From: a bacterium | GTDB lineage: Bacteria; Patescibacteriota; Minisyncoccia; Phycocordibacterales; UBA9973 | NCBI GenBank assembly: GCA_037132055.1 | Contig: JBAXPX010000001.1 | Location: forward strand, 5,424 to 69,423 | Direction: 5' to 3' | DNA length: 64,000 nucleotides | Shown: positions 1 to 64,000 of the stretch, piece after piece | How the letters are laid out: each line of letters opens with the position of its first letter | How positions within the stretch are numbered: the first letter of the stretch is position 1 | Made by a program: the position numbers and the translations under genes | Notes under the pieces: model-generated | Told to the model about the DNA's origin: nothing | Seen by the model: the letters and a program-made list of their open reading frames with translations, nothing else | Database searches by the model: none

Positions 1-668
1 AAACTATTGAGGAATGCTATAGAGTTTTAGGAATAGTTCATTCTATGTGGAGACCGTTATTGGGTAGAATTAAAGACTACATAGCATTACCAAAGCCAAA
101 TGGTTATCGTTCCATACATACTACGATATTTACAGGTTCTGGTGGAATTGCAGAAATCCAAATAAGAACAAAGGAAATGCATGACGAAGCTGCATATGGT
201 ATCGCAGCTCACTTTTCCTATAAAGAAAGTGAGAATAAGCCGACTCACCCAGACAAAACAAAATTTGAATGGATAGACGAATTAAAAAACTTAAAAGAAC
301 TTTCAGATAAACCAAATAGATTCATCGAGCATTTAAAAACAGATTTTTTTAATAATAGAATTTTCGTTTTTACACCTGATGGTGATATTATTGATCTTCC
401 AGAAGATTCAAGTCCAGTAGATTTTGCATATTCAATACATTCTGACATAGGCGATCATATATCTGGTACAAAAATAAACGGTAAAATGATGCCAATTAGT
501 GAAAAATTAAAGAATGGCGATATTGTAGAAATAATAAAAAAGAAAGATTCAAATCCTTCAAGTAAATGGCTTGATTATGTAAAAACTTCATACGCAAAAA
601 AACGTATAAAATCTTATCTAGAAAAACATAGCTTGCTAGCTAGGTTAAAATCTTTTGGTCGCAACTAG
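1..668 (+). CDS. C-terminal part of a RelA/SpoT-family (p)ppGpp synthetase/hydrolase (TGS domain present); 5' end lies outside the window
   Basis: The frame is open from base 3 (…ECYRVLGIVHSMW…). The RelA/SpoT synthetase tail YIALPKPNGYRSIHTTI is followed by a TGS-like segment RIFVFTPDGDIIDLPEDSSPVDFAYSIHSDIG. Confidence 0.7.
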   Translation, partial: TIEECYRVLGIVHSMWRPLLGRIKDYIALPKPNGYRSIHTTIFTGSGGIAEIQIRTKEMHDEAAYGIAAHFSYKESENKPTHPDKTKFEWIDELKNLKELSDKPNRFIEHLKTDFFNNRIFVFTPDGDIIDLPEDSSPVDFAYSIHSDIGDHISGTKINGKMMPISEKLKNGDIVEIIKKKDSNPSSKWLDYVKTSYAKKRIKSYLEKHSLLARLKSFGRN

Positions 669-1651
669 AGTGTAAAATTGGAAAGATCATATAATTTTGC
701 CTCATCATCTTTTTTCTCATCATTAGTTCTGTCGTCTATTGGAGCTTCATCTTCACTTGTCTTTTCTAGTTGATTTTCGTTATTTGCTATGTGTTTTTCC
801 AATAATTCAGTGGTTTTTTTAATTATATCTGATTTATTTATTTGATCTAAAATTGTACGTAAATCTTCAACTGAGAAAAAATCTATTTTTATCTGTCCAC
901 CACCATCTTTTCTATCTATATGCACGCGAGTACCTAATTTCTCTTGGAATTCTACTTCTAATTCGACTATTTCTGGATCTGGCATAAATTCTTTTTTGCG
1001 AACTCGGTCAAAGGCAATTTTTCTGGCTAGCTTTTCGGCTTCACGAACTGTAATTTTCTTATATACAATTTCTTTAAACAAAACCAACTGTTCCTCTGGA
1101 TGATCTGCGAGCATGAGTATCGGTCGTGTATGACCTTCAGTAATTTTACCTTCTGATAAACCATTCAAGATTTCTTCTGGGAGAGTCAAAATACGAATAG
1201 AATTTGATACATATTCCCTACTTCTACCCATTTTTTTGGCTACTTCGTTGTGAGTAAATTTAAATTCATTTACTAATTGAAAAAATGCCCGAGCACGATC
1301 AACAACATTTAAATCTTCCCGTTGTAGATTTTCAATAATCGCAAGTTCTAACTTCATCATTGAAGTGTCTCCTTCGCGTATTATTGCGGGAACCTGTGAT
1401 ACGCCTGCTAAAATTGCTGCTCGAAGTCTACGTTCTCCAGCGATTAATTCATATTCAGTCATAAAACCGCCGTCTGCCTTTTGTACTTCCATTCTGGACA
1501 CTGTCAATGGCTGTAAAACGCCATATTGTTTTATAGATTCAGCTAAATCACGCAAGCGGGCTTCGTCAAAATCACGCCTTGGTTGATATGGATTTGGTTT
1601 GATTTTATCGGTATCAATCCAGAAAATTGAATTGGAATATATATTAGACAT
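665..1651 (-). CDS. parB: Chromosome partitioning protein ParB
   Basis: ParB N-terminal box KIKPNPYQPRRDFD and the GERRLRAA motif are present, followed by an acidic C-terminal tail. Confidence 0.8.
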   Translation of the reverse strand: MSNIYSNSIFWIDTDKIKPNPYQPRRDFDEARLRDLAESIKQYGVLQPLTVSRMEVQKADGGFMTEYELIAGERRLRAAILAGVSQVPAIIREGDTSMMKLELAIIENLQREDLNVVDRARAFFQLVNEFKFTHNEVAKKMGRSREYVSNSIRILTLPEEILNGLSEGKITEGHTRPILMLADHPEEQLVLFKEIVYKKITVREAEKLARKIAFDRVRKKEFMPDPEIVELEVEFQEKLGTRVHIDRKDGGGQIKIDFFSVEDLRTILDQINKSDIIKKTTELLEKHIANNENQLEKTSEDEAPIDDRTNDEKKDDEAKLYDLSNFTL

Positions 1652-1732
1652 AAATTTATTTTAACATATTTTTAAAAAATAAAAAAACAGTCTCTTTTGA
1701 GATAAATGTTTATAATAAGTGCAAAAATTTTG

Positions 1733-1816
1733 TGCCCAGGGAGAGAATCGAACTCTCATGATGTTGCCATCAATAGATTTTGAGTCTATCGCGTCTACCA
1801 ATTCCGCCACCTGGGC
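1733..1816 (-). tRNA. tRNA-Leu (anticodon CAA), long variable arm
   Basis: The reverse complement folds as a cloverleaf with a GCCCAGG/CCTGGGC acceptor stem, anticodon loop CUCAAAA and a long extra arm. Confidence 0.8.
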
Positions 1817-1906
1817 ATAACTAGAATATTACTTTAATTATACTTAAAAATCAATTTATCCACAGGTTATATTTGCATTATATCATATATGAGATAATAT
1901 ATATGT

Positions 1907-3418
1907 ATGCAAAAAAATATACAACAAAAGCAAATTGGAGATTTTATTAAAAATTTAAGAGAACAACGAGGCATGACGCAAGATGATTTTGCCAAAGCTC
2001 TCGCTACGTCTCAAAGTGCAGTCGCTCGAATGGAAAAAGGAGAACAAAATTTTTCCACTGAAATTTTATCAAAAATAAGTAACGTCCTCGAACACAAACT
2101 TGTTTGTATAAATGATTCGATTGATTTTGAAGTAAAGGGTGGAAAAAAATTGAGTGGTACTATTAAAACAAATTTTTCTAAAAATGGCTCTGTCGGACTT
2201 TTGTGTGCTTCCCTACTTAATAAAGGAACAACTACTCTTCACGGTATTGCTCGGATAGAAGAAGTGAACCGAGTGATTGAAATTTTAGAAAGCATTGGAG
2301 TACAAATAAAGTGGATTGATAACAATACTGTAATAATTACTCCTCCAAAACAGTTTAAATTAGAAAATATAAACGTAGAATCTGCTGTTAAAACTCGTTC
2401 TATCGTTATGTTTATGGGTCCCCTTATTCATTTTCTTTCATCTTTTTCTTTACCCCATGCCCAAGGATGCAATTTGGGCAAGCGTTCTATTTCTGCTCAT
2501 ATATATGCCTTGGATGAGCTTGGTATAAAAATCAAAACTACCAATAAAAGTTACGAAATAAGCACTAAAAAACTAAAACCTGCTGAAATAGTAATGTATG
2601 AAACAGGCGAAACTGCTTGTGAAAACATTTTGACGGCTTCAGCACTAATTCCAGGTAAAACGATTATTTTTTTTGCTAGCGCAAATTATATGGTACAAGA
2701 AATTTGTTTCTTCCTTGAAACCCTAGGAGTAAAGATAGACGGCATTGGCACTTCTACCTTAATCGTTCACGGAGTAAAAGAAATTAATAAAAATATTGAA
2801 TATTGGAATAGTGAAGACCCAATCGAATCAATGATGTTTATTTCTGCTTGCATTGTTACAGATTCAAAACTTACTATTACTAGATGCCCGATAGATTTTC
2901 TTTCCCTAGAACTTGAAAAGTTAAAAAGGATGAACTTAAAATATAAAGTTTCTAAAATATATTATTCATATAATGGTCGCACAAAACTGGCTGATATAAT
3001 CATTTTTCCAAGTAAATTAAAAGCTTTACCTGATAAAATTCACGCCAATAAATATCCAGGGATAAATATGGATAATTTGCCATTTTTTGTACCAATTGCG
3101 ATAAAAGCCAAGGGTCAAACAATGATCCATGACTTCTTTTATGAAAATAGGGCTATATATTTCACTGAATTAAATCGTTTAGGGGCAGATATCACTCTTG
3201 CCGACCCCCATAGAGTCTATATTCAAGGTGGAACGCCTCTAAAACCTGCTCAAGTTGTCTGTCCACCCGCCCTAAGACCTTCGATGATAATCCTTGTTTC
3301 GATGTTGGGAGCCCCAGGAACCTCAATCCTGCGTAATGTATATATGATTAATCGTGGTTATGAAGAAATTGCAGAACGATTAAACTCCATCGGCGCAGAT
3401 ATAAAAATATTGAAATAA
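1907..3418 (+). CDS. murA: XRE-type helix-turn-helix domain fused N-terminally to a UDP-N-acetylglucosamine 1-carboxyvinyltransferase (MurA)-like enolpyruvyl transferase
   Basis: The first ~65 aa are an XRE/Cro-like HTH (LREQRGMTQDDFAKALATSQSAVARMEKGE). The remainder has MurA hallmarks: KLSGTIKTNFSKNGSVGLLCASLL at the N-terminus, an active-site-like loop HAQGCNLGKR and the C-terminus NRGYEEIAERLNSIGADI. Confidence 0.7.
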   Translation: MQKNIQQKQIGDFIKNLREQRGMTQDDFAKALATSQSAVARMEKGEQNFSTEILSKISNVLEHKLVCINDSIDFEVKGGKKLSGTIKTNFSKNGSVGLLCASLLNKGTTTLHGIARIEEVNRVIEILESIGVQIKWIDNNTVIITPPKQFKLENINVESAVKTRSIVMFMGPLIHFLSSFSLPHAQGCNLGKRSISAHIYALDELGIKIKTTNKSYEISTKKLKPAEIVMYETGETACENILTASALIPGKTIIFFASANYMVQEICFFLETLGVKIDGIGTSTLIVHGVKEINKNIEYWNSEDPIESMMFISACIVTDSKLTITRCPIDFLSLELEKLKRMNLKYKVSKIYYSYNGRTKLADIIIFPSKLKALPDKIHANKYPGINMDNLPFFVPIAIKAKGQTMIHDFFYENRAIYFTELNRLGADITLADPHRVYIQGGTPLKPAQVVCPPALRPSMIILVSMLGAPGTSILRNVYMINRGYEEIAERLNSIGADIKILK

Positions 3419-4341
3419 TGAAAAAAAAGTCAAAAGTTATCGTAATACTTGGTCAAACGGCTACTGGAAAAAGTGATTTGGCTGTTAAAATAGCCCTTCG
3501 ACTATGCTCAGGACAAGCTCAAAAATACGGCGGAGAAATTATATCTGCTGATTCTAGGCAAGTTTATAAAGACCTTGATATTGGTACGGGCAAAATTACT
3601 AAAAAAGAAATGCAAGGTATTCCGCACCACTTGCTTGATGTAACAAACCCAAAGAAAAAATTTACAGTTGTGGAATATCAGAAAAAAGCAATCTCTGCTA
3701 TGGCAGAGATAATTAAAAAAGGCAAAATCCCTATCATTTGTGGAGGTACAGGTTTTTATATTGATGCCATAACAAAAGGAATAATTTTTCCAGAAATTCC
3801 ACCCAGTAATAAACTTCGAAAAATTCTAGAGAAAAAAACTACCCTACAACTTTTTAAAATGCTCCAAAAATTAGATAAAGCTCGAGCAAAAGATATTAAA
3901 AACAAAAACGAACAGAATAATAGAGTACGACTTATTCGAGCGATTGAAATTGCTAAAACTCTCGGTAAAGTTCCTAAAATCATCAAGGACTCCCCTCCGT
4001 ATAAATTTATAAAAATCGGTCTTTTTGCCCCAGCTGATATTCTAAAAGAAAAAATAAACGAAAGACTTTTTGCAAGAATCAAAGTCGGGATGATTAAGGA
4101 AATAGAAAATTTACATAAAAATGGTTTACCGTGGAAAAGAATGGAAGAACTCGGTCTTGAATATAGATATGTTTCATTATATTTACAAAACAAATTAACA
4201 AAAAAAGAAATGACCGAAAAACTAAATTCTGAAATTTATAAGTATGCAAAACGTCAAATGACATGGTTTAAAAGAGATAAAGATATAATTTGGTTTGATG
4301 CATCAAAAAAGAACTTTAAAAATGTATTACCATATCTATAG
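3418..4341 (+). CDS. miaA: tRNA dimethylallyltransferase MiaA
   Basis: P-loop GQTATGKS, followed by IISADSRQVYKDLDIGTGK and GIPHHLLD. Confidence 0.8.
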   Translation: MKKKSKVIVILGQTATGKSDLAVKIALRLCSGQAQKYGGEIISADSRQVYKDLDIGTGKITKKEMQGIPHHLLDVTNPKKKFTVVEYQKKAISAMAEIIKKGKIPIICGGTGFYIDAITKGIIFPEIPPSNKLRKILEKKTTLQLFKMLQKLDKARAKDIKNKNEQNNRVRLIRAIEIAKTLGKVPKIIKDSPPYKFIKIGLFAPADILKEKINERLFARIKVGMIKEIENLHKNGLPWKRMEELGLEYRYVSLYLQNKLTKKEMTEKLNSEIYKYAKRQMTWFKRDKDIIWFDASKKNFKNVLPYL

Positions 4342-4361
4342 GAATAGATTAAATATAAAAA

Positions 4362-4386
4362 AACCCCAGTAAAAACTGGGGAGTGA
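4362..4386. terminator. Bidirectional rho-independent terminator hairpin (CCCCAG-taaaaa-CTGGGG) shared by convergent miaA and the purD-side transcript
   Basis: Perfect 6-bp GC stem with A/T runs on both sides. Confidence 0.55.
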
Positions 4387-4397
4387 GTTGAAAATAA

Positions 4398-4646
4398 TCA
4401 TTCAGGGGAAATAAAGTTCCCCCTTTTGACCGAGAGCTCTCTGTCCTCCTCGGTGGTCTCATCAGATATGGGAGACCCGAATGTAATCTCTTTGTTTTTT
4501 TCTCCATCTTCTGTGGGGATGTTGTACCCGAGATCCGGAAAGACCGGGATCCCGTCATTCGCTTTCTTTTTTGTCATATCTTTAAGATTAAAGGGTTTTT
4601 GTGCTTTTTTAAATAATACAAAACTTAAACAAAAAGTCAAATACAC
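4398..4646 (-). CDS. Hypothetical small ORF (59-82 aa) downstream of purD; alternatively a non-coding structured RNA (see findings)
   Basis: The ORF lies in a locally GC-rich segment (about 50% GC against a roughly 33% background) that contains several perfect hairpins. Coding status is uncertain. Confidence 0.2.
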   Translation of the reverse strand: MYLTFCLSFVLFKKAQKPFNLKDMTKKKANDGIPVFPDLGYNIPTEDGEKNKEITFGSPISDETTEEDRELSVKRGNFISPE

Positions 4647-4656
4647 ATAGAAAAAA

Positions 4657-5955
4657 TCATTTCCCTATATCTTTACGATATTTCATTCCATGAAACCCCA
4701 TCTTGCTTACAGCTTCATAGGTTTTATTGACAGCCTCTTCTTTGGTTTTACCTGCTGCACTTACTACTAATACTCTTCCTCCGTTTGTGACAAGATTGCC
4801 ATCTTTTAAAATGGTTCCTGCGTGAAATATCACTACCTCTTCATTTTTCTCAGCCAATTTTATCCCATCTATTATTTTCCACTTTTCATAATTTTTTGGA
4901 TATCCATCTGAAACCAAGACAACAACACAAGAAAACATTTTTTTCCAATTTATTTTTATTTGGCTCAGATTCCCATCGATACATGCATCAATTATGTCTA
5001 ATAAATCTGTATCTAAAAGTCTAACATATGCTTCTATGGCCGGGTCACCAAAAGAAGCATTGCATTCTAGTATTTTCATTCCACTATTTGTCCGTATAAG
5101 TTCTGGATAAATTATTCCTAAAAATGTGTTTCCATCACTGCTCATCCCTGACAACATTGGGGTAATTATTGTATCTTCTATTTTTTTAAAAAGCTCGATG
5201 TCAGCAAAAGGAAGCGAAATAATAGCTCCCATACCTTTCGTATTTGGTCCTTTATTATTTTCGTTCAGACGTTTAAAATCTTGCACTATTGGTAATATTG
5301 AATAATTTTTGCCATCAGTAAATGCATGTATAGAAACTTCAGAGCCAAGCAAAAGTTCCTCTATTATTGCTTCGTTTCCGGCTTCACCAAACTTTCTTTT
5401 AATTAAAATATCATCAAGGGCAAAAAGTGCTTCATCTAATTTTTCACATATAAAAACACCATTTCCTGGAGTTAATCCATTTACTTTGATAACTAACGGT
5501 AGTGGATGACTTCTGACATAATCTTCTGCCTTTTTATAGTCATTAAAAATTTCAAATTTTGCAGTAGGCAAATTACAACGTTCCATAAAATGCTTCGCAA
5601 AAGATTTTGAAGATTTTACTTGAGAAGCTTGCTTTGTCGGCCCAAATATTCTTAAACCGTCTTTTTTAAATTCATCAACTATCCCTAATGCAAGCGAACT
5701 CTCTGGTACAACAATGGTCAAATCAACCTTTTCTTTTTTAACAAATTCTTTAAGTTCCAATATGTCTATAGGCCTAATTTGCACATTTGTGCCTAAATCT
5801 TTAGTACCAGCATTCCCTGGTGCAAAATAAAGCTCCCCACACCTTGGTGATTGTGCTATTTTCCAACCCAAAGCATGTTCTCTAGCGCCACCTCCTATTA
5901 TTAAAATCCTTTGTTTCTTAATCATTTGCTTATATTGTAATATAATTTTTAACAA
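4657..5955 (-). CDS. purD: Phosphoribosylamine--glycine ligase PurD
   Basis: ILIIGGGAREHALGWKIAQSP, with ATP-grasp architecture throughout. Confidence 0.85.
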   Translation of the reverse strand: MLKIILQYKQMIKKQRILIIGGGAREHALGWKIAQSPRCGELYFAPGNAGTKDLGTNVQIRPIDILELKEFVKKEKVDLTIVVPESSLALGIVDEFKKDGLRIFGPTKQASQVKSSKSFAKHFMERCNLPTAKFEIFNDYKKAEDYVRSHPLPLVIKVNGLTPGNGVFICEKLDEALFALDDILIKRKFGEAGNEAIIEELLLGSEVSIHAFTDGKNYSILPIVQDFKRLNENNKGPNTKGMGAIISLPFADIELFKKIEDTIITPMLSGMSSDGNTFLGIIYPELIRTNSGMKILECNASFGDPAIEAYVRLLDTDLLDIIDACIDGNLSQIKINWKKMFSCVVVLVSDGYPKNYEKWKIIDGIKLAEKNEEVVIFHAGTILKDGNLVTNGGRVLVVSAAGKTKEEAVNKTYEAVSKMGFHGMKYRKDIGK

Positions 5956-6040
5956 AAAACATCTTTTTAGTTATAAGGTTAGGGCCAAAATTAGCCTTTT
6001 TTTATTTGCTTTTTCCTCTATTGTGTATTAAACTAACATT

Positions 6041-6199
6041 ATGTCACAAGATAGACTTATAAAACTCGCTTGCGGAACTTGTAAGAGGATCAATTATTGG
6101 TCTAGTAAAAACAAGAAGCTTGTCACGAAAAAAATAGAGCTTAAAAAGTACTGCAAATGGTGTCGTAAAAACACAAAACACAAAGAAATTAAAAAGTAA
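6041..6199 (+). CDS. rpmG: 50S ribosomal protein L33 (52 aa); absent from the supplied ORF track because it is under 60 aa
   Basis: Translation MSQDRLIKLACGTCKRINYWSSKNKKLVTKKIELKKYCKWCRKNTKHKEIKK fits the L33 zinc-ribbon signature (C..C…NKK…LELKKYC..C…H.HKE.K). A terminator hairpin follows at 6231-6252. Confidence 0.75.
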   Translation: MSQDRLIKLACGTCKRINYWSSKNKKLVTKKIELKKYCKWCRKNTKHKEIKK

Positions 6200-6394
6200 C
6201 TTTTTAATCTTTTCTAGTGTGATACAATAAATGTGCAGTAAGTGTTTACTGCATGTTCTTTATTTTGAATGGATCAGTTTTTAAAAACAAGATCCTAAGA
6301 AATGTATTAATATTTATATTTTTACATTTTTGTCCAGCTCCACTTTCTTGATTAGGTTAAAAAATAAACTTAATTAAAAAAGTGGAGCTTGGAT

Positions 6395-6465
6395 GGGCGA
6401 TTAGTTAAGTGGTATAACTACGGTCTCCAAAACCGTTGTCGGGAGTTCGATTCTCTCATCGCCCG
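6395..6465 (+). tRNA. tRNA-Trp (anticodon CCA)
   Basis: Acceptor GGGCGAT/ATCGCCC, anticodon stem ACGGU/ACCGU with loop CUCCAAA, and a T-loop TTCGATT. Confidence 0.8.
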
Positions 6466-6512
6466 CTGTATTTTATCTTAAAAGAGTTTTGAATATATGT
6501 TAGAATAAAAAC

Positions 6513-7010
6513 ATGATACTTACTACACATGCTGTAACCGGAGCAACATTGGCCACATTGTTTCCAACTCATCCGATCATTGGTTTTGCTGTCGGTTTTT
6601 CTAGCCATTTTCTTTTAGACGCTATCCCCCATTGGGATTATTCTCTTAGAAGCATGAAAGGTGACGACAAAAATCCCATGAATACAGACATGATCATAAA
6701 CAAGGATTTTTTAAAGGACTTGTTGAAAATCGGAGCTGATGGGGTTTTAGGATTATTGTTTTCTTGTGTTTTACTTGGCATTATCTTTCATAACTCTTTT
6801 TTTATAATTCTATTGGGTGCCATGGCTGGGATGATTCCAGATGCATTACAGTTTTTTTATTTTAAATGGAAACACGAACCGTTATTGAGTTTACAACGTT
6901 TTCATATATGGGTTCACCCAAAAATTAACCTACACGATAGACCGGTTGTTGGTGTTTTATCACAAGTAGTACTTATTTGTTTTGTTGTTTTTATCCTATT
7001 TGTTTCTTAA
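6513..7010 (+). CDS. Inner-membrane metal-dependent hydrolase-like protein (DUF457/YdjM-like)
   Basis: N-terminal MILTTHAVTGATL…HFLLDAIPHWDY pattern and several predicted TM helices. Confidence 0.4.
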   Translation: MILTTHAVTGATLATLFPTHPIIGFAVGFSSHFLLDAIPHWDYSLRSMKGDDKNPMNTDMIINKDFLKDLLKIGADGVLGLLFSCVLLGIIFHNSFFIILLGAMAGMIPDALQFFYFKWKHEPLLSLQRFHIWVHPKINLHDRPVVGVLSQVVLICFVVFILFVS

Positions 7011-7078
7011 AAAGAAATTTTATTTAAATGTTATAATTAATTATGTAATAATTAAAGTTTTCCAACGTCTTTATTTAT

Positions 7079-7810
7079 ATGAAAAAAATATTAATTTATA
7101 TTGTTTTAGTTACAGTTGTTTTAATTGGAATCATTGTTTATTTTGTGAATACTAAGAAGGAAGAAGTTGCTATAATTCCAACACCCAAAGAACCAATTGC
7201 TATGTGCTATCAATATCAAAAAGAAACGTCACGTGGTTTTGTTGACCGTGTATGGCTAGAAATGAATATCACAGGAGACAATGGCAATAAAGTAACAGGA
7301 GAATATCAAACTCTTTTAGCAGAAAAAGATAGCAAAGTAGGTACATTTACTGGGACAATTGGTCCGATGAACCCAGAAATTAGTGGCAGAATCGCTGATG
7401 TTTGGTGGGATTCATTAGGTGAAGGTATGCGGGTAACAGAACAATTGAGAATTTTATTTGGCGAAGGTAGTGCTACTGCCCTAGGTGGTGAAATGGTAGA
7501 TCGAGGAGATGGGACATATATTTACAAAGATATTACAAAATTAACACCTGGGATTCAAATGTCGCAGATTGATTGTGGAAGATTGCAAGACCAAAATCTA
7601 GTTGAAAAATATGTTCGTGAAAATATTAATACAATAGTGAAAGAAAAACCTGTTTTAGGAGGTTCATGGTATGCTACTGTTATAAATATAAATCCATTAA
7701 CAAAAAGTGGAACGATGCTGTTAACCTATGAAGATGGTCACATCCAAAGAAAATCAGAATTTAATTACACAATAAATGGCACGCAAATAATAGTCACTCC
7801 AAAAATATAA
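7079..7810 (+). CDS. Hypothetical protein with N-terminal signal-anchor
   Basis: ORF with a hydrophobic N-terminus and no recognisable motif. Confidence 0.4.
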   Translation: MKKILIYIVLVTVVLIGIIVYFVNTKKEEVAIIPTPKEPIAMCYQYQKETSRGFVDRVWLEMNITGDNGNKVTGEYQTLLAEKDSKVGTFTGTIGPMNPEISGRIADVWWDSLGEGMRVTEQLRILFGEGSATALGGEMVDRGDGTYIYKDITKLTPGIQMSQIDCGRLQDQNLVEKYVRENINTIVKEKPVLGGSWYATVININPLTKSGTMLLTYEDGHIQRKSEFNYTINGTQIIVTPKI

Positions 7811-7889
7811 CAAAAGAGCTATCTAAAATAATAAACAAAGTTTTTTATTTTCTATCAAAAAATACAAAATTATAGTAGAATAAGACCCA

Positions 7890-8561
7890 ATGCAAAAAAG
7901 TTATAAATATTTAGGAACTATTAGTGTTTTCTTTGTTTCAGTATTACTAATATCAAATGTAGCCTCGACAAAAATTGTCGATTTTAATTGGTTCACTTTT
8001 GACGGAGGAACTCTTCTTTTTCCACTTAGTTATATTTTTGGAGATATTCTTACTGAGGTTTATGGATATAAAAGAACACGACCTGTGATTTGGCTTGGCT
8101 TTTTTATGGCACTTTTAATGTCTATTATTTTTATAATAGTTGGCAAGTTGCCATCTGCTCCAGGATGGAACAACCAAATTGCATATGATGCAATACTAGG
8201 ATTGACCCCAAGAATTGTGGTTGCTAGTCTTGCTGCATATTTCTGTGGAGAATTTTCTAATTCATTTGTATTAGCAAAAATGAAAATATGGACAAGAGGC
8301 AAAATGCTTTGGATGAGGACAATAGGATCTACTATAATAGGAGAATTTGTAGATAGTATTATTTTTATCACAATAGCGTTTTGGGGGATTCTACCAAATT
8401 CATTATTAATAACACTAATAATCTCAAATTACATATTTAAAACTGGAATTGAGATATTATTTACTCCGGTTACATATAAAATAATCAATTTTCTTAAGAA
8501 AAAAGAAAACGAGGATTATTACGATATAAATACAAAATTTAATCCCTTTTCTATACAATAA
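7890..8561 (+). CDS. Queuosine-precursor transporter family protein (YhhQ/DUF165, VUT family)
   Basis: LLFPLSYIFGDILTEVYGYKRTRPVIWLGFF resembles the YhhQ core, and the protein is polytopic. Confidence 0.55.
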   Translation: MQKSYKYLGTISVFFVSVLLISNVASTKIVDFNWFTFDGGTLLFPLSYIFGDILTEVYGYKRTRPVIWLGFFMALLMSIIFIIVGKLPSAPGWNNQIAYDAILGLTPRIVVASLAAYFCGEFSNSFVLAKMKIWTRGKMLWMRTIGSTIIGEFVDSIIFITIAFWGILPNSLLITLIISNYIFKTGIEILFTPVTYKIINFLKKKENEDYYDINTKFNPFSIQ

Positions 8562-9684
8562 CTCTCGGCAAGAGTGGGTTCAAACGAGTTACAACTTCAT
8601 AATTTATAGTATCTATTTTTTTGGCGATATCTTCTGCTGTTATTTCTTTATCTCCTTGCTTACCTATAAGTACAACTTCATCTTCTATGGATATATCTTT
8701 CAAGTGAGTTACATCTACCACAAACATATTCATTGCTACTCGCCCTAAAATTTTACATTTTGTACCTTTTATTAAAATTTCTCCAATATTTGATAATCCT
8801 CTATCGTATCCATCGGCATAACCTATAGGCACCACAGCTATTTTAATGGGTTCATAAGTCATATAAGTCAAACCATAACCCACAGTATGCCCTGCTGGTA
8901 AATTTTTTACTTGAGCAACCTTCGTTTTAAAAGATAATACTGGTTTTAATTCAAGTTTTTCCTTATATAGATATTTTATATGCTCACTCGGCCACAAGCC
9001 ATATATCCCTATACCTAAACGGACAAAAGTATTTAAACTTTTGTTTTTTTCATAAACTAAAAGCCCGGAAGTGGCTGAAATATGGGTTTGTAAATTTTTA
9101 AAGCCAAATTTTTCTGCTAATTTTATTGCTTCTTCATATTTTTTTATTTGTTTTTGTGCATGGGTGAAATTGTTTGTGTCTTCTATGTTTGCAAAGTGCG
9201 CATATAAACCAGTAAGTTTTACATTTTTACAATTTTTTACTTCTTTGAAGAATTCTTCTAATTCTTCTTTCATAAATCCTTCTCTCCCTAAATACGCATC
9301 TACTGATGCATGAACTTCTTGTTTTATTTTTAATTTTTTAGCTAGCTCATTTATTTCTTTTAATTTTTCAATAGAAAAAACGGACAAAATACAATCGAGT
9401 TTTATGGCTTCAGACAAATCTTCTTTTTGAATATAACCCAAAACAAATGTCTTTTTCTTTGTTACTTTTCGCAATAATTTAAGCTCTGAAAAACTATTTA
9501 CTTGAAAATAATCAGAATGTGGTTCTAAAATTTTAGCGACTTCATTTTGCCCATGACCATACGCATTCCCTTTTATTACTGCAATAATCTTCGTATTTTT
9601 TGATACTGATTTTAGTGCTTTGAAATTGTGTATCAAATTTTTCTCAGATAACTCTATATAAGAAATAGGCAAGTTTTTTTGCAT
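8551..9684 (-). CDS. alr: Alanine racemase
   Basis: PLP-lysine motif AVIKGNAYGHG. Confidence 0.8.
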   Translation of the reverse strand: MQKNLPISYIELSEKNLIHNFKALKSVSKNTKIIAVIKGNAYGHGQNEVAKILEPHSDYFQVNSFSELKLLRKVTKKKTFVLGYIQKEDLSEAIKLDCILSVFSIEKLKEINELAKKLKIKQEVHASVDAYLGREGFMKEELEEFFKEVKNCKNVKLTGLYAHFANIEDTNNFTHAQKQIKKYEEAIKLAEKFGFKNLQTHISATSGLLVYEKNKSLNTFVRLGIGIYGLWPSEHIKYLYKEKLELKPVLSFKTKVAQVKNLPAGHTVGYGLTYMTYEPIKIAVVPIGYADGYDRGLSNIGEILIKGTKCKILGRVAMNMFVVDVTHLKDISIEDEVVLIGKQGDKEITAEDIAKKIDTINYEVVTRLNPLLPRVIV

Positions 9685-9688
9685 CTTA

Positions 9689-10777
9689 TTAAACAGTAGT
9701 TTTTAATTTTTGGTCTCTTTTAAATCGTGCTATAGCAAGGTCAATCAATTTATCTAAGAGTTTCGGTAAGGAAAGTCCAGATGCTTCCCACATTTTTGGA
9801 TACATACTTATCGCTGTAAAACCAGGTAATGTATTTATTTCATTCACGATAATTTTATTATTTTTTGTCACAAAAAAATCTACTCGTCCCATACCTTCAC
9901 AACTTAAAGTTTTAAAAACTTTTACAGCCATCATTTGTATTTCTTTTATTGTCTTTTTGGGTAATTCTGCGGGTATCTTGCATACTGATTTATCGTCTAT
10001 ATATTTTGAATTATAAGAATAAAAATCAGCATTTGAAATTATTTCTCCAGGCAGAGATGCCAAAGGATTTTCATTTCCCAAAACAGAGCATTCTATTTCC
10101 CTACCATTGATATTTTCTTCAATGACAACTTTATTATCATACTGAAATGCATCTTTTAACCCAGCATAAAATTCTTTTTCGTTTTTTACTTTATGAATAC
10201 CAACCGAAGATCCAAGATTGGCAGGTTTAATAAATAAAGGTAAACCTAATTTTTTTGAAATTTCTTTAAATGAAATCTTCGCTGTTTTTTCCACTGCTAT
10301 AAATTTACCAATCGGAATACCAGCTTCTCGAAAAAGTCTTTTCATCACGTCTTTATCCATTCCGACAGCCGAACCAAGCACGCTCGGACCAATAAAAGGT
10401 ATTCCAGCCAATTTTAAAAATCCCTGCATACTACCATCCTCACCAAATGGACCATGCAATACTGGGAAAATAACGTCTAGTTTTTCACAGTTTTTCAAAT
10501 CACGCATACTCACTAAAGCACCAGATCCCTCGGTAGTAAGAATTACTTCATTATTTGATTTATTGAGTTTGATTAGTTTTGGGTCATTATTATTTAATAA
10601 ATAATTTGAAATATTACCCAATAACCACTTGCCATTTTTATCTATACCAATCGGTATAATTTCATATTTCTTCTTATCTAAAAAATTAATAACATTTTTA
10701 GCAGACTGCAAAGAAACTTCGTGCTCTGCAGATTTACCACCGAAAAGTACGCCTATTTTTAGCTTCTTTTTTGCCAT
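9689..10777 (-). CDS. ddl: D-alanine--D-alanine ligase
   Basis: KIGVLFGGKSAEHEVSLQSA at the N-terminus and an ATP-grasp C-terminus. Confidence 0.85.
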   Translation of the reverse strand: MAKKKLKIGVLFGGKSAEHEVSLQSAKNVINFLDKKKYEIIPIGIDKNGKWLLGNISNYLLNNNDPKLIKLNKSNNEVILTTEGSGALVSMRDLKNCEKLDVIFPVLHGPFGEDGSMQGFLKLAGIPFIGPSVLGSAVGMDKDVMKRLFREAGIPIGKFIAVEKTAKISFKEISKKLGLPLFIKPANLGSSVGIHKVKNEKEFYAGLKDAFQYDNKVVIEENINGREIECSVLGNENPLASLPGEIISNADFYSYNSKYIDDKSVCKIPAELPKKTIKEIQMMAVKVFKTLSCEGMGRVDFFVTKNNKIIVNEINTLPGFTAISMYPKMWEASGLSLPKLLDKLIDLAIARFKRDQKLKTTV

Positions 10778-10860
10778 TTTTCCAGTATAACATTTCTGTT
10801 TAGAAATAAAAATATAGCTTAAATATCAACACTTTTGTCCGATCGTCTAAAAATGTTATT

Positions 10861-12582
10861 TTAATATACTTCTTGTTGGTAACATCTTTCACAATAAATA
10901 ATCTCTGGTCTATCTGGAGCGTAACTTGTTTCAAATTCATTGAAACATCCTTCTCTCATGCATTTTCGATGCCAGAGTTTTGGAGGTAATATTTTTGCAA
11001 ATCTTTCATAGTATCTGCAATTAGAACATTTGTTTGGAATTGGAATGTTGTGTTTTTTATAAAACTGAAACTCATCTTTGGTTAAACGAAAAGCTGTCAT
11101 ACATTGATGGTTGCACTTGCCTTCATCCAAGCAACCTAAAACTTCATCAAGAATTTCTTCTTTCACATCTTTGATATTATCTGGGATATCTTCGGCTTTA
11201 ATACTAATTGTATAATTTTTTGGCTCAGGGTCTTTCCATCTATATCCCATTTTTAATGCTTCTTCTTTGGTAAGTGGTAAAAAATCCTGCGCACAAGTTT
11301 CGTTATACGCGAACGCAGATAATTCTATGGGGAAAAATTCCCCATACTTATATACCCTCCCACCTTTATCAATATATGGCATTTCTTCCATGTGTTTTTT
11401 AATCTTTTTAATTAGTTCTTCATATTCTTTTTTCTTATATATTTTATTTAAAATCACATTTTCTTTATTTTTTATACTTATACACCCAAAAAGTTTTTTT
11501 GATGACATGCAATATTCTAGATACTCTCCATCTCGAACCTGATTCATTGCTGAGTATGAAAATTTAACATTATAATCATTCAAACATCCGGTAGTATACT
11601 CATATATTAGCTCTGACCATCCACCAAAAAATGTGTCCAAGGAATCTTTCATTCCAATAGAACGATAATTATATTTTAAATTTTCACTATTAGAACACTC
11701 AAAACAATCTTTGCAATTCTTCGCGTTTAACAAATTATTCCCTGTAGAATCAACTGATTTTGTGATATTAGCAAAACGATAGATAGCTTTTTTACAAAGA
11801 TCATCAAATTCTTTTATTAAAATTCCTCTAGATTTTCTACTTCCTAAATTTAACTTTTCAATCTCCTTAAAATAATCTTCCTTAGAATATTTCTTATTTC
11901 TAAAATAAAATTCTTTATTTCTTAAGTTAGAAGAGAGGACGCAATTACTACAATTTACGCAATCAATTAAAAAATACGAATCTAGACAGTTCCTCGAAAG
12001 AATAAGATTTTGAGAATTATAATTTTTTTCACACTCAATATTTTCATATAAACCGTTCGACTCTATTATGTTATAACTATCTAAGATATCATATGATTTA
12101 TCAACAATTCTTGAATAGAATATGTTTTCTGATCCTAAAACAACTGAAGTGGATAAATAAACATTTTTTGACTCACCTACCATATTTGAATAAGGAGAAT
12201 TCAAAGTACTTCTCTGCCAAAGACCAAGGCGAGGAACAACAAGAGAAAGATCTTTCCATTGCTCAAAAAAGTTTTTAGAAAAGTCATAATCACGCCCGTA
12301 GGAAGTCGCATCCCAATTATCAGAATACCAGCATTCTTTGCAATATACAGGGGAAATAGCATCTTTGGGATACATAGATATCATATCTTTTTGACATAAA
12401 TCACAAGCGCGTTTATATAAAGTCCGTTCATTCCGCCAAGTCATTCGTCTTTGGAATCTGCATTCTGGACAAAATGTCGGAGGAGGAACTTTTATGCGTT
12501 CATAAAATCCAAAATCATCACTAGTTATTTCAAAATTTGTTTTGCAATTCTGACATTCTTTATTCATAGACCATCTATCCAT
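10861..12582 (-). CDS. Large cysteine-rich zinc-ribbon repeat protein (intact copy), function unknown
   Basis: 573 aa with more than 40 Cys in CxxC and CxxCxxC arrays. N- and C-terminal modules share an internally duplicated zinc-ribbon motif (FxITxDDFxFYE..VPPPTFCPECR and FRLTKDEFQFYKKHNIPIPNKCSNCR). It is paralogous to the split copy at 12820-14568. Confidence 0.6.
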   Translation of the reverse strand: MDRWSMNKECQNCKTNFEITSDDFGFYERIKVPPPTFCPECRFQRRMTWRNERTLYKRACDLCQKDMISMYPKDAISPVYCKECWYSDNWDATSYGRDYDFSKNFFEQWKDLSLVVPRLGLWQRSTLNSPYSNMVGESKNVYLSTSVVLGSENIFYSRIVDKSYDILDSYNIIESNGLYENIECEKNYNSQNLILSRNCLDSYFLIDCVNCSNCVLSSNLRNKEFYFRNKKYSKEDYFKEIEKLNLGSRKSRGILIKEFDDLCKKAIYRFANITKSVDSTGNNLLNAKNCKDCFECSNSENLKYNYRSIGMKDSLDTFFGGWSELIYEYTTGCLNDYNVKFSYSAMNQVRDGEYLEYCMSSKKLFGCISIKNKENVILNKIYKKKEYEELIKKIKKHMEEMPYIDKGGRVYKYGEFFPIELSAFAYNETCAQDFLPLTKEEALKMGYRWKDPEPKNYTISIKAEDIPDNIKDVKEEILDEVLGCLDEGKCNHQCMTAFRLTKDEFQFYKKHNIPIPNKCSNCRYYERFAKILPPKLWHRKCMREGCFNEFETSYAPDRPEIIYCERCYQQEVY

Positions 12583-12803
12583 CTAAAAAATCTGGCTTCT
12601 AATTTTAGATATTTACCCTCCATCTTTTTAAACCACTTTGTTAATGATTTTATCTTTCCTTCATCTCTCAAGATTCCATACACAAAAACAGAAAAAGCTA
12701 TAAAAAGACCCAGTAATGCTAAAATAAACATAACTGTAAAATTAAAATAATACCATACCATTCCTGCCACAATTAATACCAATAAAACAGCTCTTAAATC
12801 CAT
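12564..12803 (-). CDS. Small two-helix membrane protein, unknown function
   Basis: 79 aa, strongly hydrophobic, lying between the two cysteine-rich paralogs and overlapping the start of the downstream gene. Confidence 0.4.
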   Translation of the reverse strand: MDLRAVLLVLIVAGMVWYYFNFTVMFILALLGLFIAFSVFVYGILRDEGKIKSLTKWFKKMEGKYLKLEARFFRWIDGL

Positions 12804-12819
12804 ATTTTTATATTATATA

Positions 12820-14568
12820 CTAATAAACTTCTTGTTGATAACAACGTTTGCAATAAACTATTTCTGGTCTTTCGGGATTATAACTTGTTTCAAACTCATT
12901 TTTACATTGACCTTCGTGTCCATGGTTTGATTCCTCACACACGCAAGCTCTATGCCAGAGTTTAAGTGGTTGACGTTTTAAAAGTCTTTCATAATTACGG
13001 CAATTAGGGCAAAGAGTTGGTAGTGGTATATTGTTTGCTCGATAAAAAGAAAGTTCATTTGGAATAATTTTAAAAGCAGTCGTACATTGTTGATTGCATT
13101 TTCCTTCATGCGCACAAGCAATCACTTCATTTAAAATATCATCGCTGACCAAATTAATGCTCCCTGGTAATTCATTAGATAATACTGTAGGAATATAATT
13201 TTTTGTATCTGGCTCTTTCCAATTATAACCAATAGCTAGAACTTCTTCTTTAGTTTTTGGGAAAAATTGTTGAGCTATTGTTTCATTATAAGCAAAAGGC
13301 AACATATCACATGGAAAATATTCTCCATAACGCAAGACTCTGCCTTTTTTGTCAGTAAATGGTAAAGAGTTCATTTGTTCTTTTATTTTTGGAACCAATT
13401 CTTCATATTCCTCCCTTGAATACTGTTTATTTAAAATACAATATTGTTTTTTATGAAGCCCAACACATCCAAATAAATTTGAAGAAGAACGGCAATTGAT
13501 GCAATATTCTGCTTTTATTAGTTGATCCCAAGATTCATTACAAAATAAAACTGACGAGCATTGTCTACCAATACTACAAGATTCATAAATGAGTTCACTT
13601 CCGAGTCCCCAATAGGTGTAATCCATAACGTCTTTTGCCTTAAAAATGCCATATAAATATTTTCCATCTTCAACTTCATCACAATTGAAAGACATTTTGA
13701 CTGTTTTTGAATTTTCAATCCAATTTCCTGAGGAATTTACTGAATGATGCTCTACCATACATGGAACAATATATTTCAAAGACTCTTGTGTCACTTTTTC
13801 TTTTATTCTTTCAAAATCGACTCTGTTATAAATTTTAAATTCAGAAATTTTTTGTAAATATTCTTCTCTTCCATACTATTTGTTAAAAATGCAATAGTTT
13901 TTATTTCTTAAGTTAGTACACCCAAAGCAATTCTGACAATTTCGACAATTTAACAAAAAGTATGAATCAATGCACTCATTACACTCTCTAGAGTATTTCA
14001 AGCCGTTACAATTATAGCAATCAATGCATTCATAACATTTTTCGCATTTGTGAATGTTGTAGCAATCCATACAATTTTTTGTATCCCAATACGAATCTCC
14101 ATACAAACAGTCTTCGTTTCTATTGCTAGCAAAAATAAGATAGCAGTTTTTCAAATCACTCACTCGATTGGCATACTCACTGTTTGTATTAAAACCTTGT
14201 CTTATTATTCCGAGCCGTGGCACATCTTTGAATAATTCTTCATATTGTTCAAAAAAGGTTTGGGAAAAGTTAAAATCTCTTCCATATTCTATTCCATCAA
14301 AATCATCAGAATGAAAACACTCGAAACAATAAACTTTATATTGACTGTCTTTTGGATAAATTAATATTTTTTCTTCGCCGCACGAATCACATTCTCGTTT
14401 ATAAAGAGCCCTTTCATTTCGCATTATTAAGCGTCGAATTAACCGACATTCCGGACAAAAAGTCGGTGGAGGAACTTTAATCTTTTCGTAGAAATTAAAA
14501 TCTTCAGGCTCTATAGTGAAAGAACCACGACAGTTTTGACATATTACATTTTGTGGTTCATGCTCCAT
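12820..14568 (-). pseudogene. Second copy of the cysteine-rich zinc-ribbon protein, interrupted by an in-frame TAG
   Basis: ORFs 13876-14568 (N-terminal part) and 12820-13794 (C-terminal part) are collinear with the intact paralog. The frame continues across the stop (…NLRNKNYCIFNK*YGREEYLQKISEFK…), and the TAG aligns with an AAG Lys codon in the paralog. Confidence 0.6.
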
Positions 14569-14866
14569 ATCTTTTTTGTCCCGATCCCGACTCTTTGAGT
14601 CGTGGATCGTGGATCCTCGATTCCTTAAAATTTATTAATTTCTCAATAGCTGCGCGCTTCTTCCAGCTTTTCACTTGATATTCTCTTTTTCTCGCTTCTG
14701 ATAATGTTTTATACTCTTCAGTATATACGATTTTCCAAGGTAAATGAACCTTCGTAGATTTTACTAAGCCTGAATTATGCTGATTAAATCTCTTGTTAAT
14801 ATCCGCGCAGCTACCTACATAATACCTCCCATCTTTTATTGAATTTAGTATGTAAAGGTAAAACAT
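14558..14866 (-). CDS. Small stand-alone GIY-YIG nuclease-family protein (YhbQ-like)
   Basis: YLYILNSIKDGRYYVGSCADINKRFNQHN…KREYQVKSWKKRAAIEKLI. The C-terminal ~20 residues are encoded by a degenerate copy of the intergenic repeat GAGTCGTGGATC. Confidence 0.7.
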   Translation of the reverse strand: MFYLYILNSIKDGRYYVGSCADINKRFNQHNSGLVKSTKVHLPWKIVYTEEYKTLSEARKREYQVKSWKKRAAIEKLINFKESRIHDPRLKESGSGQKRYGA

Positions 14867-14924
14867 ATAAATTTTAGGAATCGGGACAGTTCTGACAGGA
14901 TTTTATTTATGCCTCCATAAAAAA

Positions 14925-16064
14925 TTAAAATAGTTTAATTACATCATGATAAGTGACAAGAAGCATTAAAATAATTAAAATCGCAAAGCCAACCATATTG
15001 GCAGTGTTTGCAATTTTTGGATTTATGCGAGAACCTTTTATTTTTTCAATAAGTAAGAAAAGCAATCTCCCTCCATCGAGAGCAGGAAATGGAATTAAAT
15101 TTATTATTGCTAAATTTACCGATATCAGTGCCATAAATGACATTAAATACACGAAGCCAAATTTATATGCATCCCCCACAATACTCACCATCCCCACAGG
15201 CCCCGTAACTGAAGAAAAGCTTCCTTTTCCCTGTATACCACTCGCTATTAGCGTATAAAGGCCCACCACAGTGCCTTTTGTTACGTTCCAGTCTAACTTT
15301 AAACCTTCCCAAAAAGCTCTTAAAACAGGCAATTTTGCCGTTCCTATAAGATCCATAGCAATACCGATGCTCGGTTTGTCTCCTGCTGTAGCAGAAACAA
15401 GAATCACGTTTGTGGTATATATATTTTTATCTTTTCCGCGAGTATATCCAAATTCTATTTTTTCATTTGGATGAGATACGATAAAGGACTTTAATGTATC
15501 AGGATTTAAATCAACAAGAAGAGAGTCTTTACCGCTTTTTACTGAAACAATTTTATCACCTCCCTTTATGCCCGCATTTTCAGCTGGGGATTTTGGAAGT
15601 ACTGAAACAATAACTAAATTTACATTTTCAAGGGTATATCCTTTTGGCTGACTACTAACCGAAGTAGGAAGTCCAGAAATAAAACAAATAGAAAATAAGA
15701 ACCAAGCTAATAAAAAATTGGCAAAAATACCAGCAAATAATACGATAGCTTGTTTGTATTTTGGCTTACTTATCAAACTTCTTTCAAAATCAACCTTTTG
15801 GGGTGTTTCTTTTTTATCTAAAAATCCAACTTCTACTAGATCGGCTTCGTCTATGTTTTCACCAAAAATTTTCACAAATCCACCAAAAGGCAAGGCGTTT
15901 ATTGAATATTCAGTTTCTCCTCGTTTCCAACTAAATAATTTTGGTGGAAAACCAAAACCAAATTCATCAACCCTGATACCAAATCTTTTCGCAGTAAAAA
16001 AATGCCCAAATTCATGAACTAAAACCAAGACTAGTAGAATTATAACAAAAATTAAAATATTCAT
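14925..16064 (-). CDS. rseP: RseP-type site-2 zinc metalloprotease (M50) with PDZ domain
   Basis: HEFGHFFTAK HExxH motif in the first TM helix, with a C-terminal LDGG region. Confidence 0.8.
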   Translation of the reverse strand: MNILIFVIILLVLVLVHEFGHFFTAKRFGIRVDEFGFGFPPKLFSWKRGETEYSINALPFGGFVKIFGENIDEADLVEVGFLDKKETPQKVDFERSLISKPKYKQAIVLFAGIFANFLLAWFLFSICFISGLPTSVSSQPKGYTLENVNLVIVSVLPKSPAENAGIKGGDKIVSVKSGKDSLLVDLNPDTLKSFIVSHPNEKIEFGYTRGKDKNIYTTNVILVSATAGDKPSIGIAMDLIGTAKLPVLRAFWEGLKLDWNVTKGTVVGLYTLIASGIQGKGSFSSVTGPVGMVSIVGDAYKFGFVYLMSFMALISVNLAIINLIPFPALDGGRLLFLLIEKIKGSRINPKIANTANMVGFAILIILMLLVTYHDVIKLF

Positions 16065-16074
16065 ATTTTACTTA

Positions 16075-16626
16075 TTAACCTAAAACCTCTTTTTCTTTTT
16101 TTGAAAAAGTATTCTCCAAGTTTTTATTAGCTTCATCTACTATTTTTTGTAATTCGTCTTTCGCTCGGATTTTTTCGTCTTCTGTCATTTTCCCATCACG
16201 TTCTTGTTTTTGAATCTCTTCCCAGATTTGTCCTCGCTCCCTACGAAGAGTAATACGTGCTTCTTCTAATTTCTCTTTTATAACTTTTACGAGTTTTTGT
16301 CTTGTTTCTGTTGTAAGTTGAGGAAAAATAACACGTATACCAGAATCATCAGTAGCTACAGAAAGCCCCAAATCTGCTACTGTGATAGCTTTTTCAATTG
16401 GTTTTATGTGATTCTTGTCCCAAGGAGCAACTCGTAGTGTTTTTGTGTCTTCTATTGATATAGAGGCAACATTTTTGATTGGTTGCATCGCTCCATATGA
16501 CTCAACAGAAACACCATCCAACACCATAGGAGATGCACGTCCAGTGGAAAGCTGGCTGTATTCTTTGCCTAAAAAATCATCTATCTTTTTAAGACCTACT
16601 TTAAAGTTTGAAAAATTATATTGCAT
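16075..16626 (-). CDS. frr: Ribosome recycling factor
   Basis: Full-length RRF homology. The start was moved to the internal Met (MQYNFSNF…) to give the typical length of about 184 aa. Confidence 0.8.
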   Translation of the reverse strand: MQYNFSNFKVGLKKIDDFLGKEYSQLSTGRASPMVLDGVSVESYGAMQPIKNVASISIEDTKTLRVAPWDKNHIKPIEKAITVADLGLSVATDDSGIRVIFPQLTTETRQKLVKVIKEKLEEARITLRRERGQIWEEIQKQERDGKMTEDEKIRAKDELQKIVDEANKNLENTFSKKEKEVLG

Positions 16627-16645
16627 AGCTTTATTATAGCAAATA

Positions 16646-17386
16646 TTAAAAAGTTGGCACAGACAAGGCAACAGACTCCATTAGGCTCTTTTGCGATGAA
16701 CCCGGCTGATTAATAAAAACTCTTACTTTAAAAATCTGATAAAAATAATCAATTTCTCCAGTGAGAGCTTTAGGCTCTTTCTGAGGACCTAAGGCTTTCA
16801 CTAACTTTTGATGTAAAACCATTTCAAGTGCATTAAGAAATTTTAGGGCTTTTGATTTTGAAGTCTTTGTGTTTATGCCTAGATCTTTCTCATTATTTTC
16901 GTCAATCAATAAGTCTTTTATAAAAGAAATTCTATCTTTTAAATTCATTTTTATAAATTTTTCTACGTCTTTTATGTAATCATCTATATTTATCTTTGAT
17001 TTAATCAAATAAAATCTAGAAATGAAAGTTCCTAGGAGAGTGTTAGAATCCGGAACTATGACAAAAAAGTGGGTATTCTCTATTGGCTCTTCAAACATTT
17101 TAAGTAAAGTATTCTGTGCCTCCAATAAAAAACTATTTGCTGAAATTATATATATCTTTTTTCCTTTAGAAAACCCCTTCTCCAAACTTTTTGATTTTAA
17201 ATTTCTAGCATCTTCTATTTTAAAAGAATCAAATGTCATGTGACAAAAATCAGGATTGCTCGATGTTTCTAATCCGATCTCATTTAAAAATTTTAAAATT
17301 TGAGGAACTATTTCTTCATGTATACCCTCTATCAAGTATGCATGGTGTAAATTATTTTTATCTAAATTTTTATTAATTAAATTCAT
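16646..17386 (-). CDS. holB: DNA polymerase III delta' subunit-like protein
   Basis: HHAYLIEG near the N-terminus, NTLLKMFEEP and ISRF motifs; no intact P-loop, as is usual for delta'. Confidence 0.5.
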   Translation of the reverse strand: MNLINKNLDKNNLHHAYLIEGIHEEIVPQILKFLNEIGLETSSNPDFCHMTFDSFKIEDARNLKSKSLEKGFSKGKKIYIISANSFLLEAQNTLLKMFEEPIENTHFFVIVPDSNTLLGTFISRFYLIKSKINIDDYIKDVEKFIKMNLKDRISFIKDLLIDENNEKDLGINTKTSKSKALKFLNALEMVLHQKLVKALGPQKEPKALTGEIDYFYQIFKVRVFINQPGSSQKSLMESVALSVPTF

Positions 17387-17432
17387 ATTTTCTAGGTTCT
17401 AAAAGAGAATGATTGGCTACTAGCACCTAATT

Positions 17433-18446
17433 TTATCTCTTAGTTAAAACAGTTTTTTTATACACATCTAGGTGCTCGAGAGCTATGCCCGTACCCTTTG
17501 CCACACAAAACAATGCATCTTCTGCGATAGTAGCTTTCACTCCTGTTTTTCTGTAAACTAAATCAGCTAAATTCCTAAGTAATGATGAACCACCAGTCAT
17601 AATAATCCCATGATCGATAATGTCGGACGCAAGTTCTGGCGGAGTTTCTTGTAATACATCTTTTATCGCTTTTATAACTTGTTTTAATTCGTTGTCTATG
17701 GCTTTTACTATTTCATTGGTACCAACCTGAACAGAACGAGGTAATCCTTGTATAAAATCACGCCCTTTAATTGTCACACGAAGTTCTTCTTCTAAGTGCA
17801 CGGCTGCTCCAATTTTTATTTTTACTTCTTCTGCGGTTTTATCGCCTATTGCCAGATTAAAAGTTTTTTTAATATAATCTGCTATTGCTTGATCTATTTT
17901 ATTCCCAGCACATTTTACAGAAGTTGAAGCAACAATACCTCCGAGAGAAATAACTGCAACATCAGTAGTTCCACCTCCTATGTCGACTACCATATATCCT
18001 TTTGATTCATGAATTGGAATTCCAGCACCAATCGCCGCGAGAATGGGCTCTTTCACTACGTATGCATTTTTTGCACCTGCACGTATCGCTGCTTCAACGA
18101 CAGCTCTTCTTTCAGTAGAAGTAACTCCCGCTGGAACAGAAACCATAACATCTGGCTTAAAGAAATTAAACTTACCCATAGCTTTGTTTATAAAATATCT
18201 AAGCATAGCCTCGGTTACCCGATAGTCAGCAATAACTCCATCTTTCATTGGACAATATGTAATGATAGATTCTGGTGTTTTTCCTATCATGTCTTTTGCT
18301 TCAAATCCTATAGCTAAGATTTTATTATCCTGTTCGGAAACTGCAACAACTGAAGGCTCATTCAAAACTATTCCCTTGCCAGGTAAAAACACCAAGGTAT
18401 TTGCTGTTCCTAAATCTATCCCCAATTTTTTCGAAAAAATACTCAT
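17433..18446 (-). CDS. mreB: Rod-shape determining actin homologue MreB
   Basis: GIDLGTANTLVF phosphate-1 motif and actin-fold motifs throughout. Confidence 0.85.
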   Translation of the reverse strand: MSIFSKKLGIDLGTANTLVFLPGKGIVLNEPSVVAVSEQDNKILAIGFEAKDMIGKTPESIITYCPMKDGVIADYRVTEAMLRYFINKAMGKFNFFKPDVMVSVPAGVTSTERRAVVEAAIRAGAKNAYVVKEPILAAIGAGIPIHESKGYMVVDIGGGTTDVAVISLGGIVASTSVKCAGNKIDQAIADYIKKTFNLAIGDKTAEEVKIKIGAAVHLEEELRVTIKGRDFIQGLPRSVQVGTNEIVKAIDNELKQVIKAIKDVLQETPPELASDIIDHGIIMTGGSSLLRNLADLVYRKTGVKATIAEDALFCVAKGTGIALEHLDVYKKTVLTKR

Positions 18447-18534
18447 ATGGAGTTAAATATATCACAACTTATGCTAGAATAAAAATACTTATCCCATTGT
18501 AAATTAACGGCAAAATAGTGTTTAATATAAAACC

Positions 18535-20490
18535 ATGAATGAAGAAAATAGTAAAATTCCCAATGAAATGAAAATAGTAACAATCATTCCCCTCAAAAGA
18601 GGCGTTTTCAGGGAGAATCTAACTTATTTTACTAACAAAAACGTAGAAAATGGAAATATAGTAAATGTTTCAGTTCGTGAAAAAAAGGTTTTAGGATTGG
18701 TTGTTTCAGTAGAAGAAGTAAATAATATTAAGTATGATATAAAAAATCTACACTTCAATTTAAAAAAAATTATTGATATAAAAGAACAATCAATATTCAC
18801 AAAAGAGTTCATAGAATCTGTATTTTTGATAGGAAAATATTTTGTATCAAAAAACAATAATTCTATGACTTCGCTAATACCAGCCATAATGAGAGAGGAA
18901 TATGACAAAATATCAAAATTTAAAAAAGAAACAAAAAGAATTGATCCGATTTCTTTTAAAAACGTAAAAACAGAAAAATTACTATTTCAAGCACAATTCG
19001 AAGATAGAATTTCTTTTTACAAAACTCTGATTCGTGGATCTTTTGCTCAAAAAAAATCTATTTTTATAGTACTACCAACAGAAAAAGATATTGAAGAATT
19101 TTCTAAACTACTTGAAAAAGGAATAGAGAATTTTGTAATTCCTATTCACGGAGGGTTTAGTCCCAAAAAACAATTAAAAAAAATAGAACAGATTATCAGC
19201 TCTGTTCATCCAATACTCGTACTGGGAACAGCCCCATACTTGTCTGTGCCACGTCAAGATTTCGAAACAATCATAATAGAACATGAAAATTCAAGTGCCT
19301 ATAAAATGATCGCAAGACCTCATTTTGATTTACGAACATATGTAGAAGTTTTTGCTTCAAAAATGGGAGCTAAACTAATACTGGGAGATTTCCTTCTTAG
19401 ATATGAAACGATCGCAAGAGTTGGGTTAGATAATTTTAGTGAAATACGCACTTTGTCATATAGAACTAATTTTAAGGGAGAAATAAAAACATCTGGGAAA
19501 GAAGACAAGTTTAAAGTTTTAACGGATGTAATTATAAAAGAAATTCAAAATACTATTTCAAAAAAAGAAAATGTTTTTATTTTTTCTTTAAGAAAAGGGC
19601 TGGCTACCATGACGATATGTAGAGATTGCAATGAACCAATTATGTGTGAAAAATGTTCTGCTCCACTTGTGTTATACATATCTCGTTACAGCAAAAAAAG
19701 AATGTTTATATGTAATAGATGCAAAGAAGAAAAAAGTCCTGAAACTACATGCTCAAATTGCAGAAGTTGGAACTTGACTCCCCTTGGCATAGGTACAGAT
19801 ACAGTATATGAAGAATTAAAAAAATATTTTCCAACAACTAAAATATTCAAATTGGATAAAGAATCTGCCAAAACAAACATGGGAGCAGAAAAGATAATGC
19901 AAGATTTTGAAGAAAACCAAGGGGCTATATTAGTAGGCACAGAAATGACCTTTTTTTATTTAAAAAATAAAATCCCACTTTCTGTAATAGCTTCTTTTGA
20001 TTCACTATGGAGTATCCCAAATTTTAGAATGAGCGAAAGAATAATCCAACTAATGATATCGGTGGTAAACAAAACCGATAAAAAACTTATAATTCAAACA
20101 AAAAATGAAAAAGACAGAGCCATAACTTCTCTCATAAATGAAAACCTGCTTTCTTTTGTTCGAGAAGAATTGAGCGACAGGAAACAATTAGAGTACCCGC
20201 CATATATGCGTTTCATTAAAATTACTCACTTAGGAGACAAAGAAAAAACAACAAATGCAAAAGCTTTGCTTGGAGAGTTATTAAAAGAATATAATCCTGA
20301 AATTTTTAGTGGATTTATTGCAAAAGAAAAGGGTAAATATTCCACAAACGCACTAATAAAACTTGATCCTAAAAAGTGGTCACTGCCGGAACTGTCAACT
20401 GGTTCTACTATTGATCAAAACCTTTTAGAAAAACTTTCTTCTCTTCCACTATCATTTTCAGTAAACATAGATCCAGAAGATTTGTTATAA
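18535..20490 (+). CDS. priA: Primosomal protein N' (PriA)-like protein with degenerate helicase motifs
   Basis: The N-terminal 3'-DNA-binding domain pattern and the PriA zinc motif CRDC…CEKC…CNRC…CSNC are present, as is the C-terminal region. The Walker A position reads VLPTEKD and DEEH reads IEHE. Confidence 0.5.
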   Translation: MNEENSKIPNEMKIVTIIPLKRGVFRENLTYFTNKNVENGNIVNVSVREKKVLGLVVSVEEVNNIKYDIKNLHFNLKKIIDIKEQSIFTKEFIESVFLIGKYFVSKNNNSMTSLIPAIMREEYDKISKFKKETKRIDPISFKNVKTEKLLFQAQFEDRISFYKTLIRGSFAQKKSIFIVLPTEKDIEEFSKLLEKGIENFVIPIHGGFSPKKQLKKIEQIISSVHPILVLGTAPYLSVPRQDFETIIIEHENSSAYKMIARPHFDLRTYVEVFASKMGAKLILGDFLLRYETIARVGLDNFSEIRTLSYRTNFKGEIKTSGKEDKFKVLTDVIIKEIQNTISKKENVFIFSLRKGLATMTICRDCNEPIMCEKCSAPLVLYISRYSKKRMFICNRCKEEKSPETTCSNCRSWNLTPLGIGTDTVYEELKKYFPTTKIFKLDKESAKTNMGAEKIMQDFEENQGAILVGTEMTFFYLKNKIPLSVIASFDSLWSIPNFRMSERIIQLMISVVNKTDKKLIIQTKNEKDRAITSLINENLLSFVREELSDRKQLEYPPYMRFIKITHLGDKEKTTNAKALLGELLKEYNPEIFSGFIAKEKGKYSTNALIKLDPKKWSLPELSTGSTIDQNLLEKLSSLPLSFSVNIDPEDLL

Positions 20491-20773
20491 ACAATGTTTA
20501 TAATTCCATAACTATTTGCAAGAAAAAATTCTTATGATATACTTTTAAGGTAATGTTTACAAGCCAGCAAAAACCAAATAATTGCATATTTGCTATTATT
20601 ATCGGCTTTATTAAAAGCCCGGTTTTTGTTGATAAAGTTTAGTAGACATAAAAACTAAAACAACCAACAAAGACCGGCCTAAAAGCCGATTTTTTTTGTT
20701 TTAGATTAGTTATTTGAAAAATATAATAATAGTCACTAAATAAAAATAAGTATTAACCAAAAACTTCAATCTT

Positions 20774-21217
20774 ATGGAAACAAAGGTGTGTTTACTACTT
20801 CATTTTGAACCTTCTAAAGTAGAATGGTGCAAGAATATATTATCAGGCAAAAATATACAGATAGATTTCTGTAGAACTATGTCTGAACTTCACGAAAAGG
20901 CTCCGAAAAAACATGATTTAGCTATCATAATAGGAGAAAAATTCCATCATATGATAGGTTCAGAAAAATTTAGTTATGTAGGAGAAGTTACTGATCTTTT
21001 ACTTATAAATAAAGTTGACTTCTTAATTCTTCACAACGAAAAACCTGACTCCCGTAAAATTCTTGATTTTTTAGAAGAATTACGAGAAAAAGAAAAAAAA
21101 CTTAAAGAAAAAACTCCCTTATTTCATGACCAAAGTAATATCCCTTGGCCAGAAATTGAATCACAATACCATGCAAATGATTATGGTGGGTGGGGTGTTA
21201 ATCCAAAAGTTTTTTAA
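20774..21217 (+). CDS. Hypothetical protein
   Basis: ORF followed by a strong terminator; no recognisable motif. Confidence 0.4.
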   Translation: METKVCLLLHFEPSKVEWCKNILSGKNIQIDFCRTMSELHEKAPKKHDLAIIIGEKFHHMIGSEKFSYVGEVTDLLLINKVDFLILHNEKPDSRKILDFLEELREKEKKLKEKTPLFHDQSNIPWPEIESQYHANDYGGWGVNPKVF

Positions 21218-21220
21218 ACA

Positions 21221-21256
21221 AAAGCCTTCCTTTTCAGGGAAGGCTTTTTTATTTTA
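21221..21256. terminator. Bidirectional intrinsic terminator (AAAGCCTTCC-ttttcag-GGAAGGCTTT + T-run)
   Basis: 10-bp perfect stem flanked by T/A runs between convergent genes. Confidence 0.6.
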
Positions 21257-21946
21257 TGATACTAAAACCGTAAACTCCCCTTTTTGTTTTACTGGATTTT
21301 TTGTGAGATAGTCTAAAAGACTAGCTGGGCTATCTGTTTTAAACTCTTCATAAATTTTTGTTATCTCTCGAGCAATACAAACTTTTTTATCAGGGCAAAA
21401 TTTATTTAGAGATTCTAATGTTTTTAAAATCCTATGTGGCGATTCATAAAAAATCATCGTTCTCTTTGCCTCTGCTATTTCTTTAAATAAAGTTTCTCTG
21501 CCTTTTTTATGCGGTAAAAATCCTAAAAATGTAAATTCATGAGTTGTAAGACCTGAGGCAGAAAGTGCGGCTATTATAGCAGTCGCACCTGGAATCGGGA
21601 TAATATTAACTTCTTGTGAAGGACCGTCCTTCACAAGATATTTTTCTCGTATTTTTGAAATGAGAATCGCACCCGGATCGGAAATTGTCGGTGTTCCAGC
21701 ATCAGATACAAGTGCTAGATTTTTTCCTTCTTTTAGTAATTCAAAAATTTTATCTGTTTTAGATATTTTGGATTGTGCATGATAACTCATTGTCGGCTTA
21801 TTTATGGAATATTTATCAAGTAACCTTTTAGTTATTCTAGTGTCCTCACAAAGTATCAAATCCACACTTTTAAGCGTCTCCACTGCCCTATATGTAATAT
21901 CACCCATATTGCCTATCGGCGTCGCCACAACGTAAAATTTAGACAT
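21254..21946 (-). CDS. rsmI: 16S rRNA 2'-O-methyltransferase RsmI
   Basis: FYVVATPIGNMGDITYRAVETLKSVDLILCEDTR. The CDS carries a 25-bp in-frame palindromic insertion at 21613-21637. Confidence 0.8.
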   Translation of the reverse strand: MSKFYVVATPIGNMGDITYRAVETLKSVDLILCEDTRITKRLLDKYSINKPTMSYHAQSKISKTDKIFELLKEGKNLALVSDAGTPTISDPGAILISKIREKYLVKDGPSQEVNIIPIPGATAIIAALSASGLTTHEFTFLGFLPHKKGRETLFKEIAEAKRTMIFYESPHRILKTLESLNKFCPDKKVCIAREITKIYEEFKTDSPASLLDYLTKNPVKQKGEFTVLVS

Positions 21947-22030
21947 GTTTTTTAGTATATCAGAAATAGTTTACCTTGACAATTAAAATTAACATGATAC
22001 CACAACACTGAACATCTAAAACAAATAAAT

Positions 22031-22294
22031 ATGGAGAAAAAAACATTGGACATTGCGATAAAAACTATCGCAGATCAACATGTCGAGCGAATGCTCGAGA
22101 TGTATAAAGAGACCATGAATGATAAGGAAGAGTTACGACAGGAAATAATGTGGGGTGCAGAAAAAGTAGGCTGTTCATTTAATGAATACGCAGAATTTAT
22201 GCACCTTGTGATACAAGAAACAAAAAAAGAGCTGGTCAAAAGGATCGAAGACTTTGAAAAAAAAGTAGCAGGTCTTGGAATGATCAGTGTTTAA
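22031..22294 (+). CDS. Hypothetical protein (87 aa)
   Basis: ORF followed by a terminator hairpin (AGCCCG…CGGGCT + T8) at 22300-22335. Confidence 0.35.
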   Translation: MEKKTLDIAIKTIADQHVERMLEMYKETMNDKEELRQEIMWGAEKVGCSFNEYAEFMHLVIQETKKELVKRIEDFEKKVAGLGMISV

Positions 22295-22347
22295 AGTATC
22301 GTATCATGTAAATCATAAGCAGCCCGAGCACAAACGGGCTGTTTTTT

Positions 22348-22629
22348 TTATTCTTTTATTAAATCTGTCAGAATTACAACATGACTTTCAGGGCGAACTT
22401 CGAGAACTCCGCCGGAAACTTTAAATTTTTTACTTGTCCTGAGTGGATTCGAAGGATCTTCAATTCCAGTTTTTAAAACAAGTTCACCATCTGCGATAGC
22501 TGACACAAGTTGTGTATGATTCGGCAAAATTTCAACAATACCAGTTTTTGTCGGCACAAATACTGCCTCTGCTTCCCCTTCATAAGCAATCTTATCTTTG
22601 CCGATAATTGTAACCTTTAGTTTTGACAT
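22348..22629 (-). CDS. atpC: ATP synthase epsilon chain, short form (beta-sandwich domain only)
   Basis: MSKLKVTIIGKDKIAYEGEAEAVFVPTKTGIVEILPNHTQLVSAI. It is 93 aa against the usual ~135 aa and lacks the C-terminal helical hairpin. Confidence 0.8.
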   Translation of the reverse strand: MSKLKVTIIGKDKIAYEGEAEAVFVPTKTGIVEILPNHTQLVSAIADGELVLKTGIEDPSNPLRTSKKFKVSGGVLEVRPESHVVILTDLIKE

Positions 22630-22630
22630 T

Positions 22631-24025
<1,395 letters not shown>

Positions 24026-24038
24026 TTAATAATAATTT

Positions 24039-24980
24039 TTAATTTGTATTTAAAGCTTCTGCTCCGGCAACTATTTCGGAAAGCTCGCGTGTTATACCAT
24101 CTTGTCTTGCATGATTATAAGAGAGCATAAGTCCCTCTAATATCGTGGTAGCACTATCTCCTGCATTCTTCATTGCAAACATTCTGGCAGAATGCTCTGA
24201 CGCGAATGCTTCAGCAAGAGTCTGATAAACGACTACATCTACAAGTCCTGGCAAAATTCCATCCAATATTGTCTCTAAATCTGGTTCAAATTTATAATCG
24301 TGAAATTTATTATTTTCTTCTTTTATGTCTGCTTCTTCGCCAGAAACATCTATAACATTTTTAACTGTCATTGGACTTATCGGGAAAAGTTCTCTTATTA
24401 CTGGCTTGTAAGTCGTGGACTTCAAAAATTCAGTATATAAAATTTTTACACTAGCATAATCACCTTCTATATATTCTTTTGTAACTAAATTACTTAATTC
24501 TTTTGTTTGTTCTATGGTTGAATATTCAGAAAAAGTTATAAAACTTGCGAAAAGCGGTATGTCCAATTTTTTACAAATTTTCTCACCATATTTACCGATA
24601 GTCACCGCTTTCGTCTCTCTGCCTCTTGATTCTTCCTTTTTTAAATATAAAGACAATGCTCGAAAAAGGTTTGCATGATATCCACCACAGAGGCCTTTAT
24701 TGCTTGTAATTACAACAATCAATTCTTTGTTTGATTTTCCTGCCACCCCGCCGACGCCAAGGCTTTGGCGGGCACGCATCAAAGGATGTGAGATATCTTT
24801 TTGACTTGATAAATTGACTAAAAGCTCCAAAGCATATCTTGAATATGCTCGCGATGCAAGAGCTTTGTCCACTGCTCGGCGCATTTTGGAAATAGAAACC
24901 ATCTCCATCGTTTTGGTGATTTTCTTAATGTTTCCAACTGACTTTATTTTTTGTTTTATAGCTTTTGTTTGAAGCGGCAT
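24039..24980 (-). CDS. atpG: ATP synthase gamma chain
   Basis: Position within the operon, length, and the C-terminal ITRELSEIVAGAEAL. Confidence 0.85.
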   Translation of the reverse strand: MPLQTKAIKQKIKSVGNIKKITKTMEMVSISKMRRAVDKALASRAYSRYALELLVNLSSQKDISHPLMRARQSLGVGGVAGKSNKELIVVITSNKGLCGGYHANLFRALSLYLKKEESRGRETKAVTIGKYGEKICKKLDIPLFASFITFSEYSTIEQTKELSNLVTKEYIEGDYASVKILYTEFLKSTTYKPVIRELFPISPMTVKNVIDVSGEEADIKEENNKFHDYKFEPDLETILDGILPGLVDVVVYQTLAEAFASEHSARMFAMKNAGDSATTILEGLMLSYNHARQDGITRELSEIVAGAEALNTN

Positions 24981-25001
24981 TCTAATTTTTTATTTTTAAA
25001 A

Positions 25002-26489
25002 TTAATTCCCCATAAATTCCTTAATTGCGTTCTTTAATAAGTCCTCTATTTCTGGTGTCCAATCTTTTTCTATTTTCGCAAGCATATCTTTCTTTGATCT
25101 ATCTAAGAATGCATAGAAATTCTCTTCCCAAGCTTTGATTTCTGTAATCTCTAACTCATCCAAATATCCTTCGTTAACTGCATAAACAGAACAAACTTGT
25201 TTAGCTACCGGGATTGGAGAATATTGATTCTGTTTCAAAAGTTCTGTAACTCTTTTCCCTCTGTTAATAGCTTTTTTTGTTTCAGGATCAAGATCAGAAT
25301 CAAACTGGGCAAAAGATTCAAGTTCACGATATTGAGCCATTGCCAATTTCATTTTGCCGGCAACTTTTTTCATAGACTTAATTTGAGCTGAAGATCCTAC
25401 GCGAGATACAGAAAGTCCTACGTTAATAGCTGGACGAATTCCTTTGTTAAATAAACTTGTTTCCAAGAAAATTTGTCCATCGGTAATAGAAATAACGTTT
25501 GTAGGAATATAAGCCGACACATCACCAGCTTGAGTCTCAATAATAGGTAGTGCTGTAATCGAACCACCTCCATAATTTTTATTTAAACGACATGCACGCT
25601 CCAATAAACGAGAATGTAAATAGAAAACATCTCCAGGATAAGCTTCGCGACCTGGTGGACGGCGAAGTAGGAGAGAAATTTCTCGATATGCTACGGCATG
25701 TTTTGATAAATCATCATAAATAATTAAAACATCTTTCCCTTTATCTAGGAAATATTCTCCAAGTGCGCATCCAGAATACGGAGCAAGATATGAAAATGCG
25801 GGACCGTCAGACGATCCAGCTGAAACTATAATTGTGTAATCCATTGCTCCTGCTTCTTTTAGTTTTGAAACTATACGCGCGATTTTAGATTGCTTTTGTG
25901 AAATTGCTACATAAATACAAATAAGGTTTTGTCCTTTTTGATTTATTATAGTGTCGATAGCTATAGCTGTTTTACCAGTTTGTCTATCTCCGATAATAAG
26001 CTCACGCTGACCACGGCCAATCGGAATCATGGCATCAATTGATTTTAACCCAGTCTGCACAGGAGTTTTTACAGGTTCACGAGTCATGACACCAGATGCG
26101 ATTTTTTCAACAGGATAAATTGCATCTTCTTTTATAGCACCACGTTCATCAATAGGAGCACCAAGAGGATTTACAACCCGACCGATGAATTTCTCACCGA
26201 CAGGAATAGAAAGAATTTTATTTGTTCGCTTTACGGTTTCCCCTTCTTTGATCTTAGAAAAATCTCCGAGAACAATAGCTCCCACGGAGTCTTCTTCTAA
26301 GTTGAGCGCAAGACCAACTGCACCAGACTCAAACGAGATCATTTCGGATGACTGACATTTTGTTAACCCTGAAATCTTTGCGATTCCGTCTGAAATACTC
26401 ATCACAGTACCATATTCATACATTTGGGCCCCACCTTGGAAACCTGCAATTCTCTTTTTTAAATTTTCTATTGTTGTGTTTGCGCTCAT
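25002..26489 (-). CDS. atpA: ATP synthase alpha chain
   Basis: GDRQTGKT P-loop. Confidence 0.9.
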
Positions 26490-26501
26490 ATTTTTATAAT
26501 A

Positions 26502-26897
26502 TTATTTTATAATTAATTCTTCTAATTTTTTTAATCCTGTCATAACGCTAGAGTCATAAATAACTCCATTAAACTTTCCTCTGAATCCTCCTATTAATTC
26601 TTTTTTTATTTTTACTACTTCTGGTTTTCTTGAAACATCCGAGCCTGGTGAAATTTTTTCTAGAAAGCTTTTTATTTTATTCACAGTATCAGTAGATATC
26701 TCGTGGGCAACTTCTATTTGCACACCTTTCTTTTCAAGATCAAGTTGCACAATTCTTTCTAAGTGATAAAGAATAGATGGCATCTGTGCTTTTAAATTCC
26801 TTTTTTCTATAAAATCAAAAAATTTAGCATCAAGATTTTCAACCTTCTCGTTGGAAAGTTCAAATAATGCTTGTGCTAATTGTTTTGATTTAATCAT
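26502..26897 (-). CDS. atpH: ATP synthase delta (OSCP) subunit, short
   Basis: Operon position and an OSCP-like C-terminus; 131 aa. Confidence 0.65.
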   Translation of the reverse strand: MIKSKQLAQALFELSNEKVENLDAKFFDFIEKRNLKAQMPSILYHLERIVQLDLEKKGVQIEVAHEISTDTVNKIKSFLEKISPGSDVSRKPEVVKIKKELIGGFRGKFNGVIYDSSVMTGLKKLEELIIK

Positions 26898-27418
26898 TAT
26901 TTTACGGGTGAATTTAACATTGCTTTGATAATATCCTCTCCCTTACCTTTTTCTACGTAACCTTCGATAACCTTACGAACACCATCAGAAACTAAGACTG
27001 CAGCATCTTTGCGAACTTGTTCGTCTGCGTTCTTTTTTTCTTTTTCTGCATCAAGTTTTGCCTGCTTAATGATTTCTTCTTTTTCAGAAATAGCTTTATC
27101 TTTTGCTTCTTTTACTATCTCCTTGCCATCTGCTTGTGAAGTAGAAATTATTTGCTTTGCACTTTCTTTTCCTTCTCTGATGATTTCTTCTTTTTTGATG
27201 TTTGCATTTTGAACTTCGAGTTTTGCTTTTTCTGCATTATCTAGCCCATCAGTTATTTCCTTTGTTCTATCTTTCATTAATTTACTAAGTGGTTTTGCCG
27301 CCAACCAATAAATCAACGCAAAAACAAGCCCAAAGTTTACAATTTGTGCAATCATCAACTTCCAGTCTATATGAAATGTTGTTATTAATTCTTGCATGAT
27401 TTTTAATTCCAATTTCAT
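26897..27418 (-). CDS. atpF: ATP synthase b subunit
   Basis: A single N-terminal TM helix followed by a long charged helix. Confidence 0.75.
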   Translation of the reverse strand: MKLELKIMQELITTFHIDWKLMIAQIVNFGLVFALIYWLAAKPLSKLMKDRTKEITDGLDNAEKAKLEVQNANIKKEEIIREGKESAKQIISTSQADGKEIVKEAKDKAISEKEEIIKQAKLDAEKEKKNADEQVRKDAAVLVSDGVRKVIEGYVEKGKGEDIIKAMLNSPVK

Positions 27419-27419
27419 T

Positions 27420-27498
27420 TAAAATTAAAAATTTCAAGAGTCGTGGGTCCCCTTGTCCTTATGACTCCAAGGGCGAAGGCTCAGAAATTTTTGAATTT
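27420..27498. repeat. Copy 1 of a ~70-80 nt palindromic intergenic repeat (between atpF and atpE)
   Basis: Near-identical to 37212-37276 (core AAGAGTCGTGGRTCCCCTTGTCCTTATGACTCCAAGGGCGAAGGCTCAGAAATTTTTGA) and flanked by an AT-rich inverted repeat. Confidence 0.8.
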
Positions 27499-27509
27499 TA
27501 AAAGAAATA

Positions 27510-27815
<306 letters not shown>

Positions 27816-27846
27816 CTAATAATATTTCGACTAATTTTTAATAATT

Positions 27847-28734
27847 TTAAACACTTGCTAATACTTGATTCTCTTTATGTTCGTGCTCATCGTGTTCGGA
27901 ATGATCTTGTGATGCTATCGTAAAGTAAACCGTAGCGAGTAAAGAAAAAATCAAAGCTTGGATTAAGCCAACAAATATTTCTAAGAAAAGAAATGGTCCT
28001 GGCACAACGTATGCAAATATTGCCCCCATCGATACTAAAAGCACTTCCCCTGCAAATACATTGCCGAACAATCGAAAAGAGAGTGAAGCTATTTTTGCCA
28101 ATTCTCCTAAAAGCTCAAGAAGTCCGACAAAAAAAGTGATTGGCGCAACGATAAGCACGCTAGGGTCTTTTCTGATCTTAAATGGAATCTCTGCAAGTGC
28201 TTTCAAATTAACATATTTATTAAAGCTTTTCCATAAACCGACAACAATAATTCCAAATAGGTTTGACCCTATAACTACCATAATACTGAGTGCTAATGTA
28301 GTATTTATATCAGCTGTTCCAGAACGTAAAAATGGCACAAAGAAAGAATGCGCTCCTTCTGTCGCAACTAAACCTATTGACCCTAAAACAGGCAACAACC
28401 CAAGCCAATTATTTATTAAAATAAAAAGGAAAATAGAAAATATAAATGGAAAAATTTTCAAAGAAAGCTTTCTGTCATTCGTAACCTGATCACAAAGCGA
28501 TAATGCACCTTCCAAAACAACCTCAAACATATTTTGAAGTTTCCCTGGTATTTTTTTTAGTTTTAATCGTATTGCGAGAGCAAGTGCGAGTACTACAAGT
28601 ACTGCTAGCCAAGAAGTAAGAAGAGAGTTTGTTATTTGAAAATTACCTATATGAAAAATCGGCTCGGCATATATAGTCACTTCGTGACTAATTTCTTTTA
28701 CTACTGTGTTATTTTCTAAATTATTATTTGTCAT
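27847..28734 (-). CDS. atpB: ATP synthase a subunit
   Basis: Polytopic protein with the conserved region LSFRLFGNVFAGE. Confidence 0.85.
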   Translation of the reverse strand: MTNNNLENNTVVKEISHEVTIYAEPIFHIGNFQITNSLLTSWLAVLVVLALALAIRLKLKKIPGKLQNMFEVVLEGALSLCDQVTNDRKLSLKIFPFIFSIFLFILINNWLGLLPVLGSIGLVATEGAHSFFVPFLRSGTADINTTLALSIMVVIGSNLFGIIVVGLWKSFNKYVNLKALAEIPFKIRKDPSVLIVAPITFFVGLLELLGELAKIASLSFRLFGNVFAGEVLLVSMGAIFAYVVPGPFLFLEIFVGLIQALIFSLLATVYFTIASQDHSEHDEHEHKENQVLASV

Positions 28735-28984
28735 TTTTTTTTATTTTCAAATCCTTTTTATACTGATTTATTTCTCTGTAAATTCCAAAACAGGTTATCC
28801 CAAATCCGATCATTAAACAAATAAAAAATATAAATTGGCTTCCTATTGATTCACTAACATACTTTCCTAAAAAAACAGCTAAAATCAAAGGAATTATGAT
28901 CCAAGAGGTTGTTTTAACATAAAAAACAACCACGGGTTTCCATAAAGCCCAATTTTTATTTGAATTATTGCTATCTTGCTCCAT
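28724..28984 (-). CDS. Small membrane protein heading the atp operon (AtpI/AtpZ-like, putative)
   Basis: 86 aa with two TM helices, immediately upstream of atpB and overlapping its start. Confidence 0.35.
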   Translation of the reverse strand: MEQDSNNSNKNWALWKPVVVFYVKTTSWIIIPLILAVFLGKYVSESIGSQFIFFICLMIGFGITCFGIYREINQYKKDLKIKKNDK

Positions 28985-29046
28985 AAAAATAAAAGCCGTT
29001 CGGCTTTCACTTGCATTATATGATAAATATAATCAAGATGCAATTG

Positions 29047-29118
29047 TGAGCATGGAAGGAATCGGACCTTCGACCTCTGTCTTATCAGGACAGCGTTCTA
29101 CCACTGAACTACATGCTC
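29047..29118 (-). tRNA. tRNA-Ile (anticodon GAU)
   Basis: Reverse complement GAGCATGTAGTTCAGTGGTAGAACGCTGTCCTGATAAGACAGAGGTCGAAGGTTCGATTCCTTCCATGCTCA. Confidence 0.8.
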
Positions 29119-29260
29119 AAACTAAATGACAAGGAACCCTTTCTTAAAAGTCAGAACTTCTTTTTAAAAAATCGAAGCATAAAAAATATAACAAAAAAGA
29201 TACATTTAAGCAAACAAAAAATCGCCCTTAGGCGATTTTTTGTTTTAAAGTCTTTGAAAA

Positions 29261-29593
29261 TTAGTACTCTCGGCGACCACCGCGGTTTCCACCACCATAA
29301 CCACCATTTCCTCCTCCGAATCCACCAGTTCGTGGTGGACGAGCTTCCATTGGGCGAGCTTCATTTACTGTAAGCTTACGTCCTTCGAATTCTTGTCCAT
29401 TGAACATTGAGACAGCATTTTGTGCTTCTGCATCTGTTGACATTTCAACGAATCCAAAACCTTTTGAGCGACCGGACATTTTGTCCATGATAATCACAGC
29501 AGATGTAACGTTACCTGCTTGTGCGAAGTGCTCTTTTAAAGCATCCTCTTGAGTGCTGTAAGGGAGACCCCCTACGTATAGCTTTGTAGCCAT
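29261..29593 (-). CDS. RRM-type glycine-rich RNA-binding protein
   Basis: RNP1 KGFGFVEM, RNP2 LYVGGL, and a GGYGGGNRGG tail. Confidence 0.8.
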   Translation of the reverse strand: MATKLYVGGLPYSTQEDALKEHFAQAGNVTSAVIIMDKMSGRSKGFGFVEMSTDAEAQNAVSMFNGQEFEGRKLTVNEARPMEARPPRTGGFGGGNGGYGGGNRGGRREY

Positions 29594-29871
29594 TTTTAAT
29601 CTCTCCCGTTTTAATAAACGGGCAAAAACTATTTATAATGCGTAGGTGCTCTGACCGCTTACTTGGTTTCGTTGATGCCTGCCCTTCCGAAGCTTTACGC
29701 GAAGGAGGGCCAAACCATTCAAAACTCACAATTAAAACTTAAAAAGCTTATTGAGAAACTACCCTGCAATCGTAGCACAAATCTATAAAAATAGCAACAT
29801 CGTGTGTATAAATAAATATTAAATTATATAAAATAATAGCCCCGTTTGTGCTATGCACAAACGGGGCTTGT

Positions 29872-30147
29872 TTATTCTCTTTTTGATATTGCGTTTATCG
29901 CGCTAAAAATCAGCGCGAATATGAACACAGTGACCCCTGTGGTCACTAGGGTTGGGTTCACCAACTCCATTTTGGATATATTTACTCCTCCTCCAATAAG
30001 GAGGATAGAACACCCAAATGTGATCAAAATCCAGCCCCATGAGTGTTTTTGGGGATTGGGGTTTTTGTCATGTTTAAGGGCAATCAACACCCCTAAAATT
30101 AATAACCCTATCCCTAGGGCTACAACAACAGTACTCATGTTTATCAT
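29872..30147 (-). CDS. Small three-helix membrane protein
   Basis: Clean hydrophobic helices; the terminator hairpin at 29853-29879 follows its stop on the minus strand. Confidence 0.35.
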   Translation of the reverse strand: MINMSTVVVALGIGLLILGVLIALKHDKNPNPQKHSWGWILITFGCSILLIGGGVNISKMELVNPTLVTTGVTVFIFALIFSAINAISKRE

Positions 30148-30244
30148 ATTTTATTGTTTTTAAGGTTTCCGCAAAGAGTATATCACCTTTTACCTCATTT
30201 GTCAAGGTAGCCGTTATAATCTGAGCAAGGCAAGGCCTTGCTCA

Positions 30245-31231
30245 TTATTCTTCGTCCTCGTTCCCTGTTTCACCAGATTCCAATGAATCAATAATTTTTC
30301 CCATATTACCTTCCATGATAGTTGGAATATTTGACCAAGATTTTTTAATACGATGATCAGTAATCCGATCCTGAGGAAAATTATAAGTACGAATTTTTTC
30401 AGATCTATCACCAGTGCCAATCTGATCTTTTCTAACTCCTGCATATTTTTTTGCCTCTTCTTCTTCTTTTAATTGTTGAATCTTGGCAGTTAAAATCATT
30501 AGAGCTTTTTCACGATTTGCAAGTTGACTTCGCTCATTTGTGGAGCGCACATCAAGCCCTGTCGGTTTATGAATCAAGCGTACAGCTGTCTCAACTTTAT
30601 TTACATTCTGCCCTCCTTTCCCGCCAGAACGTGAATATTCCATTTCTAAATCAGCAGGATTGATCTCAAATAAAACTTTTTTCCTAATTGGCAGAATAGC
30701 CACAGAAGCAGTAGATGTATGCACTCGTCCATTCTTCTCGGTTGCGGGAACTCTCTGTACTCGATGCACACCCGTCTCATGCCGCATTTTTTTATAAACA
30801 TCCTTACCTTTTATTTCAAAACTCGCTTCTTTATAACCATTCAAATCACTTTTTGATTCATAGTTTGTTTTCCAACTCCATCCCTCTATTTCAGAATATT
30901 TTTCATACATATGCGCTAGCTCCCAAGCAAAAAGTGAAGCTTCATCTCCACCAGCACCCGCTCTAACTTCGAGTACTATTTCATTTGGTGATTCTTCTTC
31001 CTCTACATCTTTCTTTAGAATATCTTCTATTTGTTTTTCTGTATTTTCTCTTTGTTCTTGAATTGATTTTAATTCTCCATCAACCATTTCTTTCAAAGAA
31101 ACATCTTTGGTAAGAATTTCTCTAATTTCTTTTTCTTCTTTATCTAGACGCTCCAAAATACCAGCTAAGTAGCTTGTTTTGTGATTTTTCTTTAGTTCAT
31201 CGAGATTTAAAGTCATATTGTTATTATACAT
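30245..31231 (-). CDS. prfA: Peptide chain release factor 1
   Basis: GGQ motif [16 protein letters not shown] and the RF1-type tripeptide PAT ([14 protein letters not shown]). The start was placed at MYNNNMT, which has AGGAGG 9 nt upstream; the track's longer ORF would start inside the hairpin array. Confidence 0.75.
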
Positions 31232-31335
31232 TAAAACTCCCCTCCTTGATGAGGAGGGGCTGGGGGTGGTGATTCTTTTAATTACCACCTCGTCTTGATA
31301 AATCAAGACACTCCTCCTTGGTAAGGAGGAGAACC

Positions 31336-31554
31336 TTATTTCTTAGCTTTTACAGATGCAGCTCGACGTTTATTGAAACGTTCTACTCGTCCAGCAGTGT
31401 CCATTATTTTTTCATTACCAGTATAAAAAGGATGACATTGGCTGCAAATTTCCATTTTGATTTCTGACATTGTTGAACCAACTTCAAAAACTGCTCCACA
31501 AGCGCAAGTGGCTTTTGTTTTAGTGTTAAATTTTGGATGTATATCTTTTTTCAT
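31336..31554 (-). CDS. rpmE: 50S ribosomal protein L31
   Basis: MKKDIHPKF…[12 protein letters not shown]…[10 protein letters not shown]. Confidence 0.85.
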
Positions 31555-31577
31555 TGTTAAAAAACATTAACATAAAT

Positions 31578-32954
31578 TTAATATGAAAGCAAATCAATAT
31601 CTGCCTGAATTTTATTTTTTAAAGCAATAACACTTCTACTATAAGAACATGTAGACCCCCCAGAACCATAATACTTACAAGCTGCTCTTGATTGAGCACT
31701 GACGCTATTGCCGACAGCTCCTAGATCGGTCAAATACATAGAAGAAGCCATAAAGGCATCCTCTGGTTCCCATGGATTTGGATAATGACCTAAAATCGAT
31801 TGCAAGCGATCTATAAATATTTGCCAAGTCGAAGGAATAAATTGAGCAGGGCCCATAGCTCCCCCATAACCTTTTACTCCAGCGATTGGACAAGACACAG
31901 TGGTATCAAATGGATTGAAGTTTAATTTTTTAGTAATCTCCACAAAAGGATCTATGTCGCGTCCTGGTTTCATTAGATTTGTCCAAATTTTTTGTGTAGC
32001 ACGATTTATACCATATCCAGCTTTAGGCCCTACTATGTCAGTCAAATAACATTTACCAACATTGGAACCAAGGTTGCTTTCTTGGGTAAGAATAGCGAGC
32101 AGAAACGCTGGATCAATCCCGTTTTTACTCTTAGCTTCATTGGCATATAAAAGAGCTGTACCGAACGGAATACCTTTTGCCAAACCTGCGAGTGAGAATA
32201 ATGCGTTACGAATTTTATCTGCTCTTGCTTTTTTCTCAGCTAAGACTTTTTGGTAATCACTTTCTTTTTGTTTACTAATGGCTAGCAATTTTTTCTTTTC
32301 GGTTTCTGATTGGGTAACTTTTTTTTGTGCAAGTTCAAGCTCAGCCTTAGCGTCTGATTCAGCATCTTGTTTTTTTTGTAAATCAGCTTTTTGGGCTTCT
32401 GTTTCAGTCTTTATCCCAGTTATATCTTCGACTGATTTTTTGATCGCCTGCTTTATAGAAGCATAAGATTCTAGATCACTATAAAATCCAGATAGTGTCT
32501 CATCCGAAAAGATCAAGTGAATAAAATTTTGATTGTCAGCTTCATTTGTATTGCGAAGTAGTTGCCCCAATGATTGTTTTTCACTTTCAATTTTTTGAGA
32601 TAAATTTTTTATAGTTGTAGATTTTTCACTTATTGAAACCTTCAGTGTCGCTATGGCCAATGCCCTTGATTTTATTTTTGCTTTGAGCGCATTGATTTGA
32701 CTAGTTAAAAATTTAATATCACCTGTTATTGTACCTGTTTGTTTAGTTTGTTCTGCTAGTTGGCTCTCAAAAGCTGCCACTTGGGCAAGCAGTTGATTTA
32801 ATTCACTTTGACAAAACTGCTTTTGATCATTTGAAGAATTATTATTTAAATCAACAACACAATCAAAAGAAAAAGTCGTTCTTGGTATTCCAAAAGTAAT
32901 AAAAATAGCAAAAACAAAAAAAGCTATGACCATATTTCGCATCATAACTTTCAT
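31578..32954 (-). CDS. Secreted or membrane-anchored coiled-coil protein with a C-terminal lysozyme-like (lytic transglycosylase, SLT-type) domain
   Basis: N-terminal hydrophobic segment, a long Q/K/E-rich coiled coil, and a C-terminal LAILTQESNLG…GAMGPAQFIPSTW resembling the SLT catalytic core. Confidence 0.4.
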   Translation of the reverse strand: MKVMMRNMVIAFFVFAIFITFGIPRTTFSFDCVVDLNNNSSNDQKQFCQSELNQLLAQVAAFESQLAEQTKQTGTITGDIKFLTSQINALKAKIKSRALAIATLKVSISEKSTTIKNLSQKIESEKQSLGQLLRNTNEADNQNFIHLIFSDETLSGFYSDLESYASIKQAIKKSVEDITGIKTETEAQKADLQKKQDAESDAKAELELAQKKVTQSETEKKKLLAISKQKESDYQKVLAEKKARADKIRNALFSLAGLAKGIPFGTALLYANEAKSKNGIDPAFLLAILTQESNLGSNVGKCYLTDIVGPKAGYGINRATQKIWTNLMKPGRDIDPFVEITKKLNFNPFDTTVSCPIAGVKGYGGAMGPAQFIPSTWQIFIDRLQSILGHYPNPWEPEDAFMASSMYLTDLGAVGNSVSAQSRAACKYYGSGGSTCSYSRSVIALKNKIQADIDLLSY

Positions 32955-32975
32955 TATAACATATTTTAGGATTTT

Positions 32976-33641
32976 CTATTTACTTTTCTCTTCTTTAGGT
33001 GAAACTTCAGCTTCTGCCCCTTCTTCTTCTTTCTTACCTTTCTTTTCAACTTCTATTTTCGAAAGATCAACTGGTTCTACTACTTCTTCTTTTTCTTCTT
33101 TTTGTTCAGCGATAGAAGCCACAACTTCACTGCCTTTTGTAATCATTGTAACTCCAGTAGGAATTTTTATATCAGAAACCAAGATAAGGCTATCTAATGA
33201 AACCAAACTTGAAATATCAACAATAAAATTGTGAGGTAAATCTTTAGGCAATGCCTCAATTTCAACTTCATATAGAACTTTTACAAGTGTTCCCAAGCCA
33301 CTTTTTACAGCATCAGAAATTCCTGAAAATTCAAGTGGAATTTTAACTTTGATTTTCTTATCCATGTCTATCACCAAAAAGTCCACATGAATAGGCTCAT
33401 TCGTAACTGGATCTACCTGTACATCGTGAATAAGAGTATCAACTGAAATTTTTGGTCCAGTTATCTTGACAGTAGAAGATTCCCCAGCTTTTTCCCAAGC
33501 TTTTTTGAATTCTACAATTGATATAGAAATAGGCGTAGATTTATTGCCCATACCATAAAAGACGGCTGGCAATTCGCCTGATTTTCTTAAATTTTTGAGG
33601 TCTAAATTTAGATCTCGTGTTTTTGCAGTTAAAGATAACAT
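32976..33641 (-). CDS. rplY: Ribosomal protein L25 (Ctc-form, extended C-terminus)
   Basis: LSLTAKTRDLNLDLKNLRKSGELPAVFYG. Confidence 0.65.
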   Translation of the reverse strand: MLSLTAKTRDLNLDLKNLRKSGELPAVFYGMGNKSTPISISIVEFKKAWEKAGESSTVKITGPKISVDTLIHDVQVDPVTNEPIHVDFLVIDMDKKIKVKIPLEFSGISDAVKSGLGTLVKVLYEVEIEALPKDLPHNFIVDISSLVSLDSLILVSDIKIPTGVTMITKGSEVVASIAEQKEEKEEVVEPVDLSKIEVEKKGKKEEEGAEAEVSPKEEKSK

Positions 33642-33777
33642 GGACTAGATTATATATGAAAAATTTTAAAAAGCAAATTTTGTGGCGTTTTTTAGTGAAA
33701 TTGTCCTGGTTTTATAATGTGAGCTATCATGTAGTCCTTCATTTCGGCCTGATTTTTACCTAGAACAACTTTTATGT

Positions 33778-34644
33778 TCATTTAATTCCATTAAAAAGTT
33801 TCAAACGAGATTCAACGATTTGCTCTATGGCAAAAATGGCTGGATTTAAAATCTTTGAAGGAACAATCTCATCAGGATTCTCTTGTATAGATTTTTTAAC
33901 TGCTTCTTTAAATGCAAATCTTATTTCGGAATTTATATGTACAATTGAAATTCCTGAAGCTATAGCATTTGTAAAATCTTCATCACGCAACCCTGAACCA
34001 CCATGCAAGACAAGCGGAATACCGACAGTTTCTTTGATTTTTTTAACTAAGAGAGTATCTATGTGCGGTTTACCTGACTTTATTAATCCGTGAATACTAC
34101 CAACAGATGGAGCAAGCATGTCTATGCCAGTTTCATCAACAAATCTCTTTGCATCTTGTACTGTAGTTAAAACGCCGGCACCTTCTGGAATGTTATCCTT
34201 AATATCTGATCCAGTACCGATATACCCTATTTCAGATTCTACTAAAATATCTCTGCCAGTATTTTTCATAACTTCGTGTGCATATTCTACACATTGTTTA
34301 GTAACTTTTATGTTTTCCTCAAAACTAAATTTCGCTTGATCTATAATAACTGCATCAAAACCTGCATCGATAGCTCCCTTCACAGAATCAAAACTTGTAT
34401 GATGATCAGCATTTAAAAATATTGGGTAATTATCTTTCTCACGTATTGCACGTATTAGAGCTACTGCTTCTTCACGTCCTACGAATTTTTCTTCACCTTC
34501 TGAAAGTCCAATGATGACAGGAAGATTTAATTTCTTTGCTGCATTGTAAATTCCATGCAATGCTTCTAAGTTTGAAATATTAAAATGACCTATTGCAACT
34601 CCTCGCTCACTCGCATCTTTGATATATTCTCTTAGAGTTTTCAT
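33778..34644 (-). CDS. fba: Class II fructose-bisphosphate aldolase
   Basis: HFNISNLEAL…, DHHTSF, and LVLHGGSG. Confidence 0.75.
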   Translation of the reverse strand: MKTLREYIKDASERGVAIGHFNISNLEALHGIYNAAKKLNLPVIIGLSEGEEKFVGREEAVALIRAIREKDNYPIFLNADHHTSFDSVKGAIDAGFDAVIIDQAKFSFEENIKVTKQCVEYAHEVMKNTGRDILVESEIGYIGTGSDIKDNIPEGAGVLTTVQDAKRFVDETGIDMLAPSVGSIHGLIKSGKPHIDTLLVKKIKETVGIPLVLHGGSGLRDEDFTNAIASGISIVHINSEIRFAFKEAVKKSIQENPDEIVPSKILNPAIFAIEQIVESRLKLFNGIK

Positions 34645-34648
34645 TTTT

Positions 34649-36079
34649 TTATTTTAACATTTCCTTTAATAATTTAATAACTATTTGTGGATTAGCACTA
34701 CCACTGCTCTCTTTTATAACTTTTCCAACAATAGACATTATTGCATTTTCTTTCCCAGCTTTATAAGTAGCCACCACTTCAGGATTTTCTTTAATTGTTT
34801 TTTCTACAATCTCTCTTATCGTTCCTTCATCGTTTTTCTGTAATAAATTTTTTTCTGTGGCGATTTTAAATGGGGATTCATCATTTATCACTATCATTGC
34901 TAAAATATCTTTCGCTCCGCGAGAAGAAATTTTATTCTCAAAAAGTAAGTTTATGAGTTCTGCAAAATTTTCTGGCTTTGGCATTTTTGCATCTTTGTTG
35001 TTTTTCTTTAAACCAAGGAAATCTGACGTAATATAATTTGAAGCAATTTTTACTTTTTCAGTAGTTGATAATATCTTCGAAATATCTTCAAACCATTCTC
35101 CAAGCTCTAGGTCATTTATATAACTTTCTATGTCTTCATCTTTTATACAAAAATCTTTTTTATATCTTTCCCGCTTTGCCAAAGGAAGCTCTGGTAATTC
35201 TTTTTTCATCTTTTCTAAATCAAATGCTTCGTGAAGCTTCATCTTTGGTAAATCTGGATCCGGAAAATATCTATAATCATGACTGGATTCCTTCTTTCTT
35301 TGAGAAAATGTTTTTTGTTTTACTTCATCCCAACCACGAGTTTCTTGAACTATTTCATCACCCTTACCACTTTCCAACAACTCTATCATTCTGTCTACTT
35401 CATATTTAATAGCTTTTTCTACACTCCTAAAAGAATTAAGATTTTTTACTTCAACTTTTGTTCCCAATTTATTTTTATCTTCTGACACAGAAATATTTGC
35501 CTCTACTCGCATTTCTCCTTTTTCCATATTTACATCTGACACCCCTAAATACCAAAGAATCAGTTGAAGTTCTTTTGCAAAATTAGATGATCCTTTTGCT
35601 GCGGTAATATCATCTACAAAGGTATTAGGCTCTGTCACAAGCTCCATTAATGGCACTCCAGCTCGATTAAAGTCAATTAAGGAGAAGTCCCCCTTGTCGT
35701 GTTTATTATTTGCTGTATCTTCTTCTAAATGCACACGAGTTATATCAAAATCTACCAAACGTCCTCCTGAAACTATTGGATATTTATATTGAGAAATCTG
35801 ATATCCTTTCGGAATATCTGGATAAAAATAATTTTTTCGATCAAATTCTGTAAAATCAGCAATACTACCACCAACAGCCAGACCAACTTTTACAACACTT
35901 TCAATCGCTTTTTTGTTTGGTACGGGTAAAGTACCAGGATGTGCCATACAAACTGGACAAATATTTATATTTGGCATATCTACGTCAGGATCATTCCTAC
36001 AAGCACAAAACATTTTGGTTTGCGTTTTCAATTCTGCATGTATTTCAAGTCCAATTGTTGGATAATATTTTTTTGGCAT
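34649..36079 (-). CDS. gatB: Asp-tRNA(Asn)/Glu-tRNA(Gln) amidotransferase subunit B
   Basis: PTIGLEIHAELKTQTKMFCAC at the N-terminus and a YqeY-like C-terminus. Confidence 0.85.
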   Translation of the reverse strand: MPKKYYPTIGLEIHAELKTQTKMFCACRNDPDVDMPNINICPVCMAHPGTLPVPNKKAIESVVKVGLAVGGSIADFTEFDRKNYFYPDIPKGYQISQYKYPIVSGGRLVDFDITRVHLEEDTANNKHDKGDFSLIDFNRAGVPLMELVTEPNTFVDDITAAKGSSNFAKELQLILWYLGVSDVNMEKGEMRVEANISVSEDKNKLGTKVEVKNLNSFRSVEKAIKYEVDRMIELLESGKGDEIVQETRGWDEVKQKTFSQRKKESSHDYRYFPDPDLPKMKLHEAFDLEKMKKELPELPLAKRERYKKDFCIKDEDIESYINDLELGEWFEDISKILSTTEKVKIASNYITSDFLGLKKNNKDAKMPKPENFAELINLLFENKISSRGAKDILAMIVINDESPFKIATEKNLLQKNDEGTIREIVEKTIKENPEVVATYKAGKENAIMSIVGKVIKESSGSANPQIVIKLLKEMLK

Positions 36080-36127
36080 AAGTTAATTATAACATGGGAT
36101 TTTTCCTTTTTTCCCTCGACTATTGAC

Positions 36128-37126
36128 CTACGAGCGAAGTTTCAAAATTTTAACCAAACTATCTCTGAATTTTTTTGTTGACTTATCGTCATACAAAGAA
36201 ATAGAAAAAACATTTTTGTTAATTTTTTTAAATTTTTCAATTTCTTTGTCAATGAGTTTTTCATTTTCCATTACATCAGTTTTAGTCAAAATAATTATTT
36301 CATCTTTTTTTGAAAGACCATTTTCTCCTAAATTATTTTTCTTATCATACGCCTCAAGTTCTTTTCTAATTTCTTTATAAGCTTTTAATAAATTGCTATT
36401 TTCAAAAGAGATTAAATGCGCAATCATTTTTGTCCTTTTAATATGACGTAAAAATTTTACTCCCAAACCTTTTCCTTCTGATGCTCCTTCTATCACTCCT
36501 GGAATATCTGCAATAATATAACCATAAAAATCTCCTAAATTTGGATCAAGAGTAGTAAAAGCATAATCCCCGACTTTTGCATCGGCATTCGTAAGAACAT
36601 TCAACAACGAAGATTTTCCTGCATTTGGAAGACCTACTAAGCCAATATCCGCAAAAAGTTCAAGCTCAATTATAAAATTACCATTTTCTCCCTCTTGTCC
36701 TGAGCGACATTCTTGTGGAGTTGTATTTGTAGAACTCTTAAAATGTTCATTCCCAAAACCTCCGTATCCACCATGCAATAATAAAACTTTTTGCCCTTCT
36801 TCGAGTAATTGCCATTTTTCTTCAGTTTGAGGGTTTGTGATAATAGAACCTATTGGCAATTCTAAAATAAAATCTTCACCATTTTTACCGTGCAAACTTT
36901 TATTTCCACCATCTTCACCTCGACCTGCAATAAATTCTTTTTTGGCTTTATATTTTGCAAGCACACCCATGTCTCGAACAGCAAGTGCAAAAAAATCTCC
37001 ACCACGACCACCATCTCCACCAGCTGGTCCACCCTTTGGAATAAATTTTTCTTGACGCCAACGAACAACGCCGTCTCCACCGCGACCCGCTTCCGCATAT
37101 ATTTTTATTTCATCAACAAATGCCAT
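36128..37126 (-). CDS. obgE: GTPase Obg
   Basis: Glycine-rich Obg fold GRGGDGVVRWRQEKFIPKGGPAGGDGGRGGD, followed by a G-domain GLPNAGKSS. Confidence 0.85.
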   Translation of the reverse strand: MAFVDEIKIYAEAGRGGDGVVRWRQEKFIPKGGPAGGDGGRGGDFFALAVRDMGVLAKYKAKKEFIAGRGEDGGNKSLHGKNGEDFILELPIGSIITNPQTEEKWQLLEEGQKVLLLHGGYGGFGNEHFKSSTNTTPQECRSGQEGENGNFIIELELFADIGLVGLPNAGKSSLLNVLTNADAKVGDYAFTTLDPNLGDFYGYIIADIPGVIEGASEGKGLGVKFLRHIKRTKMIAHLISFENSNLLKAYKEIRKELEAYDKKNNLGENGLSKKDEIIILTKTDVMENEKLIDKEIEKFKKINKNVFSISLYDDKSTKKFRDSLVKILKLRS

Positions 37127-37191
37127 AATTATTATATATTAGCACGAATTTAAAAATTCTCTTAAAAACTTTATCCTCGGTTTTTTTATCT

Positions 37192-37287
37192 TAAAATAGG
37201 AAAATAAAAATTTTAAGAGTCGTGGATCCCCTTGTCCTTATGACTCCAAGGGCGAAGGCTCAGAAATTTTTGATTTTCCTATTTTTA
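37192..37287. repeat. Copy 2 of the palindromic intergenic repeat, with a 14-bp AT-rich terminal inverted repeat (TAAAATAGGAAAAT / ATTTTCCTATTTTA)
   Basis: The core is near-identical to 27432-27497. It supplies the last ~14 codons and the stop of the upstream gene. Confidence 0.8.
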
Positions 37288-38206
37288 ATGCTAACTTAGC
37301 TAGTTTTATCGCTCCTTCTTTTGATTTTGCCACAGTAAGAAAAAGACCTTTATGACAAAAAACAGCATCTTTCACTCCTGTAACTTTTTGTAATTCTTCA
37401 TCTCTAAGCCCTGCCCATTTTTTGGGAAAATCTTTCTTATTCTTGAAAGTTTTAGTATTTTCTCTTATTGCCCTTATTCCCCACAAATTATCACTCCCTC
37501 TTGGATAAATCACAAAGAAAGATTCTTTAAATTTATTCAAAATATCTTCATCGTGAAAATGTTCATTTAAAACTAAAATCCTTTTATCCTTTGTTTTTTT
37601 ATAAATTAAATTTACTTTTTTTTCAGAAATAACTGCGTCTTCAATATGAATTATTTCCCTTGATAATATTTCTTTTGCTATCCTTACGGACTCTAAAAAC
37701 ATTTCTTCATTATTTGCTTTTTTTTCTCGTAGGGCTGGACGCATGGCAAAGAAAAAATGTTCAATAAAATAAGGCGAAATTTTATGTTTATTTTCCACTA
37801 AATCAAAACCATTATCAAAAGCGTCAATGGGAGCTACAAGATGATCGTCGATTATTTCCATAACTTCTTTCGTATTGCAAAGTTCTTTCCCAAATTTTTT
37901 CCAAACTAAACCAAAAGAAGAATATTCTATACCGTTTTCTCTTATACCTCCTCCGCCTTTTTGATGATGGTCAAAACGGTTTTTCTTCGGATCATAGATG
38001 CCTCCGACGTCAAAAACATAATCACCCCTTTTTACAAGCTCTTCATCACGAGTGCGAATTACCTTAAACTTATTCCCTTTTTTCTCAAGCATTAGAGATA
38101 AAGTCGCACAAGCAAAAATATCATCTGCGTGAAATGACCCATTGTGAGTTACTAAAAGTTTTTTATTTTTATTTTGTTTCATCGTAAAATTCTTCAAAAA
38201 TTTCAT
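37238..38206 (-). CDS. MYG1/UPF0160-family metal-dependent hydrolase
   Basis: LLVTHNGSFHADDIFACATL at the N-terminus; the C-terminal tail is encoded by the repeat. Confidence 0.55.
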   Translation of the reverse strand: MKFLKNFTMKQNKNKKLLVTHNGSFHADDIFACATLSLMLEKKGNKFKVIRTRDEELVKRGDYVFDVGGIYDPKKNRFDHHQKGGGGIRENGIEYSSFGLVWKKFGKELCNTKEVMEIIDDHLVAPIDAFDNGFDLVENKHKISPYFIEHFFFAMRPALREKKANNEEMFLESVRIAKEILSREIIHIEDAVISEKKVNLIYKKTKDKRILVLNEHFHDEDILNKFKESFFVIYPRGSDNLWGIRAIRENTKTFKNKKDFPKKWAGLRDEELQKVTGVKDAVFCHKGLFLTVAKSKEGAIKLAKLALKIGKSKISEPSPLES

Positions 38207-38774
38207 AAATCCATCCGATTAATTTATCAAAAAGGAAAAATAAAATCATTAAAATTAATATGACAAGCGAAAACCTCCAAATCTCTTTACTAACATGTAA
38301 TGCTGTAAAACTAAAGAAATATCCAAGCGATAACAATAGCGGAGCCCAAATCAAAGTAGCACTAATTTCAGCTTTTAAATATTTTTTATAATTTACATTT
38401 TCATAGCCTGAAAATATTATTACCATAGAATTAACACCAAATATAAATTTGGAAATAAAAATTGACCAAAAAGGTTTTTGATTAAAATGTGGCATTATGT
38501 TCAATACTCTTTTTTCTATATACTTGAGAGCCCTAGTCTCATGCCATTTGTCGTGAATTATTTTGCCAATATGATAACCTAAAAGGGTTTTACTAAAACC
38601 TCCTATCAAAATAAAACACAATGCAAACCAAACATTTAAAGCACCAAGATGTGAAAGAATGCCAGTAGATATCAATACGACTTCTCCTTCAAAAATTAAT
38701 CCAAAAAATATAATAACATACACCAAAACTTGATGATGAATAACCAAAGTAGTTAAAAGTTTTACGGTATGCAT
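38169..38774 (-). CDS. DedA/TVP38-family membrane protein
   Basis: GLIFEGEVVLISTGIL…LIGGFSKTLLGYHIGK. Confidence 0.5.
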   Translation of the reverse strand: MHTVKLLTTLVIHHQVLVYVIIFFGLIFEGEVVLISTGILSHLGALNVWFALCFILIGGFSKTLLGYHIGKIIHDKWHETRALKYIEKRVLNIMPHFNQKPFWSIFISKFIFGVNSMVIIFSGYENVNYKKYLKAEISATLIWAPLLLSLGYFFSFTALHVSKEIWRFSLVILILMILFFLFDKLIGWIYEIFEEFYDETK

Positions 38775-38777
38775 ATA

Positions 38778-39227
38778 TTAAAATAAGACATCTACGGCCT
38801 CTTTTACAGTATTACCATCTGCTTTACCTTTTAAATCTTTCATCAAAGCTGACATTAATTTGCCTTTTTCTTTTGGATCATTTATTCCAAGCTCCTCTTT
38901 TTTTGCTTTCGCTATTTTCCCAACTTCTTCAAGATCCATCATCTTCGGTAAATATTTTTCTAAAATTATAAGTTGTGCTTCTTCTTCTTTTACTAAATCC
39001 ATCCTATTCCCTTTTTTGAATTGTTCTATGGAGTCTTTCCTTTGTTTGGCAAGACGAGTTATCACAGAAATTGCTTCTTCATCGGAAAGCATTTCGTTCG
39101 GCTTTTTGCCTTTTGCTACTAATTCGTTGGTAAAAGCAGAAACCATTCCGCGATAAGTATCAAGTGCTGTTTGGTCTTTAGCCATCATTGCTTCTTTTAT
39201 TTTTCCTTTTATTTGTTCGTGTAACAT
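38778..39227 (-). CDS. GatB/YqeY-domain protein
   Basis: Full-length YqeY-like helical domain. Confidence 0.7.
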   Translation of the reverse strand: MLHEQIKGKIKEAMMAKDQTALDTYRGMVSAFTNELVAKGKKPNEMLSDEEAISVITRLAKQRKDSIEQFKKGNRMDLVKEEEAQLIILEKYLPKMMDLEEVGKIAKAKKEELGINDPKEKGKLMSALMKDLKGKADGNTVKEAVDVLF

Positions 39228-39262
39228 AGATTTATTATAACAAATTATGTTAAAATAGCACT

Positions 39263-39982
39263 ATGCAAAAGATTATATTTTTTGATACTGAAACGACTGG
39301 TAATACAGAAAAAGATTTTTTATGCCAACTAGCATACAAAGTAGACACAGAATCATTTTGTGGACTTTATAAACCACCAATCAAAATTCCAGCTGAAGCC
39401 TCTGCCATACACCACATAACAAACAAAATGGTTGAAAGTAAATCCTCTTTTTCAGAAAGTTCTGATTATAAAAAAATAAAAAATACTTTTGAAGAAAAAG
39501 ACGCTGTTGTAGTTGCTCATAATGCTCTGTTTGATCTAATGATCATTAAAAAAGAAAACATAATTCCAAAGAATTTCATTTGTACATTGAGACTTGCGCG
39601 CCATCTTGATCCAGAGGCAAAAATCGGGAAATATAATTTGCAATATTTACGTTATTTACTTGACCTTGAAGTGGAAGCCACTGCTCACGATGCCCTTGGA
39701 GATGTGCTTGTTTTAGAAAAATTATATGAGCGATTAAAGAAAAAATTAATCGACACCGAAAATCTAACAGAAAAAGATGCGGTAAAAAGAATGATAGAGA
39801 TATCATCACATCCGTCAATTTTTAAATATATTAATTTTGGGAAACATAACGGAAAAGAATTAAAAGAAATTGCTCAAATTGATTCTAGATATTTAGAATG
39901 GCTTCTTGCTCAAAAACTTGAAAGTGATCAAATAGATGAAGACTGGATATATACTTTAAAACATTACTTAGGTAAATTATAA
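39263..39982 (+). CDS. DnaQ-like 3'-5' exonuclease (DEDDh) with a C-terminal extension
   Basis: Exo I IIFFDTETTG, exo II VVAHNALFD, exo III HDALGD. Confidence 0.7.
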   Translation: MQKIIFFDTETTGNTEKDFLCQLAYKVDTESFCGLYKPPIKIPAEASAIHHITNKMVESKSSFSESSDYKKIKNTFEEKDAVVVAHNALFDLMIIKKENIIPKNFICTLRLARHLDPEAKIGKYNLQYLRYLLDLEVEATAHDALGDVLVLEKLYERLKKKLIDTENLTEKDAVKRMIEISSHPSIFKYINFGKHNGKELKEIAQIDSRYLEWLLAQKLESDQIDEDWIYTLKHYLGKL

Positions 39983-39986
39983 AAAA

Positions 39987-41039
39987 ATGGAAAATATTTT
40001 ATGGATTATAATAGGAATTTTAGTTGGAGGAATCCTCGTTTATTTTGTATTTGGAAAAAAGAAAGAGGAAAAAGAAGAAAAAAATGATACTGGTTTACAA
40101 CTAATACTTGCCCAACTAAATGAACTCTCAAGAACCGTAGATAATAAAATCGGCGAATCACACAAACAAATGAACGATAGTTTGCAATTCCATTCGACAG
40201 AATCAAATAAAATAATCCGCGATGTAACAGAAAAACTAACCCGCCTTGACGAAACAAACAAGCAAGTTATCTCTTTTGCCGATCAATTGCAAAGCTTGCA
40301 AGATATTTTAAAAAATCCAAAACAACGTGGAATATTGGGTGAATACTATTTAGAGACAGTATTAAAAAATGTCCTACCTCCAGGGAGCTATCAGATGCAA
40401 TATGCTTTTCCAGATGGCAATATCGTCGATGCTGTGGTTTTTGTAAAAGACAAAATAATACCAATAGATTCAAAATTCTCACTAGAAAATTATAATAGAA
40501 TGATCGAAGAAAGAAATCCTGCCGAAAAGAAGAAATTAGAAACTATTTTTATCAATGATTTAAAAAATAGAATCACTGAAACTGCAAAATATATCCAACC
40601 AGCACAAAATACAACTGATTTTGCTTTTATGTTCATTCCTCACGAAGCAATATATTATGATCTTTTAATAAACAAAGTTGGTTCCCAGGATGAAAGCGCT
40701 GAAAATTTAATTCAACGAGCATCAGGGAAATACAAAGTCATTATCGTTTCCCCTACTTCTTTCCTTGCATATTTGCAAACAGTTCTTCAAGGATTGAAAG
40801 CAATGCAAATAGAAGAATCTGCTAAAGAAATAATAAAAAAAGTTGGTGACCTTGGAAAACATTTAAAATCTTACGACGAATATCATATGAAACTTGGCAG
40901 CGCCCTTGGCACAGTGGTAAACCATTACAACACCTCAAATAAAGAATTAAAAAAAATCGACAAAGACATTCTGCGTATTTCTGGATCTTCACCAGAACTC
41001 TCCCCCGTTGAAATAGACAAACCAAAAATTGAAGATTAA
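39987..41039 (+). CDS. rmuC: DNA recombination protein RmuC
   Basis: N-terminal TM helix and the RmuC core (QRGILGEYYLETVLKNVLP…FPDGNIVDAVVF). Confidence 0.7.
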   Translation: MENILWIIIGILVGGILVYFVFGKKKEEKEEKNDTGLQLILAQLNELSRTVDNKIGESHKQMNDSLQFHSTESNKIIRDVTEKLTRLDETNKQVISFADQLQSLQDILKNPKQRGILGEYYLETVLKNVLPPGSYQMQYAFPDGNIVDAVVFVKDKIIPIDSKFSLENYNRMIEERNPAEKKKLETIFINDLKNRITETAKYIQPAQNTTDFAFMFIPHEAIYYDLLINKVGSQDESAENLIQRASGKYKVIIVSPTSFLAYLQTVLQGLKAMQIEESAKEIIKKVGDLGKHLKSYDEYHMKLGSALGTVVNHYNTSNKELKKIDKDILRISGSSPELSPVEIDKPKIED

Positions 41040-41045
41040 TTTATT

Positions 41046-41074
41046 TTGACAAAAACTATTAAATTTCATATAAT
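41046..41074 (+). promoter_or_regulatory. Consensus sigma70-type promoter TTGACA-N17-TATAAT
   Basis: Exact hexamers at 41046-41051 and 41069-41074, with a 17-nt spacer. Confidence 0.55.
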
Positions 41075-41123
41075 AAAAATGACAAAAGTTGTTCACTTCT
41101 AACCTTTAAAAAAAGAAGACACT

Positions 41124-41309
41124 ATGAGAGAAGGTCTTTGTTCAAAAGGAACGCTGAGAGGGACTTACCCTAAAATGCAACTGAACGTAATGTCTGAAAG
41201 AAGTTTTGCAGACATTGGGAAAGAATTAAAAAAAGAAAGGTACGGTTTTTGCGACGTTTTCGTAGAAAGAAAGTTGCCTATAAGAAAACGAAACCGAAAA
41301 AGATTTTAA
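41124..41309 (+). CDS. Small basic ORF (61 aa) in a discrete promoter-terminator unit; could instead be a small RNA
   Basis: An ORF with a weak SD lies between the consensus promoter and the terminator AGGGCGCATTGC-ttttt-GCAATGCGCCCT (41311-41340). Confidence 0.25.
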   Translation: MREGLCSKGTLRGTYPKMQLNVMSERSFADIGKELKKERYGFCDVFVERKLPIRKRNRKRF

Positions 41310-41430
41310 GAAGGGCGCATTGCTTTTTGCAATGCGCCCTAATTCTTTAATTCTTTTTTTTGACAAAATCAATAAAAAGTGTATTATATAAGTAATCCAT
41401 TTTGTTATTCACAACCAAAAACTAAAAAGA

Positions 41431-41988
41431 ATGAAGAAGCAAAAAAAATCACTACAAAGCTCTGGTTTTCAGAGCTACCCCGAAAATTTTCTAACTCAAA
41501 ACGGACGCAAGTTCGTACACAAGTTGCTCAAATGTCTCTCTGATGAGCAGAGACAAATACGAACAAACAACAGAGAAGGCCACTCTGCAAAAGAGGCAAC
41601 CGATACTGAAAACTCCCACCGGAGTCAAGCCATCCTCATTGAGAGAAAAATCCTGGACTGTCAGGAAAAACTCAAACTTCCTGTGGTAGAAGTAAAAAGA
41701 CAGGCAAAGGTTTGCTTGCCGGGCAACGGAGTTAAATTAAAAATTAACGGTAAATCTATGTATGTAGTGATAGATGGAATATGCGTGTGCAAGCACATAC
41801 TGCCAGAAAATCACGCGATAATAGGGGCAAATTCACCCCTTGGAAAAGCCCTTCTCCACAAAAAAGTTGGAGAGATTGGTAAATACCAAAATGGAGACAA
41901 TCTACAAAACCACTTCATTGTGGAAAAAATCGACACCCCAGCGGAAGCAAAATGGGTATTCAAATGCCCAAGCGCTACAATAATTTAG
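41431..41988 (+). CDS. GreA/Rnk-family protein (GreA-type FKBP-like C-terminal domain, atypical N-terminus)
   Basis: IIGANSPLGKALLHKKVGEIGKYQNGDNLQNHFIVEKI matches the Gre C-terminal domain. A second promoter-like TTGACA…TATTAT lies upstream at 41365-41395. Confidence 0.5.
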   Translation: MKKQKKSLQSSGFQSYPENFLTQNGRKFVHKLLKCLSDEQRQIRTNNREGHSAKEATDTENSHRSQAILIERKILDCQEKLKLPVVEVKRQAKVCLPGNGVKLKINGKSMYVVIDGICVCKHILPENHAIIGANSPLGKALLHKKVGEIGKYQNGDNLQNHFIVEKIDTPAEAKWVFKCPSATII

Positions 41989-42134
41989 CTTTTTCGTTTT
42001 TATATTGTCGAAGCGTGTCCCACATATTTTGGTACACGCTTCTTTTTTTGATTTTAAGTAAAAAAATGATATATTTTCCTCAGGGCTAAACCGCATAAGC
42101 GGTCGCCCGAACAAATTTATCAAATTTGTTTTAG

Positions 42135-42206
42135 GGCCCTATCGTCTAACGGCTAGGACGGATCCTTCTCAAGGATTAAATTCGGGTTCGATTCCCGGTA
42201 GGGTCA
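42135..42206 (+). tRNA. tRNA-Glu (anticodon CUC)
   Basis: GGCCCTATCGTCTAACGGCTAGGACGGATCCTTCTCAAGGATT…TTCGATTCCCGGTAGGGTCA. Confidence 0.75.
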
Positions 42207-42371
42207 CAAACTAAATTCTATTTTGTTTTGTCTTTTTTGTTAAACCAAGTTTTTTTATTATTATTCTCAGGATGGTTTAAAATTTTTTTACTACATCAAA
42301 AAATTAAACACATAAAAAGTTCCATCCTCATAGATCTTTTTATTTACTTGAAATTTTGATATAATAAAAAA

Positions 42372-43004
42372 GTGAAAAAAAAATCCCAAAAAGGTTTTAC
42401 ACTTATTGAACTTTTGGTTGTAATTGCAATAATTGCTGTACTTTCTTCTATTGTCCTTGTTTCTTTAAATGCAGCTCGCATAAAAGGACAAACTGCAGCA
42501 ATAAAATCAAATCTTAAGAATGCAATTCCGAAAGCAGAATTAACATATCAGAACTCGAGTCCCCAAAGTTATGCTACTGCATGCGCCACATTAATTCCAA
42601 TAATTAACGCAATCAATAATTCTGGTGGTGTTGCTAAATGCGTGAGTAATAATACATCATGGGCAATTTCTGCAAAATTATCTTCTGACACCTCTTTAAA
42701 TTATTCTGCTAGTCCAGATGGAGTAGGAACTTGGGATGTTGCTGACGCATCGGTTTCTTCAATGAACTGGAGCACTGCGAATCTTACTTGTTCCGGTTTG
42801 GGTGGCCGTGTACCTTCAATAGAAGAAATTAATTCTCTTTATTTAGCACAAGGTAGCACTCATCCCGGTTTTCAAAATTGGCTATATATGAGTAACACCG
42901 GATATCCCGGATGGCCAGATAGTGTTTATTGCTTTGATATGAGAAATGGAACTCTCGGTCGTATTTATAAGACTAGTTCAGTATATGTCCGTTGCATTAA
43001 ATAA
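42372..43004 (+). CDS. Type IV pilin/pseudopilin-like protein
   Basis: Prepilin leader and N-methylation motif KGFTLIELLVVIAIIAVL. Confidence 0.7.
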   Translation: MKKKSQKGFTLIELLVVIAIIAVLSSIVLVSLNAARIKGQTAAIKSNLKNAIPKAELTYQNSSPQSYATACATLIPIINAINNSGGVAKCVSNNTSWAISAKLSSDTSLNYSASPDGVGTWDVADASVSSMNWSTANLTCSGLGGRVPSIEEINSLYLAQGSTHPGFQNWLYMSNTGYPGWPDSVYCFDMRNGTLGRIYKTSSVYVRCIK

Positions 43005-43349
43005 TTTAAATTAATCTAATTATTTTGAAACCTTACTTAGAAAATAAGGTTTTTAATTTGTTAAATCGTCTCATTTGACATAAAATCTAGTTGCCTGCCT
43101 GCGCAGGCATGCAACTGGCGACTACTTGGGTCACCGCGAAGAAAACCCAACTGCTTGGGGTTTTTTGTTACACGGTGAAGACGGAAGCATATTTTTTCAA
43201 CAGAAAAAATAGCTGAGTCCGGGGCTGGAAAATTTGCGAGTGACGACGAGCAAATTATTGTGGCTCACATAAATTCTGAATGCGAAGCATGTAAAATAAA
43301 AACAGCACACTTTTTTGCAAAGTGCGCTGTAATTGTAAAGGACAGATTG

Positions 43350-43928
43350 TTATCCACCCTTCTTTTTTTGAAGATAATTTTCATTATACGTTTTCAGTGG
43401 CTCAACTTGACTAAAGTGAGGCATACGGTCAGCTAATTCGGGCATAATTTTAAGGGCTAAGTTTCTTTTTTGTGCCCATTCTGTTTTGAATATCGGTACC
43501 ATAGAATCCCATGAATAATACACAGGAAATAAAGTACCATTATCGCTAGGATAAATGTACTTTTCAACTTTTTCACCACGATTCTCTTTTTCTTGATTAA
43601 CGCACGCATTAGCGGTTTTATAAGCTGATAGATTCACAATACGGACAATTTCATCCTGCGTTTCAATTTCATTAATCTTAAATAGCTCGACACCTAATAT
43701 ATTAGAAACCTCGCATGAGAGATTCTTAAGGTTCTGCTCTTTTTTTTGCTGTTCATAAAGAGCTTGTTCTTTTTTGTACAATTCTTCCCTTTTCTTTATT
43801 CTTTCTGGAAAGAAATAGTCTAAGATTTTGTCCCTATTATACACAATAACACCAAAAATGATCATTACTGCAACAGAACCAAAAAATACAGAACAAATGA
43901 CTACTACTAATTTTTCTAAATTTTCCAT
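43350..43928 (-). CDS. Hypothetical membrane-anchored protein
   Basis: N-terminal TM helix and a K/E-rich coiled segment. Confidence 0.4.
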   Translation of the reverse strand: MENLEKLVVVICSVFFGSVAVMIIFGVIVYNRDKILDYFFPERIKKREELYKKEQALYEQQKKEQNLKNLSCEVSNILGVELFKINEIETQDEIVRIVNLSAYKTANACVNQEKENRGEKVEKYIYPSDNGTLFPVYYSWDSMVPIFKTEWAQKRNLALKIMPELADRMPHFSQVEPLKTYNENYLQKKKGG

Positions 43929-44142
43929 AATATTTCTCCTTCTCGACGTTCATCGTCGAATATCTGGGCCAACGTTAGCACAGACCTGAAAACGTTCATC
44001 GTCGTCAGGCACAAAGAATTTAATCCTTGTGTCTGACGGCGATACAAAAATTATCAAAGAACTTAATATATATGAATTATATAATATTAATTTAATATGT
44101 CAATATCATCGACCACTTGATTCACAAAGAAAAAAGGCAGGA

Positions 44143-44619
44143 TTAACCCGCCTCTTTTGTTGCCAAATTCACTAATTTTTGATTAAACAATAAGGGATCT
44201 CGTTCTGTGATAATGGAAAAATATTCCACAATTTCTTTTAAAACTTCCTGACTTCTTTGCCAACTTATTACATCACACCGGATAAAAACATTTAAAAGTT
44301 CGTTGCCTTCTTTGGCGCTCGTAATAACAGAAGTCTTGCGTCCTTCAACTTCAATAAAACCCCTCTGTGCTCCATAATCATCTGAAATAAAGCATAAAGA
44401 TTTACTATGGTTACTCTCACATCTTAGCCGGTCATTGTTTAAAATTCTATCGAAAAAATCATAAAATTCCTCTTCAGAAATTTTTTTATTTTTTAGACAT
44501 TCAACAATAAGATCAAACCCTTGTATTTTTGAAAAGAACATTCTTCGTCTCCCTTCGGGGGGAAAAATAATCTGCCCAGATATTCCATCCGGATCAAATC
44601 TTAAAAATATTTTTTCCAT
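44143..44619 (-). CDS. Hypothetical protein
   Basis: ORF followed by the terminator AGGCGGGTTAATCCTGCCT + T-run. Confidence 0.4.
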   Translation of the reverse strand: MEKIFLRFDPDGISGQIIFPPEGRRRMFFSKIQGFDLIVECLKNKKISEEEFYDFFDRILNNDRLRCESNHSKSLCFISDDYGAQRGFIEVEGRKTSVITSAKEGNELLNVFIRCDVISWQRSQEVLKEIVEYFSIITERDPLLFNQKLVNLATKEAG

Positions 44620-44761
44620 TTATCTTCCGTTTTATGTTACTAATTTAATTTTCTATCTAAAGAGTAGTTAAAAATTTAACCTTTGTCAATTTTAATATCT
44701 TACAAATGTCACATTGACAAACGGGAAATAATATTCTAGTATAATAAACAAAAAATAAAAT

Positions 44762-45322
44762 ATGGAAAAAATTCTTAGAAAAGTTTTAGCAATATTTCTT
44801 CTCATTATCGCTTTTCCATTTTTAGTCCTTTTGACAATATTAATTAGAATGGAAAGTAAGGGTAACCCCATCTTCAAACAAAAGCGCGTCGGCAAAGGAG
44901 GTAAAATTTTTATTATTTATAAATTACGTACGATGAGACTAGGAAAGGAGCCTGAACACATAACTTCCTCAATTGAATTAAGGAAACATAGTTCCTACCG
45001 CGTAACGTGTATTGGTAAATATCTTCGTCAAACCCACACAGATGAGCTACCACAACTGTGGAATGTTCTTAAAAACGAAATGACCTTTGTTGGTCCCCGT
45101 CCCTTAACTATTCCAATTGCAACAAAGAAAGAATATTATGCACCAAGAGATGAGAACATTTGTCCTGGTATAACTGGGATTACACAAATTTCACTACTCG
45201 CGGAAACTAAGGGATATAATGTATCAAAATTAGATAAATTTTATTGTAAAAAAAGGTGTTTATTACTAGATTTACTAATAGTTATATCAACGCCGATCTT
45301 AATTGCGTTCAAGAAAATATAA
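44762..45322 (+). CDS. Bacterial sugar (undecaprenyl-phosphate hexose-1-phosphate) transferase, small PglC/WbaP-C-type
   Basis: KRVGKGGKIFIIYKLRTM…DELPQLWNVLKNEMTFVGPRP. Confidence 0.75.
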   Translation: MEKILRKVLAIFLLIIAFPFLVLLTILIRMESKGNPIFKQKRVGKGGKIFIIYKLRTMRLGKEPEHITSSIELRKHSSYRVTCIGKYLRQTHTDELPQLWNVLKNEMTFVGPRPLTIPIATKKEYYAPRDENICPGITGITQISLLAETKGYNVSKLDKFYCKKRCLLLDLLIVISTPILIAFKKI

Positions 45323-45353
45323 ATGCCTGTACAAAGAAATGTACAGGTATTTT

Positions 45354-46649
45354 TTATTTTTTATTAATCCATTCCTTGTCTTGTCTGACGAGAAGTTTTG
45401 ATTTATTTTCTTGATCTTTTAGTATTGATTCCACTGTACGTTCCATACGCATTCCTTGTGATCCTTTTACGAAAAGGATATCTCCCTTTTGTATAAATGT
45501 TTTTAAAAATTCTCCTGCATCACTTGAATTTGAAAATTCAAAAATATTTTGAACATCCATCCCTGCTTCTATCGCAGCAGACTTTGTATTTTGTGATCTA
45601 GGGCCCACCACAATAAGCACCTCAGCACTTTCTTTTACAATTTTACCTATATTTTCATGGGCTTCTTTTGTGTGCTTGCCTAATTCAAGCATGTCACCTA
45701 AAACTGCTATCTTTCTCCCTGTTAATTTAATCTCGTTAAGTGTCTTGAGCCCAGCTTCACAAGCAAATGGAGAAGAGTTGTAAGTGTCATCTATTATTAT
45801 GGAATCGTTGATACCTTTTAATAATCGCATTCTTCCCGGCGGTATTTCATAATTTTTTAACATATTAACAGCATTTATCATATTGAGTTTCAACCCTGAA
45901 GAAAATGCAAAAGTTGCTAGTGATGCATAAATATGATTTCTGCCAAATACTCCCTCGATGACAACTGGCAGACTGTTGCCATTTTCGTCTACCCTAAAAA
46001 TTATCCCCTGCGGTTCACCTTTATCATTATAAAAAATAGTATCACCAGAACCAACAATATTTGCCTCAGTATTAAAACCATAAGTTATAATTCTATTTTT
46101 CGTTTTTGATTTCATATTAAAAACAGTTTCATCGTCTCGATTTAAAACCAAAAGACCATCTTTTTTTAGTGTTTTAATCAATTCAGCTTTTTCTTCTACA
46201 AGATGTTTTTTTGAACTAAAAAATTCAATGTGAACTGGAGTTTCTCCTATGGCAGTCATTATAACAGCGTCAGTTTTAATCCAAGAAGCAGTTTTTTGCA
46301 TATCTCCTGGTTTTCCGATTCCAACTTCTAATACGAGCCATTTCGGATATTTATGTGGCCATATAAAAAGCCAAAGACCCTCTAGAATGTTTCGAAACCA
46401 TACAAATGGATTATTCCATCCATTTGGACACCCCAATACAGTAAGAGGTAATCCTATTTCACTGTTAAAACTTTTTTCACTTTTTCGTACATAAGTGACA
46501 CCGGAAAGCACAGCATACACTGCATCTTTCGTAGAGGTTTTACCGACAGATCCAGTAATAGCTACAATTTTTGGCTTGTATTTCCAAAGCACAAGCTTGG
46601 ATTCTATCTTTAAAATATGTGTAATAATTTTTCTAAAAGTTGTTTTCAT
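45354..46649 (-). CDS. murF: Mur ligase, most likely UDP-MurNAc-tripeptide--D-Ala-D-Ala ligase
   Basis: ITGSVGKTSTKD P-loop and a Mur-ligase C-terminal domain; adjacent to ftsI, which matches the usual gene order. Confidence 0.6.
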   Translation of the reverse strand: MKTTFRKIITHILKIESKLVLWKYKPKIVAITGSVGKTSTKDAVYAVLSGVTYVRKSEKSFNSEIGLPLTVLGCPNGWNNPFVWFRNILEGLWLFIWPHKYPKWLVLEVGIGKPGDMQKTASWIKTDAVIMTAIGETPVHIEFFSSKKHLVEEKAELIKTLKKDGLLVLNRDDETVFNMKSKTKNRIITYGFNTEANIVGSGDTIFYNDKGEPQGIIFRVDENGNSLPVVIEGVFGRNHIYASLATFAFSSGLKLNMINAVNMLKNYEIPPGRMRLLKGINDSIIIDDTYNSSPFACEAGLKTLNEIKLTGRKIAVLGDMLELGKHTKEAHENIGKIVKESAEVLIVVGPRSQNTKSAAIEAGMDVQNIFEFSNSSDAGEFLKTFIQKGDILFVKGSQGMRMERTVESILKDQENKSKLLVRQDKEWINKK

Positions 46650-46695
46650 TGTGATTCAATTTTACTCACCATACCTCTGAGTTTCCGTCGAAGGG

Positions 46696-48420
46696 TCATC
46701 TGTCGGGTGGAATTTCATAATAATTAATTAAAAACTTTGTTATTTCTAAAAAAGGATCAGCCCAAGTCTGTGAAGAATAAGGTACACCCTTTGGATTTTC
46801 TGCATAAAGAAAAACTATAAATTTAGGATCATAAGCTGGGAAATATCCAAAAAAAGAATGAGTATTCCTATCTTCATAATACCCTCCTGTATTTTTCTTG
46901 GCAACTTGAGCTGTACCGGTTTTTATGGCCACACTATAATGTTCAAATTTTGCAAGTCCCCCTTTTAATGATTTATCCATAACATTTACAAGCATACGAG
47001 TTATTTCTTCGCTTGTTGATTCTTTTATCTTTGTACGAACAGTGGGATAAGTTATATTTTTTTCGGTACCATTTTCATATTTTATTGTTTTAACAAGATG
47101 TGGTACTACTAAATTGCCTCCGTTTGACAATGAAGCCAATGCCCGAGCTATCCCAATAGGAGTCAGCGCTATGCCCTGCCCAAAAGAAGCATTAGCATAT
47201 TCTAATTCACGTGGACTATTTAAGTTTGATACAAGACCATGAGTTTCATTTGGTAAATCAATCCCAGTCTTTTCGTTGATTCCATAAGAAAATAAGTAAT
47301 CTCGCATATTTTCTTTACCCAAGTGTTGATACACAAAAACCATCCCTGTGTTTAATGATTGATTCAAAACTTCTTGCATCGAAGTCCCAGGACCTCTAGC
47401 CTTTTTATCAAAATTGGATATTTCTTTTTTTTCGATAGTGACTGAACCTTTATCGTTGTATGTAGTATCTGCAGTTAAGACTCCCATATCAAGTGCAGCT
47501 GCCATAACCAATGGTTTAACAACCGAACCAAATTCAAAAACACTTTCGACTAGTGGATCAGAAAAAACTGAAACATCATTTTTAGAAAAATTATTCGGAT
47601 CAAAATCCGGCTTTGTTCCCATAGCATAAATAGAACCATCAATAGGATTCATAATAATTCCGCCGATAGAGTCAGTCTGATATTTTTGACTCACTTCGTT
47701 TAATTTTGTTTCAAGGAATCCTTGCACTACTGGTTCTATAGTCGTTATAATATTTCCACTATTAGCGCCTTCTTTGAATAAGGAATCATTTATGTTTGAA
47801 AAAACTTCAGCAAAAAAATTTATATAAGGATTCTCTTTTCCCCTAGATAAAGTACTGTTATAGAATCTTTCTAAACCATATCTGCCAGCAAGCTCGTCTC
47901 CTTTGTAGCCGACGATTCCAAGCGCATGTGAAGCAAGATTTTCACCAGGATAAAAACGCCATTTTTCTTTAAAAATAGAAACTCCCGGTATTTTTAATGC
48001 CGATATATTGTCTGCTTGTTCTTTTGATAACTTATGAGCAATCTCGTCATATGAACTTGTTGTTTTTTGTGTCTTTAATAAAAAAGTGTCGTGATCAAGA
48101 GTAATTATGTTTGATAATTTTTTATAAGAATCGTCAGCGTCAATAATTTTACTAGGATTTATCGCTATCTTATAGCCAAGTGTTTGCACTGCAGCTGAAA
48201 CAAGATCTCCTCCCTTACTACTAAAGAATATAGATCCACGCTCAAAAATATCAGAAGAAGGAGTCGAATATTGGCGATCAGCCATTTCTGAATAAAAATT
48301 ACTATGCACGACTTGTACCAAAAAAAGCTTTGAAATTAAAATCAAAGCAAAAAAAATAATTAAAAAAGATACAATCTTAATCCTTGAAATTGAAAAAAAT
48401 TTAAAGGTCATTTTTCGCAA
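46696..48420 (-). CDS. ftsI: Peptidoglycan D,D-transpeptidase (PBP2/FtsI class)
   Basis: N-terminal TM helix, dimerisation domain, and transpeptidase motifs SVVK, SNT, KTGT. Confidence 0.7.
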   Translation of the reverse strand: MRKMTFKFFSISRIKIVSFLIIFFALILISKLFLVQVVHSNFYSEMADRQYSTPSSDIFERGSIFFSSKGGDLVSAAVQTLGYKIAINPSKIIDADDSYKKLSNIITLDHDTFLLKTQKTTSSYDEIAHKLSKEQADNISALKIPGVSIFKEKWRFYPGENLASHALGIVGYKGDELAGRYGLERFYNSTLSRGKENPYINFFAEVFSNINDSLFKEGANSGNIITTIEPVVQGFLETKLNEVSQKYQTDSIGGIIMNPIDGSIYAMGTKPDFDPNNFSKNDVSVFSDPLVESVFEFGSVVKPLVMAAALDMGVLTADTTYNDKGSVTIEKKEISNFDKKARGPGTSMQEVLNQSLNTGMVFVYQHLGKENMRDYLFSYGINEKTGIDLPNETHGLVSNLNSPRELEYANASFGQGIALTPIGIARALASLSNGGNLVVPHLVKTIKYENGTEKNITYPTVRTKIKESTSEEITRMLVNVMDKSLKGGLAKFEHYSVAIKTGTAQVAKKNTGGYYEDRNTHSFFGYFPAYDPKFIVFLYAENPKGVPYSSQTWADPFLEITKFLINYYEIPPDR

Positions 48421-48757
48421 GTTTTATACTGCCAAGAGATTTGCGAGTAGTATATTGTTTTGTTTGACTTTCTTTAAATCCTAAAGACGTAGCAAGAGAA
48501 ACATCGATTTTACTTGATGCTGATAAATATTGCAATTCTAATTCTCCGACTTCATTAGAAAGTATCCGTGATTCTTTAGAAAGTGACTGACGTTCTACAA
48601 TATTAAAAACTGTATTCCCTAAAAATATGACATAACACAAAACAAGAACTCCAAGCATGCCAAGCATAATATTGAAAACTCTCCTTTCTAGGTTGTAATT
48701 ATTCACTATGTTTACGCTCGTTTTGTATGTATTTACTTTTAATGATAATGCTTTCAT
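48401..48757 (-). CDS. ftsL: FtsL-like small division protein
   Basis: Single-TM, coiled-coil protein lying between rsmH and ftsI. Confidence 0.4.
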   Translation of the reverse strand: MKALSLKVNTYKTSVNIVNNYNLERRVFNIMLGMLGVLVLCYVIFLGNTVFNIVERQSLSKESRILSNEVGELELQYLSASSKIDVSLATSLGFKESQTKQYTTRKSLGSIKLAKNDL

Positions 48758-49650
48758 ATTTTTATTTTTTCTAAAATTCTTAATTTTGCACTTCGTGATC
48801 TGTTGTTCGATATTAATTCCTCCTTACTTGCTGTTATTGGTTTTTTATTTATTAATTTTATTTTTTCTTCTTTCTGCTTTAATTTAAAAAATCTTTTTGC
48901 TATTCGATCTTCTAGGCTATGGAAACTAATCACTGCCATTCTTCCCTCAATTTTTAAAAGTTTTAAACCTTGCTCTAACCCCTTCTCCAATACCCCCAAT
49001 TCATCATTCACAGCTATTCGCAATGCTTGAAAAGTTCTAGTGGCAAAATGTATCTTTCCTTTCTTGTAGCTTCCCGGTACTGCCTGTTCGATAATCTTTA
49101 CTAAATCAAACGTCGTTTCTATCTTTTTTTTCTTTCTATTTTCCACTATCTCTCTCGCTATTCTTCCTCTATATTTTTCTTCGCCATATCCGTAAATTAT
49201 GTCTGCTAAACTTTTTTCACTCCAAGTGTTTACGATATCTAAAGCCGTGATATCTTCTGGGGAAGGATTTTCTTTCATCGTCATCAACAGTGCTTCGTTT
49301 TTCATAAAAGAAAATCCTCTACCAGAATTATCTAATTGATCACTGCTCAAACCTAAATCAAAAATTATCCCGTCCACGTTCTCTAACCCCCCTAAATCAG
49401 CAAAATTTTTATTTATAAAATTGATCTCACAATCACAATTTTTAAATTTACTTTTCGCTTTCTCCCAAGCTCCCTTGTCCTGGTCAATGGCAACGATTTT
49501 CACTTTTTTATATCTTCTGCAAATCTCCACACTGTGTCCTCCGCCACCAAAAGTAGCGTCAACCACAGTTGCTCCATCTTTCAGGTTTAAGCCCTCTATT
49601 GTTTCATTTAAAAGAACACTCTTATGAACACTCTCCATCTTGTCTATCAT
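48754..49650 (-). CDS. rsmH: 16S rRNA m4C1402 methyltransferase RsmH (MraW)
   Basis: HKSVLLNETIEGL…VDATFGGGGHS. Confidence 0.8.
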   Translation of the reverse strand: MIDKMESVHKSVLLNETIEGLNLKDGATVVDATFGGGGHSVEICRRYKKVKIVAIDQDKGAWEKAKSKFKNCDCEINFINKNFADLGGLENVDGIIFDLGLSSDQLDNSGRGFSFMKNEALLMTMKENPSPEDITALDIVNTWSEKSLADIIYGYGEEKYRGRIAREIVENRKKKKIETTFDLVKIIEQAVPGSYKKGKIHFATRTFQALRIAVNDELGVLEKGLEQGLKLLKIEGRMAVISFHSLEDRIAKRFFKLKQKEEKIKLINKKPITASKEELISNNRSRSAKLRILEKIKI

Positions 49651-50093
49651 TTTGTCTTCTCATTACTAAGCTTTTCGGCCAATTCATCCGCTTTATTTTC
49701 TACTGTTTCCTTATACCCTTTCCATGTATTTTCATTCCAAATTTCAACCCTATCTTCAACTCCGATTATGGCTGCCTTGTCCCCTAGTTTTATTCTTTCT
49801 TTCAAGAAATCAGGAATCAAAATTCTTCCTATTGTATCTATGTCGACTTCGGCTGCACGTCCAAACATGAATCGATTGAAACTCCTTTTATCAGCTTTCA
49901 GGAAAGAAAGGTCGGAATCTGAATCAGAAAGTCTTTTTGAAACTTTTGCCCATTCTTTTAATGTAAAAAGAAACAAACATTGGTCCAGTCCTGGTGTAAT
50001 AATAATTTTCTTACCAAGCTCCTTACGAAACTTGACCGGCAATGAAACCCGATTTTTTTCATCTATTGTATGTATGTATTCACCTATAAGCAT
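49647..50093 (-). CDS. mraZ: Transcriptional regulator MraZ
   Basis: Duplicated DxxxR-type halves (IDEKNRVSLP…). Confidence 0.8.
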   Translation of the reverse strand: MLIGEYIHTIDEKNRVSLPVKFRKELGKKIIITPGLDQCLFLFTLKEWAKVSKRLSDSDSDLSFLKADKRSFNRFMFGRAAEVDIDTIGRILIPDFLKERIKLGDKAAIIGVEDRVEIWNENTWKGYKETVENKADELAEKLSNEKTK

Positions 50094-50276
50094 AAAATTA
50101 TTTATTCACAGCTTTCCCACCTTTTCCCACTTCATATACATTGTAAACCACTACCTTTATGTAAACAAATCAAAATGTGTGGATAACTTCAAAATCCTTA
50201 AATCTTGCATTTTTTAAAAAATATTGTATATTAAAGCTTAGAAAAACAGTTCTAAACCCTTAAAAAACACTGCTCT

Positions 50277-50771
50277 ATGAAAACATTGAATTATCCATTC
50301 TTGTTACTGTTGGCTTTGGTTATATTGGCCATACCGACAATATCGCATTCTTCATTAGGTGATGATTGCGATATAAAATATTTAGAAAAAAGGTTTAAAG
50401 AATTAAACAACCTACAAACTCTCAAAAAGGGAGACAGCACAGGTAAATATACCTACAACATCCTGGCTACTGAAAAAAAGATGGAAATAGTTTATGGAGA
50501 CACTTTAAAAATCTACCTAGATTATGACCATCTTAATGATGCCAAAATTATTAACGCCGAAAAAGATTTTCTCGAAGTAATATTTATTGGAAAAGAAGGA
50601 AAAGAAAAAAGGTCTTTTCTTTTTATCAAGGGAACAGAAATAAGAAAACTAGTTCCAAGTATAAATAAAGGCCAAAATTTTCGAATTAAACTTGACGAAG
50701 ATAATGTAATCTTTGACTTCGGGAATACCTTTTGTGTTTATAATGTAAAAACCAATAAATTCTGTCCATAA
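50277..50771 (+). CDS. Hypothetical secreted protein
   Basis: N-terminal signal peptide. Confidence 0.35.
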   Translation: MKTLNYPFLLLLALVILAIPTISHSSLGDDCDIKYLEKRFKELNNLQTLKKGDSTGKYTYNILATEKKMEIVYGDTLKIYLDYDHLNDAKIINAEKDFLEVIFIGKEGKEKRSFLFIKGTEIRKLVPSINKGQNFRIKLDEDNVIFDFGNTFCVYNVKTNKFCP

Positions 50772-50794
50772 CCAAACACTAAAAACTACAAGAT

Positions 50795-51016
50795 ATGGAG
50801 AAATTTAATCTTAGTCAAATCCCTGAAGACGTTTGGGGGTTAGGAATTCTTGCTCTGATTATAATCGCTATTTTCCTTACAATGTTTTTTATGTATCGGA
50901 ATACAAATAAAAAACCCAAAAAACAAACAGGGGGTAGTATATTAAACGAGAAAAAGATTCAGCAATACGAGGCGAAGAGATTCCATGATGATCACAATAG
51001 AGAATATTATTGTTGA
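50795..51016 (+). CDS. Hypothetical small membrane protein
   Basis: One TM helix; the terminator ATCCCTGCAAA…TTTGCAGGGAT follows. Confidence 0.3.
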   Translation: MEKFNLSQIPEDVWGLGILALIIIAIFLTMFFMYRNTNKKPKKQTGGSILNEKKIQQYEAKRFHDDHNREYYC

Positions 51017-51067
51017 CCATCAAAAATTCCAAAATCCCTGCAAATGTTTAATTTTGCAGGGATTTTT

Positions 51068-52531
51068 TTATTCGTTGTTTTTAGGTTTCATCAGTGGAAA
51101 GAGTTGCGTCTCACGAATTGGTTTATCTACTAAAAAGGCAAACAACATTTCTCCAAAACCAAATCCACAAGTTGGTGGCATTCCGTATTCCAACATTTCC
51201 ACAAACTCTGTATCTGGTACCATTGCTTCTTTGTCCCCCGCTTTCAAGAGTTCTTTCTGTGCTTCAAATCTCTCCGCTTGATCTATAGGATCATTTAACT
51301 CCGAAAAGCCATTTCCTACCTCAGCTCCTGCAATAATTATTTGGAATCTTTCCGTAAGCTCTGGATTTTTCTCCATTGATTTTGAAAGTGGTGAAACAAG
51401 TTTTGGATGCCCGGTTAAAAATACAGGACCCGCGATTTTCCTTCTACAATATTTCCAAAGCGTATCGACAAGTCGTTCCATCGTAGTGCCATCATAAACG
51501 ACATTTAATTCTTCAAGTTTATTTTTTATATCTTCCAGGGAAGCGTCGAGCACGTCAATCCCTGTTTCTTTTTTAATTATCTCCCGATAATCAATCTTTT
51601 CCCATTTTTTCCCTAAATCAAATTTATGTCCTCTTGTTTCAAATTCTGTTTTTCCAAAAACTTCAAGCGCAATTTTTTTGTAAAGTTCTTCAGCTAAACT
51701 CATCGCATCTTTATAGTTTGCATATGCCCAATAAAACTCTAAATTTGTAAACTCCTGTAAATGATTTGCATCTGTGCCTTCGTTCCTATAAGCTCTGCCT
51801 ATTTCAAAAGTTTTATTAAATCCTGCTGCCATAAGACGTTTCTGCCAAAGTTCTCCGATACATATCCGCAAATAAAGAGGTAATTTAAAGTCTTCATTAT
51901 AGGTTTTAAATGGGGCAGCATCTGCTCCACTTGCTGTCACTTCAAGCGACGGAGTTTCAACTTCCATAAATCCGTGTTCTTTCATAAAAGATCTAGCAGT
52001 ATCCCAAAACTTCACCTTTTTTTCAAAAAGATCTTTTATTTCAGGACTCATCAAAATATCTAGATATCTTTTTCTAAACCTTTCTTCCACGTCCTGAAGT
52101 CCATGCCATTTCTCTGGTAGTGGTCGTAAGCTTTTAGACAACATTCTCCAGTCTTTTGCTTCAATAGTTTTCTCTCCTCTTTTAGTAGTAAAGAAACTTC
52201 CTTGTAACTCTACAAAGTCCCCAATGTCCACAACTTCACTAAAAAAATTCAATTTTTCTTCACCAATAGAGTCTTTTTTAATTAATCCTTGGAACTGAGC
52301 TGTGCCATCATCGAGCGTAATAAAAACGATAGCTCCCTGCCCACGAATAGACATTATTCGTCCTGAAACCCACTTTGTTTCATTAGATTTTTCAAGGTTA
52401 TCAAATTTGCCTATAACCTCTTCTAAAGTGAGTTCTCTCTTTGATTCCGCTGGATAAGGATCAATACCTCTTTTTTTTAAGAGTTCTAATTTTTTGATTC
52501 TGGTGTCTCTTATTTCGTCAATTGATGACAT
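51068..52531 (-). CDS. lysS: Lysyl-tRNA synthetase (class II)
   Basis: OB-fold N-terminus and class-II motifs (FMEVETP, …GFGFG…). Confidence 0.8.
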   Translation of the reverse strand: MSSIDEIRDTRIKKLELLKKRGIDPYPAESKRELTLEEVIGKFDNLEKSNETKWVSGRIMSIRGQGAIVFITLDDGTAQFQGLIKKDSIGEEKLNFFSEVVDIGDFVELQGSFFTTKRGEKTIEAKDWRMLSKSLRPLPEKWHGLQDVEERFRKRYLDILMSPEIKDLFEKKVKFWDTARSFMKEHGFMEVETPSLEVTASGADAAPFKTYNEDFKLPLYLRICIGELWQKRLMAAGFNKTFEIGRAYRNEGTDANHLQEFTNLEFYWAYANYKDAMSLAEELYKKIALEVFGKTEFETRGHKFDLGKKWEKIDYREIIKKETGIDVLDASLEDIKNKLEELNVVYDGTTMERLVDTLWKYCRRKIAGPVFLTGHPKLVSPLSKSMEKNPELTERFQIIIAGAEVGNGFSELNDPIDQAERFEAQKELLKAGDKEAMVPDTEFVEMLEYGMPPTCGFGFGEMLFAFLVDKPIRETQLFPLMKPKNNE

Positions 52532-52539
52532 TTTAAAAA

Positions 52540-53007
52540 TTAAGATACGTCTATGATTTTATAATTAACTTCACCTTTTGGAGTTTGGAAAGAAATCGTC
52601 TCTCCTTTTTTTCTACCAAATAGTGCTGCACCAAATGGTGATCTGTTAGAAATTTTGCCAAGTGCCATATCGGCTTCTTCAGAACCTACTATCTGATAAG
52701 TTTTTTCTTCTTTAGTACCATCCTTTTTTACTACTACTTTTGAACCAACCTCAATCTCCTCTCCTCCTCCACCTGCAACAACTTGCGAAGACTGCAAAAT
52801 CTGTTCTATTCTTTTTATGCGCTCTTCGAGCTTGCCTTGATCTTCACGAGTTTGATGATATTCAGCATTTTCTGAAAGATCGCCGAGCGATTTAGCGTAC
52901 TCTAAAGCCGCTAAAATCTCTTTTCGTTTTGGTCCTTTTAGGTCTTTTAACTCAATCTCAAGTGCCTTTTTCTTTTCTTCAGTTATGTAATCTCCTCCTT
53001 GTTTCAT
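52540..53007 (-). CDS. greA: Transcription elongation factor GreA
   Basis: Coiled-coil N-terminus with GDLSENAEY, and the C-terminal ISNRSPFGAALFGRKKGE. Confidence 0.8.
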   Translation of the reverse strand: MKQGGDYITEEKKKALEIELKDLKGPKRKEILAALEYAKSLGDLSENAEYHQTREDQGKLEERIKRIEQILQSSQVVAGGGGEEIEVGSKVVVKKDGTKEEKTYQIVGSEEADMALGKISNRSPFGAALFGRKKGETISFQTPKGEVNYKIIDVS

Positions 53008-53151
53008 CTTTTTAAAAATTTATTTTTAATAAAAAACTCAAAGCCGTAATTTATCTTTACGAAACTTGTATAATAAAATACTAGCATTTTTAACAAAAAA
53101 GTAAATACAAGAACTTGCTAAATATTTTTTATATGATAATCTATAGCTTAT

Positions 53152-53379
53152 ATGGCAAAAACAGTAATCGAAGTAAAGAAAAACCCAAATGAAAACAACG
53201 CAAGCGTTTTGCGTCGTTTTTCTAGAAGAATTCAAGAGTCTGGAATAATTCAAAAAGTAAAAGGTTCTCGTTACAACGAAAGAAAAGAATCAAAACTAAA
53301 AGTAAAGAAAAGCGCATTGAAACGAATGAATCGAAGAAAAGAAATAGAAAAACTTCGAAAGTTAGGAAAGGTTAAATAA
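53152..53379 (+). CDS. rpsU: 30S ribosomal protein S21
   Basis: MAKTVIEVKKNPNENNASVLRRFSRRIQESGIIQKVKGSRYNERKESK… resembles S21. Confidence 0.65.
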   Translation: MAKTVIEVKKNPNENNASVLRRFSRRIQESGIIQKVKGSRYNERKESKLKVKKSALKRMNRRKEIEKLRKLGKVK

Positions 53380-53385
53380 AAAAAT

Positions 53386-53775
53386 ATGCAGAATAATTTT
53401 TCTGTTACAAACTCCACAAAAGACAAGCTTCCAAACTTGCATTTTGTAATTATAAAAAACGATATACTAGGCAAAGAATATTCTCTTTCTTTGGCTTTTA
53501 TTGATGAAAAAAAATCAAGAGAAATAAATAAAACGTATAGAAATAAAGATAAATCAACAAATGTTTTGTCTTTCCCTTTGTCTAAAAAGGATGGAGAAAT
53601 ACTTATCTGCCCAGCTGTAGTAAAAAAGGAAACAAAAAAATTCAACAAAAATTTCAAGGAATTGTTGGGATTTTTAGTTATCCACGGAATGCTTCATTTG
53701 AAAGGAATGGGACATAGTAGTAGAATGGAAGAAGAAGAAAAAAAATATGATCAGAAATATTTCAGTCGGCATTGA
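53386..53775 (+). CDS. ybeY: Endoribonuclease YbeY
   Basis: HGMLHLKGMGH zinc-binding motif. Confidence 0.7.
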   Translation: MQNNFSVTNSTKDKLPNLHFVIIKNDILGKEYSLSLAFIDEKKSREINKTYRNKDKSTNVLSFPLSKKDGEILICPAVVKKETKKFNKNFKELLGFLVIHGMLHLKGMGHSSRMEEEEKKYDQKYFSRH

Positions 53776-54910
53776 TATCGGAACTTCCACCACACGTGTT
53801 GTGGTCGGAGAATTTTTAAAAGGAGAAAAAAATCCTAAAATTATTGGCATAGGTGAAAGTGAAACAAAAGGAGTCAGACATGGTTATATCATCCATATTC
53901 CTGATACAGTGTCTTCTCTGAAAATCGCCATCTCTATGGCAGAGAAAAGTTCTGGTATAAAAATAAGGCGCGCCTTTGTTTCAATCGGTGGTACAACTCT
54001 ACGTTCGGAGATAGGAACTGGATCCGCTATTATTTCTAAGGCAGATAGTGAAGTAACTAGTCTAGACGTCAATAAAGCATTAGAAGAAAGCGAAGTTAAC
54101 CTGAGTCTAGGTAATAAAAAAATAGTATATGTCTCTCCTATTTCTTTTAGACTGGATGGAAAAGAAGTTCTGGGTAGACCTGAAGGTATGCATGGAAATA
54201 AGCTTGAAATAAAAGCTATTTTTATAACCAGTTCCACAAAACACTGGGAAGACCTTATAGAAACAGTGACTAATGCTGGAGTAGAACCGATAGACGTGAT
54301 TCCTTCTCCACTGGCTAGTAGCTATATTTCATTATCTAGTAGACAAAAAATAGTAGGGGCTGCTTTGATAGATATCGGAGCTGAGACGGTGTCTATGGGA
54401 GTATTTGAAAATGAGTCACTCATCTCGCTTCATACATTTTCTATTGGTTCAGCAGACATAACAAATGACATAGCGCTCGGATTAAAGATCCCACTTGAGA
54501 AAGCAGAGAGTTTTAAACTAGGAGATAATGACGAAGAGTACTCAAAGAAGAAATTAGAAGAAATAGTAGAAGCACGTCTTACAGATATTTTTGAATTGAT
54601 TGAAAACCATCTTAAAAAAATAAAAAGAAATGAACTTCTACCTGCTGGCGTAGTATTCGTAGGTGGAGGAGCAAATTCTTTTGGTCTTGAAGATTTATCA
54701 AAAACTGTCTTACGATTACCATCGAAAATAGGGACAACTGATTTTTTTGGCAACACAAAAACCAAATTACGTGACCCTTCTTGGTACACAGCTATCGGCC
54801 TTGTTATATACAATAAAAATATTAAAGGATATGTAGAAGGTTCTCTGCCAAATCTATTCAAAGATATAAAAAACTCTTTAAAATCAATGGTAAAACAGCT
54901 AATGCCATAA
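53747..54910 (+). CDS. ftsA: Cell division protein FtsA
   Basis: Actin-fold N-terminus VGIDIGTSTTRVVVGE and its genomic pairing with ftsZ. Confidence 0.75.
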   Translation: MIRNISVGIDIGTSTTRVVVGEFLKGEKNPKIIGIGESETKGVRHGYIIHIPDTVSSLKIAISMAEKSSGIKIRRAFVSIGGTTLRSEIGTGSAIISKADSEVTSLDVNKALEESEVNLSLGNKKIVYVSPISFRLDGKEVLGRPEGMHGNKLEIKAIFITSSTKHWEDLIETVTNAGVEPIDVIPSPLASSYISLSSRQKIVGAALIDIGAETVSMGVFENESLISLHTFSIGSADITNDIALGLKIPLEKAESFKLGDNDEEYSKKKLEEIVEARLTDIFELIENHLKKIKRNELLPAGVVFVGGGANSFGLEDLSKTVLRLPSKIGTTDFFGNTKTKLRDPSWYTAIGLVIYNKNIKGYVEGSLPNLFKDIKNSLKSMVKQLMP

Positions 54911-55019
54911 ACAGTTCCTGAAATATTTATGTCTAAAGTAAAGCAGCTTTGCTTTTTTTTATTTTCTGCTATTATAAACACATAATCATTAATTTATTAA
55001 TAAAAACAAGAAAAACCAT

Positions 55020-56225
55020 ATGCCAAAAGTAAACCAAGAAATAGAGACTTTCGCTCGTATCAAAGTCATCGGAATAGGGGGATCTGGGAAGAATGCAATC
55101 AACCACATGATCGCAACAAAAGTGAAAGGGGTAGAATTTATTTGTATGAATACTGATACTCAGGATCTGCATCATTCACAGGCTGAGAAAAAAATTCATA
55201 TTGGGAAAAATCTTACAAAAGGCCTAGGTGCTGGAATGAATCCAGAAATAGGAAGAAAGGCTGCTGAAGAAACTAAGGCTGAAATTCAAGATGTGATAAA
55301 AGGTTCAGAGATGGTCTTCATAGCTTGCGGAATGGGAGGTGGTACAGGTACAGGAGCCGCTCCGATAGTTGCTCGTGCAGCAAAAGAACAAGGAATACTA
55401 ACTGTAGCTGTTGTTACAAAACCATTTTTCTTTGAAGGAAGTCACAGAATGAAAATAGCAGATAAAGGACTAGAAGAACTAGCAAAAGAAGTAGATGCAA
55501 TAATAGTAATTCCAAACGACAAGCTTCTACAAATTTCCGATAAAAATACTAATTTCAAAAATGCTTTTGCAACTTGTGATGATGTTCTAAGACAAGCAGT
55601 GGAAGGCATATCTGACCTTATTACCACACCCGGTATCATAAACGTTGACTTTGCTGATATAAAAGCAGTGATGTCCGATGCTGGTTCTGCCCTTATGGGT
55701 ATAGGATCTGCTTCGGGTGAAAAAAGAGCTGAAAAAGCTGCATTAATGGCCATCAATTCCCCTCTTCTTGAAGTTTCAATAAATGGTGCAAAAGGAGTGT
55801 TGTTTGCAATCTCAGGCGGAGACGACATAACAATCCACGAAATTCAAGAAGCTGCAAAAATAATAACTGAATCAATAGACAAAGATGCAAAAGTTATTTT
55901 CGGAACCATTCACGACGAAAAAACTAAAAAGGGTGAAATAAAAGTCACCGTTATTGCTACCAGCTTCCCTACAGACATGCCACGCAAAAGTCTTTTCACT
56001 GGAACTTCTGTATTAAATACCCAACCAGTACTAAAAGAAGAAAACGCTCAAGCTGTAAAAAAAGAAATTCACAATAGCTTCATCAATATAAACAATAATA
56101 AAAGCAATGATGATTTTTTTAAGAAACCAGAAAAGAAACCAGAAATTGTAGAAGACATAATAATAGACGATGACGCCGACGATTGGTCCGCTGTACCTGC
56201 ATTTCTACGACGCAATAAGAAATAA
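55020..56225 (+). CDS. ftsZ: Cell division GTPase FtsZ
   Basis: GGGTGTGAAPIVA tubulin signature. Confidence 0.9.
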   Translation: MPKVNQEIETFARIKVIGIGGSGKNAINHMIATKVKGVEFICMNTDTQDLHHSQAEKKIHIGKNLTKGLGAGMNPEIGRKAAEETKAEIQDVIKGSEMVFIACGMGGGTGTGAAPIVARAAKEQGILTVAVVTKPFFFEGSHRMKIADKGLEELAKEVDAIIVIPNDKLLQISDKNTNFKNAFATCDDVLRQAVEGISDLITTPGIINVDFADIKAVMSDAGSALMGIGSASGEKRAEKAALMAINSPLLEVSINGAKGVLFAISGGDDITIHEIQEAAKIITESIDKDAKVIFGTIHDEKTKKGEIKVTVIATSFPTDMPRKSLFTGTSVLNTQPVLKEENAQAVKKEIHNSFININNNKSNDDFFKKPEKKPEIVEDIIIDDDADDWSAVPAFLRRNKK

Positions 56226-56228
56226 TTT

Positions 56229-56375
56229 GTAAAAAAACCAAAACAAGATTTTTTCGGTACGGATTTTTTGAAGCTTAAAAAATCTCATCGAGCCTGAGGC
56301 TCTCAGAGCCGAAGGCCTGAAATTTTCGGCTCGTCAGCCTCAAAACCCCTTCAAAATCTTGTTTTGGTTTTTTAC
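56229..56375. repeat. ~147-nt nested palindromic element between ftsZ and trxB (23-bp AT-rich outer stem; GC-rich inner hairpins)
   Basis: GTAAAAAAACCAAAACAAGATTTT…AAAATCTTGTTTTGGTTTTTTAC encloses GAGGCT-ctca-GAGCCGAA-[ggcctgaaatt]-TTCGGCTC-gtc-AGCCTC. The core CGAAGGCCTGAAATTTT resembles CGAAGGCTCAGAAATTTT of the 27.4 kb and 37.2 kb repeat. Confidence 0.6.
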
Positions 56376-56398
56376 TTTTTTTTGATATACTAACTCTT

Positions 56399-57382
56399 AT
56401 GATATATGACCTTATAATTATTGGCGGAGGGCCGGCTGGATCTGCTGCTGCTGTGTACGCCGCTCGCAAACGCTTAAATACTTTATTTATTACCGATGAA
56501 TTCGGAGGGCAATCTATCGTGTCTGAAAAAATATATAACTGGATTGGCACAACTGAAATCGCTGGGTCAAAACTTGCGGAAGATCTCAAAAATCATGTAC
56601 TAGCTAATAAAGGAGAAAAGCTTACTATAAAAGAAGGTTTAACCGTAGTAGCCATTGTGAAGATTGTGAAGGACGGTCCTTCACAAAATTCACAAAACTG
56701 TGAAGGACCGTCCTTCACAAGCACAGGTATTTTTTCAATAAAAACTGAGTCGGGAGAAGAGTTTGAAACAAAGACTGTTTTAATAACTACAGGAAGTAAG
56801 CGTAGAAAATTAGAAATAAAAAACGCTGACAAATTGGAACATAAAGGACTCACCTACTGTGCTACTTGTGATGGACCAATGTTTTCTGGCGCTGATGTTG
56901 TAGTTGTCGGCGGGGGCAACGCTGCTTTTGAAAGCGCTTCTCAACTTCTCGCATATTGTAATTCCGTAACAATTTTAAATAGAAGTGATTCATTTCGAGC
57001 TGATCAAATAACGATAGACAAACTTTCAAAAAATCCAAAACTCAAAATTATAAAAAATATTGAACTTCTGGAAGTTTTGGGTGATAAATTTGTAGAAGGA
57101 ATAAAATATAAAGATATAAATACAAACAAAGAAAACACTCTCAATATCACTGGGATTTTCGTAGAAATAGGCCAAATTCCAAATACTGAATTCGCAAAAG
57201 ACCTTATTTCCCTTGATAAAATAGGCAAAATTAAAATAGACCCATGGACTGGAAAAACAGAAACTTCAGGCATTTGGGCAGCTGGTGATTGTACTAATAT
57301 TCTCTATCATCAAAACAACATCGCCGCTGGCGATGCTGTAAAAGCTTTGGAGGATATTTATTTAACAATACACACTAAATAA
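56399..57382 (+). CDS. trxB: Thioredoxin reductase
   Basis: IIGGGPAGSAAAVYAARK and the redox CATCDG. It contains about 60 bp of in-frame palindromic insert (56664-56720). Confidence 0.8.
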   Translation: MIYDLIIIGGGPAGSAAAVYAARKRLNTLFITDEFGGQSIVSEKIYNWIGTTEIAGSKLAEDLKNHVLANKGEKLTIKEGLTVVAIVKIVKDGPSQNSQNCEGPSFTSTGIFSIKTESGEEFETKTVLITTGSKRRKLEIKNADKLEHKGLTYCATCDGPMFSGADVVVVGGGNAAFESASQLLAYCNSVTILNRSDSFRADQITIDKLSKNPKLKIIKNIELLEVLGDKFVEGIKYKDINTNKENTLNITGIFVEIGQIPNTEFAKDLISLDKIGKIKIDPWTGKTETSGIWAAGDCTNILYHQNNIAAGDAVKALEDIYLTIHTK

Positions 57383-57384
57383 GT

Positions 57385-57726
57385 TTATTCGCCATATCTA
57401 TTTTTCTTTCCATCGTTTGCGTGATATGAAATATCATCTTCAGTTTCTTTTATCCATTCAGATATAGAAAGACATTTCCCGAGACGCATTATACACCATT
57501 TGTCTTTCTGTCTAATTAAGTTCTCTTCTTTAAAATAAAGAGGGTACGAACCTTGTAAAAGCTCTATTGTTTCTTTCTTTTCTTGCTCAATCGCCAATTG
57601 CTCTTGTTCCGCTTTTTCAAAATCTATTTTGAGTTGTTCTTCATTTTTTTGTGGTAAATTTTCCATATTTATATTATGAATTATAGAGGATAAAGATAAT
57701 TTTGCAAATTTTAATTTATTTGCCAT
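57385..57726 (-). CDS. Hypothetical protein
   Basis: ORF only; no recognisable motif. Confidence 0.3.
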   Translation of the reverse strand: MANKLKFAKLSLSSIIHNINMENLPQKNEEQLKIDFEKAEQEQLAIEQEKKETIELLQGSYPLYFKEENLIRQKDKWCIMRLGKCLSISEWIKETEDDISYHANDGKKNRYGE

Positions 57727-57813
57727 TTTTTTATTTTCGTTGTAATATAAGCACGAAATAAAAAGACTGGAATAGTCCAGCTCTTAGACCGTTATTTAAC
57801 AAAAGGAGGTTTT

Positions 57814-58518
57814 ATGAACAAAAAAATTATTGTTGCTTTGGATGTAGACACACTCGAAAAGGCTAAACCCCTCATCGAAATGCTTGCACCACATGTAATG
57901 TGTTTCAAAGTAGGACTCGAACTTCTCACTGCAGAAGGAGCACCAAAGGTTGTCAACTGCATTCATTCAATGGGTGGCTCGGTCTTTTTTGACGGAAAAT
58001 TCAATGACATTCCAAACACAGTTGCCAATGCTGTAAAAGCCCTTGCAAAATTTGAAGTTGCAATGTTCAATATCCATGCGTCATCTGGCGTCGAGGCGAT
58101 GATGGCTGCAGTTGCGAACAGAGGGGTTTCCCTCGTTCTTGCTGTTACGGTTTTGACTTCGCTCGAAGAAAACAATGCTCACCTGATCTTTGGAGCACCG
58201 AGCAAAGCCAAGGTTTTGGAATTTGCAAGATATGCAAAAATTGCAGGTTGTGAAGGAATTATTTGCTCACCGCAAGAACTCGAGATTATCGGTAAACAAA
58301 AAGAGCTTAAAGGTCTCTTGAAAATCACTCCCGGCGTTCGTCCCCTGTGGGCTTCTGTTGGTGACCAAAAAAGAGTCATGACTCCAGGAGAAGCAATAAC
58401 AGCTGGAGCATACGCCATTGTAGTAGGCCGGCCCATCACAGACCCTTCGAAAGAAATCGGAACACCTGTGGATGCGATAAAAAGAATCCAGGAAGAAATC
58501 GATTCAGTACAACAATAA
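57814..58518 (+). CDS. pyrF: Orotidine 5'-phosphate decarboxylase
   Basis: IIVALDVDTLEKAKPLIEML…FKVGLEL, preceded by the strong SD AAAGGAGG. Confidence 0.65.
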   Translation: MNKKIIVALDVDTLEKAKPLIEMLAPHVMCFKVGLELLTAEGAPKVVNCIHSMGGSVFFDGKFNDIPNTVANAVKALAKFEVAMFNIHASSGVEAMMAAVANRGVSLVLAVTVLTSLEENNAHLIFGAPSKAKVLEFARYAKIAGCEGIICSPQELEIIGKQKELKGLLKITPGVRPLWASVGDQKRVMTPGEAITAGAYAIVVGRPITDPSKEIGTPVDAIKRIQEEIDSVQQ

Positions 58519-58533
58519 AAAGGAGGAAAAGTT

Positions 58534-59295
58534 ATGACAGAAAAAAATGTTTTGACCTTGATAAAAAAAGGTCTGATTTTCAACCTTCTTCCTGGTAACA
58601 TTCCACCGGACCGTTTTATGACGAAGGAGGAAATGATCGCAATTTTTGATTTCTTTGGAGCATTTTGGGAATACAAAGGAAATCCCTGCCCTGAAAAACC
58701 GCATGCTCTTTTGAAATCTGGCTTGCACAGTAATGGTTTTGTTGTTTGTAAAGACGTATTGCAACATCCACGCATGTGCACCCTCTTTGCAAATGAAATC
58801 GTAAAACGTATTCTTAAAGACATGTCTCCAAGAAAAATCGATGTTATAACAAGTTCTGCGTACTCAGCTATCGCATTGGGTTGGGAAGTAGCCAGAATTA
58901 TAGGTAACTTTCACAACCCAAAAGTGGAATATATTCCGGTAGAAAAAGATGTGGATGGCAACCCGACAATAATCCGTGGAGGAATTGATTCTTCTAAAAA
59001 CGTTCTGGTCATAAATGAACTGATGACAACCGGAACCGGAAGCACCTGGGAAACAAAACAGGCAGTTTTAAACTGTAATGGTGTAAATTCGCCACCGACA
59101 GTCATTGATCCTGCTTTTGTTTTGGTTCATCGTTCAAAAGATTACGAGCTCCCGGACAACTCGTCCGTACGCCCAATGTTCCATTTTGACATTCGAAGCT
59201 TTGAACCTGAAGAATGCCCGTACTGCAAAGTAGGTTCAGAGGCTATCAAACCAAAAATTGGCAACAACTGGAATCTTTTACACGAAAGAGTGTAA
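58534..59295 (+). CDS. pyrE: Type I phosphoribosyltransferase, probably orotate phosphoribosyltransferase
   Basis: PRPP-binding loop VLVINELMTTGTGS; lies immediately after pyrF and is preceded by the SD AAAGGAGG. Confidence 0.5.
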   Translation: MTEKNVLTLIKKGLIFNLLPGNIPPDRFMTKEEMIAIFDFFGAFWEYKGNPCPEKPHALLKSGLHSNGFVVCKDVLQHPRMCTLFANEIVKRILKDMSPRKIDVITSSAYSAIALGWEVARIIGNFHNPKVEYIPVEKDVDGNPTIIRGGIDSSKNVLVINELMTTGTGSTWETKQAVLNCNGVNSPPTVIDPAFVLVHRSKDYELPDNSSVRPMFHFDIRSFEPEECPYCKVGSEAIKPKIGNNWNLLHERV

Positions 59296-59367
59296 AGAAA
59301 AAAGTTGTATAACAACGAAAGAGTAGTTCTTTTTTACGAACTGCTCTTTTTTTATTTTTAATAAAAT

Positions 59368-60063
59368 TTAAAATTTGAGGAGTGTTTTGTTTATGTATTT
59401 TAAAACTATTTTCTCATATAAAATATAATAACCAAAAATTCCCATTGCTACTCCTCCTAAAAACCCCACAACAGTATGAAATTTTAATACGAATGTACCA
59501 ATCGCTCCAAAGAAAGCTAATGGCAAAAATACCCAGAATAGTGAACGCCAATGCTTATAGAGGAATATTCCCATGAAAACTAATGGTGCAACATGAAGGC
59601 TTGGAAAATCACCGAGAGGAGTACTTTGTGTATATAGACCTTGTAATGCTTGAAACATTCCTTCATTTATAAATAGATGCGAGTTGGGTCCATATGAAGT
59701 AAGCATAACTCCCGAAGCTGTGGTTGGAAAAATTATATAAATGACGTAAGTAATTAAATATACAAATACTACAGAGAAATAAAAAGATATAACCTGTATC
59801 GCAGTAATTCTTTTATTAAAAGCGTACAATATTCCTGAAAGAGGAACGTAAATAAGACAAGCCAAATACGGCCACATGATATAGATGTTCACAGGTGTCC
59901 ACGCGTCAATAAATGTTTTAAGAGAAACAGTATTCATCAGTCTTCCTCCCAATTCACAAATAGCTTGATACTGTATCATTACAAAGTACAAGAGAAAGTA
60001 AAGCGGAACAAATAATAAAAGCTTAAACCAAACACTATGATTAATTTTTTCCGAAATTTTCAT
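59368..60063 (-). CDS. Polytopic membrane protein (possibly PAP2-like)
   Basis: About 6 TM helices and a FPSLH motif. An extended -10 element TGATATAAT lies only a few nt upstream, suggesting a leaderless or near-leaderless transcript. Confidence 0.35.
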   Translation of the reverse strand: MKISEKINHSVWFKLLLFVPLYFLLYFVMIQYQAICELGGRLMNTVSLKTFIDAWTPVNIYIMWPYLACLIYVPLSGILYAFNKRITAIQVISFYFSVVFVYLITYVIYIIFPTTASGVMLTSYGPNSHLFINEGMFQALQGLYTQSTPLGDFPSLHVAPLVFMGIFLYKHWRSLFWVFLPLAFFGAIGTFVLKFHTVVGFLGGVAMGIFGYYILYEKIVLKYINKTLLKF

Positions 60064-60094
60064 TGTCCGTTAATTATATCAAAACTTATGTATT

Positions 60095-60155
60095 TTGCGG
60101 TGTGTATTGGACAAAGTTCGAATTTATTTCGAACTTTGTCCAATACACACCGCAA
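60095..60155. repeat. 61-bp perfect palindrome (28-bp arms, 5-nt centre) abutting the left inverted repeat of recombinase unit 1
   Basis: TTGCGGTGTGTATTGGACAAAGTTCGAA-tttat-TTCGAACTTTGTCCAATACACACCGCAA. Confidence 0.8.
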
Positions 60156-61790
60156 CATTTGGAAATTGGGTTCCCCGCGAAAAAATGCGTCGGGGCGAAG
60201 CACCGACGACTGGGCTGAATTCCCGCCAAACCCCGCCCCCGCAAGGATTTCCCACACGGCGGAGCGCTCTTCGTTACCAATACAAAATATATGAATCAAA
60301 CCAAAAAATTTTTTATATATACTCGCAAGTCGACGGACGACAAAGACCATCAGATTAGAAGTATTTCTGATCAGCTTTCCGAATTGAAAGAATTAGCGTT
60401 GAAAGAACGATTAGAAATAGTTGATATCTTTGTCGAGAAGCAGTCTGCCAAAATACCAGGCCGTCCGATATTTAACGAAATGCTAGAACGTATGGAGAAA
60501 GGCGAAGCATCTGGTATTTTGGCGTGGCATCCTGATAGACTTGCGAGAAACTCGGTAGATGGAGGAAAAGTCATCTACCTCGTTGATACCGAAGTTATAA
60601 AAGATTTAAAATTTTCGACTTTTTGGTTTGATCCGACACCGCAAGGCAAATTTATGCTTTCAATCGCTTTTTCCCAATCCAAATATTATGTGGATAATTT
60701 ATCAGAGAATATTAAACGCGGACAAAGAAACAAAGTGAAGGAAGGAATATGGCCTCAAAATGCTCCGCTTGGTTATGTAAATAAAGAAGGTGGTGGAATT
60801 GAGCCAAATATTATTCTTGCTCCACTTATTAAAAAAGCATTTGAGGCCTATGCAACAGGCAACTTCACTTTGCGACAAGTCCGCGATAAATTTAACGCAC
60901 TTGGTTTAACAGGAAAAAGCGATGGAGACCTTTCGGTGTCTAATTATCAAAAACTTTTAAGAAATCCGATTTTTACGGGAATGATGAGATATAACGGCGA
61001 AATTTACGAAGGCAAACACGAACCGATTATTTCAAAGAAACTTTTTGATTCCGTTGCCGAAGTGATGAGTAAAAAATCTAAATCGCATAGCAAAGGATTG
61101 AAGCCGTATATTTATCGGGGATTTTTCCGTTGTGACGAATGTGGCTGTTTTATCACTACCGAACAACAAAAAGGTCATAACTATTTACGATGTACGAAAC
61201 GGAAAAATCCTTGCAATCAGAAATATACACGAGAAGAACTCATCACTTCCCAAATACAAGAAGAAATCAAAAAAGTTTCTTTGCCACTCGATTGGTTAGA
61301 ATGGATGATTGGTGAAAATAAAAAAGACCAATCACCCGAAGTAGAATCGAGTACGCTTTTTGTTGATAATGTAAAATCCGACATTTCTCTTTTAGAATCT
61401 AAAATTGAGAAGCTGATGACGATGTATTTAGAAAATGCCCTAACACTCGACGAATATCGCGATATGAAAAATAAGCTGATGAACGAAAAACAGCTTCTCA
61501 AAGAGAAATTGTCGGATTTAGAACAAAAAGCGAATAATCGGTTCGAACTTACCGAAAAGTTTTTGAAATTCAATATGGAATTGGTAAACGATAGAACAAA
61601 TGAAGAAAATATTCATTTGTTCAAAAAAGTCGGTTCGAACTTTAGAATAAAAGATCGAACACTCCTTTTTGAGCGCTCCGCCGTGTGGGAAATCCTTGCG
61701 GGGGCGGGGTTTGGCGGGAATTCAGCCCAGTCGTCGGTGCTTCGCCCCGACGCATTTTTTCGCGGGGAACCCAATTTCCAAATGTTGCGG
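60150..61790 (+). mobile_element. Recombinase unit 1: a large serine recombinase gene bounded by 120-bp perfect inverted repeats (IR-L 60150-60269, IR-R 61671-61790). IR-R abuts the 3' end of tRNA-Ser.
   Basis: The two 120-bp segments are exact reverse complements of each other. The recombinase ORF starts 21 nt after IR-L and reads into IR-R. Confidence 0.6.
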
Positions 61791-61814
61791 AGGGTACAGG
61801 ATTTGAACCTGTGA
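60291..61814 (+). CDS. Large serine recombinase (resolvase N-terminal domain, recombinase domain, zinc ribbon); its C-terminal ~48 codons are encoded by IR-R
   Basis: YTRKSTDDKD (catalytic Ser), WHPDRLARN, the recombinase-domain stretch LLRNPIFTGMMRYNGEIYEGKHEPIIS, and the zinc ribbon CDECGCF…YLRCTKRK. Confidence 0.75.
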   Translation: MNQTKKFFIYTRKSTDDKDHQIRSISDQLSELKELALKERLEIVDIFVEKQSAKIPGRPIFNEMLERMEKGEASGILAWHPDRLARNSVDGGKVIYLVDTEVIKDLKFSTFWFDPTPQGKFMLSIAFSQSKYYVDNLSENIKRGQRNKVKEGIWPQNAPLGYVNKEGGGIEPNIILAPLIKKAFEAYATGNFTLRQVRDKFNALGLTGKSDGDLSVSNYQKLLRNPIFTGMMRYNGEIYEGKHEPIISKKLFDSVAEVMSKKSKSHSKGLKPYIYRGFFRCDECGCFITTEQQKGHNYLRCTKRKNPCNQKYTREELITSQIQEEIKKVSLPLDWLEWMIGENKKDQSPEVESSTLFVDNVKSDISLLESKIEKLMTMYLENALTLDEYRDMKNKLMNEKQLLKEKLSDLEQKANNRFELTEKFLKFNMELVNDRTNEENIHLFKKVGSNFRIKDRTLLFERSAVWEILAGAGFGGNSAQSSVLRPDAFFRGEPNFQMLRRVQDLNL

Positions 61815-61874
61815 TCCACTTTCGCGGATTCCGGTTTTCGAAACCGGCGCCTTCAACCTCTCAGCCAACCCTCC
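61788..61874 (-). tRNA. tRNA-Ser (anticodon CGA), long variable arm
   Basis: Reverse complement GGAGGGTTGGCTGAGAGGTTGAAGGCGCCGGTTTCGAAAACCGGAATCCGCGAAAGTGGATCACAGGTTCAAATCCTGTACCCTCCG. The D-arm matches the type-II Ser tRNA pattern. Confidence 0.75.
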
Positions 61875-61936
61875 CCTATAATAAAATCTAACATTTTTTG
61901 CGATTTTTTCAAAAATAATATAGTATTAGAAAATAT

Positions 61937-62008
61937 GGCCCTATCGTCTAACGGTTAGGACATCGGCTTTTCAAGCCGGTAATCCGGGTTCGATTCCCGG
62001 TAGGGTCA
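61937..62008 (+). tRNA. tRNA-Glu (anticodon UUC)
   Basis: GGCCCTATCGTCTAACGGTTAGGACATCGGCTTTTCAAGCCGGTAATCCGGGTTCGATTCCCGGTAGGGTCA. Confidence 0.75.
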
Positions 62009-63668
62009 CCTAAAGAGAGATTGTGGAAATTAGAAATATGGAGCGGGTTTTCAAAATGAAAACTCGCACTGGGTAGCCCGCTTCCGCCCTTTGCGGAAGC
62101 GACAAAATCCCAAATCTCGCCAGAATGCATATGAATTGTTTTGTCCTTGATTTCAGGGTTAGAGCCAATTTTTTGAAAAAATTGCTTCCATTCAATTTGA
62201 TTGTCAGTTTTTTCCAAATCAACGGCTTCTTTCAAGGACAAAACCAAAATCCGCAAGGGTTCGATCCAATACTTTCTCTGTTGTCCAAAATCTTTCAAAC
62301 TTTCCTCAATTCCAGCTTTTTGACGAAGTAAAATATCTTTTCGTTCCAAATATTGTGAGCGTTCAATATCTCCGTCTAAATATATAGAAACAAGTTTATC
62401 TAGTTTTTCTTTAATTTCGGAAAGTTCAGATTTTAGATTTTGGACAACATTTCCTTTTTCTGAAATTGATTCTTGTTCCCATTCGTCAATTTTCTTTTCC
62501 ATTTTTTCAATTTCAGAAAAAGGAATTGACGCTTTTTGAAGCGAAGTTTTGATTTGTTCGGAGAGTGTGGATTCTGAAAGATACGGCTGAGAGCAAAAAC
62601 CTTTCTTTTTTGTGCAACGATAATAAATATAACGAGTACCAAAACGATTGATAGAATATTGAGCCGTAATCATACTTCCACACTCGCCACATTTGGCAAA
62701 ACCGAGAAAATGAAATGGATGAGCGATTTTAGATTTTCTCGGTTTTTGCCGAGACTTCAAAACTTTCTGCACTGCTTCAAAAAGTGTCGGAGAAAGTATT
62801 GGTTCAAAGCTTCCATTGTGCCATTCGTTATGATGTTTGATAAATCCTAAATATGCACGATTGGTAAGTAATCGCACAATGCAAGCTTTGGCAAGTGGCT
62901 TTCCTATTTTTGTGACAAGTCCTAAATCCGCCAAATACTTCGCTAGTCCTTCAATAGTGTAAATATTTTTTGAATATTCTTCAAAAGCTCTTACTACAAT
63001 TTTTGAATATACAGGATGAGGTTCAATAGTTTTAGTTTTTAAGTTATTTATATATCCATACGGAGCTTTTGTCAGCCATTCCCCACGGCGAAGTTTTTGG
63101 CGGATTCCTCGTTTTACATTTTCAACCAAGTTGTCAGAAAAATATTTGGATTGTCCGAAAGCCACTTGCAACATGAATTTCCCTTGCGGAGTTGGTTCAA
63201 ACCAAAACTGCGGAAAGCGCAAAGAAACAATTTTGCCAGTATCAACAAGATAGATAACTTTTCCACCATCAACACTATTTCTCGCTAATCGGTCAGGATG
63301 CCATGCTAATATTCCATTTGCTTCACCTTTTTCTATCTTATCTATCATTCTGGCAAATTGTTTTCGTCCTGTGGTCTTTGCGCTTTTCGATTCGGTAAAA
63401 GTTTCTTTTACTGAAATATTTTCTCTGCGAGCATATTCTTTCAATTCAAAAAGTTGAGCTTCAATACTCATTACTTGTTTATCGTCATCTTCCGTTGATT
63501 TTCTCGCGTAGAGAAAATATTTGTTTTGATTTGAGGAATTCATATGCATTCTGGCGAGATTTGGGATTTTGTCGCTTCCGCAAAGGGCGGAAGCGGGCTA
63601 CCCAGTGCGAGTTTTCATTTTGAAAACCCGCTCCATATTTCTAATTTCCACAATCTCTCTTTAGGTGA
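62006..63668 (-). mobile_element. Recombinase unit 2: a paralogous large serine recombinase gene bounded by ~132-bp perfect inverted repeats (IR-L 62006-62137, IR-R 63537-63668). IR-L begins within the last 3 nt of tRNA-Glu(UUC).
   Basis: Exact reverse-complement identity over about 130 bp. The repeat covers the recombinase start codon (ATGCATATG) at one end and the tRNA 3' end (TCACC) at the other. Confidence 0.6.
62138..63549 (-). CDS. Large serine recombinase, paralog of the 60291-61814 gene. The track's ORF extends to 61948 across IR-L and the tRNA; the true stop is uncertain.
   Basis: YARKSTEDDDKQ (catalytic Ser), GILAWHPDRLARNSVDGGKVIYLVDT (identical to the stretch in unit 1), recombinase domain, and the zinc ribbon CGECGSMITAQ…YYRCTKKK. 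Confidence 0.7.
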
Positions 63669-63712
63669 ACTAATTATATCATTTGCACGAATTTTTTACG
63701 AGAAAAACAAAT

Positions 63713-63790
63713 AGCGTGCCTCGTGCGTGCTACGCACGCCTGTGTGATACACAGTTTTCTCCAAAGGAGAAAACGAGGCACGCAATACGC
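63713..63790 (+). other. Perfect four-way-junction (cruciform) sequence: an 11-bp outer stem enclosing three triloop hairpins
   Basis: GCGTGCCTCGT [GCGTGC-tac-GCACGC] c [CTGTGT-gat-ACACAG] [TTTTCTCC-aaa-GGAGAAAA] ACGAGGCACGC. Confidence 0.55.
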
Positions 63791-63860
63791 CCCAACGGCT
63801 CAAATACTGGGAAATGAGCCGTTCAAGAAAAAATGGACTCGGTTTTCGAAACAATTTTGC

Positions 63861-64000
63861 GGGAGGAAGGATTCGCAAAACCGAGACTAATGTTTTTGAA
63901 ATTCGACGGGATTTGGGTTTCCGCCCCGCAGGAGGGTGCGGGAGGAATGCGGGGCGAATTTAATTTAAGCCTTTTAAAATTAACATATTTTTGATATGAT
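63861..64000 (+). ncRNA. ssrA: Possible 5' portion of tmRNA (ssrA) running off the window end; tentative
   Basis: ATTCGACGGGATTTG (63901-63915) is identical to the conserved 5' P2a segment of canonical tmRNA (AUUCGACGGGAUUUG). A pseudoknot-like CCGCCCCGCA…TGCGGGGCG follows, and GGGAGGAAGGATTCG is a possible but atypical 5' end. No GGGG acceptor start or 3' end is visible. Confidence 0.3.

Follow-up and report, generated by a model that had tools for sequence, protein, structure and literature searches.

An XRE-type DNA-binding domain fused to a MurA-like enzyme and a conserved candidate operator in its own promoter in Patescibacteria

The murA-miaA locus and the fused protein

The window analysed here, meaning the whole 64-kb stretch of DNA, carries a gene for a MurA-like enzyme that has a DNA-binding domain at its N-terminus. 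Promoter-like elements and a palindrome lie upstream of the gene, and miaA follows downstream. The features of the locus are as follows.

1856..1864, + strand: DnaA-box-like 9-mer TTATCCACA, just 5' of the -35; membership uncertain
1873..1878, + strand: -35-like hexamer TTGCAT, at a conserved position
1879..1896, no strand assigned: candidate operator, the 18-bp palindrome TATATCATATATGAGATA, which fills the promoter spacer and overlaps the -10
1895..1900, + strand: -10-like hexamer TAATAT, at a conserved position
1907..1909, + strand: start codon ATG at the predicted transcription start, judged by spacing from the -10
1907..3418, + strand: MurA-like fusion open reading frame, 503 aa, ATG start
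1931..2104, + strand: XRE/Cro-C1 helix-turn-helix domain, aa 9-66 (Pfam HTH_3, AF2 helices)
2012-2035, + strand: recognition helix SQSAVARM, aa 36-43, within the helix-turn-helix
2090..2122, + strand: flexible linker, aa 62-72 (AF2 low confidence)
2123..3415, + strand: full-length MurA domain (UDP-GlcNAc enolpyruvyl transferase), aa 73-503 (Pfam, NCBIfam, alignment, Foldseek)
3418..4341, + strand: miaA, tRNA isopentenyltransferase (Pfam IPPT, E 6e-65)

Domain searches confirmed the XRE-type helix-turn-helix (HTH) that the earlier note had placed at the N-terminus. Pfam HTH_3 matches the window protein at aa 14-61 (E 6.9e-13, 48.9 bits against a cutoff of 23), and HTH_31 also exceeds its cutoff (36.1 bits against 27). 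The AF2 model of the protein has a pLDDT of 93.3, with helices in the HTH at aa 2-20, 25-32, 36-43 and 51-61 (pLDDT 86-94) and a linker of low confidence (mean pLDDT 60 at aa 61-70, dropping under 50 at aa 67-69). The closest solved relatives of the HTH are the DNA-binding XRE proteins PezA, ClgR, HipB and C.BclI, with the likeness to HipB and PezA limited to the generic HTH. A toxin-antitoxin reading of the locus (HipB, PezA or MqsA type) was rejected, as the neighbours are tRNA-Leu and miaA and there is no toxin gene.

The remainder of the protein is a full-length MurA, as had been claimed. The Pfam model EPSP_synthase (PF00275) matches aa 76-492 over 417/417 profile positions (E 1e-40), and HMMER aligns solved MurA chains of the PDB over aa 73-502. 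In Foldseek, the AF2 model matches the MurA fold of 1uae and 3kqj with TM 0.93 and an rmsd of 2.2 Å. The MurA domain scores 302.7 bits with the NCBIfam MurA subfamily model NF006873 (cutoff 297) and 292 bits with the TIGR01072 equivalog model, below the cutoff of 392.7. It is best described as a divergent MurA subfamily with 28% identity to E. coli MurA.

The active site appears complete. Equivalents of E. coli K22, N23, R91, C115, R120, D305, R371 and R397 are all kept in the window protein (8/8), based on an E. coli MurA reference sequence, the numbering of which matched the expected residues; the HMMER alignments to PDB MurAs are consistent with the motif alignments. The active-site Cys loop, previously reported as retained, is indeed intact (GCNLGKR), with the codon tgc of the catalytic Cys188 at 2468-2470. 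The equivalent of E. coli D369 is Ala, as it also is in the unfused relatives P0121, P0123 and P0124. Judged by these residues, the window protein is a catalytically competent MurA with predicted enolpyruvyl transfer.

The HTH and the enzyme are under equal purifying selection. The ratio pN/pS is 0.19 for the HTH and 0.18 for the MurA domain, the latter a sign of strong selection, at a pS near 0.8 with saturated synonymous sites. The HTH is the best-conserved segment across fusions of 29-48% overall identity, among which the motif TSQSA(V/I)xR(I/M)EKGxQN is nearly invariant. An identical protein is encoded on contigs as long as 69.5 kb, and both domains are common to 120/120 of the closest database proteins, hence the fusion is neither a product of chance nor an assembly artefact. 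The window also contains the peptidoglycan genes alr, ddl, mreB (17433-18446), a Mur ligase and a PBP2/FtsI-type transpeptidase, which indicates that the organism makes peptidoglycan. Searches with tblastn for the MurA domain and the HTH found no second copy of either in the 64-kb window, and no second MurA occurs within 4-5 kb at 160 related loci.

Both ends of the gene are well delimited. The internal Met codons are M23 and M42 only, both within the HTH, and no start codon was found near the MurA domain in the continuous frame. A possibly longer N-terminus, considered earlier, is ruled out by an in-frame TAA at 1895-1897 with no start codon between it and 1907. The ATG lies 7 nt past the conserved -10 box in the window, and 5-9 nt (mode 7) past it in 53/71 loci, which points to a leaderless or near-leaderless mRNA. 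The murA-miaA transcript is thus probably leaderless and would start at the ATG at 1907. At the other end, the murA stop TAA (3416-3418) and the miaA ATG (3418-3420) overlap by 1 nt in a TAATG junction, with the final A of the stop common to both, in line with the overlap described before. The gene miaA lies downstream of murA in 50/80 related loci and is probably the second gene of an operon with murA.

Promoter elements and a candidate operator

The palindrome in the murA promoter is a new element of the present analysis. It follows the consensus TAT(A/C)TCATATATGA(T/G)ATA, is perfect or near-perfect, and lies at 1879-1896 in the window. A TTGnnn hexamer abuts the palindrome upstream in 73/76 loci (TTGCAA in 33, TTGCAT in 28), and the spacer between -35 and -10 is 16-17 nt long in 67 of them. 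At the -10 position, 72/76 loci have TAnnnT (TATACT in 23, TATAAT in 20, TAAAAT in 16). A consensus promoter scan did not call the TTGCAT/TAATAT pair, with the -35 fitting TTGACA at 3/6 positions only, and the promoter assignment therefore rests on conservation. The palindrome is the sole match in the 64-kb window, where shuffled sequences lead to an expectation of 0.00 matches at up to 2 mismatches. Searches of the same 64 kb for further operator copies, allowing up to 3 mismatches or using the arms alone, found none that is convincing besides 1879-1896; a lone match with 3 mismatches at 59410 is within chance. The palindrome was also considered as an RNA structure, and this reading was rejected because the site forms the promoter spacer, 5' of the inferred transcription start.

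The DnaA-box-like element is found at a subset of the related loci. The motif TTWTNCACA occurs 15-35 nt 5' of the operator in 24/75 related loci (background, 0.013 per 80 nt), and its orientation relative to murA is constant. The element is a possible second regulatory input.

The candidate operator accompanies the HTH across relatives. One palindrome per locus, always 5' of the fusion gene, is present in 75/75 HTH-bearing loci, and the palindrome was found in 0/4 syntenic relatives without the HTH. At these four loci, one deletion could have taken the promoter and the HTH together, so that the joint absence is weaker evidence than the count suggests. Among distant lineages with an intact HTH, 7/8 carry the site 5' of the gene (L081, L082, L083, L084, L085, L086 and L087), including Nonomuraea (L082) at 70% GC. 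L090 has an intact HTH and no operator in the 712 nt examined, and in L089 the HTH has decayed and the operator is absent. A further 74 metagenomic loci have an 18-mer with complementary arms 29 +/- 2 nt 5' of the ATG. At least 6/7 arm pairs are complementary in 45% of the metagenomic loci vs 3.3% of controls, and in 84% of the GTDB set vs 3.5% of controls.

Variation within the palindrome is symmetric and related to the recognition helix. The arms vary jointly, with TATCA..TGATA in some loci and TACC..GGTA in others, and the centre shifts symmetrically to CACATGTG. With loci counted irrespective of kinship, operator position 4 is associated with position 15 (Fisher p = 0.005). On the same count, a recognition helix SQSS(I/V)PR is found with G at operator position 15 in 38/39 loci, and SQSA(V/I)AR with T at that position in 30/37 loci. 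In many lineages, the right arm and the next bases form TGnTATAAT, an extended -10, and part of the conservation could thus stem from promoter function rather than from an operator.

Spread and evolution of the fusion

At least 270 GTDB species (Nomurabacteria/Paceibacteria) carry the HTH-MurA fusion, as do Saccharibacteria and cultured Nonomuraea (Actinomycetota; for example WP_214634277.1). Sequences with the fusion that are complete or nearly so include LBRL01000001.1 (704 kb), JBAZVG010000001.1 (813 kb) and contigs of 1.1-1.2 Mb from Saccharibacteria. The architecture, called unusual earlier, is not confined to this genome, since the fusion is the norm in large clades of Patescibacteria and extends to Nonomuraea. 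Orthologues without the HTH share 86% identity and the same relA-parB-tRNALeu-murA-miaA synteny, and no separate HTH gene was found in these HTH-less loci. They are nested in the fused clade with 94-100% bootstrap, in trees made with a fast distance method that poorly resolve single from multiple fusion origins inside that clade. The enzyme and DNA-binding functions are, to judge from these orthologues and from the dead fusions described next, separable in evolution.

Distant members of the family have lost catalytic residues and retain the HTH and the operator. Five lineages of such dead fusions had enough flanking DNA to assess a link to mur genes, and 4/5 adjoin mur-related genes. P0128, P0129, P0144 and P0229 have canonical murA, murB, ddl or mur-ligase genes as neighbours, and the fifth, P0143, comes after NUDIX and nucleotidyltransferase genes. 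In L081, L085 and L087, lineages with dead enzymes, the operator lies in a short intergenic region shared with a divergent murA-containing operon. A scan of metagenomes for pseudoenzymes recovered catalytically intact fusions only, with all eight catalytic residues kept in 80/80 metagenomic fusions.

Putative autorepression and known enzyme-repressors

We suggest that the fusion probably represents a bifunctional protein, an active MurA that is also an autorepressor in the manner of BirA or PutA. The flexible linker would tether the MurA enzyme to the XRE-type DNA-binding domain. Two copies might bind the 18-bp palindrome in the spacer of their own sigma-70-type promoter, over the -10. The bound protein would block RNA polymerase and the murA-miaA transcript would be negatively autoregulated, so that more MurA protein leads to less being made. 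We infer HTH binding at the palindrome, binding as a dimer and repression of transcription from sequence. MurA is usually described as monomeric, which leaves the dimerisation required by a palindrome unexplained. The earlier note had raised autoregulation as a possibility, and the conserved palindromic candidate operator in the gene's own promoter lends this idea specific sequence-level support.

The ligand state of MurA might in addition modulate DNA binding, which is a weaker inference that we hold only tentatively. MurA binds the downstream product UDP-MurNAc (PDB 3su9, 3swd, 3swe, 3swg), and this makes a sensory input plausible. Candidate states would be the open and closed forms with UDP-GlcNAc, or the UDP-MurNAc/PEP-Cys 'dormant' complex. 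If ligand state does modulate binding, one and the same polypeptide would sense the flux towards peptidoglycan precursors. A broader scenario combines several such steps and is doubtful as a whole. How tightly the HTH binds the operator would depend on the catalytic or ligand state of the MurA domain, and transcription of the committed step would track demand as in a homeostat. Duplication could have created a family of pseudo-MurA proteins that act as transcription factors on murA, murB, ddl and mur-ligase operons. The fusion might also have moved between Patescibacteria and the Actinomycetota, to which Nonomuraea belongs; cultured Saccharibacteria are known to have Actinomycetota as hosts. 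The conserved DnaA box beside the promoter might also tie murA expression to replication initiation.

Alternative explanations differ in which part of the protein or promoter they reinterpret. The fusion could be mainly a transcription factor, with the MurA-like domain used to sense a ligand or to dimerise, and a housekeeping MurA encoded elsewhere in the genome. The MurA domain does belong to a distinct subfamily (a clade with 100% bootstrap), shares 27-29% identity with E. coli MurA and with the canonical MurAs beside dead fusions, and fails the TIGR01072 equivalog cutoff. Several lineages have a canonical murA next to the fused copy, and Nonomuraea, with genomes >10 Mb, probably has another murA. 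However, every fused copy with a canonical murA beside it is catalytically degenerate, whereas the eight catalytic residues are kept here and in all 80 metagenomic fusions. A mere sensor role also fits poorly with the strong selection on the MurA domain and with the lack of a second MurA in the 64-kb window or nearby at the 160 loci. Furthermore, the 86%-identical HTH-less orthologues at the same locus are ordinary stand-alone MurAs, and we regard a dedicated transcription factor as unlikely. Alternatively, the HTH might bind DNA elsewhere (nucleoid tethering or other targets) or act as an activator, and the palindrome would then be chiefly part of the promoter or the binding site of a different factor. 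The overlap of the right arm with the extended -10-like sequence is compatible with this, the nearby DnaA-box-like element shows that other inputs are possible, and the search for further sites covered 64 kb of the genome. Yet the left arm mirrors the right and changes with it, a symmetry that a promoter does not need. The site also accompanies the fusion gene into unrelated contexts, even into a 70%-GC genome, and decays together with the HTH in L089. In sigma-70 promoters, repressors and not activators classically occupy sites that span spacer and -10, and such an explanation seems quite unlikely.

A role without any DNA binding would make the HTH a protein-protein module that places MurA at the cell-wall machinery. 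The XRE-like HTH of RodZ binds MreB and is a non-DNA-binding precedent in cell-wall biology (PMC9804626), and mreB is present in the window. Against a RodZ-like module, the window HTH matches HTH_3 and HTH_31, and HTH_25 (PF13413) is absent from its Pfam matches at E <= 0.01. The MurA domain directly follows the HTH with no membrane segment, and the closest solved relatives of the HTH are DNA-binding repressors and antitoxins. The co-occurring palindrome and the covariation of helix and operator would be left unexplained, making a RodZ-like role very unlikely. Finally, the HTH could be missing from the mature protein, as an annotation artefact, an untranslated leader or the decaying remnant of a neighbouring gene. 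Some database gene calls begin at an internal Met and yield 481-486 aa, and one lineage (P0125) has a degenerate HTH. The idea of an untranslated leader, previously raised as well, is nevertheless excluded by the low pN/pS of the HTH at saturated synonymous sites, its conservation as the strongest of the family, the positions of the internal Met codons in a continuous frame with no start near the MurA domain, and the ATG at the expected transcription start at a conserved distance from the -10. We thus consider an HTH outside the mature protein extremely improbable. The bifunctional enzyme and autorepressor remains the reading that we favour.

MurA, which fosfomycin targets, carries out the committed step in making the cell wall. 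Known controls of MurA include feedback by UDP-MurNAc (the 'dormant complex') and ClpCP/ReoM-dependent proteolysis of MurAA in Firmicutes. To our knowledge, known MurA controls are all post-translational, and control dedicated to murA transcription is ill defined. A literature search, which covered few subscription-journal papers, found neither a published HTH-MurA fusion nor such autocontrol of MurA. Patescibacteria form a large, mostly uncultured part of the bacterial tree. If correct, autorepression by the fusion would mean that the synthesis of cell-wall precursors in the Candidate Phyla Radiation (Patescibacteria) has a defined regulator and a defined cis-element. The proposal is directly testable, as cultured Nonomuraea and Saccharibacteria share the architecture and the operator. 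Transposon-insertion sequencing has already been applied to Saccharibacteria (PMC12173739).

The proposed control resembles known MurA controls in limiting flux at the first committed peptidoglycan step. Those controls act on enzyme activity or stability, whereas the fusion would act on transcription through the enzyme's own DNA-binding domain. XRE one-component regulators such as PuuR, ClgR, HipB and PezA share the HTH family, its N-terminal position, a palindromic operator and autoregulation. Their C-terminus is a small sensor or dimerisation domain or has a toxin partner, in contrast to the 430-aa essential enzyme with an intact active site found here. The ROK family includes stand-alone enzymes (glucokinases) and HTH-fused degenerate sensors (NagC, Mlc, XylR) that share a fold, which parallels active MurA, active HTH-MurA and dead HTH-MurA. 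We know of no ROK protein that is both fully catalytic and HTH-fused, and the family differs from MurA in fold and pathway. If the proposed function holds, the MurA family would provide a natural series from plain enzyme to enzyme with repressor to pseudoenzyme repressor, for the study of how enzymes evolve into transcription factors.

MurA would also join a short list of enzyme-repressors that includes BirA, PutA and NadR. PutA and NadR, known as 'trigger enzymes', likewise combine an enzyme and a transcriptional repressor in one polypeptide, and PutA represses its own gene. PutA differs by its ribbon-helix-helix domain and its switching by membrane association, NadR regulates NAD genes, and neither acts in cell-wall synthesis. 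BirA, a class II biotin protein ligase and repressor of the bio operon, has the same order of an N-terminal DNA-binding domain, a flexible linker and an active metabolic enzyme. Its palindromic operator lies over the promoter of its own pathway, as the candidate operator does here, and class I BirA without a DNA-binding domain resembles the HTH-less MurA orthologues. The two systems differ in that BirA has a winged HTH and the fusion an XRE/Cro-type HTH, and in that the enzyme families are unrelated. BirA dimerises only with biotinyl-AMP and represses the bio biosynthetic operon, whereas the proposed target of the MurA fusion is its own promoter.

Architecture and spread of the fusion

The gene encodes a fusion of an XRE-type helix-turn-helix (HTH) with a full-length MurA, as the earlier note had proposed, and this reading is confirmed by Pfam, NCBIfam, phmmer and an AlphaFold2 model. 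Residues 14-61 match Pfam HTH_3 (E 6.9e-13), and residues 76-492 span a complete EPSP_synthase domain. The enzyme part scores 302.7 bits against a cutoff of 297 for the NCBIfam MurA subfamily model NF006873 and falls below the equivalog cutoff of TIGR01072, and residues 73-502 align end to end with solved MurA chains in phmmer. The AlphaFold2 model (pLDDT 93.3, pTM 0.84) has four helices within residues 2-61 and a low-confidence linker at residues 62-72; over the MurA fold it matches 1uae and 3kqj at a TM of 0.93 and an rmsd of 2.2 A. The equivalents of E. coli K22, N23, R91, C115, R120, D305, R371 and R397 are all kept, and the D369 equivalent is replaced by Ala, a feature shared with the closest unfused relatives. 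The numbering follows the E. coli MurA sequence and was checked internally, and the motif alignments are consistent with the phmmer-aligned solved MurAs. Judged from these matches, the protein combines a divergent MurA with an ordinary HTH of the XRE family. A RodZ-type HTH and an antitoxin were considered and rejected based on Pfam matches and the nearest solved relatives. Databases name such fusions either "UDP-N-acetylglucosamine 1-carboxyvinyltransferase" or "XRE family / helix-turn-helix domain-containing protein".

Features of the window
1732-1816, minus strand: tRNA-Leu(CAA), between parB and murA
1856-1864, plus strand: perfect DnaA-box consensus, TTATCCACA, just upstream of the murA -35
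1879-1896: candidate operator, an 18-mer of hybrid form, TATATCATATATGAGATA
1907-3418, plus strand: HTH-MurA ORF, 503 aa
60291-61814: large serine recombinase (Resolvase and Recombinase domains)

The longer N-terminus once thought possible is excluded, because a TAA lies in frame at 1895-1897 and ATG 1907 is the first start codon beyond it. The alternative that the HTH is untranslated leader ahead of a downstream start is likewise excluded. The only internal Met codons ahead of the enzyme domain, M23 and M42, both lie within the HTH. Among 75 orthologues, pN/pS is 0.19 for the HTH, 0.12 for the linker and 0.18 for MurA, with synonymous sites near saturation (pS about 0.8). The best conserved stretch in an alignment of fusions 29-48% identical overall is TSQSA(V/I)xR(I/M)EKGxQN in the HTH. 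These sequence patterns indicate that the HTH is translated. The overlap of the murA stop with the miaA start also stands, the sequence reading TAATG.

The gene is preceded by tRNA-Leu(CAA), which is on the minus strand, and by parB. Among the other genes of the window are alr, ddl, mreB, mraW and those for a Mur ligase and a PBP2/FtsI-type transpeptidase, and no second murA was found within its 64 kb or in the 4-5 kb around 160 related genes. The tRNA-Leu(CAA) gene of the window shares its minus-strand orientation with that of the related locus L005, but the gene is on the plus strand in L007, L021, L073, L077 and L079; a strand difference among such close relatives points to a small local inversion. 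Between 52000 and 64000, where the serine recombinase is encoded, a GC skew of about -0.15 gives way to one of about 0 and GC content reaches 0.39; the stretch is possibly an integrated element or a replication landmark. Three long minus-strand ORFs of the window have no Pfam match at E <= 1e-5 (10861-12582, 573 aa; 12820-13794, 324 aa; 31578-32954, 458 aa).

The survey of whether the architecture is lineage-wide covered several collections. Both domains occur in all 120 closest proteins listed from a 5.8-billion-protein collection, and their named sources are Candidatus Nomurabacteria, Paceibacterota or Patescibacteria. When one genome per GTDB species was scanned, at least 270 stretches contained relatives, and the HTH is encoded in 76 of the 80 loci kept. 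Metagenomes yielded at least 568 further stretches; all 80 fusions kept (47-89% identity to the window protein) have the eight catalytic residues intact, and a large subgroup is annotated Candidatus Saccharibacteria or Saccharimonadales. An exhaustive search of 50%-identity cluster representatives recovered full-length fusions down to 32% identity, as well as unfused relatives at 52-58% identity. One fusion cluster of 246 members comes from cultured Nonomuraea species (Actinomycetota), e.g. WP_214634277.1. Given these counts, the fusion is not peculiar to the window genome, and the architecture is, by this sampling of sequences, lineage-wide in at least two Patescibacteria classes. The cluster search also returned P0258, a different and much larger MurA fusion (1204 aa, MurA-like domain at 756-1197).

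The Nonomuraea protein shares 55-65% identity with Saccharibacteria-like metagenomic copies versus 48% with the window protein, which hints at gene transfer between Patescibacteria and Actinomycetota. Actinomycetota is the phylum hosting cultured Saccharibacteria. The Nonomuraea gene adjoins a phage-type integrase gene.

A candidate operator within the murA promoter

Upstream alignments reveal a TTGCA(T/A) hexamer, the palindrome TAT(A/C)TCATATATGA(T/G)ATA and a -10-like hexamer that begins with the last two palindrome bases. The 18-mer has two symmetric versions, TATATCATATATGATATA and TATCTCATATATGAGATA, both perfect palindromes. Whole loci of about 9.5 kb were scanned at a threshold of at least 16/18 matches. 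All 75 HTH-bearing loci with upstream DNA have exactly one site, and in every case it precedes the fusion gene. Its distance to the start is 19-78 nt in 70 of them and greater, with an inserted gene or a long leader in between, in the other five. None of the four HTH-less loci has a site at this threshold. The site at 1879-1896 is the only match in the 64-kb window even when two mismatches are allowed, against a chance expectation of 0.00 in dinucleotide-preserving shuffles.

A TTGnnn hexamer adjoins the palindrome in 73/76 loci, with a spacer of 16-17 nt in 67 of those, and TAnnnT occupies palindrome positions 17-22 in 72/76. Transcription usually starts 5-9 nt beyond the -10. The ATG falls at this very distance (mode 7) in 53/71 loci, so the murA mRNA is probably leaderless. 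A protein bound to the palindrome would cover both the spacer and the -10. TTWTNCACA occurs 15-35 nt upstream of the operator in 24/75 loci (16 perfect) versus a background of 0.013 per 80 nt, in an orientation constant relative to murA and independent of that of the neighbouring tRNA gene. This DnaA-box-like motif may mark a DnaA input into murA transcription. In L047, two tandem operator-like copies (3943-3960 and 3972-3989) lie 58 and 29 nt before the start. Two other related loci (L004 3399-3998 and L023 2264-2871) carry a gene inserted between the promoter-operator and HTH-murA, for a histidine-phosphatase-like protein (186 aa) in one locus and a P-loop protein (191 aa) in the other; both genes begin at the leaderless position.

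The palindrome could be conserved partly as promoter sequence. Its right arm and the next bases read TGnTATAAT, an extended -10, in many lineages, so promoter function likely accounts for part of the conservation. The left arm is mirrored and co-varies with the right, which argues for an operator. The arms vary jointly, with TATATCA...TGATATA in most loci and ATACC...GGTAT or TACC...GGTA elsewhere, and the centre changes symmetrically to CACATGTG in three loci (L059, L097 and L163). Operator positions 4 and 15 are associated in the Nomurabacteria set (Fisher p = 0.005). In raw counts that ignore kinship, an SQSS(I/V)PR recognition helix goes with G at position 15 in 38/39 loci, and SQSA(V/I)AR with T in 30/37. 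At least 6/7 arm pairs match in 84% of the GTDB set versus 3.5% of controls. In metagenomes, 74 usable loci have an 18-mer 29 +/- 2 nt before the ATG whose arms are complementary: at least 6/7 arm pairs match in 45% versus 3.3% of controls, and at least 8/9 pairs in 34% versus 1% of control windows.

The operator also accompanies distant fusions. P0128, 41% identical, has CATATCATATATGATATA 17 nt before its annotated start and 23 nt before its likely start. In the 70%-GC genome of Nonomuraea, the AT-rich operator CATCTCATATGTGAGATA precedes the start of the fusion gene by 30 nt. Close variants lie 22-36 nt ahead of the starts of P0189, P0229, P0129 and P0144, and P0143 has the site ahead of the first gene of its operon. 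P0125, whose HTH is too degraded to be matched by Pfam, has no site. The one exception among distant HTH-bearing fusions is P0138, with no site in the 712 nt available.

Distant fusions and operators, in locus positions
L082, 3001-4530 (operator 2971-2988): Nonomuraea sp. NEAU-A123 HTH-MurA WP_214634277.1, catalytically intact, 70% GC genome
L089, 197-1786: P0125 fusion, N-terminal HTH too decayed for Pfam, MurA catalytic residues intact
L081, 2984-3001: operator at a catalytically dead HTH-MurA locus
L084, 4685-4702: the same (P0143)
L085, 5184-5201: the same
L086, 5965-5982: the same
L087, 5972-5989: the same

Loss of the HTH or of catalysis

In four relatives (L073, L077, L078 and L079), MurA shares 84-87% identity with the window enzyme and the gene order relA-parB-tRNALeu-murA-miaA is kept; HTH, palindrome and any separate HTH gene are all absent. 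Their coding sequences start 0-30 nt past a plus-strand tRNA-Leu, with which murA is probably co-transcribed. In a distance tree, the HTH-less MurAs are nested in the fused Nomurabacteria clade with 94-100% support, which indicates that the HTH was lost secondarily. One deletion could have removed promoter and HTH together.

The converse loss is found in seven fusions (P0128, P0129, P0138, P0143, P0144, P0189 and P0229), which keep the HTH and lack most catalytic residues. All seven have lost the counterparts of C115 and R91, and most also lack that of R120 or R397. A canonical murA-murB pair runs divergently from P0129 and likewise from P0144, and downstream of both of these fusions comes ddl and/or a gene for a Mur ligase. 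On the divergent side of P0128 is an operon with a 164-aa ORF, a Mur ligase gene and murA, and a further Mur ligase gene lies downstream of P0128 itself. P0229 sits downstream of murB and relA. P0143 is the exception, as the genes ahead of it are of NUDIX and nucleotidyltransferase type instead of mur genes. At L081, L085 and L087, the palindrome lies inside the 31-84 nt separating the divergent start codons. Four of the five operator-keeping dead paralogues adjoin canonical murA, murB, ddl or Mur ligase genes. The dead paralogues seem to form a family of pseudoenzymes, not recognised before, that regulates peptidoglycan-precursor operons. All fused MurA domains, active or dead, form one clade with a few unfused ones (100% bootstrap), excluding the canonical neighbour MurAs and E. 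coli MurA. Such a series fits two real functions, catalysis and the regulation of peptidoglycan-precursor genes, either of which may persist alone.

Proposed regulation and known systems

HTH-MurA is most likely both an active enzyme and a repressor of its own murA-miaA transcript. The autoregulation raised in the earlier note gains support from a conserved promoter palindrome that co-occurs and co-varies with the HTH. We suggest that HTH-MurA would bind the palindrome in the promoter spacer, most likely as a dimer, and that the active MurA would thereby repress its own leaderless transcript; we infer the binding, the stoichiometry and the sign of regulation from sequence. That the pseudoenzyme descendants retain the MurA fold in full suggests that regulation depends on the fold itself. 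It is a speculative and rather doubtful extension that DNA binding responds to the ligand state of the MurA domain. MurA binds UDP-MurNAc, a downstream product, with the PEP-Cys adduct in solved structures (3su9, 3swd, 3swe and 3swg).

A literature search for the HTH-MurA fusion and its operator found no description, and the conserved promoter palindrome is a new finding. The fusion involves the committed step of cell-wall synthesis and is the rule across large clades that are uncultured, and it can be tested in cultured organisms. The closest parallels in mode of working are BirA, PutA and NadR, in each of which an enzyme carries its own DNA-binding domain and represses genes of the pathway it belongs to. 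For the gradation between enzyme and pseudoenzyme repressor, the parallel is the ROK family.

Follow-up and report, generated by a model that had tools for sequence, protein, structure and literature searches.

The window analyzed here (the whole 64-kb stretch of DNA) carries two tandem genes, A and B, that encode large cysteine-rich proteins, and the reading frame of B is interrupted by a single in-frame amber codon. This arrangement raises the question of what kind of proteins these are and how the split in B arose; an earlier sequence-only reading had proposed recent pseudogenization, a sequencing error, or programmed read-through. Taken as a whole, the locus is probably best explained by A and B belonging to a zinc-solenoid family of the Paceibacteria, with a recent nonsense mutation splitting B and with small neighboring genes that are incidental.

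Layout of the locus and architecture of the paralogs

The sequence-only reading had described a 573-aa gene and a second copy collinear with it over the full length, and both were found (Table 1). Over their whole length, A and B are 46% identical (E = 7e-173), and no third family copy was detected by tblastn across the 64-kb window. More than 40 cysteines had been attributed to the 573-aa protein, a count that A does not reach and that fits B instead. A probably starts at Met6 (position 12567), giving 568 aa; the NCBI protein and the gene call in ENA share this start, which overlaps the 79-aa open reading frame (ORF) by ATGA. A is 100% identical to the NCBI protein WCO07_00090 from a metagenome-assembled genome (MAG).

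Table 1. Coordinates of the features discussed, in window positions
Feature	Position	Strand	Description
Paralog A	10861..12582	(-)	573 codons (ORF list); intact family member, 30 Cys
N-terminal double zinc-ribbon module	12331..12555	(-)	A residues 10-84
Beta-solenoid 1 and 'N-x-Q-Y-S-K-E-E-Y' helix	11785..12225	(-)	A residues 120-266
Beta-solenoid 2 and helix	11377..11784	(-)	A residues 267-402; AlphaFold model, HHalign
Acidic alpha/beta domain	11137..11376	(-)	A residues 403-482; conserved columns
C-terminal double zinc-ribbon module	10864..11136	(-)	A residues 483-573
Paralog B	12820..14568	(-)	582-codon single frame, exactly one internal stop (TAG), 44 Cys
Amber codon	13876..13878	(-)	Codon 231 of B, in frame
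B N-terminal fragment	13879..14568	(-)	230 aa: double zinc-ribbon module and solenoid 1
B downstream part	12820..13875	(-)	351 codons, free of further defects
79-aa hydrophobic ORFan	12564..12803	(-)	ORF, between the two paralogs
GIY-YIG protein, stand-alone, 102 aa	14558..14866	(-)	PF01541, E = 7e-17
ddl	9689-10777	(-)	Downstream of A and B
alr	8551-9684	(-)	Downstream of A and B, terminator TAG

AlphaFold models of the family were confident (pLDDT 87, pTM 0.87-0.88; 87.1 and 0.87 for A) and the protein comprises, in order, a double Cys4 zinc-ribbon module, two beta-solenoid-plus-helix units, an acidic domain, and a second double zinc-ribbon module. The N-terminal module of A holds the Cys4 sites C10/C13/C38/C41 and C60/C63/C81/C84, whose cysteines are invariant across 111 sequences, and the C-terminal module holds C484/H486-C490/C494/C519/C522 and C541/C546/C564/C567. 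Since residues 11-84 matched residues 492-567 with an HHalign probability of 99.3% (E = 9e-21), the terminal modules are homologous, in agreement with the repeated motif noticed from the sequence. A carries all of the invariant family cysteines (four terminal Cys4 or Cys3His sites) and deviates at none of the 67 family-conserved columns. HHalign also identified the solenoid 2 unit as an internal duplicate of the solenoid 1 unit. The acidic domain carries the motif 'YGEFFP..SPFAYNET' and has a median net charge of -6 and a pLDDT above 90.

An Fe-S cluster or extra metal site at C199/C208/C211/C214 in solenoid 1 is unlikely, since just two of these cysteines are retained at the corresponding positions of solenoid 2, and in paralogs hydrophobic or small residues stand in for other ladder cysteines. 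Segment charges were unremarkable and gave no strong sign of DNA mimicry or strong nucleic-acid binding by the family.

Extent of the family, its arrays, and its known relatives

Database searches returned more than 4,600 family matches with A as the query and more than 7,900 with B, and the family comprises 3,594 clusters at 50% identity. Where source names were given, almost all were Patescibacteria lineages; one was Burkholderiales, and many entries read just "bacterium." As far as the labelled matches show, the family appears to be specific to the Paceibacteria (Parcubacteria). Within it, A and B are two different ancient lineages of cytoplasmic paralogs of about 570-600 aa. A is 58-75% identical to 119 other proteins, with alignments that cover 88% or more of A (97% or more for most), and B is 52-84% identical to 119 proteins; intact orthologs of B, 570-600 aa long, are 55-84% identical to it. 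Family orthogroups occur once per locus, that of A in 12 loci and that of B in 13.

At least two copies were present in 53 of the 86 family loci, and the largest array held at least 12 copies in 22 kb. Identity between copies of one array is 33-60%, and the best match of each copy lies in another genome. In relatives, the copies abut, lying 0-100 nt apart; a syntenic relative has six copies after an M50 protease gene, compared with two in the window. Arrays often adjoin genes for VirD4/TraD-like ATPases or sit between grpE and dnaK. Such ATPases are adjacent to family genes in 22 loci, and 64 of the 86 loci have no ATPase within three genes of an array; the 700-aa form of the ATPase carries the zinc finger zf_Tbcl_2.

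The sequence-only reading did not recognize the family, which was justified: the core is covered neither by a Pfam or NCBIfam model nor by a solved structure or a paper. When A, the two halves of B, the 79-aa ORF, and the GIY-YIG protein were scanned against Pfam, NCBIfam, PHROGs, and PADLOC, nothing matched the core. Pfam recognizes only the terminal zinc fingers, and one weak match was to phrog_15341, a family of unknown function (E = 1e-5). PDB searches with single sequences and with a profile yielded only marginal LIM-like matches, and the AlphaFold models had no real structural neighbor among solved structures. No paper describing the family was retrieved by literature searches on cysteine-rich, zinc-ribbon, beta-helix, or tandem-paralog proteins of Parcubacteria and Patescibacteria or on the Pfam and TIGRFAM names. 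One relative is labelled "putative phage protein," a label that is unsupported because tblastn found no match in 50,697 phage records; a phage origin was thus rejected.

The closest known relatives of the four terminal modules are the treble-clef/CxxC-x17-CxxC fingers zf_Tbcl (PF13451), zf_Tbcl_2 (PF23477), and TIGR04272, which are of the same type. Among 86 diverse members, 41 matched zf_Tbcl_2 and 30 matched zf_Tbcl (E ≤ 0.1). Both models match the N-terminal module in relatives, and the last C-terminal finger of one relative, P0180, scored 32.8 bits against the zf_Tbcl_2 gathering score of 27. A and B themselves fall below reportable scores for both models; judging from sequence comparison, their zinc modules are clearly homologous to those of the zf_Tbcl-matching relatives. 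[quoted passage not shown] Models of the zf_Tbcl type span only ~35-45 residues each, whereas the ~400-residue core of the family (two solenoids and the acidic domain) lies outside them. The C-terminal pair of zinc sites is also weakly LIM-like (profile versus PDB, E = 0.007), and one relative scored 25.1 bits against LIM (cutoff, 22.9). These matches are marginal and cover ~55 residues, and the family differs from eukaryotic LIM adaptor proteins in its bacterial context and unrelated architecture. The closest fold class is that of beta-solenoid or left-handed beta-helix proteins, such as hexapeptide-repeat acyltransferases, gamma-carbonic anhydrases, curli CsgA, and insect and plant ice-binding proteins. 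The combination of a repeat signature or Pfam Hexapep match with a significant structural match, which would mark a hexapeptide-repeat left-handed beta-helix enzyme, was not found.

Origin of the amber codon in paralog B

Based on domain boundaries in the AlphaFold models, the amber codon falls at the end of solenoid 1, just ahead of helix 1. In the pairwise alignment, the TAG pairs with a lysine codon of A, as had been described, although this codon is AAA and the reported AAG is the codon preceding it. Within the B clade, the column is glutamine in 110 of 120 proteins; ortholog codons are CAG or CAA, and the three closest orthologs with DNA all have CAG. Three more public assemblies from the same population carry this TAG (ENA ERZ27300010, ENA ERZ27300065, and Logan SRR7053310), the last being an assembly of a single run. 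ENA ERZ27300065 differs by a single nucleotide polymorphism (SNP) at window position 14818. TAG also terminates alr and other genes of the window, closing 10 of the 61 ORFs that span 150 codons or more from stop to stop. Among relatives, 194 of 197 copies are uninterrupted, and the three exceptions carry TAA, TAA, and TAG at other positions. Taken together, the recurrence of the TAG in other assemblies, the conserved glutamine codon, the use of TAG as a terminator, and the rarity and scatter of stops in relatives point to an ordinary recent nonsense mutation rather than an assembly error or programmed read-through.

According to this explanation, a C-to-T transition would have converted the conserved CAG (Gln) codon of B to TAG in the source population. 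Since TAG appears to be a normal stop in the source organism, translation of B would halt after 230 residues, and the N-terminal fragment is the expected translation product. The remaining 351 codons would still be intact because the mutation is recent. B deviates at 2 of 67 conserved columns (1 of 28 in the part before the TAG and 1 of 39 in the part beyond), values that equal the family medians; with this single lesion, neither the multiple lesions nor the relaxed constraint of a decaying pseudogene was found, and B, if a pseudogene, would be a very young one. Loss of B was presumably tolerated, given that the family is multicopy and that the source array had already been reduced to two copies, versus six. 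The proposal of recent pseudogenization thus fared best of the three readings, with CAG in the closest orthologs and both halves of B otherwise free of defects.

A sequencing or assembly artefact, with CAG or AAG as the true codon, would require only a one-base change, and single-base errors do occur in MAGs. However, the TAG and its flanks are identical in both assemblies from ENA, including the one with the distinguishing SNP, and in the Logan assembly, such that this explanation is largely refuted and extremely unlikely. Programmed or tolerated read-through, in which a suppressor tRNA or a near-cognate one (Gln, Lys, or Tyr) would yield full-length B, is very unlikely. The frame does continue unbroken for 351 codons past the TAG, as had been noted, and keeps the family-conserved residues, and near-cognate read-through of UAG at a low level is general in bacteria. 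B also resembles genes subject to programmed amber decoding (pyrrolysine, suppressor tRNAs, or TAG-reassigned codes) in having an in-frame TAG within an intact conserved gene. In contrast with those systems, conserved genes here end in TAG, including alr and B itself, whose natural terminator is a TAG (12820-12822) at the conserved C terminus of the family. Furthermore, orthologs use an ordinary glutamine codon at the amber site, the other interrupted copies have their stops at unrelated positions with no recurrence at this site, and no tRNA with a CUA anticodon was found among the six tRNAs of the 64-kb window, in which an Rfam scan detected tRNAs only.

Functional gene fission, in which the 230-aa piece and a re-initiated piece of ~312-324 aa would together form a two-chain B, is unlikely. 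The TAG lies at the solenoid 1/helix 1 boundary in both models, and the TAG allele is common to several assemblies and so persists in the population. Gene callers also place in-frame starts in the downstream part, at GTG 13794 (324 aa, NCBI) or further in (312 aa, ENA/Logan). The downstream part has no further defect and is no less conserved than other family members, as would likewise be expected if both pieces were functional, but a recent mutation explains this equally well. Moreover, none of the 197 other copies has a comparable split at this junction, the first in-frame start lies 27 codons past the TAG, which would remove most of helix 1, and no clear Shine-Dalgarno sequence was seen ahead of it when the sequence was read by eye. 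In separate searches near the TAG, neither an internal promoter (27 promoter-like sites versus 22.6 +/- 5.4 in shuffled controls) nor an internal terminator (4 terminator-like sites versus 1.6 +/- 1.3) was indicated by a clear excess.

Possible function and the small neighboring genes

Based on the fold type, the paralogy pattern, and the gene neighborhood, we propose, with low confidence, that the family protein serves as a scaffold or adaptor in the form of a rigid solenoid with zinc caps. The different paralogs may act in concert, perhaps as hetero-oligomers, and may work with the VirD4/TraD-like ATPases that bear the same zinc finger. A broader version of this proposal, which is speculative and rather doubtful, is that the paralogs form a core Paceibacteria-wide set of at least 10 ancient lineages, with about one of each per genome in conserved order, that would build a hetero-oligomeric cytoplasmic scaffold or machine out of zinc-capped beta-solenoid rods, working with these ATPases in soluble form. 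If so, the roles of the family could include the handling of imported nucleic acid or cell organization in host-dependent ultra-small bacteria, and the amber allele would act as a natural knockout, demonstrating that cells can do without the B lineage. As a young nonsense allele, the amber codon is unremarkable in itself, and its main use is to mark the natural loss of function of a single paralog lineage. The family is of wider interest. Its thousands of members fall, as far as labelled matches show, within a single major branch of the candidate phyla radiation. Conservation is strong, with orthologs 55-84% identical across candidate phyla, and arrays of at least 12 ancient paralogs can take up more than 22 kb of very small genomes. 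With a confidently predicted architecture that has no solved structural neighbor, and with no annotation or literature on the family, it offers a tractable target toward the "dark" conserved proteome of uncultivated Paceibacteria.

The sequence-only reading had placed a GIY-YIG protein at the head of the cluster, a 79-aa membrane protein between the copies, and the co-directional genes ddl and alr downstream, all of which are present. The GIY-YIG protein scored 62 bits against PF01541 (cutoff, 22.6 bits), with residues 1-71 aligning to positions 1-74 of the 78-position model; like known stand-alone GIY-YIG proteins, it covers nearly the whole catalytic domain. Homing endonucleases such as I-TevI have a DNA-binding extension that this protein lacks, and it falls far below the cutoff of the NCBIfam group I intron endonuclease model (23 versus 56 bits). 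Its gene overlaps the start of B by 11 nt and has the M50 protease gene on one side and the array on the other. In the syntenic relative, the GIY-YIG gene is absent and the M50 gene abuts the array; judging from gene order, it is a sporadic insertion.

The overlapping or abutting genes, all on one strand, could be taken to suggest a single module, functional or mobile, that comprises the nuclease, both paralogs, and the 79-aa protein. Only three GIY-YIG genes of this type occur in the window and 1.45 Mb of family loci (window; L040, 8013-8279; and L081, 9717-9989), and all of them lie immediately upstream of a family gene. However, these represent just 3 of the 87 family loci when the window is counted, and no family gene was found in 80 loci of the closest GIY-YIG relatives, 60 of which had at least 600 nt of downstream sequence. 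The 79-aa protein is an ORFan, and the M50 gene is directly followed by the array in the syntenic relative. A module of this kind is highly improbable. Related arrays that were examined have neither small gene, so the description of both as parts of the cluster was not upheld, and they would instead be incidental lineage-specific insertions. The 79-aa protein found no homolog other than itself among 5.8 billion proteins and none in the 86 family loci, and these searches place it outside the family system. The 79-aa protein is hydrophobic and matches membrane-protein families only weakly. In the search for defence systems, it gave no more than a weak match to the ZorA model (E = 0.016), and A, B, and the GIY-YIG protein gave no match.

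The split paralog and its amber codon

Genes A and B lie on the minus strand in the order M50 protease, GIY-YIG gene, B, 79-aa ORF, A, ddl, and alr (see the table). Over their full length the two share 46% identity (E = 7e-173), and the reading frame of B contains a single internal stop, a TAG, so that the sequence-only reading's description of a collinear, full-length paralog pair with one amber-split copy holds. No third copy was found by tblastn within the 64-kb window. Several details of that reading nevertheless required correction: the more than 40 cysteines ascribed to A are those of B (44, versus 30 in A), the codon of A aligned with the TAG is AAA rather than AAG, and, while the 573-codon frame of A stands, its start is probably Met6, which agrees with the public protein and with the gene calls of ENA and leaves 568 aa.

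Using the 79-aa ORF as a handle, we recovered the same region from three further public assemblies. ENA ERZ27300010 was 100% identical to the window across 5.8 kb, and the Logan assembly of run SRR7053310 likewise matched it. ENA ERZ27300065 differed over 3.9 kb by a single SNP at window position 14818, within the GIY-YIG gene (window G versus C, minus-strand bases), which suggests that the assemblies are distinct and sample a nearly clonal population. Since all three carry the identical TAG context '...AACAAATAGTATGGA...', the assembly or consensus error that had been offered as an explanation is very unlikely.

Programmed read-through, also proposed earlier, fares little better. B itself ends in TAG, exactly at the family-conserved C terminus '...CYQQEVY*', as do alr and several other long ORFs; among window ORFs of at least 150 codons, stop usage is TAA 42, TAG 10, and TGA 9. 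The CUA anticodon is absent from all six tRNAs of the window. These observations show that the organism uses TAG to terminate translation, and we infer that translation of B would end after codon 230. Moreover, 194 of the 197 full-length copies from 86 loci of other genomes are uninterrupted; the remaining three contain one in-frame stop each, none at the window's position. Sporadic stops at this frequency, ~1.5 to 2%, are consistent with random mutation in AT-rich genomes and not with a programmed event. Meaningful read-through of the amber codon is very unlikely.

Aligning 240 homologs placed Gln opposite the TAG in 110/120 B-clade and 81/120 A-clade proteins. The codon there is CAA in 77 and CAG in 32 of the 205 copies with DNA, and the three B orthologs that come nearest among those with DNA (75% identity) all have CAG. 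These comparisons show that the ancestral codon was Gln (CAG), changed to TAG most simply by one C-to-T transition. No lesion other than the TAG was found in B. Of 67 columns conserved in ≥90% of the family, 28 precede the stop and 39 follow it; B departs from the consensus at 1 column in each set, and the family median is likewise 1 in each, so either the mutation is young or selection still acts on the pieces. The latter would suit a functional two-piece protein, as would the position of the TAG within the motif 'N-K-Q-Y-S-K-E-E-Y', at the junction between the first beta-solenoid and its following helix, yet we regard such a protein as unlikely. Given these data, the TAG is probably a young loss-of-function or pseudogenising mutation, with the loss of B perhaps tolerated through paralog redundancy. 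Of the recent pseudogenisation suggested earlier, the recent nonsense change is thus retained, whereas decay is not, both halves being intact. The amber split of this paralog is genuine, but nothing out of the ordinary.

Predicted architecture of the A/B protein

AlphaFold2 models of A (pLDDT 87.1, pTM 0.87) and of an intact B ortholog (P0121; pLDDT 87.0, pTM 0.88) are of high confidence and agree with each other. They place a pair of zinc ribbons at each terminus, with two beta-solenoids and a conserved acidic alpha/beta domain in between. The four predicted metal sites do not vary among 111 sequences. In profile-profile comparisons, the N-terminal double finger matched the C-terminal one (probability 99.3%, E = 9e-21), upholding the earlier claim that the one module repeats the other, and solenoid 1 with its helix matched solenoid 2 with its helix (99.5%, E = 8e-23); these matches show that the protein arose by internal duplication. 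The remaining cysteines sit in the solenoids and are V, I, L, S, or N in other paralogs, so they likely form a 'ladder' in the core and are not strictly needed as metal ligands.

Foldseek searches returned just generic solenoids and isolated zinc ribbons, with a best E of 0.95 against the PDB and of 0.009 over 65 columns against BFVD. No signal peptide or transmembrane segment was apparent on reading the sequences by eye, which, together with the four Cys4 zinc sites, suggests a cytoplasmic protein. A CxxC-x17-CxxC finger in small archaeal proteins has been shown experimentally to bind zinc (PMC12704099).

Features of the window, of protein A, and of loci from other genomes (L-numbers)
Feature	Sequence	Position	Strand	Remark
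alr	window	8551-9684	minus	
ddl	window	9689-10777	minus	
Gene A	window	10861-12582	minus	573 codons
79-aa hydrophobic ORF	window	12564-12803	minus	
Gene B	window	12820-14568	minus	582-codon reading frame
Internal TAG of B	window	13876-13878	minus	codon 231
GIY-YIG gene	window	14558-14866	minus	102 aa
M50 (RseP-type) protease gene	window	14925-16064	minus	
Stop-to-stop ORF	window	60219-61814	plus	
tRNA-Ser	window	61787-61874	minus	
tRNA-Glu	window	61937-62010	plus	
Stop-to-stop ORF	window	61948-63597	minus	
Zinc ribbons, N-terminal pair	protein A	6-48, 56-85		AlphaFold2 model
Helix	protein A	105-115		AlphaFold2 model
Beta-solenoid 1	protein A	~120-230		AlphaFold2 model; then helices 234-265
Beta-solenoid 2	protein A	267-377		AlphaFold2 model; then helix 384-400
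Acidic alpha/beta domain	protein A	~403-482		conserved; median net charge -6
Zinc ribbons, C-terminal pair	protein A	484-528, 537-572		AlphaFold2 model
Predicted metal site	protein A	C10/C13/C38/C41		
Predicted metal site	protein A	C60/C63/C81/C84		
Predicted metal site	protein A	C484/(H486, C490)/C494/C519/C522		
Predicted metal site	protein A	C541/C546/C564/C567		
In-frame stop	L030	18824-20590		position is that of the family gene; TAA, codon 384; frame otherwise intact
In-frame stop	L052	52-1785		position is that of the family gene; TAA, codon 508; frame otherwise intact
In-frame stop	L069	19617-21305		position is that of the family gene; TAG, codon 336; frame otherwise intact
Family array	L063	1-22008		JALLOO010000001.1 7201-29208
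ATPase genes	L004	16182-18326, 20219-21733		
ATPase gene	L002	13182-15284		
ATPase gene	L069	17248-18765		
CutA gene	L052	3651-3956		
GIY-YIG gene	L040	8013-8279		
GIY-YIG gene	L081	9717-9989		
Chaperone-locus order	L002, L003, L004, L008, L010, L011, L012, L030, L038, L044			

Distribution, arrays, and neighbours

At E ≤ 1e-3, the A query retrieved at least 4,656 proteins and the B query at least 7,987; an exhaustive scan of 50%-identity representatives gave 3,594 clusters, of which 1,395 had E ≤ 1e-30. Named sources are nearly all Patescibacteria of the Paceibacteria/Parcubacteria branch (Nomura-, Giovannoni-, Lipton-, Jorgensen-, Staskawicz-, and Sungbacteria and RAAC4_OD1_1), the exceptions being one Burkholderiales record and many labelled just 'bacterium'; no phage record encoded a member. 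The sequence-only reading did not recognise the family, and indeed no Pfam or NCBIfam model exists for the protein, and we found no paper describing it. The only recurrent Pfam matches among 86 diverse members were to the terminal zinc fingers (zf_Tbcl_2 in 41 and zf_Tbcl in 30). A survey of CPR protein families described those enriched in Parcubacteria as 'primarily hypothetical proteins' (10.1101/335083). These results show an uncharacterised, multi-paralog family made up of zinc-ribbon and solenoid modules that have been duplicated. It is a real and sizeable part of the CPR biology that is conserved but lacks annotation, and its predicted architecture is distinctive.

Of the 86 loci from other genomes, 53 contain at least two copies, which almost always share a strand. 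The largest arrays hold 10 (L035) and 12 copies (L063, from Patescibacteria group bacterium AH-259-L05). The 12 consecutive same-strand genes of the latter fill the whole 22-kb locus, and since the first and last are cut by its ends, the array must be longer. Copies in these two arrays are 33 to 57% identical, implying ancient paralogs rather than recent amplification; within arrays generally, identity is 33 to 60%, and the best match of each copy lies in another genome. Clustering gave orthogroups occurring once per locus (A group, 12 members in 12 loci; B group, 13 in 13); specific orthogroups tend to lie by grpE, by a PaaX-like gene (A and B groups), or by ATPases. In a syntenic relative whose B ortholog is 76% identical, MreB, holB, RRF, and M50 protease genes are followed directly by six copies, so the two-copy array of the window is a reduced one.

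Soluble VirD4/TraD/TrwB-like ATPases (29 genes in 22 of the 86 loci) mostly adjoin family genes directly. They come in forms of ~500 and ~700 aa, the longer ending in a finger (CxxC-x17-CxxC, zf_Tbcl_2/TIGR04272) that matches the zinc modules of the family in type. In 12 to 16 loci, the order is rplM, rpsI, grpE, array, PaaX-like gene, dnaK, with dnaJ in 7; here 2 to 4 copies lie inside the usual grpE-dnaK locus, and the PaaX_M-like gene is on the opposite strand. CutA/CutA1 (divalent-cation tolerance) genes lie 1 to 3 genes from family genes in 8 loci. In L001 (3549-7511), a family gene is followed by genes for a copper P-type ATPase, an HMA protein, a cupredoxin-like protein, and a CsoR-like repressor. 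The CutA and copper neighbours may hint at a metal theme or be coincidental.

A tentative and rather doubtful proposal is that these proteins are zinc-capped rigid scaffolds or adaptors acting as paralog sets, possibly with the VirD4/TraD-like ATPases. The conserved position between grpE and dnaK would also be compatible with a role in proteostasis, and the CutA and copper-gene neighbours with a metal-related one.

Small genes and tRNAs of the window

Neither small gene could be upheld as a member of the cluster. The 79-aa ORF, previously listed as a membrane protein of the cluster, matched nothing but itself among 5.8 billion proteins, and no family locus contains a homolog. It exactly fills an unusually long 250-nt A/B spacer and overlaps the start of A, and relatives have no such spacer; it is a putative ORFan of uncertain reality and no conserved partner. 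The syntenic relative lacks the GIY-YIG gene, and none of 80 metagenome loci carrying its closest relatives holds a family gene (60 of these have at least 600 nt downstream). We treat it as a sporadic small gene that is probably mobile.

Only three GIY-YIG genes of this type occur in the window and 1.45 Mb of family loci. Each of the three is followed immediately by a same-strand family gene, which it overlaps or from which at most 31 nt separate it, a minor observation that is unexplained. Elsewhere in the window, a tRNA-Ser and a tRNA-Glu reach into the ends of two long stop-to-stop ORFs; these overlaps, at 61787-62010, are probably ORF-boundary artefacts.

Follow-up and report, generated by a model that had tools for sequence, protein, structure and literature searches.

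The Correia elements of Neisseria (CREE/NEMIS) form hairpins that RNase III binds and either cleaves or protects, which alters the expression of adjacent genes (PMC2649163). Like the element described here, they measure about 100-150 nt, place inverted-repeat arms around a conserved core, lie beside or between genes and are co-transcribed, and they are probably its closest analogue as far as its action is concerned. However, the terminal repeats of CREE are 26 nt long and conserved, their target duplication is TA, they contain an IHF site, and a genome has hundreds of them, whereas the present element has variable outermost ends, no TA or other duplication, a low copy number and no sequence similarity to CREE.

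REP/BIME and ERIC sequences of enterobacteria are likewise intergenic imperfect palindromes that are transcribed within operons. REP hairpins are said to stabilise the upstream mRNA segment, as Newbury et al. reportedly found in 1987, and the action of ERIC is orientation-dependent. REP sequences are only 20-40 nt long, begin with a conserved GTAG tetranucleotide and have a RAYT transposase of their own, and ERIC sequences of about 127 nt are conserved throughout. The element studied here is 87-97 nt long and has no GTAG head, and its frozen core on freely covarying arms is found in neither REP nor ERIC. Copy numbers of REP and ERIC vary widely among taxa (PMC10969869). Rickettsia palindromic elements (RPE) are palindromic repeats that join protein-coding sequence in frame, while SPRITE, other terminator-like mobile hairpins and QMITE2 of Coxiella are small hairpin repeats that cluster immediately downstream of ORFs (PMC10969869). 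RPE are comparable to the coding tail of the MYG1-like gene described below and to the short GTGAAGGACNGTCCTTCAC palindromes inside trxB, but they are about 150 nt long, insert inside genes and encode a conserved peptide, whereas the coding overlap of our element is a single secondary read-through. In contrast to SPRITE and QMITE2, the element fails a terminator scan and is located inside operons, not at operon ends. The intercistronic hairpins of RNase III, e.g., in the early mRNA of phage T7, consist of long stems with an internal loop in co-transcribed spacers. These three features are shared by the element, but the T7-type sites are not a dispersed repeat family. An analogy with integron attC sites was set aside, as their ends are conserved and their centre varies, the reverse of the situation here.

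The window, i.e. the whole stretch of 64,000 nt that was analysed, contains two copies of the element (Table 1). The first-pass annotation had described them as near-identical repeats at 27420-27498 and 37192-37287, and a repeat finder indeed returns a 77-nt direct repeat in the same orientation with 95% identity (27422-27498 vs 37201-37277). The two substitutions that it had counted in about 66 common nucleotides are also recovered in the central ~66 nt, as a C/T change and a G/A change at GTGG[G/A]TC, and the inner pair CCCTTG-N12-CAAGGG is present in both copies, as it had stated. The two cores are identical at 47 of 48 positions, and a 24-mer of the core occurs exactly twice in the window, against 0.00 occurrences expected from shuffles. 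Both copies are imperfect palindromes that fold into long hairpins, with a fold energy of -26.4 kcal/mol for copy 1 and -31.1 kcal/mol (z -5.4) for copy 2. Across the copies, z-scores range from -2.4 to -5.4, i.e. the folds are more stable than those of shuffled sequences. The overall architecture is that of a ~48-nt GC-rich core on an AT-rich stem of 18-25 bp. The claimed AT-rich terminal inverted repeats exist as complementary arms in each copy, but no terminal repeats are conserved across the family. Eight other contigs, from different samples, belong to the same species, with both atpE and the atpE/atpF spacer identical to those of the window, and one same-species contig terminates within the repeat. 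The species is represented in JGI samples 3300021520 and 3300020228, in the ERZ273000xx assemblies and by MAGs such as GCA_964565115.1.

Both copies lie on the + strand in the family-model orientation, and all four flanking genes (atpE, atpF, the MYG1-like gene and obg) lie on the - strand. Copy 1 fills the atpE/atpF spacer, beginning 1 nt past the atpE stop codon and ending 14 nt ahead of the atpF ATG. The gap between the element and the downstream start is 11-20 nt in the atpE/atpF copies and in two copies at other junctions (L012 and L013; L numbers designate loci outside the window), and about 65 nt between copy 2 and obg. At all four junctions at which the element is found, the flanking genes are co-directional and the orientation of the element relative to them is constant, although four out of four corresponds to a p of only 0.125. 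The flanking genes of the four junctions are functionally unrelated and reveal no regulon logic, with atpE/atpF recurring in six lineages. Since the element fills spacers between co-directional genes, it would be transcribed at least within the sense operon mRNA, and we infer that it is co-transcribed.

Table 1 Features of the element, its flanking genes and its first relatives (window coordinates)
Feature	Position	Strand	Remarks
Copy 1 (family 1)	27412-27508	+	Family-model orientation, antisense to flanking genes; covariance-model match 27417-27503, 108.6 bits
Copy 1, inverted-repeat arms	27412-27434 / 27486-27508		
Copy 1, conserved GC-rich core	27436-27483	+	AAGAGTCGTGGGTCCCCTTGTCCTTATGACTCCAAGGGCGAAGGCTCA
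Copy 2 (family 1)	37193-37285	+	Covariance-model match 37196-37282, 105.8 bits
Copy 2, inverted-repeat arms	37193-37219 / 37259-37285		
atpE, ATP synthase c subunit	27510-27779	-	Upstream of copy 1; Pfam ATP-synt_C on identical product
atpF, ATP synthase b subunit, 166 aa	26897-27397	-	Downstream of copy 1; Pfam ATP-synt_B; start as in L002
MYG1-like gene	37238-38206	-	Upstream of and overlapping copy 2; Pfam PF03690, E 3.5e-68
obg GTPase gene	36128-37126	-	Downstream of copy 2; Pfam GTP1_OBG and MMR_HSR1
Last 14 codons (IGKSKISEPSPLES) and TAA stop of MYG1-like ORF, element-encoded	37238-37282	-	Translation
L010, L011 copies			MYG1/obg junction of relatives
L014 copy			atpE/atpF of a distant relative
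L012, L013 copies			Two new junctions: comM-like/small ORF-lexA; 2-hydroxyacid dehydrogenase/glycerate-kinase-like

Two covariance models were used to delimit the family, R1 built from seven copies and R2 from ten. With filters off and E <= 10, R1 retrieves only copies 1 and 2 as family members in the window. Of the four family sites proposed there by the first-pass annotation, these two stand, while those at 14590-14625 and 56229-56375 do not. Over 223 kb (the window and 14 loci), R2 finds 11 elements at four junctions and nothing further at E <= 1; the roughly 159 kb that come from relatives and lie away from the known junctions contain no additional copy. A metagenome scan with GTGGNTCCCCTTG-N12-CAAGGGCGAAG yielded five genuine copies, L010 to L014; a contig of 193 kb had a single pattern match. 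The L012 and L013 contigs otherwise have no detectable nucleotide similarity to the window. Further atpE/atpF copies are located in the relatives L016, L020, L021/L022 and L025. By covariance model, the element is present at four gene junctions, and the related Paceibacteria lineages that carry it number at least 10. AtpF homologs are labelled Paceibacterota, Patescibacteria group or Woesebacteria by their sources, which identifies the host of the window as a CPR bacterium. The proposed repeat family does therefore extend beyond the window, to relatives otherwise lacking nucleotide similarity to it, rather than being confined to it.

Other searches were negative. In a scan of a genome collection, the 21-mer CCAAGGGCGAAGGCTCAGAAA had a single match, due to chance, in a coding sequence of a Ruminococcaceae MAG; this 21-mer is too specific and the negative result says little, because L012, L013 and L014 differ within it. 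Viral-contig scans with three core patterns gave no match, and BLAST against phage and plasmid collections gave no similarity to the element. Using Rfam 15 at gathering thresholds, the only matches in the window are six tRNAs, and in a permissive Rfam scan the best scores over the element are 12-19 bits, against thresholds of 45-90. Known RNA motifs (hammerhead, twister, HDV-like, K-turn, sarcin-ricin, SRP domain IV and the CsrA GGA motif) were compared by eye and do not fit, in agreement with Rfam. In a literature search, no structured palindromic intergenic repeats were found described for this phylum. On the sequences compared, the element is best described as a low-copy, previously undescribed structured palindromic family specific to a clade of Paceibacteria (Patescibacteria/CPR).

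To compare orthologous junctions, a check that the first-pass annotation had suggested, AtpF homologs over a range of identities were collected with their contigs, and the element turns out to be present in some lineages and absent in others. The atpE/atpF spacer is filled in six lineages (the window, L014, L016/L017, L020, L021/L022 and L025) and empty in four, with spacers of 52 nt (L015), 20 nt (L018/L019), 26 nt (L023) and 40 nt (L024). Similarly, the MYG1/obg junction is filled in three (the window, L010 and L011) and empty in two, L016 (3 nt) and L018 (60 nt). In a rough clustering of the hosts by AtpB/E/F, filled and empty lineages are not separated, although a tree of three short proteins is weak, and host distance and element type are discordant. 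The comparison shows an element that has been copied to, or exchanged among, at least four junctions and repeatedly gained or lost at orthologous ones.

Some of these spacers hold other structures. The empty atpE/atpF spacer of L015 carries a different short palindrome, and that of L024 an 11-bp AT palindrome whose arrangement differs from the element. In L021 (3875-4000; also in L022), the spacer of 229 nt contains a degenerate family-1 copy and an unrelated long hairpin, CCTGTAGTAGATTTTCAAATT...AATTTGAAAATTCACTACGGG. L018 is without the element at atpE/atpF and has a 203-nt atpB/atpE spacer (9537-9741) with several GC-rich hairpins, e.g., CCGCCTCAGGCGG and CCTGCCCGACT...AGGCGGGAGTCG. Just upstream of the atp operon, the window (29261-29593) encodes a small RRM-domain RNA-binding protein. 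Its gene is syntenic in L016, L018, L020, L021 and L023, and is kept in most of the relatives examined, with or without the hairpin element.

The core and the arms of the element differ markedly in conservation. Between the window and L014, the core is identical at 48 of 48 positions, compared to 195 of 355 (55%) four-fold degenerate sites of the flanking atp genes; under neutrality, such a core would have a probability of ~0.55^48, roughly 3e-13. The arms of these two copies are identical at only 25 of 40 positions, yet 18 of 18 pairs are formed. Likewise, copy 2 and L010 share 82 of 87 nt, against 44% at the four-fold sites of obg. The outer helix comprises 23 pairs, with 98.7% of cells paired and two-sided changes in 14 of the 23, in an alignment that was fitted to the covariance model. 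These values were reached by none of 500 shuffles, and pairing falls to 37-62% when the partner is slid by 1-3 columns. For instance, GAG/CTC has become GCG/CGC, and in L020 and L025 both arms have grown by one matching base. Two competing pairings leave the inner stem ambiguous: CCCTTG/CAAGGG is 90% paired and shows no two-sided change, and TGTCCTT/AAGGGCG is 93% paired, with one pair that changes from T-A to C-G in three sequences. Loop-loop pseudoknots of GGGUC with GACUC and of UCCUU with GAAGG were considered as well; they show no covariation in the variant copies. Compensatory pairs, as in structured cis-acting RNAs, are thus found in the outer helix (in the model-fitted alignment and next to an ambiguous inner stem), and an association with one gene or pathway is not found across the four junctions. 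Taken together, the alignments show a stem maintained by compensatory change and a core conserved far beyond the neutral expectation, a pattern that speaks for a selected structured element and against drifting selfish DNA.

In one host group this relation is altered. The arms in L016, L020, L021 and L025 are window-like (34/39 except in L021), and the cores of all four have diverged to 69-77% identity and share derived features, namely a GTGTNGG insertion and a GCG base. The arms of copy 1 are identical at 32 of 39 positions to those of L013, from another locus in another organism, a higher value than that for its positional ortholog L014. In most copies the inner 13-16 nt of the arms are similar and the outermost ~10 nt are locus-specific, and in L012 and L014 the arms differ throughout. 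Insertion of a core into a pre-existing local palindrome was rejected as an origin, because a relationship among the arms can be recognised in most copies, which makes the arms part of the element. Since core and arm identities differ, core and arms have had partly separate histories. Such histories fit either vertical descent with a changed constraint in one host group or exchange between copies.

Copy 2 runs into the MYG1-like gene. The first-pass annotation had assigned the last ~14 residues and the stop codon of this protein to the repeat, which agrees with the 14 codons and TAA located within the element. The ORF ends in ...KLAKLALKIGKSKISEPSPLES, and the Pfam MYG1_exonuc domain stops at residue 307 of 322. 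Element-bearing relatives stop upstream of the element, after ...LALN in L010 and ...LALLA in L011, and MYG1 of element-free relatives ends in ...IAVES (L016) or ...LALNLS (L018). As the relatives keep a native stop upstream of the element, the window lineage must have lost about 20 nt including that stop. Judging from this comparison, the codon donation is real but secondary, having come about through loss of the native stop and not at insertion. In a collection of 5.8 billion proteins, nine candidates shared words with the concatenated element-encoded peptides and none scored; read-through into the element appears to be rare, or the search underpowered for such short peptides.

By analogy with the systems above, the reading that we prefer, with confidence and doubt in about equal parts, is that of a duplicative, selected structured element that would act as a hairpin in operon mRNA, uncoupling upstream from downstream cistrons. 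The element would fold into a long hairpin in the polycistronic transcript, and this hairpin would be recognised by a trans-acting factor. This factor might be a double-strand nuclease of the RNase III type that acts on the stem, a sequence-specific protein that binds the loops of the core, or both. A hairpin left at the 3' end might then protect the upstream message, e.g., that of atpE, whose product each complex requires in many copies. The downstream gene, e.g., atpF, would have its expression reduced or insulated, its start being 11-20 nt past the stem in most copies. The recurrent atpE/atpF placement would agree with the need for excess c subunit. Where a native stop is lost, translation would enter the element and gain a short tail and a stop, as has happened in the MYG1-like gene. 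A point against this mRNA-hairpin reading is that a generic stabilising hairpin needs no conserved 48-nt core. The core might be the docking site of a dedicated Paceibacteria factor, making the element a lineage-specific module of structured RNA (or single-stranded nucleic acid) that is copied from one operon spacer to another to uncouple expression and, between atpE and atpF, sets the c:b stoichiometry of ATP synthase in these minimal-genome bacteria; this is a tentative idea that we would sooner doubt than accept. Post-transcriptional control and repeat biology are little known in candidate-phyla-radiation bacteria, with their tiny genomes and tightly packed operons, and a short recognisable element would offer a handle on expression uncoupling within their operons, for which lake and groundwater metatranscriptomes already exist. 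Should it prove to be no more than a palindromic repeat of low copy number, it would add an ordinary case to a well-known class; its unusual features are the frozen core with covarying arms and the recurrent ATP-synthase context.

Among the rival explanations, the one with most weight, although unlikely, is a vertically inherited, protein-bound cis-regulatory RNA, ancestral at atpE/atpF where it tunes the c:b ratio, with few duplications, some losses and no transposon mobility. A canonical core that the window shares unchanged with L014, the most distant host, the derived core features shared by the related hosts L016, L020, L021 and L025, and the strong covariation of the outer helix would all be expected under such descent, as would an arm identity that tracks host distance (87% to L016/L020/L025 and 63% to L014) and a filled atpE/atpF spacer in six of ten lineages. 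However, at least four independent losses at atpE/atpF would be required, the other three junctions have no ATP synthase link, no Rfam family matches, and the host tree is the weak one from three short proteins. A purely selfish MITE- or REP-like element, mobilised in trans and without host function, in which the similarity of the copies reflects recent transposition, ranks after this and is a more doubtful explanation still. It would account for a palindrome in intergenic spacers, for copies at non-orthologous junctions in different organisms, for presence and absence at orthologous junctions, for the arms of copy 1 resembling L013 more than the ortholog L014 and for the other palindromic families that gather in the same spacers. 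Mobility in the sense of a MITE, which the first-pass annotation had derived from the repeats, is nevertheless not supported. Shared terminal inverted repeats are lacking, as the outermost ends differ among copies, and no consistent direct repeat is found at the flanks of nine copies, the sole candidate for a target-site duplication being a 2-nt GA in L012. The copy density is very low, with two copies in the 64-kb window and none beyond the known junctions in the 223 kb. No transposase is encoded in the window, only two large serine recombinases whose flanking repeats are unrelated to the element. Moreover, recent movement of whole elements predicts arms as conserved as the core, which they are not, and the old, diverged copies L016, L020, L021 and L025 keep 15-18 of 18 outer pairs with compensatory changes, unlike neutral decay.

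The two remaining rivals concern the strand and the end of the transcript. That the functional strand is antisense to the genes, as a small antisense RNA or as a single-stranded DNA hairpin in replication or recombination, seems improbable to us. It is suggested by the + strand, which folds 1.5-8 kcal/mol better in every copy and on which 98.7% of the outer helix forms standard pairs, against 93.4% on the mRNA strand. The arms contain three independent wobble events that, together with a conserved T.G, point the same way, all being G.T on the + strand and none A.C (3:0), with two further T.G in the inner stem of RNAalifold, but these counts are small and the preference is suggestive, not significant. 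On the other hand, no promoter-like site was found upstream on the + strand, the hairpin occupies whole spacers and leaves no room for an independent gene, and the GC skew makes the + strand the leading-strand template, whereas it is the other strand that is normally exposed as single-stranded DNA. An intrinsic (Rho-independent) terminator or attenuator duplicated by chance ranks last and is very improbable, despite a GC-rich centre between A-rich and T-rich arms directly past a stop codon, a layout of A-tract, GC and T-tract that is also seen in other terminator-like hairpins of the window, e.g., 29212-29245. A GC-rich stem followed by an unpaired U-tract is found at neither copy: the terminator scan calls no site at copy 1 or 2 on either strand, and the T-run is paired within the stem instead of trailing it, with no U-rich sequence past the full hairpin. 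In addition, copy 1 is part of the atp operon, in which expression has to continue into the downstream genes, and a terminator has no need for a conserved, asymmetric 48-nt core. Two other functions were tried and rejected: an outward promoter inside the element has one weak match, in copy 2 only, with a -35-like part that is not conserved in the variants, and for a small peptide gene the ATG in the loop is absent in L010 and the frame differs in L016.

The two sites that do not belong to the family are palindromes of other kinds. The region 14590-14625, described by the first-pass annotation as a degenerate third copy, gives no covariance-model match with filters off at E <= 10, and all that it has in common with copy 2 is the 12-mer GAGTCGTGGATC (blastn-short E = 0.13). 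The core sequence was said to occur there twice; GTGGATC is in fact tandemly doubled, but the whole 12-mer is not. Within 14585-14625, the tandem GTGGATC comes after a GC-rich palindrome (CCCGATCCCGACTC-TTT-GAGTCGTGGATCG). The palindrome sits in the ~30-residue tail of a GIY-YIG ORF, past the Pfam domain (residues 1-71 of 102), and may be another palindrome captured into a coding tail. The second region, 56229-56375, was reported to contain a diverged core, but 56234-56296 scores only 11 bits (E ~7) and gives no BLAST HSP. The resembling stretch, CGAAGGCCTGAAATTTT, is mostly within a 32-nt central segment that is absent from its L010 homolog, and the resemblance to family 1 is therefore best read as chance. 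The structure belongs to a separate hairpin family. It is a 147-nt element between ftsZ and trxB with a fold energy of -59.6 kcal/mol (z -8.3). Its homolog in L010 (8662-8776) adjoins the family-1 copy there and, although its central 32 nt are missing, has outer arms that are different but complementary. A remnant is located at ~37150-37190 of the window. In this second family, the orientation relative to the genes varies by locus, and no Rfam match lies above threshold.

A short perfect palindrome, (T)GTGAAGGAC[C/G]GTCCTTCAC(A), gives six strand-matches against 0.05 expected. It is located at 21614-21639, 56664-56689 and 56698-56723 of the window, and at L015 9952-9965 and L020 7571-7585. Two copies are in frame in trxB, where they add ~20 residues (KIVKDGPSQNSQNCEGPSFTS), and one is inside the ORF 21254-21946, which looks like an RPE-style insertion into coding sequence. 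In the relatives it is found in the atpE/atpF spacer (L015) and in the spacer after prfA (L020). Several independent palindromic families have thus settled in the spacers of CPR bacteria, and some of them have come to lie in coding sequence. The two serine recombinase genes of the window are paralogous (60291-61814 on the + strand and 61948-63549 on the - strand) and each is bracketed by inverted repeats of 131-132 nt, 97% and 100% complementary. A tRNA-Ser and a tRNA-Glu gene lie between them, and a 31-nt near-perfect palindrome is located at 60092-60158. The whole region, 60092-63668, is possibly an element that has integrated at tRNA genes or can invert there. The tRNA-Glu genes at 42132-42207 and 61934-62009 (CTC and TTC anticodons) are 82% identical, and the second abuts a repeat flanking a recombinase gene.

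Follow-up and report, generated by a model that had tools for sequence, protein, structure and literature searches.

What is an array of four strong hairpins doing between the gene for ribosomal protein L31 and the gene for RF1, and does it set how much RF1 is made? The array lies in a 64,000-nt stretch of AT-rich DNA (G+C 34%; hereafter the window), with an SLT-domain protein gene, rpmE and prfA as its neighbours, and it separates a high-demand gene (L31) from a low-demand one (RF1). By similarity search, both proteins resemble those of Candidatus Nomurabacteria/Paceibacterota-like Patescibacteria, and the Pfam domains recorded on identical public contigs match both gene calls. The genes and their flanks are as follows.

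31336-31554, minus strand: rpmE, ribosomal protein L31, 72 aa (open reading frame list; Pfam Ribosomal_L31 on identical contigs)
31338-31336, minus strand: TAA stop codon of rpmE, followed by GGTT before the first hairpin
30245-31216, minus strand: prfA, RF1, 323 aa (start conserved in orthologues; Pfam PCRF and RF-1)
30222-30244, minus strand: prfA terminator hairpin, TGAGCAAGGC-AAG-GCCTTGCTCA (terminator scan)

A sequence-only reading of this DNA had described four perfect back-to-back hairpins on the mRNA strand of the rpmE-prfA spacer. They are present at 31239-31331 (minus strand), where RNAfold returns exactly these four; together they make up one copy of an element that we call W.

31311-31331, minus strand: H1, CTCCTCCTT-ACC-AAGGAGGAG, 9 bp (31331-31323 with 31319-31311) and a 3-nt loop; the 5′ terminal module of the W element
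31292-31309, minus strand: H2, GTCTTGA-TTTA-TCAAGAC, 7 bp (31309-31303 with 31298-31292) and a TTTA loop
31265-31289, minus strand: H3, GGTGGT-N13-ACCACC (31289-31284 with 31270-31265), its 13-nt loop containing a small inner stem
31239-31259, minus strand: H4, CCCCTCCT-CATCA-AGGAGGGG, 8 bp, six of them G-C (31259-31252 with 31246-31239), and a 5-nt loop; the 3′ terminal module
31232-31238, minus strand: a short U-tract, AGTTTTA, after H4 (sequence, terminator scan)

H1 had been drawn with 7 bp and a 7-nt loop, which is a conservative version of the 9-bp hairpin with a 3-nt loop. H2 likewise exists, but the 8 bp and 2-nt loop given for it are sterically impossible, and 7 bp closed by TTTA take their place. 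The description of the first and last hairpins as variants of one motif is borne out by H1 and H4. H1 begins 4 nt past the rpmE stop codon, CCCAG separates H3 from H4, and H3 is the central hairpin common to W-family copies (GGTGGA..TCCACC, GGAGGT..ACCTC). H2 is peculiar to the copy in the window and is missing from those at the three other loci discussed below (L002, L083 and L008).

The array is exceptional in its stability. The minimum free energy of the spacer is -49.4 kcal/mol, compared with -29.5 +/- 3.9 in dinucleotide shuffles (z = -5.2; none of 200 shuffles was as good), a second folding window around the array gave z = -5.8, and only one of the 6390 sliding 100-nt segments of the 64 kb (mean -16.6, sd 5.9) is more stable than the array. 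The pattern CCTCC-N(4-12)-GGAGG occurs at three sites in the 64 kb, against 0.05 matches expected, and such hairpins are about 80-fold over expectation. In the window copy, the four local hairpins together (-46.7) are hardly more stable than one long hairpin formed by pairing of the H1 region with the H4 region (-45.2). For the W copies in L083, L008 (both strands) and L002, the minimum free energy structure is that one long hairpin, with the 5′ module paired to the 3′ module (-58 against -42 kcal/mol for local hairpins only in L083, -58 against -43 in L008, and -42 against -37.5 in L002), and its base directly adjoins the upstream stop codon, with 6-8 nt left between it and the downstream ATG. 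Since each terminal module is itself palindromic and the two modules are alike, both folds are built into the design of the element.

Whether such an array could act on translation of prfA depends on where prfA begins. Two further features bear on this point.

31229-31231, minus strand: an upstream in-frame ATG giving a 328-aa product, the start chosen by the sequence-only reading and by some gene callers
31223-31228, minus strand: TATAAT, a -10 box and candidate prfA promoter for a leaderless mRNA (sequence, box-spacing statistics)

Past H4, the minus strand thus reads AGTTTTA, ATG (31231), TATAAT (31228-31223), AACAAT and ATG (31216). The motif M-x-[LF]-[ND]-L-[DE]-E-L-K-K opens 112 of the 120 best RF1 homologues and aligns with ATG 31216, not with ATG 31231. 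The remaining eight have longer N-termini that are mutually unrelated (MYNNN, MCYVVTCQ, MGILVTI, MEFFCYNIP and others), and at least three of these extensions (MYNNN, FFCYNIP and FCYTIH) read as translated -10-like boxes, FFCYNIP corresponding to TTTTTTTGTTATAATATACCA. In the 328-aa reading frame of the window, the 'YNN' codons are the TATAAT box itself. NCBI annotation of the same genome gives RF1 323 aa, that is, a start at ATG 31216. The earlier proposal relied on a start at 31231 and had itself named a start elsewhere as grounds for dropping it; the evidence now largely points to 31216, and ATG 31231 is probably not the main start of prfA. This carries a warning for annotation in Patescibacteria: most gene callers appear to add to RF1 five codons that are really a -10 box, an artefact that would recur in at least three of the eight N-terminally extended homologues.

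The position of the box is typical of the window. A TAnAhT sequence stands 4-9 nt before the first ATG of 21 of the 57 window genes, with a modal gap of 6, as compared with 2.4% of control ATGs; a TGn-extended box is found at 12 of the 57 (0.1% of controls); and an SD-like 4-mer accompanies the first ATG of only about five of the 57. The perfect TATAAT at a gap of 6 from ATG 31216 sits at exactly this modal distance, which suggests that prfA probably needs no Shine-Dalgarno (SD) sequence. Across the loci compared, the prfA ATG is preceded by a -10-like box at a gap of exactly 6 nt in 19 cases, the window among them (17 distinct spacers), and at a gap of 7-10 nt in about 14 others. Leaderless mRNAs with a -10 box some 6-7 nt before the ATG have been described for Actinobacteria, Deinococcus and archaea, and prfA has the same layout of TATAAT, 6 nt and ATG, which is strongly enriched at gene starts in the window; our literature search found no paper describing such a layout in Patescibacteria, where leaderless starts seem dominant. 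Against the leaderless reading of prfA, the TG of its box abuts TATAAT directly, without the TGn spacing of the window's other promoters, and the occurrence of ATG 31231 in frame and at a spacing appropriate to an SD is estimated at only a few percent by chance. Taking the conserved start together with TATAAT at a gap of 6, we consider it most likely that prfA is transcribed mainly as a leaderless mRNA starting at ATG 31216.

The sequence-only reading had instead proposed that the only plausible SD for prfA lies within the last hairpin, and that the array looks like a translational attenuator or stability element controlling RF1 relative to L31. The first of these statements is correct: the sole SD-like sequence near prfA is the 3′ arm of H4, in which AGGAGG ends 9 nt and GGAGGGG 7 nt before ATG 31231. 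An explanation that builds on it would have rpmE and prfA co-transcribed and RF1 made from ATG 31231, with the only SD (AGGAGGGG) locked in H4, so that the array would be a translational attenuator or a coupling device keeping RF1 far below L31. That most gene callers pick the 328-aa frame with GGAGGGG at this distance speaks for it, as does the fact that strong SDs do occur at some internal operon genes of the window (AAGGAGG before 57814 and 58534). It also recalls the SD-sequestering intercistronic hairpins and translational coupling of E. coli atpHA and the phage MS2 coat-replicase junction: an SD is paired in a stable intercistronic stem, and the long-hairpin fold sets the stop and start codons at its base.

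To mimic a terminating ribosome, we recomputed the partition function with the mRNA masked as far as 10-20 nt beyond the stop codon of rpmE. In the window copy, the predicted probability that the SD is unpaired was 0.00 without masking and 0.001-0.14 with it, so that the SD is predicted to stay paired with or without a ribosome at the rpmE stop. In the L008 copy, masking raised the predicted value from 0.13 to 0.73, and in the L083 and L002 copies it opened the SD partly, to 0.18-0.34. In L002, L083 and L008 the downstream ATG follows a GGAGG-type arm at 8-10 nt (8 nt in L002 and L083), with no -10 box; since L002 and L083 lack the box, the element there must be transcribed through and may supply the SD. 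According to these folding models, W could plausibly supply an SD that a ribosome opens in L008, L083 and L002, where the downstream gene lacks a promoter, while in the window's copy H4 is modelled as autonomous and locked, and a candidate promoter lies behind it. A 'relay' form of coupling, in which the ribosome melts H1 and the freed 3′ arm of H1 captures the 5′ arm of H4 so that the SD opens, was rejected for the window, where the masked partition function leaves the SD paired; it works only for the L008 copy.

The likeness to atpHA and MS2 therefore extends to the opening of the SD under masking in L008 but not to the window, where the SD is predicted to stay paired and the conserved start is 22 nt further downstream than H4, on the far side of a -10 box. 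RF1 N-termini that fit ATG 31216, extensions that are not conserved, TATAAT at the modal leaderless spacing and the presence of unrelated, SD-less cassettes at the same site in the closest relatives also argue against co-transcription with initiation at 31231, and we consider this explanation unlikely, though the strongest of the rivals. As for a translational attenuator of prfA in particular, the outcome is mostly deflationary. What stands of the earlier proposal is broader: the burial of the SD in H4, a terminator-like H4 with its T-run, the contrast in demand between L31 and RF1, and the W relatives together make an attenuator or stability role that sets L31 above RF1 plausible, while the start codon and the dependence on an SD that were attached to it are probably wrong.

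A more elaborate possibility is that the array is a dedicated riboregulator, either a switch that senses RF1, with the time a ribosome spends at the rpmE stop remodelling H1-H4 and opening the SD, or a sensor of a ligand or of temperature. The start of H1 so close to the stop codon, the ability of the H1 3′ arm to pair with the H4 5′ arm and the near equality in energy of the two global folds speak for it. The masked partition function, however, leaves the SD closed, perfect G-C-rich stems are unlike RNA thermometers, and the element has no Rfam match and is not conserved at the locus. RF1 sensing through the stop codon was rejected as well: the rpmE stop is TAA, which is read by both RF1 and RF2, in the window and in most relatives, and there is no enrichment of TAG. 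We regard a riboregulator as very improbable.

We next consider the array as the 3′ end of rpmE. Taking as the mark of an intrinsic terminator a G-C-rich stem of at least 5 bp, a loop of 3-8 nt and a U-rich tract immediately after it, H4 qualifies, with 8 bp (6 G-C), a 5-nt loop and the tail AGTTTTAATG, in which the U-run is only 4 nt; a consensus scan reports H4, and the terminator scan also flags H1 as terminator-like. The scan finds more terminator-like sites in the region than expected (15 against 3.6). H4 thus resembles intrinsic terminators in its G-C-rich stem, its loop, its T-run and its place downstream of a stop codon, and differs from them in that there are four hairpins where one suffices, that the U-tract is short and that the 3′ arm doubles as an SD-like sequence. 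The W copies in L008 (atp operon) and L083 have no T-run. A test for association between a T-run after the last helix and a -10 box gave Fisher p = 0.38 and was set aside, the automatic helix-end calls being unreliable.

We favour, with a probability of roughly 0.55, the reading that the array is a W-type palindromic spacer cassette acting as the 3′ end of rpmE, with prfA separately leaderless from TATAAT 31228-31223. On this picture, the spacer is filled by a quasi-palindromic W cassette of about 100 nt, which begins 4 nt after the rpmE stop and ends 7 nt short of ATG 31231. H4 and the U-tract would terminate or attenuate rpmE transcription, and the hairpin cluster would block 3′ exonucleases, so that L31 mRNA would be kept abundant and prfA insulated. 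Expression of prfA would come mainly from its own TATAAT promoter, as a leaderless mRNA, and the buried SD and ATG 31231 would be relevant only for rare read-through transcripts, on which initiation at ATG 31231 would be inefficient because H4 hides the SD. Of this, the hairpins, the relations among families, the conservation of the start codon and the spacing of boxes and ATGs are direct results, and termination, stabilisation, leaderless transcription and mobility are inferred from sequence.

We compared 160 loci from genome and metagenome scans and found rpmE-prfA synteny to be almost universal, whereas the spacer itself is not conserved. At about 20 loci the junction is simply TAAATG or TAATG. 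In distant relatives the spacer consists of a simple hairpin followed by a T-run and a -10 box that leads to the ATG. In closer relatives it is occupied by palindromic elements of 90-130 nt, each built around a conserved core and closed by a long stem that is flanked by an A-run 5′ and a T-run 3′. Searches with BLAST and nhmmer sort the elements into four families, A, A′, B and W. The loci closest to the window by RF1 identity carry other spacers (A in L170, 89%; B in L171, 88%; A′ in L173, 87%; and a plain hairpin in L175, 87%). Besides the window, only L002 (identical to L082) and L083 have W itself at the rpmE-prfA junction, and cassette types are scattered over a neighbour-joining tree of RF1. 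Conservation of pairing in the spacer of relatives had been named beforehand as a check on the attenuator, and there is no single prfA-specific structure: the pairing is kept in L002, its duplicate L082 and L083 only, and other close relatives carry unrelated cassettes, a plain hairpin or no spacer. Nine contigs with identical L31 are 96-100% identical to the window and so give no covariation information. A strain with 96% identity over 2.6 kb has kept the spacer unchanged (100% identity), against an expectation of about five changes.

The families also occur at other junctions. A W copy lies inverted in the atpE-atpF spacer of L008 and is 82% identical over 95 nt to the rpmE-prfA copy of L002. 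The window holds one W copy and two A′ copies, the latter at the following positions.

27415-27498, minus strand: A′ copy 1, in the atpE-atpF spacer (similarity search)
37188-37283, minus strand: A′ copy 2, after a MYG1/UPF0160 gene and upstream of obg (similarity search)

A derived CTTG/CAAG pair unites the two A′ copies and is missing from all other genomes, which suggests intragenomic spread or homogenisation. The stop codon of the open reading frame upstream of A′ copy 2 falls inside the loop of the element. In other genomes, A′ and B are found before rpmE, after prfA and between atpE and atpF. Spacers of this last kind are either only 12-14 nt long or host to A′, B, W or other palindromes. 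Inverted copies occur for A′ (L037) and for B (L033, L003 and L014). In nhmmer, W aligns with its own reverse complement (E 1e-10 to 1e-12), and it has terminal inverted repeats. No direct target-site duplication was seen: around the two A′ copies the flanks form inverted instead of direct repeats, and the W flanks, GGTT and AGTT, are uninformative. No transposase partner was linked to the element among eight window proteins compared with Pfam; one of these is a serine recombinase (61948-63549), with nothing to connect it to the element. Judged by this distribution, W, A, A′ and B may be interchangeable structured spacer elements of Nomurabacteria-like Patescibacteria that move among the same few junctions, in either orientation and with fast turnover.

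Much of this pattern would also be expected of selfish or neutral palindromic DNA that sits between the rpmE terminator region and the prfA promoter, tolerated and without a role in expression. Cassette types turn over rapidly and are patchily distributed, both orientations are found, the stems are near-perfectly Watson-Crick with no strand asymmetry, and many relatives make do with just TAAATG or a plain hairpin. Against this, cassettes turn up repeatedly at the same places where high expression gives way to low (rpmE-prfA and atpE-atpF), the spacer has been preserved intact in the 96%-identical strain, and A and B have many compensatory changes and conserved unpaired bases. We hold neutral DNA to be quite unlikely, and the cassette acting as the rpmE 3′ end remains our preferred reading.

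In A and B, compensatory changes affect 19 of 27 and 20 of 21 predicted pairs, respectively, and unpaired bases are conserved as well, so that A and B may be more than terminators. In W, comparison by eye indicates that the module variants CUCCUCC/GGAGGAG, CCCCUCC/GGAGGGG and CCUCUCC/GGAGAGG all preserve local pairing, a pattern that hairpin-templated DNA repair could also yield. Covariation from a MAFFT alignment of the four distinct W copies was discarded, the sequences being too few and structurally misaligned. An A′ pseudoknot (loop GAGUC with 3′ GACUC) was likewise dropped, as it is not conserved in L021 or L173. Folding energy shows no asymmetry between sense and antisense (36 versus 36), families A, A′ and B folding slightly better in reverse, and thus gives no demonstration of selection at the RNA level.

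The same symmetry raises the possibility of a site that works as DNA (a protein-binding palindrome, a recombination site or a cruciform) or of a small RNA gene on the opposite strand. The plus strand of the array folds at least as well as the minus strand (-52.0 versus -43.8, and -54.4 versus -45.5 in another comparison), and the family is insensitive to orientation. No antisense promoter or terminator layout was seen, however, no recombinase gene adjoins the site, and Rfam returns no match there on either strand, and we give explanations of this kind hardly any weight. Over the whole window at the gathering score, Rfam finds only tRNAs; at E values up to 5 it has no match, on either strand, at 31200-31350, 27400-27500 or 37190-37290; and on 20 related loci it again finds only tRNAs.

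The preferred reading, a cassette at the 3′ end of rpmE, places W beside the small dispersed palindromic intergenic repeats of bacteria, REP/BIME, ERIC, BOX and Correia (NEMIS), which can, among other effects, stabilise mRNA 3′ ends, cause attenuation or make genes of one operon differ in expression. Like these, the cassettes are non-coding, highly structured and about 35-150 nt long; they are intergenic, often just past stop codons in or between operons; and they occur in either orientation, at different loci and patchily among close relatives. Unlike these, they have no sequence similarity to the named repeats, and no RAYT/IS partner or direct target-site duplication was found for them; the arms of W are homopyrimidine/homopurine CCUCC/GGAGG, copies of anti-SD and SD; and several cores without relation to one another seem to replace each other between the same flanking hairpins. 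As to copy number, W is seen once in the 64 kb and A′ alone has two copies there. Membership in any named repeat family is not supported, and our literature search found no paper describing W, A, A′ or B.

A wider idea, which we put forward tentatively and at low odds, is that W, A, A′ and B are portable structured 'stop-to-start' cassettes of Nomurabacteria-like Patescibacteria that insert into, or swap within, hairpin-flanked junctions between high and low demand (L31-RF1 and ATP synthase c-b), and that they set the expression ratio by termination, 3′ stabilisation or a ribosome-opened SD as a system undescribed so far. If cassettes do tune ratios such as L31 to RF1 or ATP synthase c to b, regulator-poor organisms would have in them a compact means of regulation. 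These very small genomes nonetheless keep several families of fast-turnover palindromic spacer elements at a few junctions. The strongly covarying cores of A and B could be protein-binding or self-processing RNAs, not mere terminators.

TIGR arrays, which are associated with Tas, consist of two alternating repeats of 8-12 nt with 9-nt spacers in 5-15 units beside a tas gene with a Nop domain (PMC12045711). We rejected this reading for the rpmE-prfA spacer, which has no 36-nt periodicity, whose four hairpins are heterogeneous and whose neighbouring genes do not fit. In viral contigs, the A′ core has no match and the hairpin pattern CYCCTCC..GGAGGRG has 67 scattered matches.

Family A, one of the palindromic spacer cassette families of related genomes, is carried by the rpmE-prfA spacers of L001, L007, L009, L011, L017, L020, L023, L032, L040, L090 and L170 (for example, L170:2399-2494), and in the sampled DNA it was confined to this spacer and kept a single orientation throughout. 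Compensatory changes affect 19 of its 27 predicted pairs, and the invariant unpaired stretches are UGCGCCCUUC, GAGUAC and GGGACCCUC. It is thus a structured element that has been conserved. Family B is built of three helices, with conserved sequences at its junctions (CUCGUGCUC and CGCAAG), and its predicted pairs show compensatory changes in 20 of 21 cases. Its carriers include L005, L010, L012, L015, L024, L025, L030 and L171, it is inverted in L033, L003 and L014, such that both orientations occur, and it is present at further sites (L055:4062-4176, L035:3125-3225 and L142:2485-2555; several loci in all).

The window itself contains two copies of family A', which are ~95% identical and share a conserved 65-nt core, CTGAGCCTTCGCCCTTGGAGTCATAAGGACAAGGGGAYCCACGACTCTT, enclosed in both by an AT-rich closing stem:

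27415-27498, minus strand: A' core and closing stem, atpE-atpF spacer
37188-37283, minus strand: A' core and closing stem, after the MYG1/UPF0160 gene

The stop codon of the MYG1/UPF0160 gene (37240-37238) falls within the loop of the second copy. Neither copy had a match in Rfam.

The junction between rpmE and prfA varies among relatives. At ~20 loci (including L008, L018, L019, L022, L034, L038, L084-L086 and L092-L096) the rpmE stop codon abuts or overlaps the prfA start codon (TAAATG or TAATG), indicating that the two genes are tightly coupled in some relatives; in others a terminator and a promoter separate rpmE from prfA. Across the whole window the prevailing type of gene start has a TGnTAnAAT box 6-7 nt upstream of the ATG, as at ORFs 665-1651, 6513-7010, 9689-10777, 16075-16626, 34649-36079, 38778-39227 and 56399-57382, and this dominance suggests that mRNAs from such starts are leaderless. 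Shine-Dalgarno-like motifs are scarce (~5 of 57 gene starts in the window) and are found chiefly at internal operon genes (43350, 57814 and 58534). Gene callers have lengthened the N-termini of the RF1 homologues P0002, P0006, P0007, P0010, P0011, P0041, P0061 and P0110 by 5-10 residues that are not conserved. In at least three cases (MYNNN, FFCYNIP and FCYTIH) the added residues look like -10-like promoter boxes, upstream of the true ATG, that have been translated as codons. These extensions look like a systematic annotation artefact.

Towards the end of the window lies a recombinase region, possibly an integrative element or an invertible one:

61788-61874 and 61937-62008: tRNA genes adjoining the recombinase
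61948-63549, minus strand: large serine recombinase with the domains Resolvase, Recombinase and Zn_ribbon_recom
62047-62101 and 63573-63627: inverted pair of ~55-bp segments flanking the recombinase (GTTTTCA..TGAAAAC plus CGCTTCCGC..GCGGAAGCG)

Other palindromes were also observed. At 60095-60155, between one gene that ends at 60063 and another that starts at 60291, 28-bp arms match perfectly around a 5-nt loop; this inverted repeat ranks first in stability among 100-nt segments of the window (-54 kcal/mol). The palindrome TGTGAAGGAC(C/G)GTCCTTCACA is present in three copies (21612-21638 and 56664-56720), two of which are arranged at 56664-56720 as 22-bp inverted repeats of each other, and may represent a further repeat family or an operator-like site. 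Finally, a third CCTCC..GGAGG hairpin of the window (29986-30005; TCCTCCT-CCAATA-AGGAGGA) encodes LLIGGG within a small predicted membrane-protein ORF (29872-30147, minus strand), and may reflect chance or a remnant of a module like those of W, the palindromic cassette of the window's rpmE-prfA spacer.
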